A stretch of DNA of 64,000 nt from Pelomyxa schiedti (lineage: Eukaryota > Protista > Evosea), in contig JAHLWZ010000489.1 of assembly GCA_020536535.1 (NCBI GenBank), positions 1-64,000 of the forward strand. The letters run 5' to 3'. The position numbers and the translations under genes were made by a program. The notes under the pieces were generated by a model that was given only the letters and a program-made list of their open reading frames with translations, ran no database searches and was not told the origin of the DNA. This document shows positions 1 through 64,000 of this stretch, in pieces (the stretch's first letter is position 1; every line of letters begins with the position of its first letter).

Positions 1-161
1 CCGATCCGGTGCCCGCATCCCCCTGTTGTAGTCACGGCGCCCCTGCCTCCCCTTGGTTCTGCCATGCGTTCCCCGCACACGCTGCACGCCACCACCTGCA
101 ACAAACCACCTTCGTCACCGTTGTCCACCTGTTCCTGCTGTGGCACAGTTACCCCAGCCAT
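1..161 (-). CDS. 5' end of a RING/B-box (TRIM-like) gene, second copy; continues off the left edge
   Basis: ATG at 161 gives MAGVTVPQQEQVDNGDEGGLLQVVACSVCGERMAEP, nearly identical to the gene starting at 3291. Confidence 0.8.
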   Translation of the reverse strand, partial: MAGVTVPQQEQVDNGDEGGLLQVVACSVCGERMAEPRGGRGAVTTTGGCGHRI

Positions 162-225
162 CGTGGAAATTTATTTATGGGAAAAACAGAAACTTGGTTG
201 TTTTAAATTATTTGCGTATTGGTAT

Positions 226-738
226 TTAGGGGTGAAGTGTAGCTACGGCGTTTGCAACCACGACTACGCCTGATAGTGCCACGGCGCCGGCTACGCTGGC
301 TGCTCGTTTGCCCCACTTGCCCCATGAATCCACAACATGCTTGCTGGGTACTGTGCACTTGCTCCCAACAAGAACGAGCTGCCGGCAGCATGACCACACC
401 TGCCGTGTATGGTGTTAGTTGGTACTAAATGTGTAAACGGGAGTGACTCACTGGCTTGAGATAGGTGGCTCCAACTACGTCGACTGTTGCGTAGCCTTTG
501 TGACCGTAGCACGAGGCTTCTTTGGAAACTAGGAGTGGTTGGAAGCGAGCACCGCATGACGAGCATACTGCCGGCTCTGTCAACTGCAACAAATGTTGAG
601 TATTCCGTGGAGATTTAACATATACTGTACCTTGTAAGCGAGCTTGTAACTTTCGATCTGGTATTCGGCAGGGTCCACTGTGACTCTCTGGTCAAACAAA
701 TGTTTCCAGACAACTGGTGATTCGCTGAGCTGGTTATT
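226..738 (-). CDS. F-box/CHORD-like protein, second copy (5' end lost in the N gap)
   Basis: Matches 3363-3875 with the same two introns. The five exonic substitutions I found are all synonymous. Stop TAA at 226-228. Confidence 0.8.
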
Positions 739-838
739 NNNNNNNNNNNNNNNNNNNNNNNNNNNNNNNNNNNNNNNNNNNNNNNNNNNNNNNNNNNNNN
801 NNNNNNNNNNNNNNNNNNNNNNNNNNNNNNNNNNNNNN
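739..838. other. Assembly gap (100 N, probably nominal length)
   Basis: Run of N. By comparison with the other copy it must hide the end of the TRIM-like gene and exon 1 of the F-box gene. Confidence 0.99.
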
Positions 839-3291
839 TGGAGCACCTCCCCTGGGAGTGCTGCGTATCTGGCTGTTGCGAACCCGCCTCCGCCTCCGTG
901 GTTGCCTGTGGTGTGCTCGCCACCGCCGCCTCCTGCGCCCCATGCCTTGAGTGTCAATATAACTTCTGTGTGGGAGTTAGAGAAATGAAGGATCTCGCAG
1001 GGGGTAAGCCTTCAAAGGATATCGGGGACTGGGCAGAGTGGCCTGACACATTCACAACAAGCCCTGATTCACCCTTGGCATCCCGAGCTTGCATTGGCAC
1101 CACACAGGTGATTACTTTGCCAGGGTTGCTCATAACAACATCAGTGCATGACACACCTTCAAAAATGAGTCTGAATGAGGAATCATTTTCAATACCATTG
1201 ACAAGGACTGCAAGATGATCAGTTGTTGTTCCGAATCCTGACCCACTGACTGTGATTCTACCTCCGGCAGGAACTTTTGTGACACTTGTTATCTGAGGTC
1301 CTGAGTGTTGTGTAACAGACCAGTTTAATGAAAGGAAAAGAGAACCTTTGAGAAACGAAACCAATGACTCAAAGTCAAAGCTGGGAGGGGAACAACCAGA
1401 GTAAGAAAAGAGTGGGGTGTGCTCATGCATTGTTGGAACTCCCAACACAGTCATCGTGACACCAAGGTTGGTTCCAACGCCGGATGGGACAGAACAAGTG
1501 AGAGTGCTCCCAGGATCTGCCAAATTGATTTTTGTGCATGGCTTTTGGTCAAGGACTACAGTGATATCCTGGTTTGTTGCTGTTGGGCACCATGTCCCTG
1601 AAATGGTGGCCGTTCCTCCTTCTGTTCCAACTCGTGAAATACTTGTGATAATCGGATCTGTTTTTAGAGGATGAGTAAATATCAATGACGACGGGGTACT
1701 ACTGCAAGAAATGAAGCATAGGCTTGAGATGGCGGACTTGACTTTCAAAATGTCAGATGTACTTGTGGTCACTAGTTCAGTGGCGTTTGGTAAAAGATCC
1801 TCTTTGCTCAGTGACACAACCTGCCACGTGTGTTAGAGTGTAGTTATTGGAATTCCAACAACCTTGAGGACAGCCGGTATCTTGGAAGAGCGCTCCACTA
1901 TTTGGTGTTGGTTGCCTTTTTCCACCGTCAATTGGAATTTCTTCTGGTAGAATTCAATATGTCTCATTGCCGAGTTCACACACTCCCTCTGCTTCGCCAG
2001 TCCCTCCACTTCCAAAGAGCATCAAAGGAAGATGTGGTGGGGAGAGTTATGCGTACACTTTTGTGTGCTGATTGTCTTTGATTCCAAGATTAGATACTCT
2101 TCTCGCTTTTGCAACAGACTTATTACTTCGCTGAATTCTTTGTGAATTGACTCTTCAAACCTTCCATGAACCTAGTAATACGTTAGGTTGCGGTAAAAAA
2201 AAACAGGGATTAAACAAAATTACAAATTCATTGACTCACTTCTAGGATAGATCTTGATACAAAGTCAATTGAGGTGAGGGACTCTGTCAGAGGGGCACCC
2301 ATGTTTCTCAGGGTTTTGATGAACTCTACAGTTTCATTTTTCTTTTTTTCACAGTGTTCCTCCAGAGAAATAATGTTGTGACCCTTATTATAGAAAATTA
2401 ATTTTCTTTCCGGACGGTAAAACATGTACCTTGTGATTTAGAGAGAAGGCACAACTGGTGCACACAAAAACGTTATCAGTGAGACAGAACAGCCTGAGTT
2501 TCTTTTTGTGAGTAGAGCACACATCTTCAATAGGTGAATCTTCAAAAATCGATAAGTAGCAAAAACGACATACAACTTGGACAAGGGGTCGTTGCAGCTG
2601 ACAGTTGAGTTTTGGTGTGTTTTGAAAGCCAAGGAAGGAAGTGGGCCTTTCCCCAGCATGACTCACACAGGTAAGTTCCGGAACCTGATAATTTGGTGCA
2701 CTGCTCACACTGGTAATTTGCAGTCTCGCCACAGGTCACGCATTTGTGCTCTTCCCCTACTGCTGAGTTTTTCCCTGGTTTTAGTGTTACATTACGCCAA
2801 ACCGATAAAGCGAGACACCCAGTACACGCACCTATGGCGGTGCCACGCCCACTATCGTCCGCATGACTCAATGGCGATCCACACGCGTAAGAATCGTCAT
2901 CGGTGGTGGTGGGTGGCATCACTACTACCCTGTGGTCTGCCTTGCATACACAACACACCGCGACCACCGCGGCCTCCTCCGCCGCGTCCCGGCGGCCTCC
3001 CCCTGTCCCTGTGTCCCGTGTCCTGGGTTCCTCTGCAGCCCTTTGTGCCGCTACCGGCCGCTTGCGTGCGGCTGCTGGGATCCCCCTGCGGAACGTAGTG
3101 ACGGCCCCGCAGCACCCCCCGCACACCCCGATCCGGTGCCCGCACCCCCCTGTCGTCACGACTCCCCTGCCTCCCCTGTTGCCCCTTGGTTCTGCCATGC
3201 GTTCCCCGCACACGCTGCACGCCACCACCTGCAACAAACCATCTTCATCACCGTTGTCCACCTGTTGCTGTGGCACAGTTACCCCAGCCAT
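839..3291 (-). CDS. TRIM-like protein: RING, two B-boxes, coiled coil, two IPT/TIG domains, Gly-rich domain; multi-exon, 3' end in gap
   Basis: RING ligands CSVC..CGH..CGGC..CCVC; B-box1 CVTCGETANYQCEQC..LCESCWGKAH..H; B-box2 CSTHKKKLRLFCLTDNVFVCTSCAFSLNHKGH; IPT/TIG repeats PIITSISRVGTEGGTATISG and PQITSVTKVPAGGRITVSGSGFG; LKAWGAGGGGG..GGGGGFA at 840-960. Confidence 0.8.
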
Positions 3292-3362
3292 CAAAGTGGA
3301 AATTTATGGGAAAACAGAAATTTGGTGTTGGAAATTATTAGGGCTTCTTTATAATATGGTAT

Positions 3363-4141
3363 TTAGGGGTGAAGTGTAGCTACGGCGTTCGCAACCACTA
3401 CTACGCCTGATAGTGCCACGGCGCCGGCTACGCTGGCTGCTCGTTTGCCCCACTTGCCCCATGAATCCACAACGTGCTTGCTGGGTACTGTGCACTTGCT
3501 CCCAACAAGAACGAGCTGCCGGCAGCATGACCACACCTGCCGTGTATGGTGTTAGTTGGTACTAAATGTGTAAACGGGAATGCCTCACTGGCTTGAGATA
3601 GGTAGCTCCAACTACGTCGACTGTTGCGTAGCCTTTGTGACCGTAGCACGAGGCTTCTTTGGAAACTAGGAGTGGTTGGAATCGAGCACCGCATGACGAG
3701 CATACTGCCGGCTCTGTCAACTGCAGCAAATGTTGAGTATTCCGCGGAGATTTGACATATACTGTACCTTGTAAGCGAGCTTGTAACTTTCGATCTGGTA
3801 TTCGGCAGGGTCCACTGTGACTCTCTGGTCAAACAAATGTTTCCAGACAACTGGTGATTCGCTGAGCTGGTTATTGCTAAGCAACCAGGAAAAGAGTGAG
3901 AAAAGCGTACAGAATGAAGCTTTCTGCAGGTGACACCAAGTCGGCATACCGCAACCGCATCACAAAACATCATAACATGTATCAAGACATTCTCTGGAAG
4001 TTCGTCCAAACTCATCAAGGTTGACGAGTCAACTTCCACCCATTGGTTTAATTCAGAGTCAACGCTGGAGCGAAGTGTATTTACAGAAGAAATATCCGTG
4101 TAATCGTCTATCCAACTGTGGAAAGTATTTAGACTTGTCAT
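3363..4141 (-). CDS. F-box protein with C-terminal CHORD-like Cys/His module and hydrophobic tail (4 exons)
   Basis: F-box LDELPENVLIHVMMFCDAVAVCRLGVTCRK. Spliced C-terminus VCSSCGARF..SCYGHKG..VWSCCRQ..C..H..GKRAASVAGAVALSGVVVVANAVATLHP*. Start is 4141 or 4015. Confidence 0.8.
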
Positions 4142-4224
4142 ACAATAAATATTTCACTGAGCACTTTTGACACAAGAAGTTTTCACAGTATCGAGGAGAA
4201 ACGGTTATTTTGGGATCGTCAGGG

Positions 4225-4945
4225 CTATTGAAGAATCAGTGCACGCTTTAGAAAAGGGGAAATCCACTTGGAAGGTCTCATTGCGCTGCCCTCTATTGGT
4301 ACAAAGTGCTGTGTAAGGTTTTGTGCCGCAGTTGGATAGTAGTGTGTGATAATGGCTGAAACATTGGAGGACGGATCTCTTTTAGTTGTGGTGCTTGCAG
4401 GTGGAGTTTGAGGTGCTTGCACTGAGTTGTTATCCGACGGAGTAGGCGGGCCTATGGTCACCGTTCCTTTACTTCCTGTGGAAATGGTGCTTGCTGGTTG
4501 TCCCAGTGATTGTAACTGTACAGTTTCTGGGGAACAGCGCAATTCGCCCATAGCTTTTCCAATGCACGATGAATGAACTACTCGTCCGCATACGCGACAG
4601 ATAAAATAGTAACGTGTAGAATTAACCTAACTTCAAAAATCAAAACTCCTACAACCAAAAGAGGGAGATGAGAACCTCCTCTTCGCTAGCGTCTTTCGCA
4701 CAAGCGCTGAACAGAGGCCGAGCACACGCCCCACAATTAACACCGCTGTGCGACCACCGCTCCACGACGTCGCCGTTGCTCGCGTAGCGTCGCTGATACT
4801 CGCACGTCGTCCCAGACCCACCAAACGCCTCCGCAGCAGTCTTGCCGGTAGTCATCTCCGCACCCCCTCTCGCATCTTCAGATCCAGTACTCGCGTCGGT
4901 CTTCGACTTATGGTTGCCGTAGCCTTCCTTCCGCTTGTTGATCAT
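4225..4945 (-). CDS. Hypothetical protein (exon structure uncertain)
   Basis: Two minus-strand ORF blocks (4649-4945, 4225-4551) separated by an AT-rich intron-like stretch. No recognisable domain. Confidence 0.3.
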
Positions 4946-5074
4946 TTTTCTTTCTTTTTTTATGGTGAAGCTTCACTTCACCGAACCCAATCAATCACAA
5001 GCCAAGGATACAGCCGTTCCCTGGCCGCACCAACTTGTTGGTTGGTTTAATTGGGGTTTGGATGAGTCACCAAG

Positions 5075-6662
5075 TCACTCGTCCTCAGCGTCACCACAAC
5101 CGTCCCCGTGCTCCTCCTCCTCAGGATCTTCTTCTTCTTCACCGCCTTGGTTCTCGTCTGGGTCACGGAGATACCCAAAGGCCATGTGTCCCACACAATC
5201 ATTCCAGTTGTCAAGGAACCCCTGGTCATGGATGGGATCCCCAGTCTGCGTTGGTACCATAAGTTCTTGTTGTTGTTGTTCACTTCCACGTCCACCACGT
5301 CCGCGTCGCTTGTTCTTCTTCTTCTTGTTGGTGACAATTACATTGCGTGAGCTGAACAGTATTTGCTTTGGGTCGAGGGTTGTGGGCGTGATGGAGTTGT
5401 TGAGCCACTTGTCAAACAGGGAGGGGTCTTCCTCTATGTGCGCTTCCTCCTCTTTCCAGCAGAAGTGTGGCCGAACCTGCGCGGGATGAGGATTGGGAAT
5501 TTAATTGATTGGGCAGGCATTGGGGATAGGGATAGGGAAAATGAAATCACCTTTCTTGTTGAAGTCCGGATGCTAGGTGATGTGAATGTGAAGCTGTTTG
5601 GTTCCTCGGCACCACTGTGGGGTTGTGGTTGTAGCCGTAGAATGTTTCTCTGTACTTCGCTCAACCCAAAGGTGACCAAATGTGCAAATGAGTGCGAAAC
5701 ACGGCATAGACTACGTATTTCACACCTACTATCTACTGAACCGACATAGGTACCCTCGTAGACAGAGGTAAACCTTGATTTCCATAAAACAAGCAAGTGG
5801 AAAGGAGGTAATATGCATGTACCTTCCATCCTTGAGCATGAATATACCGAAAGTGGCCCGCTCTTCAAAAGAAGTAAGGTAATGAGATGCGTTTAAAGCA
5901 AAAATGCAGGATACGTCTCCTCGGCAAAACCCTATTCAATACTCTAAGTTTGAGGTTTTTATTCACATGGCACACCGTGGCAAGGGCCTGTATATCCCGG
6001 AACTGGGAGTAGATCTGCGGAGGAGAGCTGCTCAATTGGACCCCACCATAACTCACTCCAGTCAGGAGAGGGTTGTAATATGGTCCTTGAGTAACCTTCT
6101 CTACGGAGAGCCGTAAGATACAAAAACAACATAGAAAAGTACCTATCAGAGGAAACTGGAAAGCAATCTGTTATAGTGGACGAGTAATGAATGGCAAGAT
6201 AAGGGTCTGTTTTCCCGGGGAAAAAAGTGAACCAAGAATCCGAAGGTACAAAAGCACTGGTACCTTTGAATATGATATGGCTGTCCCACTCAACAATGGC
6301 CACTTGTTTTGCAGGAAGACTTGCACAAGCCATCAATTCTATCAGCAGTTGCACCCACCCATCCTTTCCCAGTAAAAAGTTAAAACCGAAAACGTCCCTG
6401 CCGGTCCCTCCCTATCCCATAACTCGAACTCACGTGTGGGTGCACACACCTTTGGGTCCGCATATCCGCGGCCCGTTGTGGTTGCAGTTGCGGCTCCGTC
6501 GCCGGCACTCGGCAGCCCGTTGGTCGCCATCACCATGTTGCGTGCCACTACCTGGCTTACACGACGCCACAGGCGGCACACGTGGGCACATGCCCAAACA
6601 AGTGTTTCGCTATCGCACTCCTGCACGATCTTGCCAACAACGTGCTCGGGAAGCGTGGACAT
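5075..6662 (-). CDS. F-box protein, multi-exon, with basic/acidic C-terminal tail
   Basis: N-terminus MSTLPEHVVGKIVQECDSETLVWACAHVCRLWRRVS fits the F-box consensus. Last exon VRPHFCWKEEE..KKKKNKRRGRGG..DAEDE*. Confidence 0.7.
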
Positions 6663-6788
6663 GTTTTGTTTGTTTCGCGCGTGCCTTTCCACCAACCAAA
6701 AGGTGCGGAATTGATGGCGAAGAGTTGTTCGGGGAATGGAAAATCATTGAATGTGAAATGGGGGGTGATTGGGCTTGTTTTGTTTGGC

Positions 6789-7850
6789 TCAGCTTTTGGT
6801 GGGTAGTAGCTTGGAGATCATTCTGAGTTCGATGTCAGAGAGATCCCACGAGTGTGCGACCAGCTCGATGTTCTCCTTCTCGGCAGTGAATGACTTTGCC
6901 ATGTCCTGCCTGGCCATTGCTGGGCCGCCAGGCTGCGGTGGCACCCCAGGGACCAGCGCCACGTTGCCTGGGAACCGCGTGGATGGTGACTGTGGCTGCG
7001 GTGCAGCGCCGGCAGTTGGTGATGTTGTTGGCATGGAGCCCGACGTGGAGGAGGGTGCTGTGGTTGGTGCTGGTGCTGGTGCGCCCATTGCCATGGGCGG
7101 CGGTGCCTCGGACCCCAGCACGAGGGATGTGATGCCGCGAAGCCCGAACAGGGTTAGGAAGTACCATGAGTGAGAGCTGACGTAGGAAACATCCAGGGAA
7201 GCTAGTTCTATCCCCCTTTGGAGCATCACCTTGAATCTGTGTTTGTTCGTGAGTGTTGCAATGTATGTTGGAGTTTTGGAGGGAAGGGACCTCTGGGTGA
7301 GTGGGAAAGGGAGCTTCAAAACTAGAAATCCACTGAAGAAAAAGGAGACCCAAGACATAAGCAGCAGCTGCGGAACCATCATTGTCACGTTATTCTTCAT
7401 CATATCCATCATCGAGTTTTGATCAAGCATTGCCGGCATTCCGGGAAGAGAAGGTATGGACGGCGTGCTATTAGTGTTCTTGGCGCTATTTTCTGCAGCA
7501 ATTACAGCGGGCTGAGCCAGTATACCGCCGTTGGAGGAGCAAAAATAGGCCTTACGCTGCCGGAAAGCACTCAGAGGCAAAAAGCAGCTCCTGGTGTGCA
7601 GTTTGTTTGCTCTCATGAGAGTGTGTCCCTGTGTTTATGTTAAATACCCCATTAAAGTCAATGGTATGTATTAAGACATCATCGGTACTTGGTATAGCAG
7701 CACCGGGGTGGCCGGTCTCGGTTTTGACGCCGTCAACCGGAAGATGAAGTGTTTGAGTATGGTCGTAATGAACACGACAGCAGCAATGGATACAAGCACC
7801 CAGTTGCGGATGCTACTGTCCAACACCAATGCTCCCCCGTCACCCCACAT
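6789..7850 (-). CDS. EMC3: ER membrane protein complex subunit 3
   Basis: [81 protein letters not shown]. Confidence 0.96.
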
Positions 7851-8038
7851 CACTGTGAATACCTCAGATTAATTACCGGAAGTGATCTTCGCCCAGCTCT
7901 CAATTGGCACTTTGACAAAGTCTACAATGAAGTGAAACCCCTGCGCGCATGCCAAACATACGGGTGCGATGGTTTTGATGATACCACCATAGGAATCTCA
8001 AAACGTTAAAAAAAACAAAAAAAAAGCAACAGGCAAAG

Positions 8039-9500
8039 ATGTCGACCGAAGACGCACGTCGCCGTTGGGAGATGGAGAACAACATACAGACTATATCTAC
8101 TGCTACTCCGGCGGTGGTGTCTGTCGCAAATCCGGCGGTGGCTACATCTGATGCACCCGACGATGGTATATACAAGTACGACAACGCTGCTGTTACTGCC
8201 CAGATCAACGCTAAGCCTTGGGCTCGCGAGTAAGTGTGCTACTGCAGAGTGTTTATTTTTTTTTAACCATTTTGTACGAATCATGTTAGCCCCCACTACT
8301 TTAAACAAGTCAAGATGAGCGCAATTGCTCTTCTGAAGATGGTTATGCACGCTCGTGCCGGAGGAACTATTGAAGTGATGGGTCTCATGTTGGGAAAAGT
8401 ACAAGGAAATACCATGATTGTTATGGTACCGCTTCGTTGTGCCGTACCCAACTTAACTGTGGCAGGACTCTTTTGCCCTCCCTGTTGAAGGAACAGAGAC
8501 CAGAGTCAATGCCGGTTTCGCAGCCAATGAGTATATGGTTGACTACATCAATGTCATTCACCAAGTATGATTCATAAGCATTAAACATGAATCACCTCAC
8601 TCTTACCAGGTTGGCCGCATGGAGAACGCCATTGGGTGGTACCACAGTCACCCTGGATATGGTTGTTGGCTCTCAGGCATTGATGTTTCCACACAACTCA
8701 CTTATCAGCAATACCAGGAACCATGGCTTGCTGTTGTGGTGCGTTTCACTTAACCGACTGTTCGTAATCTGACTCTTGGCAGGTTGACCCAACAAGGACG
8801 ATATCTGCAGGGAAGGTGGAAATAGGAGCATTCCGAACATACCCTTCAGATTACAAAGCCCCGGATGAGGGTCCAAGCCAGTACCAGTCTATCCCCCTTG
8901 CCAAAATTGAAGACTTCGGTGTTCATTGCAAAGCGTATGCGAAAGCCGAAATGGTTTTATGTAATTAACTATTCCTAAGATACTACCCTGTTCCTATTCA
9001 GTACTTCAAGTCATCTCTGGATTCTCATTTGCTGGATCTATTGTGGCACAAGTACTGGGTCAGCACACTGTCCTCATCTTCCATTCTCACGGTAAGAATT
9101 GATTCATTATTTGTTCTCTGTCCTGACTCTACACAGAATGCCACCTACATCTCTGGGCAACTCGCCGACTTGGCCGATAAACTTGAGCAAGCCGAAATAC
9201 AAATTAACCAAGGTCGCCATCACCCAATGCTCCATGGGCCAACTGCAGCATCAATGCCCGGTGCGGACACCAAGACCAAGAAGGAAGACTCTCAGCTCGG
9301 GAAGCTCACAAAAGACTGGTACGGTGCTCCCCTCCTAGCAAGTCTAACCCAGTACCAGTGCCAAGACCGCCATAGAGCACGTGAACGGCATAATGTCACA
9401 AATCATGAAGGACATGCTGTTCAACCCCACCACAGCCATATCGACCACAACAACTGCCTCCACAACAACCGCCTCCAGCGCCGCCATACAAAGGCTGTAA
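8039..9500 (+). CDS. COPS5: COP9 signalosome subunit 5 (JAMM/MPN+ deneddylase), 8 exons
   Basis: [75 protein letters not shown]; all seven introns GT-AG. Confidence 0.98.
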
Positions 9501-9655
9501 GTTCTCATAGGACCAACCCACTGAGGTTACCCAACAAGAAATCAAATTTTCACTATTTCTTTTTTCTTTGTCCCACCAATTTGATTGTAAATCCTGCACT
9601 GAGGCGTTTGTGGCGTAGTGGGACGCACTGCTTCTAATGTTGTAGGGATACTAGG

Positions 9656-9773
9656 AGATCTAGAATTTAGATTTTTCTAAATTCGATCTGTTCCGAGTGG
9701 ATCAACTGCGCAAGGTATTACACGGTATTACAATCTCCCCAAAGGGGAAAACAAGGGTATTACCAGGTATTAC
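9656..9773. repeat. Intergenic hairpin followed by four GGTATTAC direct repeats
   Basis: AGATC-ta-GAATTTAGA-tttt-TCTAAATTC-GATCT at 9656-9689; GGTATTAC at 9714, 9724, 9756 and 9766. Confidence 0.85.
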
Positions 9774-10396
9774 ACTGTGCCGGTGCTTATAAACGTTACT
9801 TTGATTAACAAAATACTAAAAAACCGCTAATGAGTCTTAAGGATGTACTGGGGTTGTTGTTCAGAAGGACAAATAAGACCAGGGAAGTGGCGTGGGAAGC
9901 AGAGCTGCCAATACCTCTCTGGATATATATTCCAAATACTGAGAGGCACTATGGTGCTGTTGAAATGTCACCACACCGTCTCAGATTGCCACACCAATCT
10001 AGGGAACCAGGACAAAAGGAAACTATCAACACAGTGTGGAAAAGCAAAGACAAGCTGACGCTTGGTTCTGGGTCTTGCCCATATACTGAGTGTGTCGAAC
10101 TCGCTGCAAATTGCCACTTGAGAAAAGGTTGAATGGTCTTGCGCTGAATGTATTGAATCACTAACAATTTGCATGATAGACCCCAGTGGTGAGAAATTCT
10201 ACTTAGTGAACGAAACCAAGCACAACTACCCTCCATATCGCCTGAGGCTGGTGTATCTTGTGGAAGGAAAATTACAGCTGTCTGACATCATCCTAATCAC
10301 AAGTCACTAACTCTGTCCACATCAGTATCAAGTCTTTAATAGACATTTCAAAATACCCATCCCTCCCTTTTTTTTAGTTGTACCTCACTAAATACA

Positions 10397-11374
10397 TCAC
10401 AATCCACGGGGGAGAGTTGGTTCCATCACAAACTTGAAGGAGCAGTCCTGGCAGCACATGTTCACAGCTGGATACAATGGTTGTGATGTGTCCACGTGGT
10501 CGAAGCTCACAAGTAGTTTCATGTTCCTGAACACATCAACGTGGCCCCACTGCTTGTTTGCAGCCTCAAACGTCAGCAGGAACGAGAACTGGTCTGTTTC
10601 CCTCACTGGTGCGGCGTCTGTGACTCCCTTAGAGATGACTCCATGTAATCTGGTCTCTACCCGTGCACTAAAGAATGCCAAGCCAAATGACTTGACCCCA
10701 CGATAACACAGAGTGGAACAGTTGATTGGGTAGTAGTCACCACCTCCACTCGTCTCAGAATCGAGTTCAATTCCAATGAGTGATGTGCTGGCTCCAAGTC
10801 CGACCTGTGTGCTCCAACATTAGGAAGAAAATCGAAATTTTAAGAAAGTTTGAGGTTCGAGAGAAGGAGTAGCTATTAATACAAACCTGGCACCCACCCC
10901 TGAATTTGGCCACGTCAAAGGCCCAGTACACTTTCTTGTTGGTGCGTGATATTTCCTGAAGGGATGGTTCCAGCCATGCTATTCTCCCTCCAACAGTACT
11001 CCCACACCCGCCTTTAAGTGAATAAGTCCACTGTGGTGTGTCATCGGTCACTGTGATTCCCTTCCCTATTATCTGCCACGTTCCTCTCCAATACACTGAT
11101 ATGTCCCCTGAAGACAAGTATAGAAAAGTCAGAAGTATAAAATGCAAAGAGCAAGCCACACACCGAGCAGGAATTCTAAGATGATTCTTGCCACAGACAA
11201 AGGCACAGCGAGTGTGCAGGTTGGTGACGACGACATCATCATCATGACACTGTGTGCACCAGCCCTCTCGTGCCACCCTGCCAAAAACGCAACTGACTGT
11301 CGTTGCTTGAATGAGTACTTGGGGGTAGTGGTGGATGTGATGGGGTTCATTGGTCGTTGGTGTTCCTCAGTCAT
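10397..11374 (-). CDS. Hypothetical protein, multi-exon
   Basis: Linked minus-strand exon ORFs: MTEEHQRP..FLAGWHERAGAHS, SGDISVYWRGTWQII..YWAFDVAKFRGGCQ, and AFFSARVETRLHG..LYPAVNMCCQDCSFKF. The 3' end may extend further. Confidence 0.55.
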
Positions 11375-11603
11375 TGCCTCGCTTTACCCGTGACTCACAC
11401 GTGTTTTTCTGGTTTTTCCTAGAACCCAAGAATCAATCAGTGGGATTCGCATCACGCAAGGCATTGCTCATCATTGTGTGTCGCGGTTCGCTACTTCTCT
11501 TGATGTATGAGCCTCCTGCACTGGGCAGTTTCGTTTGATCAATCGTCGTCATCTTCTTCGGCGAATCCATCGACGATTACTTAAGGTAAGATACATCAAC
11601 TGG

Positions 11604-12304
11604 ATGGAGGCTCTCGGGCGTGTTGCGGTGGTGATGGCGATTGTTGGTCTGGTTGGCACAGCGATTATGGGATGTGATGGGGCCACGGCCAACTGCACGA
11701 GCGACAGGGCGATGACGGTGTCCATTACTAGTGACAAGGACAACCAATTCTCGCTGGTGGCCATGGGATACCCATGGGTCCCATCGGATGTGTCCCACGG
11801 CACACTCTACGGCACTCCCCCGGTATGTGTGTTACCCCCCCCGGGTTTTGTTTTGTTTTGTTTTGTTTTGTTTTGTTTTGTTTTGTTTTGTTTTGTTTTG
11901 TTTTGTTTTGTTTTGTTTTGTTTTGTTTTGTTTTGTTTTGTTTTGTTTTGTTTTGTTTTGTTTTGAAGCTGACTGTGGATAGACATTCAAAATTTTTGCT
12001 ATGAATGACAACTGCGGCCTGGGGCAGGATTGCTATGACACTTTCGCGTTCACTATGACCTACAGTGACACGTGAGTTACTCCCTCTTGTTTTATTGCTG
12101 GGATATAGAATGACATACATGGCCAGGTACTACGCAATAGCCCTAACAGGGACTGACAAATCCGGGGATGAGAGCTGGACTTGTGATCAATCAACCTCCA
12201 CGTGTGTATTGCTCTTCCCCTTCTATGTATATCAAGCAATTCCTAAAACCACACAGGGGATACTGTGGACCAAAGACAATGCAGTGCAAGTGGTCCTCAT
12301 CTGA
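11604..12304 (+). CDS. Small secreted hypothetical protein (signal peptide, multi-exon)
   Basis: MEALGRVAVVMAIVGLVGTAIMGCDGA signal-like start; intron 11823-11982; continues TFKIFAMNDNCGLGQDCYDTFAFTMTYSDT..GILWTKDNAVQVVLI*. Confidence 0.6.
11845..11964. repeat. Perfect (GTTTT)24 microsatellite inside an intron
   Basis: 120 bp of uninterrupted GTTTT units, read directly. Confidence 0.98.
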
Positions 12305-12341
12305 TCACATCTATTTCGACCTCAATCTATGCTAGAGATAA

Positions 12342-13197
<856 letters not shown>

Positions 13198-13326
13198 GTT
13201 GAGTGATGACACCGGCACTTTCACACCTCACAGACTTCATTTTGTATGGATAATAAGTAACACGCATCTCTTTTGTTGATTATGCAATGTGCGCTTCATT
13301 TCACAAGTAATTCCATAAAACGGAAG

Positions 13327-14757
13327 TCAGTGTCGGTAGTTGAGGTTGCAGTCCCTTTTTGTTCTCAGTTTCTGCTTTCTGATATAGGGTATCCACTTTT
13401 GCATCTTTTTGGGAAGTTAGTACACAAACAAAAAACTAGCACAAATACTTGTTCTGTATCCAGCAAAGTTTCCACTGTGTTGTAGCTCTGTGCTAGCGTT
13501 TTGTTGTCCCAAAAATTGTGCACTGCGTTGTGACATGGTCTGCATATCTGAGAGGATTGGAATAAGATACATAACGATCGGTGGTCTCATTTAAAACGAG
13601 GGAGGCTGGCGGTGGAGTGTCATAAGAATAAGAGTGTGCGTACCATGATTCCTTGATTCAGAACTTTTTTCTTCCAACCCTTCTTTACATACCTCTCGTG
13701 AACCTGACGCGGAATTACGTGGTGCTTTGTGAGTGGCATTTCTCTTTCGCATAGTTCACATTCACCCTCCCCAAGTATCTCCCCTTCTTCCTCATCCTCG
13801 TCATCATCGTCGTCATCGTCACCATCGCTGTCAGTATCATTTTCACTTCCTTCATCATCACTGGAATCGCTCTTTTTCGGCTTTTTGTTTGTATTGTTAG
13901 TGCGGGAACATAAATTTGTTTGAATATGGAAAAAGGAATAAAATGGGTGCATACAATAGGCGGGACATATCCAGGAATCATTCCACACTAACGCCGTTAG
14001 CTATACGGGAACAGGTATTGTACGGCAAGATAAGTTACCTTCTGTAGTTCTAGAAACAATTTGTCACATAATTGCGTTATCTCGTCGCGGCTCAATTCAC
14101 TAATAAAACCAAGTAAGTGCCAAGTGATTCGATTCCAATCCAACAAATAGGCATCCCAACCCAGCCGACCAACCTTTCGAGCCACTCGCCGACGAGCCTC
14201 ACCACGTCCGCGGATGTGGCCAGCGAGGCCAGCGGCGCCTCGTGCAGCACCTCCCCCATGTACGACACCACGTACTCGTTGGCCCCCGGCACCGACGCGA
14301 TCACGCTCGCCGCCACCACCTCCTCCACCGCCTCCAGGCTCACGCCCCCCTCCCCCTCCCCGTCCCCGTCCTTCCCCTCCTCTGCGTCGTCGCTGTCTGG
14401 CGTGCTCGCTGGCTTGCGTGCCGGTGGGGCTTTGTTCTTTGCTGGGGTGGGCGACGTGGTGTGTGCCTTGGTGGTGGTGGTGGACGTTGGCTTCCTTGTC
14501 TTCTTGGCGGTGCTGCCGAGAACAAGGACAACGGGGGGCGCCGGGCCACTGCTGCCACCACGACCACGAGCCCCTCCAGTGGTGGTGCTGCTCGCTGTTG
14601 CCGTTGTTGTTGCCTTTGCTGTGGTGGTGGTGCCGCCCCTCTTTGGTGGTGTTGTTGTTGTTGGCGACGGCGGGGGCCCTGGCTTGTTGCGAGTACCGAC
14701 GGCGGATGTAGCCGCGGTTGTGGTACCGCCTCGGCTGCGTCCCCCTCTGCTTGACAT
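13327..14757 (-). CDS. Protein with basic low-complexity N-terminus, acidic linker and C-terminal HNH-like zinc domain
   Basis: GECELCEREMPLTKHHVIPRQVH..ICRPCHNAVHNF..LAQSYNTVETLL: CxxC..HH..CxxCH arrangement of the HNH/YisB-like fold. Confidence 0.7.
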
Positions 14758-15171
14758 CAAACTCGGTTTTCTAAGAAAAGACCATGTTCAACAAAAAACG
14801 AGTCTCGTGCTCTGGAATGCTATTCGATCAGGCTCGGGGGGAAGTACCCAGACGTAGCCCAGGCAGCGCCCGACCACACGAATCCCATCCACTAGCACAA
14901 GTTTCGCTGCCCTGGTGGGCAAAACTCCGACCTGCACTGGCCATAAGTTAGTCCTCCAGTTTCCTCAAACACCCTTATGGGTGGCAGCTCTATGCCTGGA
15001 CAGATGAAATGGATACTCCTTTACCATGCATTTAGTGGTAGGAATCATTTCTCCCTCTTCTTTTAGGTTTATAAATATGGGGTATGTTACAATGAAAGTG
15101 GGGCCGGTTGTTGTGTTGTTGGGTTGATGTAACCAGAACTTTCCGTGGGCTATACATACAAACTGCAGGAA

Positions 15172-18100
15172 TCAAGGGTCACCCGGGGATGGTGGAGTAT
15201 CAGGAGGGGAACAGTCCTCAACGCGGCAGTGCCGCATCCTCTTGTTTTGCATCCACTTGCAGCCAAACACTCCGGCAGCTATGGCACCACCGCCGGCACA
15301 AAGTCCGGCGATCGAAACAAGTGCCCACGCCCACGCAAGGTTCTTGTTGTGGTGATTGGGTTTCCCGGATGATGACGACGGTTCGGGAAGTGACTCGACG
15401 GGGGAGGACGAGGCCAATTCGCCGGAAGAATCTGCGGGGGATTCTGATTCTGATGTTGAGTGCGAATGTGAATGTGAATGCGATGTTGAATGAGAGTGAC
15501 TGGCCGAAGTGGAATCGGAATGTGAGGGGACTTGGGAGTGGGGGTGGGATGTGGATCCAGAATCAGAACCGGATCGAGAACCGGAACCGGATTTGGAGAC
15601 GGATGTGGATACAGATTCTGACAGTGAGGCTGAATGAGAAGATTGTGAGTAGGAAGACTCGGATACGGATGAAGAAGACTGGGAAGAGGAGGAAAATGAC
15701 TCAGACGAAGAAGACTGTGACGATGATGACAGGGACTCAGACGAGGATGATTGCGAGGAAGATTCGGATTCTGATAGTGAGACAGAGTCGGAATGCGATG
15801 ACGACAAAGAGAGCGAATTTGAGGATGAAGACTGGACTGAGGAAGATTGTGAGGAAGATAATTGAGAGGAGGACGACTGTGAAGATGACTGCGACGATGA
15901 AGATGACAGTGATAAGGAAGCAGATGATGATGACTGCGATGAAGATGACTGCGACGAAGATGAGTGCGACAAAGATGACGAAAAGGACTCAGACGATGAA
16001 GCGGAATGAGATGATTCAGACGATGATGATACTGAAGAAGATGATGACAACGAAGATGATAAAGAAGAAGAAGACTGGGACTGTGATGAGGAGATTACAC
16101 AGCACTCTTGATTTCCACCAAGGTTATCAAGGCCTTCGGGACATAGTGTGCACCCACGGGTTTCGTTCGTTGCATCACCACCATAGCCCCGTAAGCACCA
16201 GCAGAAGGAGGAATTAGTTGTGGAAGTAGAATGTAGAGGACAGGGCACGCAACTTCCTACACCACCAAGTGAATATGTTCCAGGTTGACAGAGCAAACAG
16301 TAATTTCCACTTTTCCCACTTCCCGGTAAACACATGCATCCTGTTGCAGCTCTGTTTATCGTCGTAGTATTGCCCGGGCAAGTAGTACAATTGTTGTTAC
16401 TTGTTTCTGATTTGTAAGTGCCCTCCAAGCAAGGGTTGCAGCTTGGTCCACCATAGCCTGGGTTGCACAAGCACATAGTGTGATTCGATGTAGTGGAAGA
16501 GTTGGATGGGCATGAGCCACAGAGCGCGTTAGCGGTAGTCTGTTTGTATTTATTATTTTGGCATAGGGTACACTGGGACAGTTCAGCTGAACCCTCATAT
16601 CCTGGGAGGCATAAACAAGAGCTTTTAGACACCTTCCCAGTTCCAAGGGTAGTCGAATTTGGTACACATGGCGTACATGCAGAATTGGACGTGTTATTTT
16701 TGAAGGTTCCTGTGGCACAAGGAGTGCACACTCCAGTATTCAATGAAAAGCCTTCAAGACATAAGCACTGTGAGGAGAGAATAGAGGCTACGGCTAGGGT
16801 GGTGGAGTTTCCTATGCAAGGAGTGCAAACTGCGTTTGAAGTATCGGATTTATAAGTTGCAGTCGCGCAAGGAGAACAGCCCAGTATAGAATCAAAGTTG
16901 GTATACCCAGGTAGACAATAAAACTGGCTTAAAGAGGTGGCTCCCAGCGCAGTGGTATTTGTGTGAGGCGGGCCTGTTATGCAAGGAGAATTGCCTTGGC
17001 TCGCCTTGTAAGTGCCATAGGGGCAGAGGGTACAACTGCCAGAAGTATCGTTTGCATATCCACCATATCCTGCTTTGCATACACAGTCCTGGATGGTAAT
17101 AGAGGTGTTTTTATTGTTGGTGGAGGAGGCAGTGCAGTGAGTGCAAGCAATGTTGGCGTCTGTTCCTTTGTACTGATCTAAAGGGCAGGCTGTGCAAACT
17201 CCGGTTGAGGCATCTCCTCCATATCCCTTGGAGCAAATACAAGCGGACCGTGCTTTCTGACCAGTCAGACCGAGAGTTGTTGAGGATGTAGTACAGCTGG
17301 TGCATGACCCTGTATTCAGCCATGTATCCTTGTAAGTGTTCACAGGGCAAGCTGTGCAGCTGCCTGTACTAGCATCTCCATAATTTCCTTTATCACATTT
17401 ACAATCACTTCTGGTGGACGAGCCTAGTTTTTGATTTGAGGAGTTTGTTGGACATAAAATACAGTTCCCGTTAGAAGTTGCGATCTTGTAGTAGTTTGTT
17501 TGGCAGATGGAACAGCCAAGGGAACTAGAGGCATTTCCACTGAAACCAGGCAGGCACTTGCAGTATGAGATGCTGTCCGCACCGAGTACTGTGTCGGTCG
17601 TGGAATTCCCTGTGCAAGACGTGCAACTATTTGCGTTGCCTAGTGCACTCTTCCAGGTATTAAGTGGACATTGCTGACAAGGTCCACCTGTTTCTGCATG
17701 GCCATAATACCCAGGAAGGCAGCTGCAAGATGTTATTGCAGTACTTCCAGTGGACGAAGTGGTTGACTTAGAGCAGCACGCCGTGCAATTCACGTCATTT
17801 CCCCAGGAGTTTTTATAAGTACCTAGTCCGCAGGCTGTACAAAGTGCTCCAGACGCGAGCCCAGCATTTCCCCAAAATCCAGGTTTGCACAAGCATTTAG
17901 TTTTCGCATCAGATGCAGTAGCACTATTGGTGCCACTATTAGATATACAACCAGTACAATCTGTATTTCCTCTGGCATCCTTGTAGTAGTCTGCAGAGCA
18001 CGCAGAACAGGCTCCTGTAATGTACCCATAGCCTTTTATGCAAGCACAATCAGATACTGAAGTTGCAATCTGAATTACTGTAGTTGCTTGTGAAACACAT

Positions 18101-20835
18101 GCTGTGCAAGGAGTATTTGCTGTAGCTGACTTCCAGTAGTTGTAACCACATACATCGCAGGTAGCAGGGGGAGTGAAAGAGGTATTTTTATAACCAGGCG
18201 AACACTTACACTGAGATGGAGATGTGGAGCCAGAAGCACTAACGGAGTTTGTGGGGCAGGTGCTACAAGGATCATTTGATAGTACGTCCTTGTAAGTGTT
18301 GATTGCACAAATTTGGCAGGACCCCGCTGATAAAGTGTACCCTGGACTGCACAAGCATTGGGAAGACAATGTTGAAGTTTGAGAGCTAGTGTTGCTGTAA
18401 GCGCCACAAGAACTGCAGGCGCTATCCAATGCTGTGGACCACTTCCCATATCCACATACTTTGCACCCACTAGGAATTGCAGACTTTCCAGGATCGTTTG
18501 AAGTGTACCCCGCTTTGCACCGACAGTCATTTGAGCAGTAATGCCAGCTATTTGCTGGACACGTCGCAGTGCAGTTTACAAGGTATGATGTGAGGGGACA
18601 CAGGCAGCTTCCATATGTCCCTGCTGAGTATCCTGCAAACTCACAGTTGGTTCCACAGGTCCTGTGTACAAACAAAAATGTTAGACACCTTGGGGTGAAA
18701 AGGAATTTACATCGATGTGCAACTGCATTTACCAGTCTCAAGAGAGCATACACCAGCTCCACTGCAGGTGCCATCAGTGCCACATAATGTTGAACAGGTT
18801 GAACCTCCGTAACCTTCATAGCAGTGACAAACTTTGCTGTCACTGCATATGCCTTGAGAACATAAACACAGTGATGCTTTGCCATAAAATGTCCTCTGTA
18901 AAAGGTCTCAGTCCAATGGAGGGGGGAGAAAAGCATACGAATGATGTGGGAGACTGTCCTGTGTAACCACTCACATAGATATTTTCACTATCTGAGAGAA
19001 TTGCAGTAGGCCACTCTGCAGATGAAGAGGTGAGTTGTCCGGCTGACATACATGTCCCATCTGTTGTACTTAGTCTCAAAATACATGCGTCAGTGACGTC
19101 AGCATATCTTGTGGTGGTGGTTACTTGGACGAAAATAGAACATGGCATACAGTGTCGTTGAACATAGAGATAGCTTTGCTGTAAACGGAAAAGCAGCATA
19201 TATGGTGGTCCCAGAAACGGCAGAAAGTGCAAAGGCTGTTTCACCCCACGGATATGTTGCCTGAATTATTCGTTATATAATGATCAGGGAACAAGTTAGA
19301 ACATACCGATGAGATCAAAGGCGGTAGGATGTATGATTCTTGGTAAGCACGTGCCCACTGGCAAGTCAGAGTGTAACTTGACCCTTGGCCAGTTATTTTT
19401 GCCAAAAAAACAGCTTCAGTTGTTGCTGTGAGAGAAGTGCTACAAATAGTGGTGGTGCCATTGAATCGTCCAAAGATATAATAAGCATATGATGAGGTAG
19501 TGATGGATAAAACACCAAGTTCACCACGAGACCCAGAATTCGGCGATACAACAGAGAGAGGGGTGACAGTAGCACCAGTATCTGGGTCTGCAAGCCATTT
19601 AGAGTTCAAGGTTTTCAGACGGTACCATACTCAGACAATAGACATAGCTGATAGTAGGTGTTGATACACCCACTATAGGGTAATATGTCGAGGTGGGAAT
19701 GTATGCCTGAATTCCTATGGATCTGATTGTCCCAGATGTCGTTGAAAGTTTCACAAGCCATGAAACAGATTGCCCGATCATTTTCATGACCCAGGCCTAG
19801 TTGGATCAGTCAAAGGGCACCGGTTTTGATAATACATACATCCCGGTTTGGAGAGGAGTATATTGAGTAGGTTGTGTCATTGTACGCTGCATAAAAAGGA
19901 GCTCCTGATAGGGCAACAAAGTATCCTCCCCAATACAACGTATTCGATGAAGCCTGAATGAATTGTGTCACAACGGAGAGATATTGTAAAACAAGTACTC
20001 ATACTTGATAGGAACACGCTGTGGGTGCAATGCCTCCATTGACAGTGGATTTAGTAACATGTACCCAAGCTACAACGCCATCAGCACCTACACGCATGAC
20101 AAAGGGCATTCCATAGGTAGCCGTGCCAAAATCAGACCGTAGAATCGAACCAAAATAGGTTGGCCCACTCACAAGACCAACAACAAACACTCCAGATGTA
20201 AAAAAAAGTTAAAGGAAACGCTCAAAAGTAACAGAAAAAGGGATGTAAAAGGATATCCACCAGCATCACATATGGCGCACATTTGCGCTTTGAAGCTTGA
20301 ACTTATGGTTCCATCAGAAGTAACTCTTGTTACCCATTGGTAGGTTCCATTAGTAAAGAGTTTGGCAACGTAGCCAGTTTGAGTTGCAGTAGAGGACAAC
20401 TTTTGTGAGTTAGTATTTTCTCAGTACAATGGGGGAGGAAAAATACTTGGTTTATGACTATCCCAGGTGGGAAAGTCCAACTTGCTCCACCCGCTGCACC
20501 AGTCAAAGTTCCTATTGTATAAACCTACAGATAATAAATAACCCACCTCCACAAAATACTCTTTAACCAACCTCCAAAATTTAAAAAAAGAAAGGAAACG
20601 AAAAAAAAAGGGGGAAAAAAAAAAAGAAAACAACCTGGCCGGCAGACAACACTGCAGTCGGACCCATCATCATGTTTGAGCTCGTCGCGGCCAACGCCCC
20701 AACCCCAGGCGACTGCGTCCACACGTCCCCGAACATCCTGTCCTCCCCAAAAACCCCGCACCCACTCATCATCGTCATCACCGCCGTCACAAACAAAATC
20801 GCCAACGCATTGTGGGTGGTACCGCCCTCCCACAT
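15172..20835 (-). CDS. Large type I surface protein: signal peptide, beta-propeller-like N-terminus, about 16 ephrin-receptor-like (GCC2/GCC3) Cys repeats, Ser-rich stalk, TM helix
   Basis: Hydrophobic leader NALAILFVTAVMTMMSGCGVFG; repeats C..C...YK...N..C..C..NS.T....S...C.C..GY; about 200 aa Ser-rich segment; TM LAWAWALVSIAGLCAGGGAIAAGVFGC. The tail may have further exons to about 14800. Confidence 0.85.
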
Positions 20836-21117
20836 TCTTCTCCTCCTGCTCCTCCCTCGCGAGGGTGCTGCGTGCGCCCTGCAACCACAACTAATTTTAC
20901 ACGACATCAACAGCAGTATGTTTTGTTTCGTTGAGCTCTTTTCAGAGAATTTCCGTCACCCAAAAACAACGCGTGGGTTCCTGCGGGATTCCGGACCTCC
21001 AGCCACTCCCTCCCCCAACAAAGGGCACCAACCACCTCCCTCTTGTTCCAATTCACACCCCCCAGTTGTGGGTGTGGAACAGCCGGTCCACATCACAATA
21101 ATCAAAACCGTTTCGAA

Positions 21118-24100
21118 ATGGCATCGGCGCCAGTGCCCGGGCAACGGCTGAGCGGCATCGACTCTAGCGACGCGTGGCCCAGCGGCTCCACGTCCCCGCC
21201 GCTGCCGCCCAGGGGAGCAGCACCCCCAGCCACGACCACCACCACCAAGAGTGCCACCAGCATACAGTTCTCCGCCACGCTGACAACCGCCTCGCCTGTT
21301 ATCGACGAAGGATCAGACGGCGACGGCTACGCGGGGGGCAACCCGCCAACCACGACGACTACCACTACTACTACAACTACTACTACGAGCGTGGGTGGTG
21401 ATGGGGGTGGGGGCACAGGGAGCAGTAGCAACAAGAGGCGTCGTGGCGGGCACGGGCACGAGCACGAGCACGGGGGCGAGAGGGAGCTCCTGGATGTGGA
21501 CGGTCGGTACCAACCTATATATATACTTGTAGCTATTTTTAGATAAAGCTGTGATTGAGTAACTTGTGTTACTGTACATCAATATGTATATGTACATATG
21601 TTAAGCCAGCTAGCGTGTGTGTCTGCGCGAGGGTGGTTTCGCCACACGCCATCTAATGAGCCAAAGAAGATGAACACCATGAGGGTGGGGGTGGTGAACG
21701 GCAACCTCTGGTTGCTTCATCTCGTGTGCCCAAAAAAGATCCGCTGCCTCCGCTCAAGACGTGCACAAATCTGATTTCGTTGATCGCTGCCTGCAGAGAG
21801 CGAGCAAAGAGAGATGGCTTGTGGTTTGCAGTGGAAGTATTTATCTCTATAATCCCGTTTGTTGTGGCTGGCTTTATTACTGCTGCAGTACTGGCGCTAC
21901 TCTGGGGATTTGAAGAAACCTGGAACGCTCTTGGGTGGCAAGGATGGGCTACCATGGCTGTAACCATCTTTTTGGTTTTAGTTCTTCTCAAGGAAGTGAC
22001 CCACCCAGCCGTCATGGTGATGGCAGCGGACCTAATTCTGGTTCACCTTGTTAGTGCATAAATTTTTTTATTCTCAGTGTGCACCAGGTCTGCATGACTG
22101 TTATAACCATTGATGATGCTTGTGCCGGTTTTGGAAATACAAGTGTGGCAACCATAGCTATTATGTTAATTGTCAGTGAAGGAATTAAGTATGCCTCCAG
22201 ATTATTTTGTCGTCTTATCCTTTCAGAGAGACAAAGGCCTTAGATATTATTGGGCGTTATGTTCTTCCAAAGGGAAAACAAGTATAAGCGGTCTCACACA
22301 CAAAAAAAAACTAAATTCACAAGGCCCGTTACTTGTGGTGGGCTCAAGTTCGCTTGTTAGTGCCAGTACAGTGCTTATCGGCATTCCTCAACAACACTCC
22401 TTGTGTTGCCATGAATATTCCTGTTGTGATGAACTATTGTAAAACAACGGGAAGAAGGTAATAACTATTACTTCTTCATACCTGACATTTTCAAACAGCC
22501 CGTCAAAGATGCTTATGCCACTGAGCTTTGGTGTAATTGTTGGTGGGCTTATTACTCTTGTAGGTACCAGTACTAATATGGTGGTTGTCGGACTGCTTCA
22601 AGATGTTGCTCCACATATAACCTTGGGAATGTTTGAAATAGGTATTGCTATTTCACTTAGCATTTTTTAATGAAGTTAGGCATTATTGGCGTTCCACTTT
22701 CTATACTGACTGTACTCTACACGGTTTTTGCTTCCAGGTATTGCTCATGTGGCAACCAACCCATAACCTTTCTTAACAAAGGCTTCTGCCAGACGACCGC
22801 CGTACATCACTTATGGAAAGCTACACAGGAAATCAGCATGACTATACTGTTACTGTTGCCGTTCAAAAAGATTCTGTTGTGGTTGGTAATACAATTGGAG
22901 GAGCTGGTTTAAGGAATCTCTCTGGGCTATATCTATTTGCTGTTGAGCGAAGATTGGAAGTATACGTCCAATAATATCTTTTCTTTTCCTCACAAATTAT
23001 AGTTTTTGCCTGAAACGAATCCAGACACTGTAATTCTTGCAGATGATGTACTTTATTTCAGTGGAGCGGTAAAATCCGTGAAAGAGCTACTGGCAATAGA
23101 TGGCTTGCAGCCTCGAGAGCATTCTAGAATTGCAGGAGTTCAAGATAAACACCTGGGATTGCTGGAAGTTGTACTTGACCCGAAGTCTCAGTTGATTGGG
23201 CAGACTATCAGAGAATCAAAATTCAGGTCAGTTGCAGCTGATGATTTTTAGACGACCACCTAAATGAACCAAAACAAGGACAACTTATAAGGCCTCGGTG
23301 GTTGCTGTCTCTCGACGGGGAAAAGCCATAAAAGGCAAACTTGGTGACCTTAGATTGAAGCAAGGTGACCTGATACTGGTGCTGGCCCCACGCTCTTTTA
23401 TACGTGATTACTCCAACAATTTTCTTCTCATATCGGAGATATCAGGCAGCGCTCTCTTTTCATTTACACCGTATGTTCATAAAACAATATGGACGCCTTC
23501 ACCCACTGTAAACAGATGGCAAGTGATTACGTCTTTAGTGTGCCTGCTAGTTCCAGTTTGCCTTGCTGCTACTGAAAAGGTTTCCCTTGCTACAGTCGGA
23601 ATGGCCGGTGTATTCGGACTGATTATCACTGGAGTACTTACAGTGCAACAATGTGTCAGAGCAATAGAGGCACGTTCCCGTACTCCCGGCCACCGTCACC
23701 TTAACTATTTACAGGGCCTTGTTCTTATCACCGTGGCGGGGTCATTTGCCCTTTCCACCGCCATCAGCAACTCCGGTGTTGCAGTGACCATCGCCAATTC
23801 TATTGTAAAGCTAGTTGGACCTTGGGTATCTAATTGCTTCTTCAACACAGTACTAAAACAGAGTTTTAGGGAGACATTGGTCTTCTTTTGGGCATCTACC
23901 TTCCCACAGTTGCTCTGACAAATATAATGAACAACACCGCTGTTGTTGCCTTGATGTTCCCAATAGTGTATGCCACACCAGCCCCTTCCCCTTAAGTAAA
24001 GGATAATGTCAGGTGGTCACTGGTTGAGAGCACAGGATTGGCCGTGAAAGCGGCAATGTATTGTCTGATGGTGTCAGCCTCATCCTGCTTTATTCTACCC

Positions 24101-24309
24101 ATAGGATACCAGACTAACCTTATGGTAATGGGTCCAGGAAACTACACGTAAGTATCCTATAACCCGATTTTACACCTGATTTAAATATAATCCTCATACA
24201 ACCAACCGATTCACACAGAATGGTGCACTTTATCAAATTCGGAACCCCTCTGACTATCCTCCTGGGGGCAGCCACTATTCTGATTCCATATTTTGTGTGG
24301 TGTGACTGA
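21118..24309 (+). CDS. SLC13/CitMHS-family anion transporter with TrkA-C domains (SLT/SAC1-like), multi-exon
   Basis: FLNNTPCVAM, PSKMLMPLSFGVIVGGLITLVGTSTNMVVVG, TrkA-C segments VVGNTIGGAGLRNLSGLYLFAVER and LIGQTIRESKFR..VVAVSRRG, TNIMNNTAVVALMFPI, PIGYQTNLMVMGPGNY. Confidence 0.9.
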
Positions 24310-24489
24310 GCAACACCATTTTTCACTCAAAAAAATCCTTTGTATCTGTACCGTGTTTTCCTCCATTTCTAAACTTGTTCTATCCTGCGATTAGAAATTC
24401 AAATTGAGTGCAAAGCGAAACGTCGTAGGGGATGTACACGGCGAAGACGCGCGATAACGACCCCACCAACTCGAAGTCGGGCTCCCATA

Positions 24490-26452
24490 ATGCCATGCCC
24501 GTTGCTGGTAGCCCAACCGCCCCGCGCCCTCACATTTTTAGACGGTTTTACAGTTGGACTGTTTGGAATTGGACTGGAAACATATTGGAGTCAATTCGAG
24601 GGACTGCGTGACAGACTTATGGGGTATTTGGCAAGAGTGGAGAGGTCACTGCTTGATATGAGCCAAAAAATATCTATTAATATCGTAAATGCTGGTTTGT
24701 TGTCTGTTAATTGTTATTTCTCTAATGATGGGTTTTTCATATAAATAGGTCTTGTTGATAGTAGTGAAAGTGCACGTTTGGCTGGGACACTGTTTGCTCG
24801 GACTAATGCAACGTTTTCCTTTAGCTCCGCTATACAATTTCTGATTAGATTTCCGTTTAGATTGATTTACTTGTGCTGTACGTTACAACCTACGCTCTAA
24901 GCTCTACGGTTTTGCTTGTACTGCAAAGCCTGAAAGGATCTAAAGTAAACTTTATAGGGTTTTGGCGTTTTCTGAAACACCTTTTAGGTGCCTGTACTTG
25001 TTCTTAACTTACAACCAACTGAGAGGATCGATTACAGCACTTTTAATGCTCTTCCATCACGCCATCAGAAGACTGGAGAGTGGTTAGCAAATTGCCAAGC
25101 TTGTTGTATTCCAGGTAACAGAATCAAACAAAGCACTCCCCTAATCGAAAAAAGAGATATCTTGCGTTCTCAAGCAAACCAGCACAAAGTACTATATTGT
25201 AACTGGGACACTGGACAACCAGGGCGTTTGGGATGAAATCCGTGGCTATATTATGGCCTGCACGGTGGCGGTCTCACTTGCCCACAGTCGTGTGGGGCTA
25301 ATGGGTCGGTATTACTGCGGAATGTGCGATGTATATACGGATTATACCCGGTTATGCCATGCATTTGGTGTAGAGTTTGTGCACGTGGAAGTGGACGAAC
25401 TGACTGCTACATTCATTGAAATCGCACGCAGCTACAATGCAACACCTGGCACTCCTCCACTCAGCGGAGTTTCAGCCTCTGCTACTCCCAACCCAGTAAC
25501 ACACATGCTGGAAACATTATTCCCACAAGTTTTCTCCATCTCACCACAGTGCTCTGGAGAGGACCTTATCCAAGCGGCAATAACATCATGCGCTCTGCAA
25601 AACATTGTGAAAAGGCATAACCTAGGGGCTATAGCTTACTACTATGAGGGGCAAGGGCACTTGGAGCACAGCGAAGCCCGAAATAACCGCGACTCTATTG
25701 CATCCATTATACCCGGTGCAACTATCCTTACAGCTTTGGGGACACCAATGGCTGGGGAGTACGAAGTGAAGAATGTCATTGCTATGAAGATAATGGACCT
25801 TCTTGGGTGCGGTGGGTCCTTTTCTGAGTTCTACTCCATGGTTTTTCTTGTTTTTCTTAAGCTAATTCCGATTAACCCACAATCAGGATTTTGTAGATGA
25901 CGTACTTATTCTTGGGCATGATGGGCCTTGCCATTCAAGAATAGCCCAATGTGCTGATTCCCTGTTCCCTCCTAATTCTCAACCCTACCCAGATAAAGTC
26001 GACTTAGTTCCCCTGGAAGTCTACCACGGGAAAAAAGGAAGAGGCCTGAGCGTTCAAATGAGTGTGGTCCATGGGCCTATAACAATACTCTCTGTATGTC
26101 AGTCCCCATCCGGTGGTGTTCTCCTTCTAGTAGCGGAAGGAACCGCAGTCCCCGGTCCCACGCTAGGTACTAAATCCACAATTCCATCATCAACTAGCAA
26201 TATATTATATATAACAATAATAGAATAAAATCTTCTATCCACTTCTGAATTCAGAAGAATATCCACTGACACTGAATTTCAGAAATAGGAAACACCAACA
26301 CGCGGTGCCGATTCAATGCACGCGTAGGTGACATGGTCAATGCGTGGTCAATGGCTGGGCCATCCCATCATTGCGCCCTGGCCACTGGTCACCTGGCCTC
26401 TGTCATCCACAAACTGGCTTTGCTCCTGGGCATAGACTTCCAGCAAGTTTGA
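24490..26452 (+). CDS. araA: L-arabinose isomerase-family sugar isomerase of bacterial type, 8 exons
   Basis: VGLFGIGLETYWSQFEGL, YVTTYALSSTVL, GEWLANCQACCIPEI, GRYYCGMCDVYTD, AGEYEVKN, GSFSEFYSMDF, LGHDGP, AGPSHHCAL. Substrate not established. Confidence 0.88.
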
Positions 26453-26721
26453 GGATTCCTCAGAGAAGGTTACTGACCTATAAGCTAATTCTATGCAATG
26501 TTGATTGTTTGTAGCCAACAACTCGACAACAACCACCAATGTGTCCATCATCAAGCCCCAAAACAAAAAGAAGGGTAGAAGAATTACACCATCACTAGTT
26601 CGTTCTTTTCACGAAACTTTTTTTTTTCTTTTTGTCGTCGGTGACAGGAGCAAAAGCCCGGATACACTAACGACGCAACGCAAACATTAAACAAAGAAAA
26701 AAAAACAAGACACACATAGAG

Positions 26722-29164
<2,443 letters not shown>

Positions 29165-29292
29165 TACACTTCATTAATGTACACCCCACACCCCTTTGTT
29201 ACTATCACACATTGCTTTTTTTTTTTCTTCTTCTTCTTAGTTTGTTTTGACGGGATGGAGGTGGTGACACTGTTCTCACCGTGCAGTTTAGG

Positions 29293-31491
29293 TTACGTTG
29301 ATCTTGGCCTTTTGGGGGCTGGAGTGTGGGCTTGGTCCGCCAGCCAGTCCTTGGTCTCGTCACAAAGCCAATCCCTTTGAGTCCTGGGTAAGGTTGTGTT
29401 GGCGTAGTCCAAAATCTCGGGCACAGCGAGCCCCAGCTTTTTGATGGAGAGGGAAATATGACGCGGCGATGCCAGGACGATGTTCAGGAGCGCGTTCCTG
29501 GTACGAGTGTTCTTGTCGTTTTCTTCCGTCATGTCGTTCTGCTTTGGAACGTACCTGATGGCGGCTGAGATACCAGGAAATCGCCTCAGAAGCATCCTCC
29601 ACGTGGACAAGCTTATGATCCACGGCAGCAAATAACCTTCGGCTTTGGCTAGTACGCTCAGCACCTTTTTTTTTTCCCCGGTTAGAATAGGTAGATAGAG
29701 GTGCTGATTTTAAACCTGAGGTAACGTGATGTCGAATCTTTGAATCAGCCACTCTGCACAGTTGGTTTTCCTTAACAGGTTTTGCAGTAAATCAATAGTA
29801 TTTTTTCTCTTGATGTCCTCTGCATTCAGGTGGTAAGTCTCAACCACCCACTTCACAGACTTGCTGGAGAGCATGTGAACCGAGAGGCTTTTGCCTGCTT
29901 GGGACTGTGTTGGCATCAGAAGGGCATATATCTCACTGATAGACTTGAAGTCATATTCCGCTGCATACAAGAGAACTGTGTCCCACATTTCATTTGTATC
30001 TTCAGAGTGGGGGATGTCAAATTTCTTCAACAGGAACAAGGCACCTGGGAAGTTTTTTTTTCTGAGGCAGTTCACAACTGCATTCATCAAATCACCCTCG
30101 TCAGGTATCCTTGGTAGTAGTCTGTTGACGAGCCACTCAAGTGGCTTGTACCCATAATCCAGTGCATGTGCCACCGCTGAGAGCTCGACCTTCTCAGAGC
30201 CCATAATGTTGTGGTATCTCTCCTGCAGCCAGTTTGCTACTGCCATGTTGTGTGCACCTAGTGCCTTGCAGAGCATATCTGGAACTGTAATATTCCGGTG
30301 TGCGGCATATTGTGTTTCTCTCTGCAGCACCAACTGTACCACAGGAACACTGTCTCTCTTGTTTGTGAACACGTGGTCATCAATTGTTAGGAAAACGTGG
30401 CAACTGTCAATAAGCCACTCAACGAGACTTACATCGCAGATTGTGTGGACAGCATGCAGCAGGCACTTCTTTGATGGTGTCACCAAACCACTATCAAGCA
30501 TCCACCTCAAAGTCTTTGCTTCTCTGCAACTTTCCACACATTCTTCCCACTCCATGGCCGGGAATTTAAACGCGAACCACTTGCACCCCTCAATCTTCTC
30601 CTCAGCACGCTTTTTACCTCCCAGAAACTTCTTTGCCATCGTCTCTGGATGCGTGACAGCAGGGCATTTTCCGACCAGCCACTTTATCACGTCCAAGTCA
30701 CCACTTGACAGGCCCGGGCAATAGTGCGTTTCACCAAACAGCCACTTCACCACGTCCAGGTGGCCGCCCTGAGCAGCCGCACCAAGTGCGTAGCCGAGCT
30801 CCGCCTCACTTGCGCCGAACCTGTGCACCATCCACCTTGCTATCTTCAAGTGACCGGCCCTGCACACAGAGCACAACAGAGGTTCTTTCTGTTGGTCGCT
30901 GCTCCAGAAATGCACGTCCCTCACGTCGTCGTCTGCATCCTCGCCACGCTCACCAGCAGGCCAGCTCAACCCACAATTCCTCATCCACGATAAGTCATCA
31001 CATGTAGCGCTACTGCTACTCCCCCTCCCACAATGGCGCCGCTGGGGTGCCGGTACTGGGCTTGTTGCAGTGGTTGTGGTTGGAGACGGATTGGATCTTG
31101 CGGCGAGGGACTGAGCGGCTCTGAGGTGGCCGCCGACACACAGACCACGAAACACAGCCAGGCAGTCCTTGTAGCTGTCCCTGGTGTCCCGGTGTCCCAC
31201 AATCCACCTCACGCACCTCCCTCTGCCATCATCGCATGCGGCGATGGCGGCGCACTCCAGCGCGAAGTAGGACGAGCGGTAGCGCGTGCCCCCGAGCCTC
31301 ACGTTTCTGGTCGCTAGTACCGCGGCGCATGCGCGTGGCACGAGTGGGAACATCGACTCGGCGAGGGCCATCAGGCGGACACACTTGTTGCGCGTCAGTG
31401 GGTGGCCGTCGCTCTTGCTTTCCAGAATGTATGGCACTACGACGTGTACCCAGACAGTGTGCGAAACCGTCAGAACGATCTTGTTCGCCAT
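29293..31491 (-). CDS. Ankyrin-like repeat protein (paralogue of 53324-55604), 2 exons
   Basis: 593-aa ORF with VCRAGHLKIARWM and AAQGGHLDVVKWL repeats; intron 29665-29715; last exon STWRMLLRRFPGI. Confidence 0.8.
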
Positions 31492-31649
31492 TATTCAAAT
31501 AATTGCTTTTGTCAAGGAAAGGAAATGGGCAGAAGGGGGCGAAGAGTTCTTCCAATCATATTCTAATGATGGTACACCATACTTTGAAGCGGATCTATTT
31601 ACATTTTCGGTACAATGCATTTGGTTGACAAAATTGCTGATGGTGGCAT

Positions 31650-32372
31650 GGATGATGATGGTTGGTGTGACAGGAGACATCCCCTCAGAATCGTGGCCAA
31701 CAGCATGGCAACCATAGTAATACCAATTAACATGCTCATTATTGGGCTTGACGAAGCAGTCGTCGCAGTGGGGGTGCCCGCATCGGTAAGAATGTTGCAC
31801 CCGGGACCACACACGCCTTCACATTGGAATCCATCTAAGAAGCATTCCTCAGTCCAGCAATCCATGTCGCATTGGTAGTTGCCAATCAGCCAGGGCCACA
31901 GTTAGTGCACTGCACATTGGAAATGGGAGTTAGAGACACGGCAAAATAAAGTATAAGATATAAGATTACAAGTGTATGATGTGATCCGCTGAGCCATATA
32001 TAATAAAAAAAAGAAGCTCCTACACACAGCAGTCTCCGCCGTCCCACGCACAGTCGGCGTTGGCGCACTCCCAATCGCACATGCCATTGCCCCAGTCTGC
32101 TGCAGCGCAGTTCCAGTCGCCGCAGTCTCCGCCGTCGTAGTTGCATTCCTCTGTCATGCACCACGAGTCGCATTGGCGGTTCCCGATCGATCTGTCCGGG
32201 CATCCAGGGTTGCATAGGTCTGTTTGTTGTTGGTGAGATATAAAAATGGCGCAAAAGGAAAAGAAAAACGGGAAATGGAGCACGCCTCTGCAGTCGCCCT
32301 TATCGAAGAAGTTTCCCCTGCTGAAACACTCGACGACTTCCCGAAAGAGGGAAAAATCACGACACGAGTCCC
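31650..32372 (-). pseudogene. Deleted copy of the LNR-repeat gene
   Basis: Aligns to 33170-34730 but lacks the ATG/signal peptide, has a 1-nt loss in NC-PWLIGN, and has an out-of-frame internal deletion of about 856 bp. Confidence 0.75.
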
Positions 32373-33169
32373 TGCGATGATGATTGCACACACACCCACC
32401 TCAGCGGAATCCTCCTCCTCGTCTTCCCCGATACCTCCACCGAGCAGCGGCCTCGGCTGGTGGCGACGCTCCTTGGGGGAGCACACAGCCTGGGCGACCC
32501 ACGTGTGAGGCACGCTGTTGTGGATCTGCCTCTTGTGCGAGTTTGTGGCCATGAAGCTGTGACCGAAAGACTTTCTTGATGGTTCTTGGAATTGTCCAGA
32601 CTGCCCATAATTTCTCTGTAAGCAGTAGCTGGGTATTTTCGAGGGCAGGGACAAACTGACCTTCATACCTTCTCGGCCTTTTGGCTAAGATCAAGTGTAG
32701 TATCTGTTCTTTTCAGCTTAATATCTGAAAGCTGCCCATTGGGTAGCATCGATATTAAACTTATTTTTTGTGGGGTCGCTGGGGGTGCCTGGTTGGTGGT
32801 GGGGCTTGCTCCGCCGTCAACTTGGGCTCCCTCCTGATTGCCCAGGCACTGCACTGCCGCCTCGTGTGGTCAGCCCCACTCCCAATTCAAGCAAAACAAA
32901 GCATTTCTTTTAATCTTGTTTGTGACTATGGTCCGTGCCGAAAACTTGTGTGTTGGGAATAAGGAAAGGAACCTGTGGAATCTGGATGCTGTGCAGTGGG
33001 TCCACTTAAGACAAACACATCTACCACACTCAGTCAGGTACACCTGTGTAGTGTACCTGCACAATGGCTGTGTTGACTTATCACCCACTATTTACAATGT
33101 ACAAAGTTTTTATTTCAAAAAAAGGAGATGGTTGTTTTGTTTCTGGTATTTATGGTGGGGCATCATCTC

Positions 33170-34829
33170 CTATGCTGATGATGTTGATGATGAAGAAGAA
33201 GAATGATGATGGTTGGGATGACCAGGATACACCTGCTCAGAATCGTGGCCAATAGCATGGCAGTCATAGTAATACCAATTAACGTTCTCACCAGCGGGCT
33301 CGACGAAGCAGTCGTCGCAGTTGGGGTCAGTGCAAATGTGTGGAACGTGGACGCCCTCTGGTGACCACTCAGTGTATCCCCACAGGTTGTTGTCGATCAG
33401 TATGCAGTCAGACTTGGTCCAGTAGTAGATCATTGATGGTCTGCCATGACAGTCTGTGTTGGCAAACGTAGCATCCCACGCCGGCCTGGGCATATATGAT
33501 TAAAATAAATGAAGAAATTAATACAAAACAACACTCAAAGGCAAAACACCATACAGTCGAGAGATACACACACAGAGAGAGAAACAAACATACTCTTCCT
33601 TGAACCAGCGGCCTATGAGGGCATCAAATTCGGCCACAGTGGCACAACCTTCAAGGAGGTTCCCAGCATCAGGGTAGCATGCCGGTTCCGAAGGGCAGTT
33701 ACAGACCCAATCGTTCTCATTTGTGCAGTACTGAGCAAAGACCTCGAGGGCTTCCCCAGTGCATGTGGTGTCAACAAACTCCGCAGAGTAGTACACGAGT
33801 GAAAAGTCGCAGTCGCCGCCGTCATATCCACAGTCCTCATTGTTGCACCGATCGTCGCAGTGATTATTGCCAATCATATCTTCGTGACACCACCAATCAT
33901 CACGATCAGTGTAACCATCCATCTCACCACAGTAGCCATCTATGTTGTGTGTTAGGCTCGTAAAGAGAGAATAGATTGATATAATAAGGGGAGACAAACA
34001 AGCGTCGCAGTCGCCGCCGTCCCGGTTGCAGTAATCGTTGTAGCACGTGGTGTCACAATTCCCGTCACCAACCTGGCTCCTTTGGCAATAGGGGTAGTCG
34101 CAGTACTGCCCGATCACGGCGTCACAGTCACCGCCGTCCCAGTTGCAGGCCTCGTTGTAGCAATCCATGTCACAATAGCCATTGCCCACGTCGGTTGGAA
34201 TGTAGCACGAGGGAGCGCACAAGCCCTCGCAGTCGTATCCGTCCCAGAAGCATTCCTCGGTCCAGCAATCTATGTCGCATTGTTCGTTGCCAATCAGCCA
34301 AGGGTAGCAGTTAGGAGCGCAGCCGATGAACACTGCACATTGAAAGGAAGTGAGGGTTAGACACATAAAACCAAAGTATAAGATATAAGATTAAAAAAAA
34401 AAGAAGATACTACGCACAGCAGTCCCCGCCGTCCCACGCACAGTCGGCGTTGGCGCACTCCCAATCGCACATGCCATTGCCCCAGTCTGCTGCAGCGCAG
34501 TTCCAGTCGCCGCAGGCCCCTCCGTCGCCACAGTCTCCGCCGTCGTAGTTGCATTCCTCTGTCATGCACCACGAGTCGCAATCACCGTTTCCGATGGAAC
34601 TGTTATAGCACCCAGGGTTGCAGAGGCCTGTTTGTTGTTGGTGAGATATAAAATGGGCTAAAAAAAAAGGGAAGGAACCGCTGCAGTCGCCGTTGTCGAA
34701 GGAGTTTTCCATGCTGAAGCACTCGATGTCGCATTGGCCATCACCATTTCGACCATAACAATGGTCTCCCCAGCCTTCAGAGGCAAAGGCGAGTGTGGAG
34801 AGGGCAAGCAAAGCAATGATGCACCTCAT
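33170..34829 (-). CDS. Secreted protein with seven LNR (Lin-12/Notch) repeats and a unique Cys-containing C-terminal domain
   Basis: Signal MRCIIALLALSTLAFAS; repeats C..C....GNG.CD..C..E.C.WDGGDC; GT-AG introns. Confidence 0.88.
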
Positions 34830-35384
34830 CTTGTTGTTTGTTTGGTGAATGTTTATGTTTTTAGTGTTTGTTCTCTTTGACGAGAGAGTGTTGTTTGTTG
34901 CCTTGGTTGTTTGTTTGTTTTGTTTGCTTTTTTCTTTTGACAAACAAGAGCCAAACGGTTCCGCTTAAAAAGCCAGCCAGGCATCCACCGCTGCGGCACG
35001 CATCACGTTGTTCATTGCCCAAATTGATGAACGACTTCCGAAAGAGGGAAAAATCACAACACGAGTTTGCCAGTGACCTGTGATGGTTGAACTCTTCATC
35101 ACTCCTTCTGCGCATCGCACTGTGCTCATGCACATCCGGACGGGAACAAAGGGCCCGCTTTTTAGTGTTCTTTCGGAGACACGTTCCGACAACGTCTTCT
35201 CTATAACCATCAACCGCCGCATCCTCGTCGCCCACTCCCCCTGTTGACGCCCCTTTCCCCACACCTCTTGTGAAGCAGACTTATGGGATCGCATTGAATA
35301 ACACATGGTAGCCTAGATGGAAGAGTGAAGAACGACGAACAAAGGGGTTGGCTTAATGGTTACGGTACGGACTGCTCATCTGGG

Positions 35385-36025
35385 TGCAACGAGATCACTT
35401 GACAAGGGCGGCGGAGCCTGCGACTGGTCCTGCTACAACGACGAACCGGACCGCGAGCGGCATGATGGCGACTGTGATACCTACATGGAGAGCCCACTAC
35501 GCTACAATGCCTGCCTCGACACAGAGGTTGGCGATGGGGTTTGTAACAGCTACTGCTACAACCAGTTTGGTGACCGGGACGGCGGCGACTGCGGCAGAGT
35601 TCCCACCTCTCTGTTCTCTATGCAGTATCCCTCCTCTCCTCTTCTTGTGGGTGGTTTATTATTATTTATTAAGGTTTATAAGAATATAAGAATATAAGAA
35701 TTGCCTTTCCTAACTCCAAACAACAGATGGGACCTACCGTGGCGAATTCTGCCACATGGACTTCATTGGTGATGATGACATGACTGCGACGTTTACTGCA
35801 ACACGGATGAATGTGAATGTGAATATGATAGCGGTGACTGGGACTTTCGCTGCGTCTACTACGAAACCGCGTTCACAGATGACACATGCACCGGCGACGT
35901 TCTCACGGTCAGTACTTACTATTCCCATTCCCGGGACTGCGGCCGCTACTGGGATGACCCCTCGACCTTATCTGCAGACATTCAATGCCCTAATCGACGA
36001 CTGGTTCGAGGAAGAGTATGTTCGT
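35385..36025 (+). pseudogene. Frameshifted, inverted LNR-repeat paralogue
   Basis: CDWSCYN..DGDC, VGDGVCNSYCYNQFGDRDGGDC, CHMDFIG /fs/ DCDVYCNTDECE..YYETAFTDDTCTGDVL /fs/ FNALIDDWFEEEYV match the 33518-34366 region; an in-frame TGA also occurs near 35400. Confidence 0.75.
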
Positions 36026-36195
36026 GCTTATTATTATTATACAAGTAATTTAATATTATATTTCTCGTCATTGATGGCTGCTGACTGATCTCGGTTGGTG
36101 GTGCCTCTGCTGCCAGCAGCTAAAACCCCTCCTCTATGTATATCTTTTTAAGAAGAAAAAAAACTGAGTGTTATGAAAACAAGTTTTTATTTCTC

Positions 36196-37748
36196 TCAAT
36201 TTCTTAGGATCGTGAAGCGAGACAGGCAGCCAATGCACACGGCCGGTACATACTGTGTGTTGCTTGTGAGTGTGGTGTTCAATATTTCACGCCCATTGAC
36301 TTTGAATGACACTTGCAAGCCTTTGTCCCTGCTGACCTCCATGATGACAGATGAACCTAACCCTTACTTCATCAAAGTATTCAAACTTGGGTGAGTCGGG
36401 GGATCCCCAATTCATCCTCACACCCAGTGCAACCTGGGGATTCCATTGGTCAGGAAGGTCTTGTATTGATGGGCTTTTCCGGCATAGTTCCTGTGGAACA
36501 AGTGCGAACTGAAATGCACCACATGCGGTCACTTCCAGTTTCAGGCTGGATGCTGGCAGCAACGGCGATGTGAGGAATGCCATTACACCCCCGGCGGATG
36601 CAGTCCGATAGCATGTGTCTCCTTCCACCCGGACTGAACTTTCCTGAAAATAGTGTCAGTCAGTAAATGTAAGAATGAAAGGGACTTACAAGCTTGGAGG
36701 TGTCCCACTGCCACTTGGGTAAATCTTGCAGTACGTTTGCTTTGGAAAGTTCGAGCAGTTTGTCAACTTTTGCTTCAAGAACACTGAGGTCATGAACAAG
36801 TTTCTGTTCAAGTTAGTTTTGAGATGTTACATTGACGATGTTACAGAATTCAGTGTGTTAAGTGATTCTATCTTGGAATTTTGGGAGGCTATTGTTGCCC
36901 TGAACTCGGCATGTTCTCGGGTGAGTTTCTTTTCAGTGTTGGTGAATAATTTGCGGAAAAGAGAAACATAAATACCTCGTTTTGTGCAGATAAAGACTCT
37001 ATTTTTCCATTCAGCACGTCAAGATGGGGCCGCAGCAAAACTAAAGGGCAGGATTCCTTGTGAGAACCAAGCTGAGCTCTCTTTCCTGATTAATATGTGA
37101 GGTATTTGGGAAGGGGAAATTTGAAATACCCTTCCAGGAACACTGGGGGGATTCGCAAGGAAGGAGTGCACAAGAGCAAACTCCATTATGCATGGGCATG
37201 TTTTTTGGAGAAACCAGCTCACCACACCCATTCGGGCACTCTGTAAAGATATAAGACGTAGTCGAGTGAAGTAAATACCAGCAGGAAGTTGCTTGCACTC
37301 CAACTGGTGGTTCTTAAAAGATACACGCGCACCAACGTCACCACACAAAATACATTCAACCTGGAGTTGATCCACCTTTCCAAACGGTTAGTTACTCTAC
37401 ATATATATACATACATATATATCAATCACTGAGATAGCCAGAAAGTCAAAACCACAACCACCCATAATTCAAACAGCCCAACGGCAACAACAACCCAAAT
37501 ACACACACACGCACCACCACGTGGGCCTCGCACAGGATGGTGCCGCACGAGTGCATGACAGGCGCGACGTAGGGCCCCCCGCACACCCCGCACACAAGCA
37601 GCCCGCTGATGCTCCCCTCGTTGATGTACTTGTACATCCGTGTGCTTGTTGGTGTTGGTGTTGGTTGTGGTTGTGGGGTGCATCCTGGGGCACCAGCTCC
37701 CACTGCTGCTGCTGGAACCACCTTGGTTTGTCCTGGTCCACCCGACAT
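36196..37748 (-). CDS. RING + TRAF-type zinc finger + coiled coil + SPRY-like protein
   Basis: LLVCGVCGGPYVAPVMHSCGTILCEAH; VECILCG..KNHQLECKQLPAECPNGCGELVSPKNMPMHNGVCSCALLPCESPQCSWKGKRAQLGSHKESC; C-terminus VSFKVNGREIL..QYVPAVCIGCLSRFTILRN*. Confidence 0.75.
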
Positions 37749-38041
37749 GTCCTTGGTGTTTTTATGGGAAGGGATAAGACTGTGAAGAACGCGCTTGTTG
37801 GGTCTTGCACAAGGAGAGCTCGCATGGGCATTTCTCCAGCTCCCTCTGGAGAGATTAGATTCGGGAAAGAGAGGCCTTATTTTGGGTACTTTTTTCTTCA
37901 TCTTGTCATCAGGGCGTTCTGGGAAGAAGATCTTCTTACTGGAGGGACACTTAAGAAATAAAAATCAATCAATAAACCTAACGCGTCGCTGCGCGATCGT
38001 TAAACGCCGGATTTGCGACAAGATCGTTGAAACGTACACAA

Positions 38042-38864
38042 ATGGCCAAAGGAAAGAAGGAACTGGTCGCCAAACTCATTTTGATTGTTTGCGGGCTCGC
38101 TTTCGTATGTACAAACGACGATATAATATATATGTATTTGCCAGGTTGTAATGAAAATATATGCAGGTGGTGTGCTGCGCGTTTTACGCTTGGCAAATAT
38201 ACCTTGCTTCTGACGTTGATACTAACGGCTCCGCTGCGGGTGGTCACGAAGTTGACCTTGGAGGTTGGCTTTCTACAACGCTTTAGCTTTAGTTTTCGAC
38301 TTACCTCCTTTCCCATACACTTAGGTGTCATCAGCAACGCAGTGTGTATTTTAGTATTAATCATTATCTGTGTACTCTGTTTCATTGGGGCACTGAAACA
38401 AATAATTGCAGTCCTTGGAACAGTGAGTTCACCCTCACACAATGCGCGAGCCTTATGTACATTTTAGTTGATTCTTTCTGGGGTTATCATGTTCCTTCTG
38501 TGCCTTCTCCAAATTATCTTCTACCTCGTTGGACGTAACACTTGCGATGACAGCTCTTTCTTTAAGTAAGTAGGTATGAACCCTTGCCAGCATCTGAGTT
38601 CCCTTACAGTTACGTTTGTGACCATCAGACTTGGTGGCTTATTATCGTGAATGCTGTGATATGCGGACTAGCGGTAATATTTTCATCTGCAACTTGCAGT
38701 TCCAACCAAATACACAGGCACTTAGCATTGTTTGTTCCGCTGTTCTATTGTACTGCAAGTCAAAAGACAAACCAGCAGATACTGCCCTTGGTAATGCTTT
38801 TTTCTTTCCTCCACCAACCAAGCACTAACATCCACCAACAGATAACTACTATCCCAGTTCCTAG
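38042..38864 (+). CDS. Small four-TM (tetraspanin-like) membrane protein, multi-exon
   Basis: Hydrophobic exons KLILIVCGLAF, NAVCILVLIIICVLCFIGALKQ, LILSGVIMFLLCLLQIIFYLVG and WWLIIVNAVICGLA, with a Cys-bearing loop; ends DNYYPSS*. Confidence 0.55.
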
Positions 38865-39014
38865 AGAACCAGCCATTAGGCAATATGTAACTCCAACTAC
38901 ATCACCCCATACCCCGTTGTATCAATTTAAAAAACCCTCGAGTTTTGAAAAACAATTAAAAAAACCCAAGCAATTATTATTATTATTATTAAAAAGCAAC
39001 GATAGGCCCTAGGA

Positions 39015-42000
39015 ATGATGCTCCGTACATCAACCGGGGAGTCAATCGTCGACGAGTCGATAGCCCACTGCGGTGACGTCGTTGCCCTGCTCTCGCTGTC
39101 CGCCCCAGGCCACCTCCAACAACAACCCATAATGCCCATCCAGCAGCACCAACAAACCCAGGTACCCCCACAACAGCAAACAGTGATGACACAACAACCA
39201 CTCAACTCCGCACCAAATGCAAATGTTGGTGTTGGTGTCCCACTGAGTGGTGCCCCCCACGATACTACAATGGCGTCATCCCATAATCACCCCCAGCCAA
39301 AACGCGGGGACGGGGCTTCCACCCGGCGGCATAACAACCACAACAACCCAAATAACACCAACAACGGTGGCAATGTAGGGAGAGGGGGTGGCGGAATGGT
39401 CATTATGGGAGGGTGCTACTCCGTGGAGGACGTGGAGAACGCCAACAACATCAACAACAATAACAACAACAATACCACCACAACACAACCTTCACACCAT
39501 TTCACAAGACAACAACAACATCAACAGCAGGCACATACGAATCGCCGCCAGCACAATAATAATAGCAACAACAACAACAACAACAATCACCATCAACAAC
39601 AGCACAAGCAGTATAATAACAACAACATGGCCATGGGACATCAATTAGGGGATATTGGTGGTTATGGTGAGAGGGTAGAGGGTTCATGTTGTTGTTGCTG
39701 TGGGGACGGAAGCTGGGAGAACATGGCCTGGGTATCTGCCTTGTTGATTGTATGTAATTCTTTCGTAGCATGGGAGTACCTTGTCATCACTTCGTTTTCT
39801 TTCTGTTGTTGTGCAATCTGCGCATACACTCGCTTCAATTTGTGAATTCATTCTCATTGGTTCGTTTCAGGGATGCAAAGTTGTGGTGCAGGTGAAGGAC
39901 GGCTCCAAGTATGAAGGGATATTCCATTCATCGTGCTTGGGTATTCTTCATACTATCTGTAGTGCTGTTTCATTTGGCAATAGATAGCCATGATGGCTAC
40001 GGTGTTGTTCTCCAGATGGCCGTTATTAAGGCGGGTCCCCTTTGCACTGATAACAAGAGCGATGCAGCTTCCAAATCTTCAGATAATCAGACACTTCCGC
40101 TAGTAATTATACCACCCGAGGAGTTTGTTCAACTTCAAATTGAGGATTGGGACTATGCTATACAAGCCTCAGGTCTTCCCACTGGCTCAGGTTGGAATGG
40201 TGTTGCTTGGATTTTAAAGACATACTCATTAATTATTCAGGCTTTGCCACAGACACTGAGATCAGTGCCCAAAGAAGGGTAGGTGGTACTGAACGTGAGC
40301 TCACACCATGGGTAGCTGAAGACACAAACATAATACCAGATCACCTCACTTTAGAGTATAACAAATGCCAACCAACAGCGTGAGATCTCACCATTTATAC
40401 AGAAACACATTTTCGAGGAGTGGTTCAGGCTGGGATCAATTCAAAACAAATGAAATGCTGTATGCCTTTGCTACCAGTGGAACATATTTCTCAAGCCTGT
40501 AACTAAGGTTTGGTGTAAAATCTACGTATACTGAGGAGCAGTACACAACTGTATTAAACAAGAATCACCCCAATTATTTGAAACAAGTGTCCACTGCAGA
40601 ACGTATTGCCCATGAAATGGAAAAGGTGGGATTCTTCTTCTAGTACTTTTTCTTTTTAACACTATCAGCAACCTACTAGTAACCCTCACTTGGCTGAAGA
40701 AAGAGGTATCGCTCTTCCCGAATCGGCTTATTCGGAGGAGGACAGGTTGTCAATGCCTTTATAAAAATACCACTTAACATGAACCAGGTTCAGTGCAGTC
40801 ATTCAAGACGGTGTTATGCAACCAACAGAACGCAAATCGAGCTCTCGATTTCCGATCAACCAACCCCAGTTTCAGATCTTTAACAATGGAACGGAAACGA
40901 AACCCTCTCCCAACTCCCTCACACCCCTCACAGAGCCCAATTCCTTGCCAGCTCAAAACTCCCAAACCCCTGCAACCGTGCCTCCCCAAGCACAACCACA
41001 GGGAACAAATCAACCACAATTACCTCAAATTTATATGCCACCCTCCAAGCGTAAACTACTTGAGCAGCAATTACAGAAACAAGGACAGAAGGCACAAATA
41101 GTCACTCAAGAGCAGAGTCTGGACTTTGGGCAAGGCAATTCCCACAGTTCAGCTCCGCTCGACACAACCTCACAACAACCACCCCAAACTTCTTTGGAAA
41201 AATCTTTACCATCAAAGCAGCCCTTGATGCCACCTGCAAAACCACAGGCCCTCCAGCCAAGCATTCCATTGGTCTCAATCCCTGTAAAACCCCCACTTAT
41301 AGCCATGACCATTCAACCCAAAGCAAAGTTTCCATCAACAGCCTTATCTTCTTTTACTCCACATGTACCAGATCGCACATCAACTGCCGAAGAAGAAACC
41401 ACATCAGAAGTGAAGTCTGGGCACACTCAACCATCTCCATCAGGGGTATCTTCTCCAGGGTCTTCAGTATCAAAAGCCACCCCAACAACTCCAAGAACTC
41501 CAAAAACAACTCCACTAACACCCAGGTCACCACGTACTGTAACCCCAACAACCACCCCAACCACCACACCAGCAACTACACCCAGGGCCGCGCATAGTGG
41601 AGACCATGACACTCCTATTGACTCTCCCAGGATAAAGCAAGAGGTGAGCTATCAATTCCCATTTCTTCTGGTCTGATATTAACTTTTAGGGTGACTTGAG
41701 TTTATCCCCAGACTACGCAAGGTTTATTTTACCCCAAACTTGAAGTTTCTAATGCTGTTTTAGGCGAAGCCCTGTTCTTCAAGTGTGCAAGTATTTATTA
41801 TGTTATTTATTTTCACCTCCTCCAAGTGCCCGCCATCACCCACACTTCATCCGCATGAAATGAAAGACAGAAGGAGCCCACTTTTCAATGAGAGGGTCAG
41901 GGTGAGGCAAGGTGTGATCACTGAAACCTTCAAAGTAATTACCATTTTGTTTGTTTTTTTCTTAGACTCATTCCCACACAGCCTCAGGCCCCTCTCCAAT

Positions 42001-43398
42001 CTAAAGATGATAAGGTTTCTTTCCTTAAATGGCTTACTTACTGTGACTTGCTACACAGATTGTTTCTGTTGAGACTAGCAGACAGTCACCACTCATGTCT
42101 CCTTTCGTCGATAACCCAAAGAGGATTCAAGCATTGGCCCTGGAACCTGCACCTCCACATGTGTCAGGTAATGCCATTTTTGTCACTTTTTTATCCAAAG
42201 TGTTTTACGCTCTGAAAAAGATGCTGTCATCAAAGATTTCCTCAAGTTCTCTCATGAAGCAAATTTACAGAAGAAAAAAGAAGAGGAGCAAAAAGTTATG
42301 AAGTCATTGAAGGACTTCCACTCGCAACTTCCAGTAAGGAAAAAAAAATAAACTCAAGTCAAAATAACCATCCCATCAGCAACTTTTGGCAAAAAAGAAA
42401 AATACTTCAGATACTGGAGTGACCAAAGTTTGTTCACCAGCACCCACCAGTAACGCAACTGTCTCCAAAGAAACTACTACTACAACCACGTGCACTGCAA
42501 CACCAGCTTCACCTCCAGCCAGCACACTACCTTCTCCAGTAGTGAAATTGTCTCCTCTCGCTCCGTCATTCACCCCTTCAAGACTCCCCGCACCAACAAA
42601 AACAGCAACACCAAGTAATTTGTCAGTATCTAGCATTACTCTCAATCCGTTAGCACCCTCTTTCACTCCTGGGGTATGTGGAAAACACTTTTTTGATGAA
42701 AAATATTCTAACCTTTTCTTACAAACAGAAAAAGGCAAGTCCTGTGAACTTTTCTTCTTAGCCATGTCTGATAGAACATTATTACCAGGATCAGCCACTG
42801 GACCACAGTAGCAAGGGGAAATCTAATGTCCACAGCTTCATTGACTCTATTTGCCAATCTCTTGTTGCCCTGAGGCAACAGAAACCAGACAATAAAAACT
42901 TCCGTGTGTAAAGAAAAGCTGATCTTGTCATTTGCTAATTTTGTGGCAGCAATAACCTGGACTGGCACTGGCAGTGGAACATTCCCGGAAGACTTCGAAG
43001 ACGAGAATACTATTGATGAGACTGATCTAGCAAGTGACGAAAACGGGTTTTTATCCTTTTCCCCTTATTATTGCTTTGAATAATATTTCATATAGTTACT
43101 ACCCCGATGTTATGTACCCACAGGTTTGTAAATTCGGCTGTTTATTTTCCCATCGTTAATCAACAATAGGCCGGCTACGTACTGGATCCTTTTCCTCCAA
43201 TTCCTACATGTAAGAGTGATTCTTTTTCTTTATCCAATGCTTACATCTAACATTACAATTTGCCGCGAACAGACCCGCCTAGTTTCATTCCTCCAGTATG
43301 TCTTGGTCCTCTTTGTTTATAACATATTGACCAACAACCAGGCATTGGGAGTACCACCACCAATCCCAGGATTCCCACTTTATACATCCAGGTTTTGA
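39015..43398 (+). CDS. ATXN2: Ataxin-2/Pbp1 homologue (N/Q-rich N-terminus, LSm, LsmAD, two PAM2 motifs)
   Basis: GCKVVVQVKDGSKYEGIFHS; GFATDTEIS..ERELTPW; WDQFKTNEMLFGVKSTYTEEQYTT..AERIAHEME..NPHLAEERG..SEEDRFSAV; KLSPLAPSFTP and TLNPLAPSFTP. Exact start and end less certain. Confidence 0.92.
39330..39630 (+). repeat. AAC/CAA-rich coding repeat (poly-Asn/Gln tract)
   Basis: Runs of AAC/AAT/CAA encoding NNNNNN, QQQHQQQ, NNNSNNNNNNNHHQQQ. Confidence 0.85.
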
Positions 43399-43807
43399 CC
43401 ATAGAGCCCAATACATAAAAAAAAACAGAATCCACAACCTTATTCGAAAACAAAAAACGAAGGTGTTGTCGGCACCCACTCCCGCTAAGGAGTTAATGAC
43501 GAATGCAGGTATCCTGCTTGTCGAGAACCGCAACATAGTCGTTACCCTTGTGGGCGAAAAAGCTGACCCAGGCGCCGCAGAAGAACAGGTAGATTTTCGC
43601 CCAACAGCTCTTATGGGAAAGTTTCGCTGGGTGTTCTTTCCCCCAGTGGAGGAGAGAAGGACGTGTTATTGCAATACAATTACGTCGAAGTACGTCAGAC
43701 CTGACCAGGTAGACAAGTACAGTACTCCCTTTTTCGATCTGGAAGGAGTGAACAGATTTGCACTTGATACTTCGTCGAACATTGCACTTCGGGCGTAGAT
43801 CTTGTGA

Positions 43808-45268
43808 ATGTCAGGCGAGGTGGTGTGGCCGCGCGTGTTGGGGTTCGGTAACCCATTATTGGATATTACAGTCGACGTAAATGAGGCATTTCTCGCTAGG
43901 TCTCGTTTTTTTTTTTTTTCCCTTCTTTTCCCTCTGGGGGTCCTTTTTGGAACTGACACCCCTTATGCAGGTACGGACTGAGCCCGAATGCAGCTATTCT
44001 GGCTGGTCCAACTCACATGCCACTGTGCGTTAATTTCTAGCGTCTCCCCTTTGACATTTCGCCGTTTCCACCGTTTCTTGTTCGGCGCCGAGTTTAACGA
44101 ATTTGATTGAATTGAAAAGATACGAAGAAGTTGGAGCAATGACCAGCAAAAAGCTGACGACCGGCGGAAGTTGCTTGAATACCATGAGAGCAGTACAGGT
44201 CAATCCTTTTCGCTTTTACTCACCGTTTACTTTTTGCGGACTAACTGGGCGTAGTGGATGACGCAGAAGAAACACATGACTGGCTTTGTGGGCAGTATAG
44301 GAGTTGATATTCCCAACAGTAAATCTCTTCAAGATTTGGTGGTCAATTGCGGAGTGAAACCCCTCTTTATGACGGCTGAGAAGGCTCCAACCGGCACTTG
44401 TGCTGCTCTGATCTGCGGAACCAACAGGTTTTATCCTGTTTCTAACCCTAAACATAAACTCAACTCTTTCAGGAGTCTTGTTACGAATCTAGGCGCGGCA
44501 GATTTGTTCACTCACTGGCACTTTGAAAGCGACCTTGTCCAGCAACACATTGCTAACGCTGTTGCATTTTATGCTGAAGGATTTTTCGTCACAGTAGCGT
44601 CTCATACTTTAGTGGAACTTGGAAAAATCGCTCTTAAAACCAACAAGGTTTCCCATTTATCCGTTTTTATCAAATCCTAAAACGCTTGCAGCCATTTATG
44701 TTCAACCTATCTGCAGTCTTCCTGCTTCAAGTACCAGTATTTTGGAATGGCATGAAGCAAGTTCTTCCCTACGTTGACGTTTTATTCTGCAATGAGACTG
44801 AGGCTGGAGCTTTATCAAACCAAATGGGATGGGGAACGGTATCTCTCTACGAAGTTGGAAAATCTCTAACTGCAGTCAACAAGATATCCATTGAGGAAAT
44901 GGCCAAGAGGATTGCGGGAATGGAAAAGGCCAATACCAAGAGGGAAAGGATGGTAATTATCACTCAAGGGCCAGATCCCACTGTTGTCTTCCATGGAGGA
45001 AGAGTACCTACCCCGATTCACATGTGAAGTTAACGACCGGCTAGGTTAACGTATTTCCCACCCCAGTCGTTCCAAAGGCCGATATTGTTGATACCAATGG
45101 TGCAGGGGATTGTTTTGTAGGAGGTTTCATTAGTAAATTCATTGGAGCCTGGCCAAGACCAACAACTTACCAACCCTCCCTCAACGAATGTGTGCGGTCT
45201 GGGCAATATTGCGCAATGCACTGCCTTACGAATGTAGGGTGCTCATTTTGCGGTTTACCTAAGCAGCA
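43808..45268 (+). CDS. ADK: Adenosine kinase (PfkB family); N-terminal part of an apparent ADK-MESH1 fusion
   Basis: GFGNPLLDI, GGSCLNTMRAVQW, PTGTCAALI..RSLVTNLGAA, YAEGFF, FNLSA, DVLFCNETEA, IITQGPDP, DTNGAGDCFVGGF. Confidence 0.96.
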
Positions 45269-45313
45269 GTATTACCCTCTCACTCGAATACTTCATTTCT
45301 CACTTTCTGTTAG

Positions 45314-46207
45314 CACTGGTCTGCAACCGGTAATGAAGGCATTGGCTTTCGCAACTGAGAAGTATTCATTGACTTTATATTCACTCCTTCTCATGCCCAC
45401 ATCCAGACACAAGAATCAAAAGAGACTGGCCTCTGGGGAACCCTACATTTCTCACCCGGTTGGGGTCGCTAACGTACTCACTGAAGCTGGGGTATGCTGA
45501 GCAGTTTTTAGTTTTTCATTTTATTCATGTTTTCTATCCAGGTTGAGGACCCCACAGTTTTAATGGCTGCTTTCCTTCACGAGTAACCTTTATCTTTTTT
45601 TGACAAGTCCTAATTTGTTTCTCAAGCACCGTGGAGGATACTGGAACAACACCGGAGGAGATTGAGGCCGAATTCGGTCCCGCTGTCCGTGAAATTGTTA
45701 TGGAAGTCACTGACAATAAGTCTCTTCCCAAAAGGAAGCGCAAAGAATTACAGGTTCGGGCGTTTTTACCCGTGCTACAAAGTCTCATTCCGCTTTTTAG
45801 ATAGAGCATGCCTTGCACATCTCAAACTCTGCCAAGCTGATAAAACTGGCTGACAAAATTCATAACCTGGAGAGCTTAGCCCAGTGCTCCCCCTGGTTTG
45901 TTTCCCCTACCTTCCACCTCCCCTTTATTAACTCCGCTCTTTTTCCTTCATACCCACCAGGCCTGCGGATATAATGCGAGGCTACTTCATCTGGGGATTC
46001 ATGGTGGCACAAGGGCTGTTTGGGATCAACAGCCGGCTTGATGCACGGGCCCGGGCCGTGTTTGTCAACACAAGGCTACCTCCAGCCCATGTGGAACCTG
46101 TCATGCCATCCCTTGTTCCTGCTGAACTGCAACCCCACCTTATCCAATACTTGGAAGCCATGGACCGCATCGAGGCTGCTAAGGCTACTACCGCAACCAA
46201 ACATTGA
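45314..46207 (+). CDS. HDDC3: MESH1/HDDC3-type HD-domain (p)ppGpp hydrolase / NADPH phosphatase; in frame with upstream ADK
   Basis: Spliced [92 protein letters not shown]. Confidence 0.93.
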
Positions 46208-46856
46208 ACCACCAACACTCGAAGTTGAAGCCCATTAAAAAAATCAGAGTCTAGTTTTGAATCAAGATATTTCATGTGAAACACAGACCTTATTGGATTA
46301 TCATCCCAAAAAACCTAAGCACCGACCCATCTACTCGGGAACCAACTACCTACGACGCAGAGAATTCCGAATTGTGGGTCTGAGGAAGATATTGTGTTGT
46401 GCAATAAAAAACGAGAATTACTCCCTTATGGAGCACCACCAACCTCCCAAGCCTTTTCAGCCCAGGAACGGACATTCCAGGGCTACATCAGAACCAACAC
46501 ACAGTCCCCACTTTTGTGGAGACTGCACACTGGAATCCAACAAACCCCAAAGAGCCTTAAGTCCATAGCACCCCAAGCAAAGTCTTAATTCCCGCCACCC
46601 ACTTTTGTGGGCAAGATTAGGCTTGTTCCCCAGTCTGATAAATACCTATTTTTTTCCCGAAGGATCATTATGGGTTTTTTTTTGCAGTTTATTTTTTGTT
46701 TATGTTTTCTTCTTGGTTATTTGGTGTTTTTAGAGGTTTTTTTAGTGTTACAGAACCAAATTACATAGAGATGTGTCTCAATGGAAGTTTGTACAGCCCA
46801 GGGAGTGAGTGCCGTCAGTAGTATGACATAGTCTCATTCAGCAGCAGTACAGGTAA

Positions 46857-49800
46857 TCAGAGGTGGCTATTGCTGTTGCTTGTGTTAATGGTGTTGTTGT
46901 TACTGTTGGGTGAGGGACGTTGTGGTATGGGCCTCGCCGGAGGTGGTGGGGGTGTTGGTTTCAGTGGAACTCGGTGGGCAATTGAGGGGCTTGCCGGCCG
47001 CAGTGCCGGGTCCGGGTGTGGTGTGCTGCTGTGAGGTAGTGTGGGAGGTGATGTGGGGTGCTGTGTTGGGGATACCGGCGGCGAACCGGGTGGTGCTGTG
47101 GGCTGTTGTGTTGGTGATTGGCTGGTTGGTGTGGTGGAAGCCGGGCTAGTTGTAGTTGTGGAACTGGCGGTTGGTGTTGTGGTGGAGTTTGTGGTTGGAG
47201 TTGGAGGGCGGTTGACGGGTGGTGTGGCGGCGGGACCGGCATTTGGTGCTGTGGATGTGGATGTGGAAGGTGGGTGCGGAGTTGGGTTGGAACTGGGATT
47301 TGGAGTTGTTGGTGGGTTTGGAGTTTTGCTTGAAGGTACCTTTGGGGATGATGGCTCTAGGATGGATTTTGGTGAAAGTGATCTAATTATGGAACCTTTG
47401 TGCTCAATTAATTGAATTGAAGGAAGGAAAACGGCGCACTTGATTTCCGGGGCGTTTCCTCTTTGGAAGAGGGCGTTTTTGCCGAAGATGTGACACTTTG
47501 TTTTCGACGGTGTGCATAGCCACCATTCGCAGTTGCTTGGGTCATTAGAGAAGATATTTCCTGTTTCGGCTTAATGTTACACACAAGGTAAAAAAAAAAA
47601 ATACAGCTTGTTCCTCTTGCGTGAGCAATGTGATTTGTGAAGAGGGAGGAAGTATTGTCTCTTTTTCAAAACCTTGCATCAGATCTGCATCATGTCGACA
47701 TACCTTGGAAAAGTGAGTCTTTAGTGGTGAGATGGTGTGAACTTCGGAGTGGTGTCTCAGAAGCATCAGAATTGCATTGTCTATCACTGCCACGGTATCT
47801 GGTAAATATGCATCAATGTCGCCGCCTTGACGAAGAAACAGGGGTCCAAAAATGATGGCAGGCTGCCCTAGTGTAAGTCTAGGGTACAAATTTTTTGAAC
47901 CTCTTTACCCTCATTAAGTCGAAGTGGCAGGATTCGGCCCAACATCGCAAAAACGTTGTGGTTATTGTGAGCACAGCACTGTTACATGGAGGAAGTTGAT
48001 CTACGAGTTGCTTTAGTGCTCTGATCTCTTCGTCGGTACTGCTCTCCTTTGCTGATTCCAGAGTTGGTGTTAAGCGAAATAAAACGGGCATTTACCAACA
48101 GACAGTTCCCCGATTTTACAAAACTTGGAGAATAGGCCAAATGTAAGAAGTGGTTCTGGCATCTCTGAGAAGAACAGGCGAACGAGTTCACCCAGACAGC
48201 AAACATCCACTGTACTCATGTCAACTTCCAGCCCTACACCCGTGGACTCAGAGACAACACTTTTGAGAGAGTAAAAACCTGCATCAAATTGAGTCTTGAC
48301 CTTATCCAACAAAGAAGGACTGCATTCCGTAGTGAACAACTTTTCTGAGCTCAAGGCTGTGTTTATGTTAGACTTGGAAAAGTGAAGATAGATGAAAACC
48401 GTGTTCAAAAAGGTAGGAAAAGACAGTCAACAAGAACGGTGGGACAAGGGATGCACTATTTTGGGGCCGGGATGCAATAACAGCAAGTGGGAGACCAAAT
48501 TGTTTTGTCTCAACTGAAAGGAATTTTAACACTATCAAATATTGGTTGATGGCAAGTTATACCATTCACTTGAGACTGTTAAAAAAAAGTCAAAACACTA
48601 CAAACTTCGAAGAATGCTTACCTGAGAAAAGAGAATTTTGAAAAACTTTCTGGTTTGTTCATCTGACCCCCAAGACAACTGTGAAAGTGTTATCTTAATT
48701 TGAAGGAGTTCACACACACCACCAAAGGGCGATCATCCTTCAGGTACTTGACCCATGGCCGTAAAACAACACATAAAAGGTGTGTTGGGTCTCGTGTGAG
48801 TATCACTTCGTAGTTGGCCAGAATGAGCACTCTTTTGGGATAGGGTTGCTTATGATGAGGTGAGAATTGAGGTTGAATGCAGGAATGCGCATACTTTACC
48901 ATCGAAGTAACAGAATAAAATGCCATCCACAATGGCAAACCAATGGGGCTTTAGTTTGTCTTTGGAAGATAGAGCTTTTTTTCTGGCTTGCAGGGTTGTG
49001 GTAGTGATTGTGTGTGGTGTAGCAGTGTGGGGGGTTGCAGATGGTGATATTGTTGGTGAAGATGCGGTAATAATGGTTGTTGAAGTAGATAAAGCAGTTT
49101 GAGAAGTTGAGAAAGCAGAGGCACCAACAAAGCCTCCAATTGAAGAAACTGGGATAACTAATGGCACAGGAGTAGCTGCGGCCGGAAGAGAGGGAATAGA
49201 CAACGATGTCGTTGCGGGTGTACTGGTTGTAGTGGTGTCTGCAACAACAAGAGTAAAGTGCGCTGGTCGGAACACACCATTGCCGCAATGGACCTTTTTT
49301 TTGCTGACTTTAGCTGTAGTCCCACAAATCGCTCCTGGTATCTATAGAAAAGTTAACTTTCACAGTTATGGAGCAAGGTAACCATTCTTAGATGCTTAGC
49401 ATAATTTGGTTTCTGCCGTTTGTAGTTTTACAGTAAGTGAAAACGAGTTTTAAATTGTGAACTACCATAAGTCTTTCAAGAGCTAAAATAATAAGTGTGC
49501 CAGTGCCGACACCTTCAGTAAAGGAAAGGTTTCCATTCACCCACTTCACTAAGAAGGGTTCAGGAGGTGATAAAGGGAAGTTTGCTTACCAAGGGAATTG
49601 TTGTAGTGAAGGAATACAAATTCAGGAGATGGTGTGTCAAATGTTGCCTCGAAGATTGACGTCATTATAGAAAGTGGTGCCTCACAATCGAGAATTGCAA
49701 CTTTTTGATGTCAGGTGAGGGGTTGTAAGAAAGTGACTACAAGTTTGAAGACAATTGTCAGCACAAACGTAGGCGGCATTTATGAAGTTTGGAGCTGGAA

Positions 49801-52800
49801 TCAGAGCAAAGAAGGCACCCTTTGGGATGGTGAGCCCCGTGGTTAAAGCAATTATATGTTACTTACTCCCTTCTTTGTAAATGTTGGATGGTGCTTTAGT
49901 ACGTCACGTAGGGATTGATGCTCAGAAACAATAAACCCCGGAGTTGATTTAATGGCTGGAGCCACTAGTGATACAGAAGGTGAGTCCTGAGTCACTACAG
50001 GCACAGAAGATGGGGATGTGGAATGTGTGTGTGGTACTGCCTTCCTGCGTACGGTCCACTTCTCCAGCATTTTCCTTTGTTGAGTTCAGTGTGCTCACTT
50101 TTTTTTTTAAAGACAAGAGTACTTTTTTGCTTCCCCAACAGTAGTATCTGCTGGGAACGTCATTGGAGCTGGGACTGAGTTCCCTGGGTGAAGTACAAGG
50201 ATGGAAACATCGTCACTGGAAACCATTCCTGATATGCTTAGGAGACTGTCCAGAGTACTGGTCTCCCTTGGGGGTGGCGGGGGAGCTGCACTCTCCTCCG
50301 TTTCTCGAGGTTCAATTCTTACAAGAAAAAGGGCTGTCAAAAGTCAAATAGAATTACGGGGACAGTACTTCAATGACTGTTTATAACAGGTATCCTCAGA
50401 GTAAGACACTCCCAGAGTGCCTATCCAAGTGGCCAAAGGCGTACTTGGTACTAAACAATATGGAGTCTGTTGAAATTGTTGAACCCGAAGAATGACATCA
50501 GCCTTGTGCAATATTAGACAGCCAAAAAATGAGAATGATAGCTCACTTGAAGCCGGCACTTGAAGAAATTCACTTTCTCCTCTATAAATGTGGCATTCCC
50601 TTCCTCTTGTGAACGTAAATATCCAGTAAAGATTTGTTCATAACAAACCAATAAACGTAAGATCTGTCAAATAAATGCCAAGATAAGGAATGCAAGGCTG
50701 GTATCAAGTTAGTGTGGGGAAAGAGTTTCGACTACAGACCGGAGGGATCTTCTGCAGTTTTTGTCGAAGAGTCTGAAAATTTTTTGTATTGTCAGTTAAC
50801 TCACGCATTGCTTCCAGTGCTCTGGTGTGAGGAGCTCCAACAGCCTAGGGTCTATGAATTTAAGGGAAAAACCTGATGGAACCATACGGCCCAAGTCTTT
50901 TTTAGCCTGAACGCACTACTATTTGTGAACCCTGAGAGAACTGACATCAAACCATTATAGTTTTGTAATTCTGAGAGACACTGTCTACCAGATTAGAAGT
51001 TGCCTTGAAGTCAAACAGTCATACATTAGCAAGATCAATAAACCGCTCAATGATTTTAACTCTGTCTTGAAAGTCATCAGTAGAACATATCTCTTCCACA
51101 ACCCAGTGGCTTATCTGTAATGCTCAGTGCAAGAAGGAAAAGCTACGAAGTAAACTTGATTAAAGTGCTGGATCATTGCTGACACATTCGGGGAGAGAGA
51201 TCTATCTTTTTTTGTCCAAGCAAGCCCAATCAATTCCCAAGGCTTAATTGCCCTGAAAAGATTTTGCTCGATGATAGTTATCTGCCTTGCTATCTCTTTT
51301 GGCTGTTGGTAGGTATTATGATAAAAGAAAATAATAAAGAACGAAAAGACCTGTAGTGCAGAGAAAGAGAGCATACTACTTTCCCAAGGGTGTCCCAAAC
51401 ACAAGCAAATTGGTAGTAAACATTCTGGAGGTTGCTTATCAAAGACGCATTGTCTACTTTTTTCTTCACCACTGACCTGTTGGTGAAATAAGCGAAAGGA
51501 GATGTATAATGGAAAGTTACAGTTCTGGAAATGAGTTTAATGAGTTGCTCCGCGGGGTTCTTGAGCTCCGAAGATAACACAGAAGATGTAAAGTCTTTGA
51601 CCCCCTCTATGATTGTATTATCAGTGAAGCTATTCCACAAGCGCTCAACCCATTGCTTTAGAACAATGAATACTCTGTACAAAGGTTAAGGCAGCCGGAG
51701 GTTTTTCCAATACCTAAGTCGAAGAGGAAATAGAACAGTTTTGGACCACAAATCGACTTCTTCTTGGGATGAAAGCTCAGGAGGTGAGGGAGTATTATAT
51801 CTTAGAAACAATGTGAGTTTTAAAAGAAAATATGATTAACTGGATACTGTTCAATAAGAAGCTCAAGAAATCTCAGTGGGGTAGTATGTGCAGAGTAGGT
51901 TAACAAGTAGTGTAACATAAATTGGCCATCTGAATGATGTTGGGACAGAGGGAAGAATGAAGAATTTACCTTGCTTGTGCTTTTCTGTGGTGAGTCTCGC
52001 CACAAGGGCCTCGGGGGTTCCTAGTTTAACAAGACCATGTTCTATTACTATTTTCCTGCGCACGATAAGCCAAAAATAGAGGTATTTGAGTAATACTGTG
52101 AAAGGTCTGTAGAGTCTCCTTTATCAACATCTTTACTGCCATCTGCATCAGAGCCTTCCAGAGAGTCGATGGCCGAGAAAGATCCAGAAAGTGAATCAGA
52201 TAGTGGGTTAGCTGTTAAGGTTGGGGTAGATGGTTTCAATCCCGGGGATGGAGCTAAGGCTGGCGAAGAGGTATTTGATGGAATTTCACTTGTACTTGAA
52301 GATTCACTACTTGTCTCCTGACTCAGATGTAGGCGAGACAGATTTGGCTCGGATAGGGAAGAGGCCACACCCCCCAGAGCACTGGAATCTGAGGCATCCT
52401 TTCCAGAGCTCTCCTGCTGATACAGAGACGACCTTAGGGCAGTGAAGCTTCCACGAGAAGAACCGAACACAATAGCCGTAGGCTCGCCATCACTCCCTAT
52501 TGATGATGCAGATGCCCGGGCCCCTCCCGAGCCAAACCCACCCTGTGACTGCGATAGCAGCACAGCTCTCCTCTTATTCCTAAGCTCCTGTTGTTGCGTT
52601 GGAGCCACCCACCAATGAGGGTTTTTGGGTTGCACAAACAACAGCTCCTCAGGCACAGCCGAGTTGGAACCCTCGCTCTCCGCCCCCTTATTACTCACGC
52701 TATCGCCACCGCTAGCTGGCGTTGCCGTTACCTTGGTGGCAGCGGTTGCACTGGCACTGCTTCCGTTTCCCGTGCTCGGCGAAGTGGTTGCAGCTGTTAC

Positions 52801-53145
52801 AGCCGCACGCCCGTTACTTGAACCACCACTTGCAGATGTTGTCGCGTTCGCACCAGTCCCACCACTCGTGGTAGAACCGCTGCCGTTTGATGCCGCGGAA
52901 GCAGTGTCAGTACTAGAAGGCGAAGCGGTAGACAACGATAGAGGGGCCATGACGAGGTGAGCGGGGGGCGGTCGCGACGGCGGGTGCGGGGGCGATGAAG
53001 ATGACGACGACGACGATGTGGTCTTTTTGTGGCTGATTGTGTTGACAGGAGGTAGGTGTGTGTTGTTGTGCGTCGCATTCGTTGTCGTAGTTGTCGAAGA
53101 CACCGGCACCGGGTGCGTGTTGCAAACCGCGACGTGGTGCGACAT
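46857..53145 (-). CDS. Multidomain small-GTPase regulator: REM + CDC25 RasGEF, PH, RhoGAP, Pro/Thr-rich tail; many exons
   Basis: GTPEALVARLT..FMLHYLLTYSAHTTPLRFL; EIARQITIIEQNLFRAIKPWE; NYNGLMSVLSG; PCIPYLGIYLTDLTFI; KPHWFAIVDGILFCY; LVRLFFSEMPEPLLTF..LKQLVDQLPPCN..IIFGPLFLR. Confidence 0.88.
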
Positions 53146-53323
53146 TTTTTTTTCTTTTTTTTTTTTTTTTGAAAGGGCAACAGAGGAACGAACGAAGATC
53201 ACATGAAATTCACCTGAATCTACAGCGGAACAAACCGCAACTCCTTTGGCCATCAAAACCGTCGTTAGTGACACAAGATATACCCGATCTACATGACAGC
53301 TGACAAAACATTTTTAATTTTTT

Positions 53324-53580
53324 TTAATCAAAAGGCACCCAGGCACCTTTCCAAGGGTCGCCCAGCCTCGACTGTATGTCGGCGTGTGTGATCCCGAGGC
53401 GCTCCATTGACACGTTGAGGTGGAGGTGCGACGCAACAACAAAGTCCATCAAGTGGTCGGCGGCAAACGAGGCTGTCATCTCGGGGAACACTCGAAGCAA
53501 CATCTTCCACACTCCAACATTTGGCCTGTGTGCGGCACTCTTTTTCCAGAGTGCTGTGTGGTTGTCCCCCATTGTGCCAA

Positions 53581-53615
<35 letters not shown>

Positions 53616-55604
53616 GAGGTTATGAAATTTCAGTGTTACGTCGATTTAAAGAAGCGAGGGTGGAATTTACCTCGTCCAGGGTTACATTGAACGTGTGGAT
53701 CAACCATTCTGCACAACCTTCTTTGTTGGAGGTAATCAACAGAAACAGAAGTTTGTTGTGGCTCCTCTTGACTTGATTCTCATTCAAGTGGAAATATTCA
53801 ATGAACCACCTCACAACTTTCCCTGACTTGACGTATGGCTGTGACAAGCCCTGTGCTACAGTATCTGGAGAGAAGCCAACAATTGATGCAAGCTCCTTGG
53901 CTTGTGATATATCGCCAAAAGCAGTAACGGCAACAACAGCCTTGATCTGAAGAATTTGATCAAATGAAACTTGATCAAGTTTCTTCAACAGCAATGACGC
54001 AAGTGAAAGTTGCCCACCTTCAAGGTTATCTTCAACAGCTTTACTTGCTGCTATTGAGGTGATGTTGCTGATCGCACACTTTGAGAGGAACCATTGCAAC
54101 CCAGAGGTTCCACAACTCAGATTGCCCGCACATATCTGCTTGAGAATTCTTTCTGTCACACAAGGAACTGAATTCACATCATCCATCACATGGAAGTTCT
54201 GTTCAAACCAGTCTGCCACTGCTATGTTGCTTCTGGAGAGGGAGTTGACAAGGCACTGCCGAAGAGTATTGGTGTCCAGTCTGATGTTTGGCAGCAGGAC
54301 CTGAATTAGTGACACGCTATCGTGTTTATTTCTGCACACTGCAGCAAGTGCCTGGGTTTTAACTCTACTGAAAATGTTAGGGAAGGTTGAAGCCAACCAT
54401 TGAACGTATTCCCCATCTGCAATATACTCGCATGTGTAACAAAAGTCTAATGGATGGGTACAAGGCAGAAGCGGTTGATGGCCCACTTGAAAACCTTTGG
54501 GTTTTTGATGCCAGAAAGAATGGGGTGCTCCTCAGGTGAAAATCTTTCATTAATCCATTGGTAGCCTTCCTCCATGTCACTTTCATCTTTCTCTTCAGAG
54601 AGAGACATAAACCAGTTCAGTATTTGGTACCCTGGGGTTTCAGTGCTTAGATATCCCAAAAACAACTCCGTGCAGAACTTCATAACATCCAAACTTGGAC
54701 TAAGAATGAACTGAACGGGACCGCACCTGTGGTGAGATAGTAGTTCCCTGCAAGCCTCAACGACAGGGGTGCTAGAAACCAACCACTTGACAACATCAAT
54801 GTGTCCCCACCTCACAGCAGCATGAAACGGCATCGGGAGCTCCCACAGCTCAGTCCCGACACCGCAGAACGTCGACATCACCCACTTGACAACCTCAAGG
54901 CTCCCACCCTTGCACGCATCATACAACAGGCTGTGCCCAATCGACTCACTGAACTTCACCTCCCTGATTTCATCCAACAGGTCACAGTCGCCAGCCGGCC
55001 ACCTCAGGGCACCACGACGGCCACCCTCAACAAGCTCCCGTGCCATCGAAATGTGCCCCCCTGTTTTAAAAAGTGAAATGCCGGATCCAAATAAACACCA
55101 AACATAACACACAACACACAACGCGCAACGCGCAACGCGCAACGAACAACGAACAACGGACAACGGACAACGGACAACGAACAACGAACAACGCACACCT
55201 TGGCACAGACCCCTGAGCACAGCGAGGCACTCCTTCGTGTTGTTCCTCGTCGCCTTTCTCTTGAGCACCCAGTCCACGCACCTCGTGGCCCCAGCCATGC
55301 CGCCACACTTGAGCACAAAGTACCGCGACCCCGCCGGCGGCGCGGCGGCGGAGGCGGCGGTCACCCTGGCGGCCGCGGCCACCGCGCGGCAGACGCGGGG
55401 CACGAGGGGGAACAGCGCCTCCGCCACGCCCACCAGCCAGACGCACTGCGCCTGGGTGAGTGCCACGCCGCGGTTATGGGACGCAGACACCATCGGGTCC
55501 ACCACGTGCTCCCACACCACTCGCGACACAGTCATCAAGTTGGCGATTGTGTCCCCGCGGGAGCCTCCAGGTCGTTGTCGTGGAACGGCGTCGTTGCAAG
55601 ACAT
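53324..55604 (-). CDS. Ankyrin-like repeat protein (paralogue of 29293-31491)
   Basis: VSRVVWEHVVDP..AEALFPLVPRVC; ACKGGSLEVVKWV and AVRWGHIDVVKWL; last intron 53582-53670 at the same position as in the paralogue; VWKMLLRVFPEM. Confidence 0.8.
55119..55195. repeat. Intronic 7-bp minisatellite (CAACGNN)11
   Basis: CAACGCG x3, CAACGAA x2, CAACGGA x3, CAACGAA x2, CAACGCA x1. Confidence 0.95.
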
Positions 55605-55717
55605 CGACGCGAGCTTGCTTTTTGTTTTGTTATGTGAATGAGAGGAAACGAAAGTTGCTGAACATACCTAGCTGTTGCTTTTTTTTATGGTTTTTTTTTA
55701 CCCCCGTGTTGGTGTGG

Positions 55718-56941
55718 TTACATGCATGAAGCTATTGGTAGTTGTTGTTCAGCAGCTATTTTCCGGCGCTTGGCTTTGGCTTCCGCGTAGCTCTTGATGA
55801 CCTTATCACGCAGGGACTCAAAGTAGCGTTGCTGTAGTGCTGCTTGTGAATTTGTTTTGGTGATGGGGCTTTTCTTGGAAGATTTTGGGAGTAGTGGTGG
55901 GGGAGCTCCTTCAAGTAGCCTTACGGCCGGTGGCATGAATGCCGGAAGTAATTCCTGAGATAGGTGTTTGGTTCTACTTTTGAACAACTCTCTCAAACCT
56001 TTTTCTTTGTGACCGGTGGAAGCTTTGGTGGACAATCGGCTACTTCACCAAATTTAATAACTTCCTGTATTGTAGAGTGTCAGTTCACAATATATAAAAT
56101 ACATAAAAAGGAATTTGGTACGTGTCTGTGCAGCCTATCTAAGGGGTCATTGCTGGGAGTTTCATCACTACTGCTATCATCGCCACCATCAGAATCACTC
56201 TCACTGTCGCGGTCACTAGCTTGTTGCTGCTTCAATCCCTTACTGGGCTTCTGAAGTGGAGCAACTTGTTCTTGCCGGGGTCTTTTCTGAGCCTGCTGAG
56301 GTGGCTGTTCCGAATGCTTCCGGCCCGGCGTTGGAGTATTGTGGGAGGGTTTTGGTTTTGGGGGTGGTTGATCACGACGTCGAACTGCCACAGAGGACGC
56401 CTTCGAAGGTGCAGTTGTGGTGCCGAGTTTGGGTATTTCATTTGGTGTCTCGCCAGACTTTTTCGGCTTTCTTCTTTTGTTGCTCCTCTTTGGGAGGCCA
56501 GTTATGGGATCAATCTTTACAGGCGTTTCCGGTGTGGTTTCATCGGCAGTAGTTCCCCGGCTGCTCCACAGTGGTCTAAAGGAAATTTAGAATTAATTAC
56601 AATTTGGAACCCAACGCTGACCGGGGAGTGGTGTCAACGGCCACAACCGCGTCCGGGTCGTTTTTCTTCTGCCAGGTCACGATGTCCTTTAGCCTCCGAG
56701 ACAGTCGGTCGCCGCCCTCGGCGGGGTCCGCGCCCCCTCCCACAATTGCGCCGCCGGCGTCCTCGACCCCCTGCGCGCCCCTGCGGGGCTTCTTGGGCTT
56801 CTTTGGTACGTTGCCCTTGCCGCCGCCGACCTTCTTGTGTGCCTGCGCGTACGCCTGTGACGACGCGCGTCTGCTTGCCGGCGCGAATGGGTCGTACGCG
56901 CAGATCTTGTTGTGCTTCCGCGGCCGCACCTTGCGCGTCAT
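55718..56941 (-). CDS. CCDC137-like basic (probably nucleolar) protein
   Basis: Lys/Arg-rich N-terminus, acidic patch, VIKFGEVADCPPKL motif and C-terminal ESLRDKVIKSYAEAKAKRR, recalling CCDC137. Confidence 0.6.
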
Positions 56942-57090
56942 CCTGCCCCCCACCAATAGATACCAGATAGATCGCCAGCAATTCCCTGAACCGCGGTCCC
57001 AGCTTCCAGCGCCACGAAAAACCCAAAAAGATTTTTCTTTTCACAAACTTCCACCACACAGCGAGCTTGTTTGTTTAGACTACTAAACCA

Positions 57091-58923
57091 ATGAGGACAA
57101 CGGTAGCGGGGGTGTTAATACTTGCGGTTGGGGTTTCCATCGTCGTCGTGGCGCTGGGGATGGGAGCGGGGGCGGTTTCGCCGATTCCACGTGACCACCG
57201 GTTCCCGCAGCGCGTGGCCGAGTCCGCGCGAGGCAGGCGAATAACGTCACGCTTTGTCAGGAACAAAGGAGCACCACAGGAGCTCATTCGATTGTCAAAT
57301 AGGGTTTGTTTTTTGTTTTCTTTCTTTTTTTTTTTTTTTTGGTTTCCCCCCTTTTCTCATTTTTAGTAGAACAACAACACCAAGAGGGTTGCACTTGTGA
57401 GTGGGACAATGGAGTTGCCGGTTGTCACGATGGAGTTCCCTGATCAGGCACACACTTACACAAACGATGACTTTGAGTCGCTTCTGTTTGAGCATTCCCG
57501 GACACCCACTCCCAGCATGTGGGACTATTACCAGGAGGTGTCATACAACGTATTCGGAGTGTCTGGCAGTGCTTATGGGTGGTATATGACTCCGCAGACC
57601 AAGTCGTATTACTATGACGGCACGAATTTGGCCCAACTGGCTGCCGAAAATCTTTGTGCTGCTGTTGGGAGTGGTCTGTCAATTTATGACAATGATGACG
57701 ACGGGTATGTGGACTCTCTGGTAGTTGTGCACAGTGGCCAGGGTCAGGAAGTTACGGGAGACCCTGATGATATCTGGTCACACTCTTATCAGCTTGAGAA
57801 TCCGTATTTATGTTCCGCTGCTGGGTAATTCGCTCCCAAAACCTCCAAGTTTTATTTACGTAACCCATAGAACGTATATCTGGAACTACCTCATACAACC
57901 AGAGTTGGGTGCCTACGGGGACATGACCGGCATTGGTGTGTTCTGTCATGAGTTAGGTCACGCTCTCGGTCTTCCCGACCTTTATGACACTGGAGATAGC
58001 GCCAATAACGGCCTTGGTCTGTATAGATGGAGTTTGATGGCTTCTGGTAGTTGGGGTGGTATAGGAACTGACGAAAGGTGTGTGCTAAAAATTCTTTTTA
58101 CTCTTGTGTTCCTCAATTTTCGTACAGTTACCCGGTGCATCTTGACTGTTGGTGCAAGGCATCACTGGGATGGCTCACACCCACTGGCGTACTCACAACA
58201 GGACAGTACACCCTGCACCAAGTGGAAGACAACGCTGAGTGCGTTCTCTTGCAGCCGCTTTCCAACCCAACCCCATGTACCAATATTATATTCATATTGT
58301 TCCATAAGTTACATACACACAGCACAATACTGGCTGATTGAAAACCGGCAACGTGTTTCATTTGATTACAATCTTCAAGGAACTGGCATTGTAATTTATC
58401 ACATTGACGACACTATTATCGGCGCCAACTATTACGAAAATACTATCAACACCAATGACCACCCTTATGGAGTTGCCTTTGAGCAAGCCAGGTACTCTCT
58501 TGGTCTTCACTTTCTTTCTTTCTCACACTAAAATCCAGTGCCGCCTGTGATTCGTACTCGTGCCAGAGTTATTGGATCACGAACGCAACAGCATACCCAG
58601 CAACCGACGTGTGGAATTCCAACACCAAAATCGCGTTTGGGTCAAACACAGTTCCGTCCACAAAGGTGAATTCTGGGGACAGCTACCTCAGCTGCTCAAT
58701 CAGGGACATTCCCGCATCATCCTCCGCAATGACAGTGACACTCTCCCCCGAGGACGGAGTCATCAGCAGCTCCAGTAACAGTATCAGCATCAGCAGCAGC
58801 AGCAGTCACCACACAAAATCATCACCCAGCAGTCACGGCGATCCAGACGCAGCACCCAGTCTTGTTATTCCCCTCGTTCTGGTGTCTCTCTGTTTCTTGT
58901 TTTCTTCCCTCCTCCCTTTCTGA
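57091..58923 (+). CDS. M6-family (immune inhibitor A-like) zinc metalloprotease, copy 1, multi-exon
   Basis: Signal-like leader; DNDDDGYVDSLVVVHSG, DDIWSH, GIGVFCHELGHALGLPDLYD, WSLMASGSWGG, QYWLIENRQ; hydrophobic C-terminus. Confidence 0.93.
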
Positions 58924-59123
58924 ATGTGATCCTACCCAACACCAGTCAATTTTTTTCACACGATTTGATTGTTTTGATAGGTTGATTCCCATCAGATTCC
59001 TGCCCTTCGTTATCATGAAAAGGAAAAGGTATCGAAGTTTCCAAACCAACGGGTGGAAAAAAAAGAAGATAAGAAGGGTGTTTATTTTCGCAACCCACAA
59101 CACGTTTTCTAAGAAATCCACCA

Positions 59124-60957
59124 ATGAGGTCAAAGGTGCCAGGGGTGTTAATACTTACAGTTGGCGCTATTATTGCCGTTGTCACTCATGGGAGGGGAGC
59201 GGGCGCTATGCCACCTGTTCCGCGAGACCCGTCGGTGGCAGCCCAGCACGGCGGAGCTCTGCGATTCCCTGAGCGCGCTCCCGAGTCTGTGAGGGGTATG
59301 CGAATAACGTCACACTTTGTGAGGGACAAAGGAGCCCCGCAGGAGCTCATTCGCTTGTCAAATAGGGTTTGTCTGTTTTCCACTCGGCGTTGTGTGTTTT
59401 GTTTTTTTCCTTGGAATATGTCTGTGGATTGTAAGTCTTTGCAGAACAACACCAAGAGGGTTGCACTTGTGAGTGGGACAATGGAGTTGCCGGTTGTCAC
59501 GATGGAGTTCCCTGATCAGGCACACACTTACACAAACGATGACTTTGAGTCGCTTCTGTTTGAGCATTCCCGGACACCCACTCCCAGCATGTGGGACTAT
59601 TACCAGGAGGTGTCATACAACGTATTCGGAGTGTCTGGCAGTGCTTATGGGTGGTATATGACTCCGCAAAACAAGTCGTATTACTCCACAGGCCCGACAT
59701 TGGCCCAACTGGCTGCCGAAAATCTTTGTGCTGCTGTTGGGAGTGGTCTGTCAATTTATGACAATGATGACGACGGGTATGTGGACTCTCTGGTAGTTGT
59801 GCACAGTGGCCAGAGTCAGGAAGTTACGGGAGACCCTGATGATATCTGGTCGAGCGCCTATCATCTTGTGAGTCCGTATTTATGTTCCGCTGCTGGGTAC
59901 TTCCCTCTAGCATCAAAACCTCCAAATTTTTACTTACAGAAACTATAGAAAGTATATCTGGAACTACGACGTTCAACCAGAGCTGGGTGCCTACAAAAAC
60001 ATGACCGGCATTGGTGTGTTCTGTCACGAATTTGGCCACCTTCTCGGTCTTCCAGATCTTTATGACACTGGAAAAACTCATCCCGGCCTTGGTCTGTATA
60101 GATGGAGTTTGATGGCTGATGGTGCTTGGGGTGGGACCGGCATGGCTCAAACGTTCGCGGAAAATTCTTTTTACTCTTGTGTTCCTCAATTTTGGTACAG
60201 TTACCCGGTGCATCTTGACTGTTGGGGCAAGGCATCACTGGGATGGCTCACACCCACTTCCGTACTCACAACAGGACAGTACACCCTGCACCAAGTGGAA
60301 GACAACGCCGAGTGCGTTCTCTTGGAGCCGCTTTCCAACCCAACCCCATGTACCAACACACATTGTATTCTTGCTCCTTACATCTAAATGCAGCTCAATA
60401 CTGGCTGATTGAAAACCGACAACGTGTTTCATTTGATTACCAACTCCAAGGAACTGGCATCGTAATTTATCACATTGACGAAACTATTATCGATGCCAAC
60501 TTTGAGACAAATACTGTCAACGTCAATGACGGCCCTTATGGAGTTGCCTTTGAGCAAGCCAGGTACTCTCTTGTGTTTTCTTTCTCACACTCATCCAACG
60601 CACACCAGTGCCACCTGTGATTCGTACTCGTGCCAGAGTTATTGGATGCCGGACACACAACCATTCCCAGCAACCGACGCGTGGAATCCCAACACCAAAA
60701 TCGCGTTTGGGTCAAACACATTTCCATCAACCAAGGTGAATTCTGAGGACAGCTACCTCAGCTGCTCAATCAGGGACATTCCCGCATCATCCTCCGCAAT
60801 GACAGTGACACTCTCCCCCGAGGACGGAGTCATCAGCACCTCCAGTCACAGTATCAGCAGCAGCAGTAGTCACCACACAGACGCAGCACCCAGTCTTGTT
60901 ATTCCCCTCGTTCTGGTGTCTCTCTGTTTCTTGTTTTCTTCCCTCCTCCCTTTCTGA
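59124..60957 (+). CDS. M6-family zinc metalloprotease, copy 2 (tandem duplicate)
   Basis: Same exon structure; GIGVFCHEFGHLLGLPDLYD, WSLMADGAWGG. Confidence 0.93.
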
Positions 60958-61042
60958 ATGTGATCCTACCAAATAACCTAGCTCTTGTTCTGAGACCACT
61001 CTTTAAAATGGTCATGTTTCTTTCTATTTGGAATAAGCAGGT

Positions 61043-64000
61043 TCATATGCAGTCCGCAAAGTGTGAATCAAGGAGGAGCTTGGAAGAGGGTCTGTCACTT
61101 GGAGTGAACCGCCAGCATGATGTAATCATCTGTATCGCCCAGTCCCATGATTCGCCGTTGTTGTTGCTACTTGACGACGCGGACCTTCTTATATTGGTAG
61201 CATCTAGTGTGGGAATTTGGTTAGTTGGAGTGCCAATGAATCGAACTGGGGTACCAGGAGGTGATAGGATTTGCGGCGTTGCCGGCATTGGTGATACAGT
61301 TCCTTCTATGAGGGCTACGCGTACCTTGATTTGGTTCAGTACAAAGCCGCCTTTAACCAGCTTGGTGTAATTTGGGTCAGAGAGGAGGTGATCGAATGGG
61401 GATGAAAACAAATCAAGGAACATGTTGGCAATCATTCCTGTTTACGAAATGATAAGAGGAACGATAGTCATGTGTCTGTGGGCACACCAAAGCTCCAAAT
61501 ATCAGCTTTACTGTCACTTCGGACTCCTTTAAGAACTTCCGGGGGAAATACGTGTATCTCATTTCGTGCACCTTCAGTCTCTCCAGAAAAGAGGCATTCT
61601 GCAAGTCCGAAGTCCGCAATCTGGGGGAGTGTTTTAATGACAAACGGAGGTGGTGTAGTGTACTTTGGCCCATGGACCGGCCCCGTCAGCATCCAAGCTG
61701 CAAATAAAGATATTTCCTGGATGAAATTGATTATTTGAGTACAGGAAAGAGAAAAGACCTGCGTGAAGGTCCCGGTGTACTAAGGGAGGATTTTGACTGT
61801 GAAGGTGGTTTAACCCCTTTAAAATGTCGGCAAATATCCTCTTCTGCAGCTTCATGGGTAGGACTTGCGCCACGAATTCACGCTTTTCCCACATTTCAAG
61901 CTGAGAGAGCTCGAACTTTCCAAGTTGCATGGCGTCTCCAGACCGTTTTGTAATCCTAGATTCCGCTGCCTGTTCAACCAAGGCCAGTAGGCAAGTCACG
62001 TCAGGCTTTCTGGGACCTCCAAACTCTGTGAGGAAATTAACCCAGGTATAGTTGGATCCCGCTGGAGATGACGAAATGGGAGACACCGGAAGACAAAGTT
62101 CCATAACCAACCTCAATTTTGGTTTTGGGCAGACACCAAAGAATCGCACCAAGTTTACGTGAGGCGGAAGTGATTGCATAACACTGGCTTCGTACATGAA
62201 CTCAGATAAGTCCGATTGCTTGCTGTCATTGAGCTGCTTTATTGCAACCAGAACACCGCCACTAACCAATTCCCCTCTCAACACGGTTCCAAAGCCGCCC
62301 TTTCCAATGATATCTCCAATCTTCAAATCATCTTGCTTGATTATTGGGAAATGGTCAAGTGCAAGGTCAGGGGCAACCAACGTCACAGATATTTCCCCGT
62401 GATCACCTCCGCATCCGCTAATACCGTTGAAGCACCTCAGAATTCCAGTAGTAGATTCGATGGCGGATACACACTGGCACATTGTGAACACACCCTTGTG
62501 TTCTGGAACTGAAGTTGATCCCCTGTTGGCACAGTTGCATAATGAAGAATGCAGGTCTCCTAATAGCTGCGGACATGCAAAGTACTGAGTAAGGCTATCA
62601 TGCAAAGATGGATAGTGCAATCTGGTAAGAGTCGTCATACAGTCCAGCAACTTTGCATAAAACTTACCCCCATATTTCGCAAAGAGTTGGGTGATCCTAG
62701 TGGAGGCTTCCACTGGGGCACCTTGTGTGTTTCGATAGTTTCCTATGCGCAAGGGTGCCTGGTGACACTGGTGTAAGCAGAGTTGGACGGAAATGTAGTC
62801 CAGTGTCTCTTCAGAGCAAGTTACCAGAGCAACAACAACAACAGATGTAGGTTGCATCTTCTGCCGGTATGATAAAACGATCCCTGACCGCCATGCGTGC
62901 AGTATATTGACACCATTTATTCCAAGGAGTCTTGTAATGAGACGAGAGAAGAACCCAATTGGTATGAAGTCCAACTGAAAGATGCGCCCAGTGAGAGCAA
63001 AGAGGGGAGGGGGATTTGGTCTATACGCACAGCCGCAAGAAGATGCGCGCAAAGGGCACCATGCCGGAAGCATATTGACCCATTCAAGGTAAGTGGTAGT
63101 GCCTGTTATGTCCGAAATCAAGAGTATACCATTTGGTGGCTCTGCAGGAAGGAGGCAAGGTACTAGAAAGGAGCCATCAAATCTTTTATGAGCAATCTCA
63201 AAGCTCTGAAATAATTCCAATAGCGTGCTACGAATTGAAGATGGAAATTCTTTGAAGATTTTCGGTATACTAGCAGCTGGCAAACAACCTCCTCTTACCC
63301 ATCTCTCATTTCCAGAGATGGAAATCACAGATTTCATGACTGTTGACAACCACTCGGGTTTGAGAATAACCAGTTCTTCCAGCTTGCTTGCAGTGGAAAC
63401 TGCTTTTCCAGAGACCATCTCCTGCACGGCTTCTGACACCATACCCTCAGTCGCCGATGCACACGACATCAATTCCGTGAAGAGCTCTCCAGTTGATTTC
63501 AGTGCTTTTCTGGGTGATTCCTTTCCACTTGAAATGTCGGCTTCAGGTGAACCTTTTGTGTCTCGAGAATGAAAGTGGATAATCGCCCCCGCGTCAGCAA
63601 GGAAGTCAGCACACATCTGAACTTCCAGTATATCCACCTGTATTTTCGGTGGCGGTTTCACAGGGCGAGGCAGTATCGGTTGGTGGGTAATAGGATCGAC
63701 CTGCAGTTCCTCTTCTTCTCCTGATCGAGCGTGTAACCCAATTTTCAGCCAGGTTCCTGCGGCAACAAAATCACTCCACGAGGTAAAACTGTTGCCAATC
63801 AACCGAGCAGGGATAGAACTATGTTCTTTGTTTGTGAGTTCTTTGTGAAATGCTACCCATTTAACAGCGACAATTAGACTAGTACTCATACATGTATCAT
63901 CAAGTTCGTTAATAAGTGCTTTCAATGCAGACCCGGAGCCATATTCTGTAATAGTAGGAGGAGTTCCAGATGGCCCACTTTTCCACTGAAGACCTGCAGC
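61043..64000 (-). CDS. ROCO-like protein: COR domain + TKL-group protein kinase; N-terminus outside the window
   Basis: COR-like LVILKPEWLSTVMKSVI, FLVPCLLP, FIPIGFFSRLITRL; kinase IGKGGFGTV, VAIK, HRDLHAGN, IADFGL, ADIWSFG, CWRFTPSDRPS. Confidence 0.9.

Follow-up and report, generated by a model that had tools for sequence, protein, structure and literature searches.

Known Mesh1 proteins are stand-alone polypeptides of about 180 aa, and both human MESH1/HDDC3 (3NR1, 5VXA) and Drosophila Mesh1 (3NQW) carry an R/K-rich KHxxQxR motif together with HP, HD, ED and KLADKxxN motifs and lack a synthetase domain. The 2011 RSH survey recorded Mesh1 in animals, amoebozoa, the choanoflagellate Monosiga and the fungus Cryptococcus neoformans, and the only partner noted there was DUF429, for one small-RSH subgroup. 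The role of eukaryotic MESH1 is disputed: proposals in the literature are a ppGpp hydrolase, an NADPH phosphatase and, recently, a CoA 3'-phosphatase, that is, activity on ppGpp, NADPH and the 3'-phosphate of CoA, with the latter two functions assigned to human MESH1 (10.1101/325266, PMC13221220). In our search of proteins of 312-994 aa, the sole other common multidomain setting detected for the HD family was the long RelA/SpoT homologues (HD, synthetase, TGS and ACT), in which the partners are an alarmone synthetase and regulatory domains and not a nucleoside kinase.

On the side of purine salvage, the roles of the adenosine kinase (ADK) motifs GNPLLD (N-terminal, substrate), GG, NxxE and DTNGAGD (catalytic Asp) come from established ADK structures. 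The E. coli inosine-guanosine kinase Gsk belongs to the same PfkB fold family. Gsk is bound and inhibited by (p)ppGpp and thus represents a purine nucleoside salvage kinase tied to the alarmone level (PMC10311079), the inhibition acting in trans within the bacterium that makes the alarmone. In the anaerobic amoeba Pelomyxa schiedti, and in the organisms most closely related to it, we find a conserved and so far undescribed pairing of these themes, an ADK fused to a MESH1-type hydrolase domain.

Gene structure and transcript

The fusion gene occupies positions 43808-46207 on the + strand of the window (the whole stretch of DNA analysed, 64,000 nucleotides of contig JAHLWZ010000489.1). It consists of 14 exons: 43808-43899, 43971-44024, 44120-44198, 44255-44427 and 44473-44647 (exons 1-5), 44692-44837, 44883-45003, 45045-45268, 45314-45361 and 45407-45491 (exons 6-10), and 45542-45582, 45627-45753, 45801-45895 and 45961-46207 (exons 11-14). 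The 13 introns measure 41-95 nt and are all of the GT-AG type. Translation from the ATG at 43808 to the TGA at 46205-46207 gives, from a single open frame, a product of 568 aa that agrees in every residue with the public protein P0001. ADK makes up aa 1-354 and is encoded by exons 1-8 (43808..45268, +), which hold the PfkB match and no stop codon; a linker of about 7 residues (HTGLQPV) and the MESH1-type HD hydrolase (aa 362-568) follow in exons 9-14 (45314..46207, +), a region with the HD_4 match and five spliceosomal introns. At the boundary lies a phase 2 linker intron of 45 nt (45269..45313, +), which upon retention would keep the frame and add no stop.

An earlier note, made from the sequence alone, had read the last ADK exon as starting at 45045 and staying open for 151 codons up to a TGA at 45498, and this reading was confirmed, the TGA lying inside the HD intron 45492-45541. 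It had also claimed that ADK lacks its own stop codon, which holds whether the linker intron is spliced or retained, and had proposed the 45-nt GT-AG linker intron as a candidate, which proved to be real. It needs correcting in one respect, as it had missed a 45-nt intron within ADK (44838..44882, +; joint 44837->44883, GT..AG, in runs X1, X2 and X3), so that the mature protein measures 568 and not 598 aa.

Transcription was followed in assembled contigs of three single-cell transcriptomes (runs X1, X2 and X3) of one P. schiedti sample, an assembly in which overlapping transcripts may be merged and rare isoforms lost. Every one of the 13 introns is present as a joint in these contigs. The linker intron is spliced in all three runs, and the contigs pass continuously from the ADK exons to the HD exons; the junction is crossed by X2 record 7 (44471-46166) and X3 record 9 (44695-46255), and the contigs covering both halves measure 1313 and 1179 nt. 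The mRNA extends at least over 43786..46255 (+). Adaptor ends on the 5' side are listed at 43786 and 44471, the former being a loose end with the template-switch oligo (X2). Whether the linker intron was spliced or retained, we found no splice form that would give ADK its own stop, the outcome that the earlier note had named as evidence against a fusion. Around the gene, an Rfam scan of 42500-47500 returned no match. Elsewhere in the window, a small-RNA candidate at 6391-6587 (-) was rejected, its folding being no better than that of shuffled sequences.

The adenosine kinase half

Pfam assigned PfkB (PF00294) to aa 50-353 with an E-value of 3e-45. The 18 top solved-structure matches of this half are without exception adenosine kinases (4e-76 to 8e-36), led by Anopheles ADK (3LOO, 4e-76), whose chain of 365 residues is matched by aa 10-352 as far as residue 359, and including human ADK (1BX4, 3e-67). 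The AlphaFold2 model deviates from ADK models by an rmsd of 1.3-2.7 Å. The motifs GNPLLD, GG, NETEA and DTNGAGD are present. Judged by homology, this half is a complete eukaryotic adenosine kinase, putatively converting adenosine to AMP: similarity to human and Anopheles ADK is full-length, all substrate, anion-hole and catalytic motifs are shared and the domain stops only a few residues away from the usual C-terminus. Unlike these enzymes, it has no stop codon at that point and the chain runs on into the HD hydrolase.

The MESH1-type hydrolase half

The second half matched HD_4 (PF13328) with an E-value of 2e-21. A search for PfkB plus HD_4 had been suggested in the earlier note, and the two matches on one polypeptide (3e-45 and 2e-21) exclude a chance open frame. 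Human MESH1 (3NR1) is the closest solved relative, with 9e-46, 159 bits and about 50% identity over aa 8-172 of its 178, followed by Drosophila Mesh1 (3NQW, 2e-34); identity to insect and fish MESH1 reaches 52-58%. The HD domains of Rel/SpoT and other small alarmone hydrolases scored 2e-20 or weaker; Lmo0812 and Rel/SpoT stayed at or below 77 bits, and the remaining small alarmone hydrolases reached 44 bits. The motifs KH..Q.R, PYISHP, LHDTVEDT and KLADKIHN are all present, as had been read from the sequence, and ISHP, LHDTVEDT and KLADKIHN line up at every residue with human MESH1. The expected metal ligands (H...HD...D) and the catalytic pair ED are thereby in place. No alarmone synthetase domain was detected, Pfam reporting only PfkB, HD_4 and HD on the 568-aa protein. 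By homology, therefore, this half is a MESH1-type hydrolase domain and a putative enzyme, in a different protein architecture: where known Mesh1 proteins stand alone, it makes up the C-terminal half of a fusion of 568 aa and ends in an extension of about 45 aa. A helix at 540-567 is predicted in this tail (AlphaFold2, pLDDT ~93), and the tail recurs in some relatives that stand alone and measure about 200 aa, e.g. P0440.

Orthologues and distribution of the fusion

The same fusion was found in three further sequences, giving four orthologues for comparison: the P. schiedti gene, the Mastigella eilhardi transcript P0152, whose Trinity ORF was called complete, P0151 and a gene carried by L002, an environmental contig of eukaryotic origin. 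P0151 is encoded on three mRNA-like contigs, from three JGI samples, that lack introns and each hold one ORF of 571 aa flanked by a 5' UTR and a 3' UTR. The L002 gene has the exon structure of the P. schiedti gene, with nine intron positions and phases in common, among them the linker intron in the same alignment column and phase; its last coding region reaches the same stop as in L001. Gene call P0146 was set aside as a separate case, as it reads through introns of the L002 orthologue. Identity among the fusions is 47-65% for ADK and 58-65% for the HD core, the in-frame junction is kept in all four and the catalytic motifs of both halves are invariant throughout, namely GNPLLD, GG, NxxE and DTNGAGD in the kinase and, in the HD half, the H, HD, ED, the D of KLADK and the N. 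Together with the RNA bridge, the three additional orthologues with the same junction and the conserved catalytic residues bear out the in-frame fusion that the earlier note had proposed. The fusion is retained under purifying selection with both putative active sites intact.

In the ADK tree the kinase halves of the fusions form a monophyletic group (support 0.83), within a clade that also holds five stand-alone ADKs, the Rhizomastix libera enzyme among them. Since the Rhizomastix ADK stands alone, the fusion looks restricted to the Pelomyxa/Mastigella group of Archamoebae. The fusion has a single origin in the common ancestor of Pelomyxa and Mastigella, with an intron exactly at the seam. 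In the FastTree of the HD half, a stand-alone 210-aa protein (P0400, from a contig that is probably prokaryotic) falls inside the fusion clade with a weak support of 0.77, so that the HD half may have been inherited vertically or acquired by transfer.

A widespread occurrence of the fusion, which would have spoken against a new architecture, was not encountered in protein and structure searches. Among 1.84 billion representatives, the only match of the 151-codon junction ORF across the seam was the P. schiedti protein itself; Foldseek against the AlphaFold DB clusters gave no match covering both halves, and an ESM Atlas feature search returned plain ADK clusters only. A search with the HD region among proteins of 312-994 aa yielded two fusions and long RSHs only, with an incomplete sensitivity, as P0151 was missed. 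In that search the HD domains of the long RSHs reached at most 88 bits against the fusion HD, compared with 202 bits for the Mastigella fusion; stand-alone Mesh1-type proteins scored 164-187 bits in a separate search. Other ADK fusions are of a different kind: P0004 and P0014 are ADK-ADK tandems and the Balamuthia protein P0173 joins ADK to a short-chain dehydrogenase, none of them with an HD domain. The Mesh1-like P0395 (348 aa) is an HD-HD tandem and no kinase fusion. Our literature search on ADK plus MESH1 fusions, small alarmone hydrolase architectures and amoebal Mesh1 gave no paper on this architecture, which is absent also from two P. schiedti papers and the 2011 RSH survey; the suggestion that it was undescribed thus agrees with what we found.

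Possible function of the fusion

One gene, one mRNA and one ORF encode a 568-aa protein of ADK, linker and MESH1-type HD domain, and it is probably a bifunctional purine salvage enzyme. The kinase half would convert adenosine to AMP, while the HD half would remove the 3'-pyrophosphate or the 2'/3'-phosphate from ribose-modified purine nucleotides. It may act on (p)ppGpp and (p)ppApp set free by bacteria, whether digested or resident, or else on compounds of the NADPH and CoA type, as animal MESH1 does. By being tethered to the kinase, the HD domain could return ribose-modified nucleotides to the usable pool and might shield the salvage kinase from inhibition by alarmones, which is known for bacterial Gsk.

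We infer that salvage is coupled in this way to the clean-up of alarmones or nucleotides from prey or symbionts. P. schiedti, as these amoebae do, feeds on bacteria. Such a coupling fits its biology, because it lacks de novo synthesis of nucleotides and harbours two bacterial endosymbionts (PMC10579272). The comparison with Gsk can be carried further, since instead of inhibition in trans the fusion presents a eukaryotic kinase with a covalently attached, putatively alarmone-destroying hydrolase. We tentatively propose, as a rather doubtful extension, a eukaryotic "anti-alarmone" salvage enzyme for amoebae that are full of bacteria and unable to make purines: its MESH1 half would break down or recycle (p)ppGpp and (p)ppApp of bacterial origin at the ADK, so that salvage keeps running. 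If so, the host may even modulate the stringent signalling of its symbionts, and the protein would be a Rosetta-stone fusion, a hint that the physiological substrates of ancestral eukaryotic MESH1 were adenosine-ribose phosphates.

A bifunctional fusion may also act with no link to bacterial alarmones, the HD half being an NADPH 2'-phosphatase or CoA 3'-phosphatase and the fusion serving to co-regulate adenylate, NADP(H) and CoA homeostasis. This is a minority possibility to be taken seriously: the closest solved relative is human MESH1 (9e-46, about 50% identity), both activities are reported for it (10.1101/325266, PMC13221220), and the substrates all hold ribose-phosphorylated adenosine, the nucleoside handled by ADK. 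Against it, endosymbionts, bacterial diet and salvage dependence make a supply of alarmones plausible. The joining could also serve merely co-expression, without kinetic coupling. The AlphaFold2 model of the fusion has a mean pLDDT of 91.9, and its pTM of 0.71 and low-confidence linker mean that the inter-domain geometry is not firm and that channelling is without support.

Nucleotide-binding domains often serve again as sensors, and the very short linker would force the two domains into close contact. One half of a genuine fusion might therefore be a sensor, either the HD domain binding alarmone, NADPH or CoA to regulate the kinase, or the kinase fold acting as an adenosine-binding module. 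We regard this as unlikely, because all metal-binding and catalytic residues of both halves are unchanged across four orthologues with an identity of no more than 47-65%, which is the pattern expected from catalysis and not from binding alone.

That the locus comprises two adjacent genes with overlapping or dicistronic transcripts, their contigs merged by the assembler and the HD protein starting at the internal ATG at 45333..45335 (+; Met362), is highly improbable: a contig across two genes is in itself not proof of one transcript, and this sole candidate start is suitably placed for a MESH1 N-terminus, but ADK meets no stop before the HD region in any spliced or intron-retained form, a spliced intron bridges the seam in all three runs, no cDNA 5' end near the ATG appears in the loose-end table of the RNA contigs, the complete Mastigella ORF and the JGI contigs (one ORF from 5' UTR to 3' UTR) run through both halves, and the methionine, kept in P0151, is replaced by Ala in Mastigella and by Phe in the L002 orthologue while the frame is kept in all four. 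The separate start at this ATG, which the earlier note had listed as a way in which the fusion could fail, thus left no sign.

A selected fusion with ADK provides independent, genome-encoded evidence on the disputed role of MESH1 and suggests that MESH1, at least in one lineage of eukaryotes, acts near adenosine and purine salvage. It also offers one recombinant protein for direct comparison of the competing MESH1 substrates, and in P. schiedti, with its symbionts and without de novo nucleotide synthesis, alarmone handling becomes testable in a host-symbiont system. The public NCBI record of the P. schiedti fusion carries the name "adenosine kinase 2" only, and the second enzyme is therefore hidden from the metabolic reconstruction of this organism.

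Gene structure and transcription

With exons joined at GT-AG sites, 43500-46600 of the Pelomyxa schiedti window reads as one open frame on the plus strand, from the ATG at 43808 to the TGA at 46205-46207, in which adenosine kinase (ADK, aa 1-354) runs into a MESH1-type HD hydrolase (aa 362-568). The earlier note had proposed such an in-frame fusion, and direct reading of the sequence confirms 45045 as the start of the last ADK exon, from which 151 codons can be read before the first in-frame stop, the TGA at 45498 within the HD intron 45492-45541; the ADK half has no stop codon of its own. The 45-nt GT-AG element at the seam between the halves (45269-45313) keeps the frame spliced or unspliced, as had been claimed; its length is typical for this gene, whose introns measure 41-95 nt. 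The frame and the seam intron of that first model were borne out, but a 45-nt ADK intron, seen as the RNA joint 44837->44883, had been overlooked; once it is removed, the spliced product has 568 aa. The mature linker measures only ~7 residues.

Contigs of four single-cell transcriptome runs (X1-X4, labelled 'protist metagenome', from one sample of one study) were aligned to 43400-46700; being assemblies, they may merge overlapping transcripts and lose rare isoforms. A GT..AG joint was present in RNA contigs for every modelled intron, and the joint of the seam intron (45268->45314) was seen in X1, X2 and X3. Both X2 record 7 (1313 nt, spanning 44471-46166) and X3 record 9 (1179 nt, spanning 44695-46255) pass from ADK exons over the seam to the last HD exon; X1 record 3 begins ~106 nt within the last ADK exon, as calculated from exon lengths. 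Template-switch-oligo ends, taken as markers of cDNA 5' ends, are listed at two sites, 44471 and 43786 (the latter 22 nt before the start codon), and none is listed for these contigs near the internal ATG 45333 (Met362). The 5' loose end of X2 at 43786 reads ...GTACATGGG (template-switch oligo) and then GTGCTT, which mismatches the genome directly upstream (CATTGC) and may represent untemplated bases or a short unannotated 5' exon.

Identity of the two halves

Among 1.84 billion representative proteins, the 151-codon junction ORF was matched across the seam only by the window's own public protein (568 aa, 99% identity), which equals the spliced model letter for letter and is named 'adenosine kinase 2 [Pelomyxa schiedti]' by NCBI. 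The fusion is already present, yet unremarked, in public annotation. Pfam assigned PfkB to aa 50-353 (3e-45) and HD_4 to aa 364-485 (2e-21). Against solved structures, the N-terminal half is matched end to end by adenosine kinases, namely those of Anopheles (3LOO, 4e-76, the alignment ending six residues short of the 3LOO C-terminus) and human (1BX4, 3e-67). For the C-terminal half, the best matches are human MESH1 (3NR1, 9e-46, aligned over residues 8-172 of its 178) and Drosophila Mesh1 (2e-34), whereas Rel/SpoT HD domains and other small alarmone hydrolases are far weaker. In the AlphaFold2 model both domains are confident (mean pLDDT 91.9), their mutual orientation less so (pTM 0.71, linker pLDDT ~65). 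The C-terminal tail of the fusion clade closes with a confident helix (540-567), and a comparable tail is present in some stand-alone HD relatives.

Conservation of the fusion

When 5.8 billion proteins were searched with the full-length sequence, two further PfkB + HD_4 proteins ranked over all plain ADKs: P0151 (571 aa, 60% identical to the P. schiedti fusion), from three JGI samples, and P0152 (549 aa, 49% identical), from Mastigella eilhardi (EukProt EP01105), a Trinity transcript whose ORF was called complete. P0151 lies on three intronless contigs of ~1.9 kb with a common 5' UTR and 99.9-100% mutual identity; they look like mRNA, since the genomic copies of this window and L002 carry 11-13 introns. 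The fourth copy was reached through P0146, a gene call reading through introns on a eukaryotic 102-kb contig (L002) of an ENA metagenome assembly, also found in two Logan runs. Spliced protein-to-genome alignment gave 12 exons there and a 551-aa ADK-HD protein in frame over the seam. Aligned with one another, the four proteins share 47-65% identity in the ADK half and 58-65% in the HD core. The kinase motifs GNPLLD, GG, NxxE and DTNGAGD and the HD motifs KH..Q.R, HP, LHD.VEDT and KLADKI.NL are invariant in all four fusions, and linker length is similar throughout. At sequence level, both active sites are shown intact in one polypeptide and under purifying selection. The invariance of every catalytic residue speaks against a non-catalytic sensor role for one of the halves.

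Of the three orthologues, only P0151 keeps Met362, which is replaced by Ala in Mastigella and by Phe in L002, so a separately translated HD protein is no conserved option; the separate start at ATG 45333 that the earlier note had considered finds neither conservation nor a listed cDNA 5' end, and the fusion stands. That ADK and MESH1 are separate overlapping genes is very unlikely given the missing ADK stop, the spliced seam, the replaced Met362 and the transcripts of two other organisms, which are full-length and carry a single ORF. The in-frame fusion is supported by splicing in RNA, conserved orthologues and invariant motifs.

Origin and distribution

Nine intron positions and phases are common to P. 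schiedti and L002, among them those of the seam intron and of the intron after it, and thus the fused gene structure is older than the divergence of the two lineages. FastTree phylogenies under LG+gamma group the fused ADK halves as a monophyletic set (support 0.83), which joins five stand-alone ADKs in a clade with full support; one of the five is complete (346 aa) and comes from another archamoeba, Rhizomastix libera. The simplest reading is one fusion event in the Pelomyxa/Mastigella lineage, and the seam intron would be a relic of the former intergenic spacer.

A search for HD-containing proteins of 312-994 aa, which missed P0151, found only fusions and long RelA/SpoT homologues; the stand-alone HD relatives, found in animals, bacteria and environmental samples, have the usual Mesh1-type form, with ~180-200 aa and 52-58% identity. 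Among AlphaFold DB cluster representatives, none aligned over both halves; the ESM Atlas gave ADK clusters and no fusion, and full-text literature searches, which included the two P. schiedti papers and a survey of the RSH superfamily, did not turn up this architecture. Within the scope of these non-exhaustive searches, two well-known enzymes are joined here in a new domain arrangement that is confined to a small clade. Outside the window, other ADK combinations were seen: tandem ADK-ADK in P0004 and P0014 (each >1100 aa) and ADK with a short-chain dehydrogenase in Balamuthia mandrillaris (P0173, 604 aa).

Possible function

P. schiedti lacks the pathway for de novo nucleotide synthesis, scavenges nucleotides and hosts two bacterial endosymbionts and a methanogen (PMC10579272). 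MESH1-type enzymes are reported to remove the 3'-pyrophosphate of (p)ppGpp, and animal MESH1 is reported to act also on NADPH, removing its 2'-phosphate, and on CoA, removing its 3'-phosphate (10.1101/325266, PMC13221220); a phosphate on the ribose of a purine nucleotide is common to these substrates. Furthermore, the bacterial purine nucleoside kinase Gsk is directly bound and inhibited by (p)ppGpp (PMC10311079). Because of this scavenging host, its bacterial symbionts, the substrate types and the inhibition of Gsk, we infer that the fusion may be a bifunctional salvage enzyme, whose tethered hydrolase could shield salvage from (p)ppGpp-like inhibitors or recycle such nucleotides into the pool, or do both. 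An alarmone-specific function of the HD half is a tentative proposal, and an NADPH/CoA-type function is likewise possible rather than probable. The role of MESH1 in eukaryotes is disputed, and this fusion is a natural Rosetta-stone clue to it.

Candidate small structured RNAs flanking the gene

On either side of the gene, the same RNA data also contain abundant small RNAs of the minus strand whose joints look circular. A 203-nt cycle at 46410-46612 (joint 46612->46410, 233-nt circular contig) occurs in all four runs, with zero letters between the joint sides, a depth of 26-128 against ~20 for the neighbouring gene, and no local direct repeat found to explain it. Folding of its minus strand gives a nearly perfect rod (-94.5 kcal/mol, z -8.05), against z -2.7 for the plus strand, and the structure therefore depends on minus-strand G-U pairs. 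The RNA has a 5' hairpin (GCCCAC-AAAA-GUGGGU) and a 3' end ...CUCGUU followed by a T6 run that looks like a Pol III terminator; TATTTAT lies ~30 nt upstream, and no Rfam match was found. It may be a small circular RNA of rod-like shape or, alternatively, an abundant small RNA whose head-to-tail joint arose from reverse-transcriptase template switching.

Directly upstream of the gene, a 100-nt cycle on the minus strand (43456-43555, joint 43555->43456) forms a circular-looking contig in X4 at depth 25, and a template-switch-oligo end at 43541 marks minus-strand RNA there. It shares with the 203-nt RNA its ends (5' GCCC-ACAA-GGGU hairpin, 3' ...UUCGUU, T6 run) and its layout, in which the small 5' hairpin leads straight into a closed rod (z -3.8 for the 100-nt RNA). 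A third, putative locus on the minus strand, 14797-14920, has the same ends and fold layout (z -2.8), and taken together the three loci suggest that small structured RNAs form a family in the P. schiedti genome.
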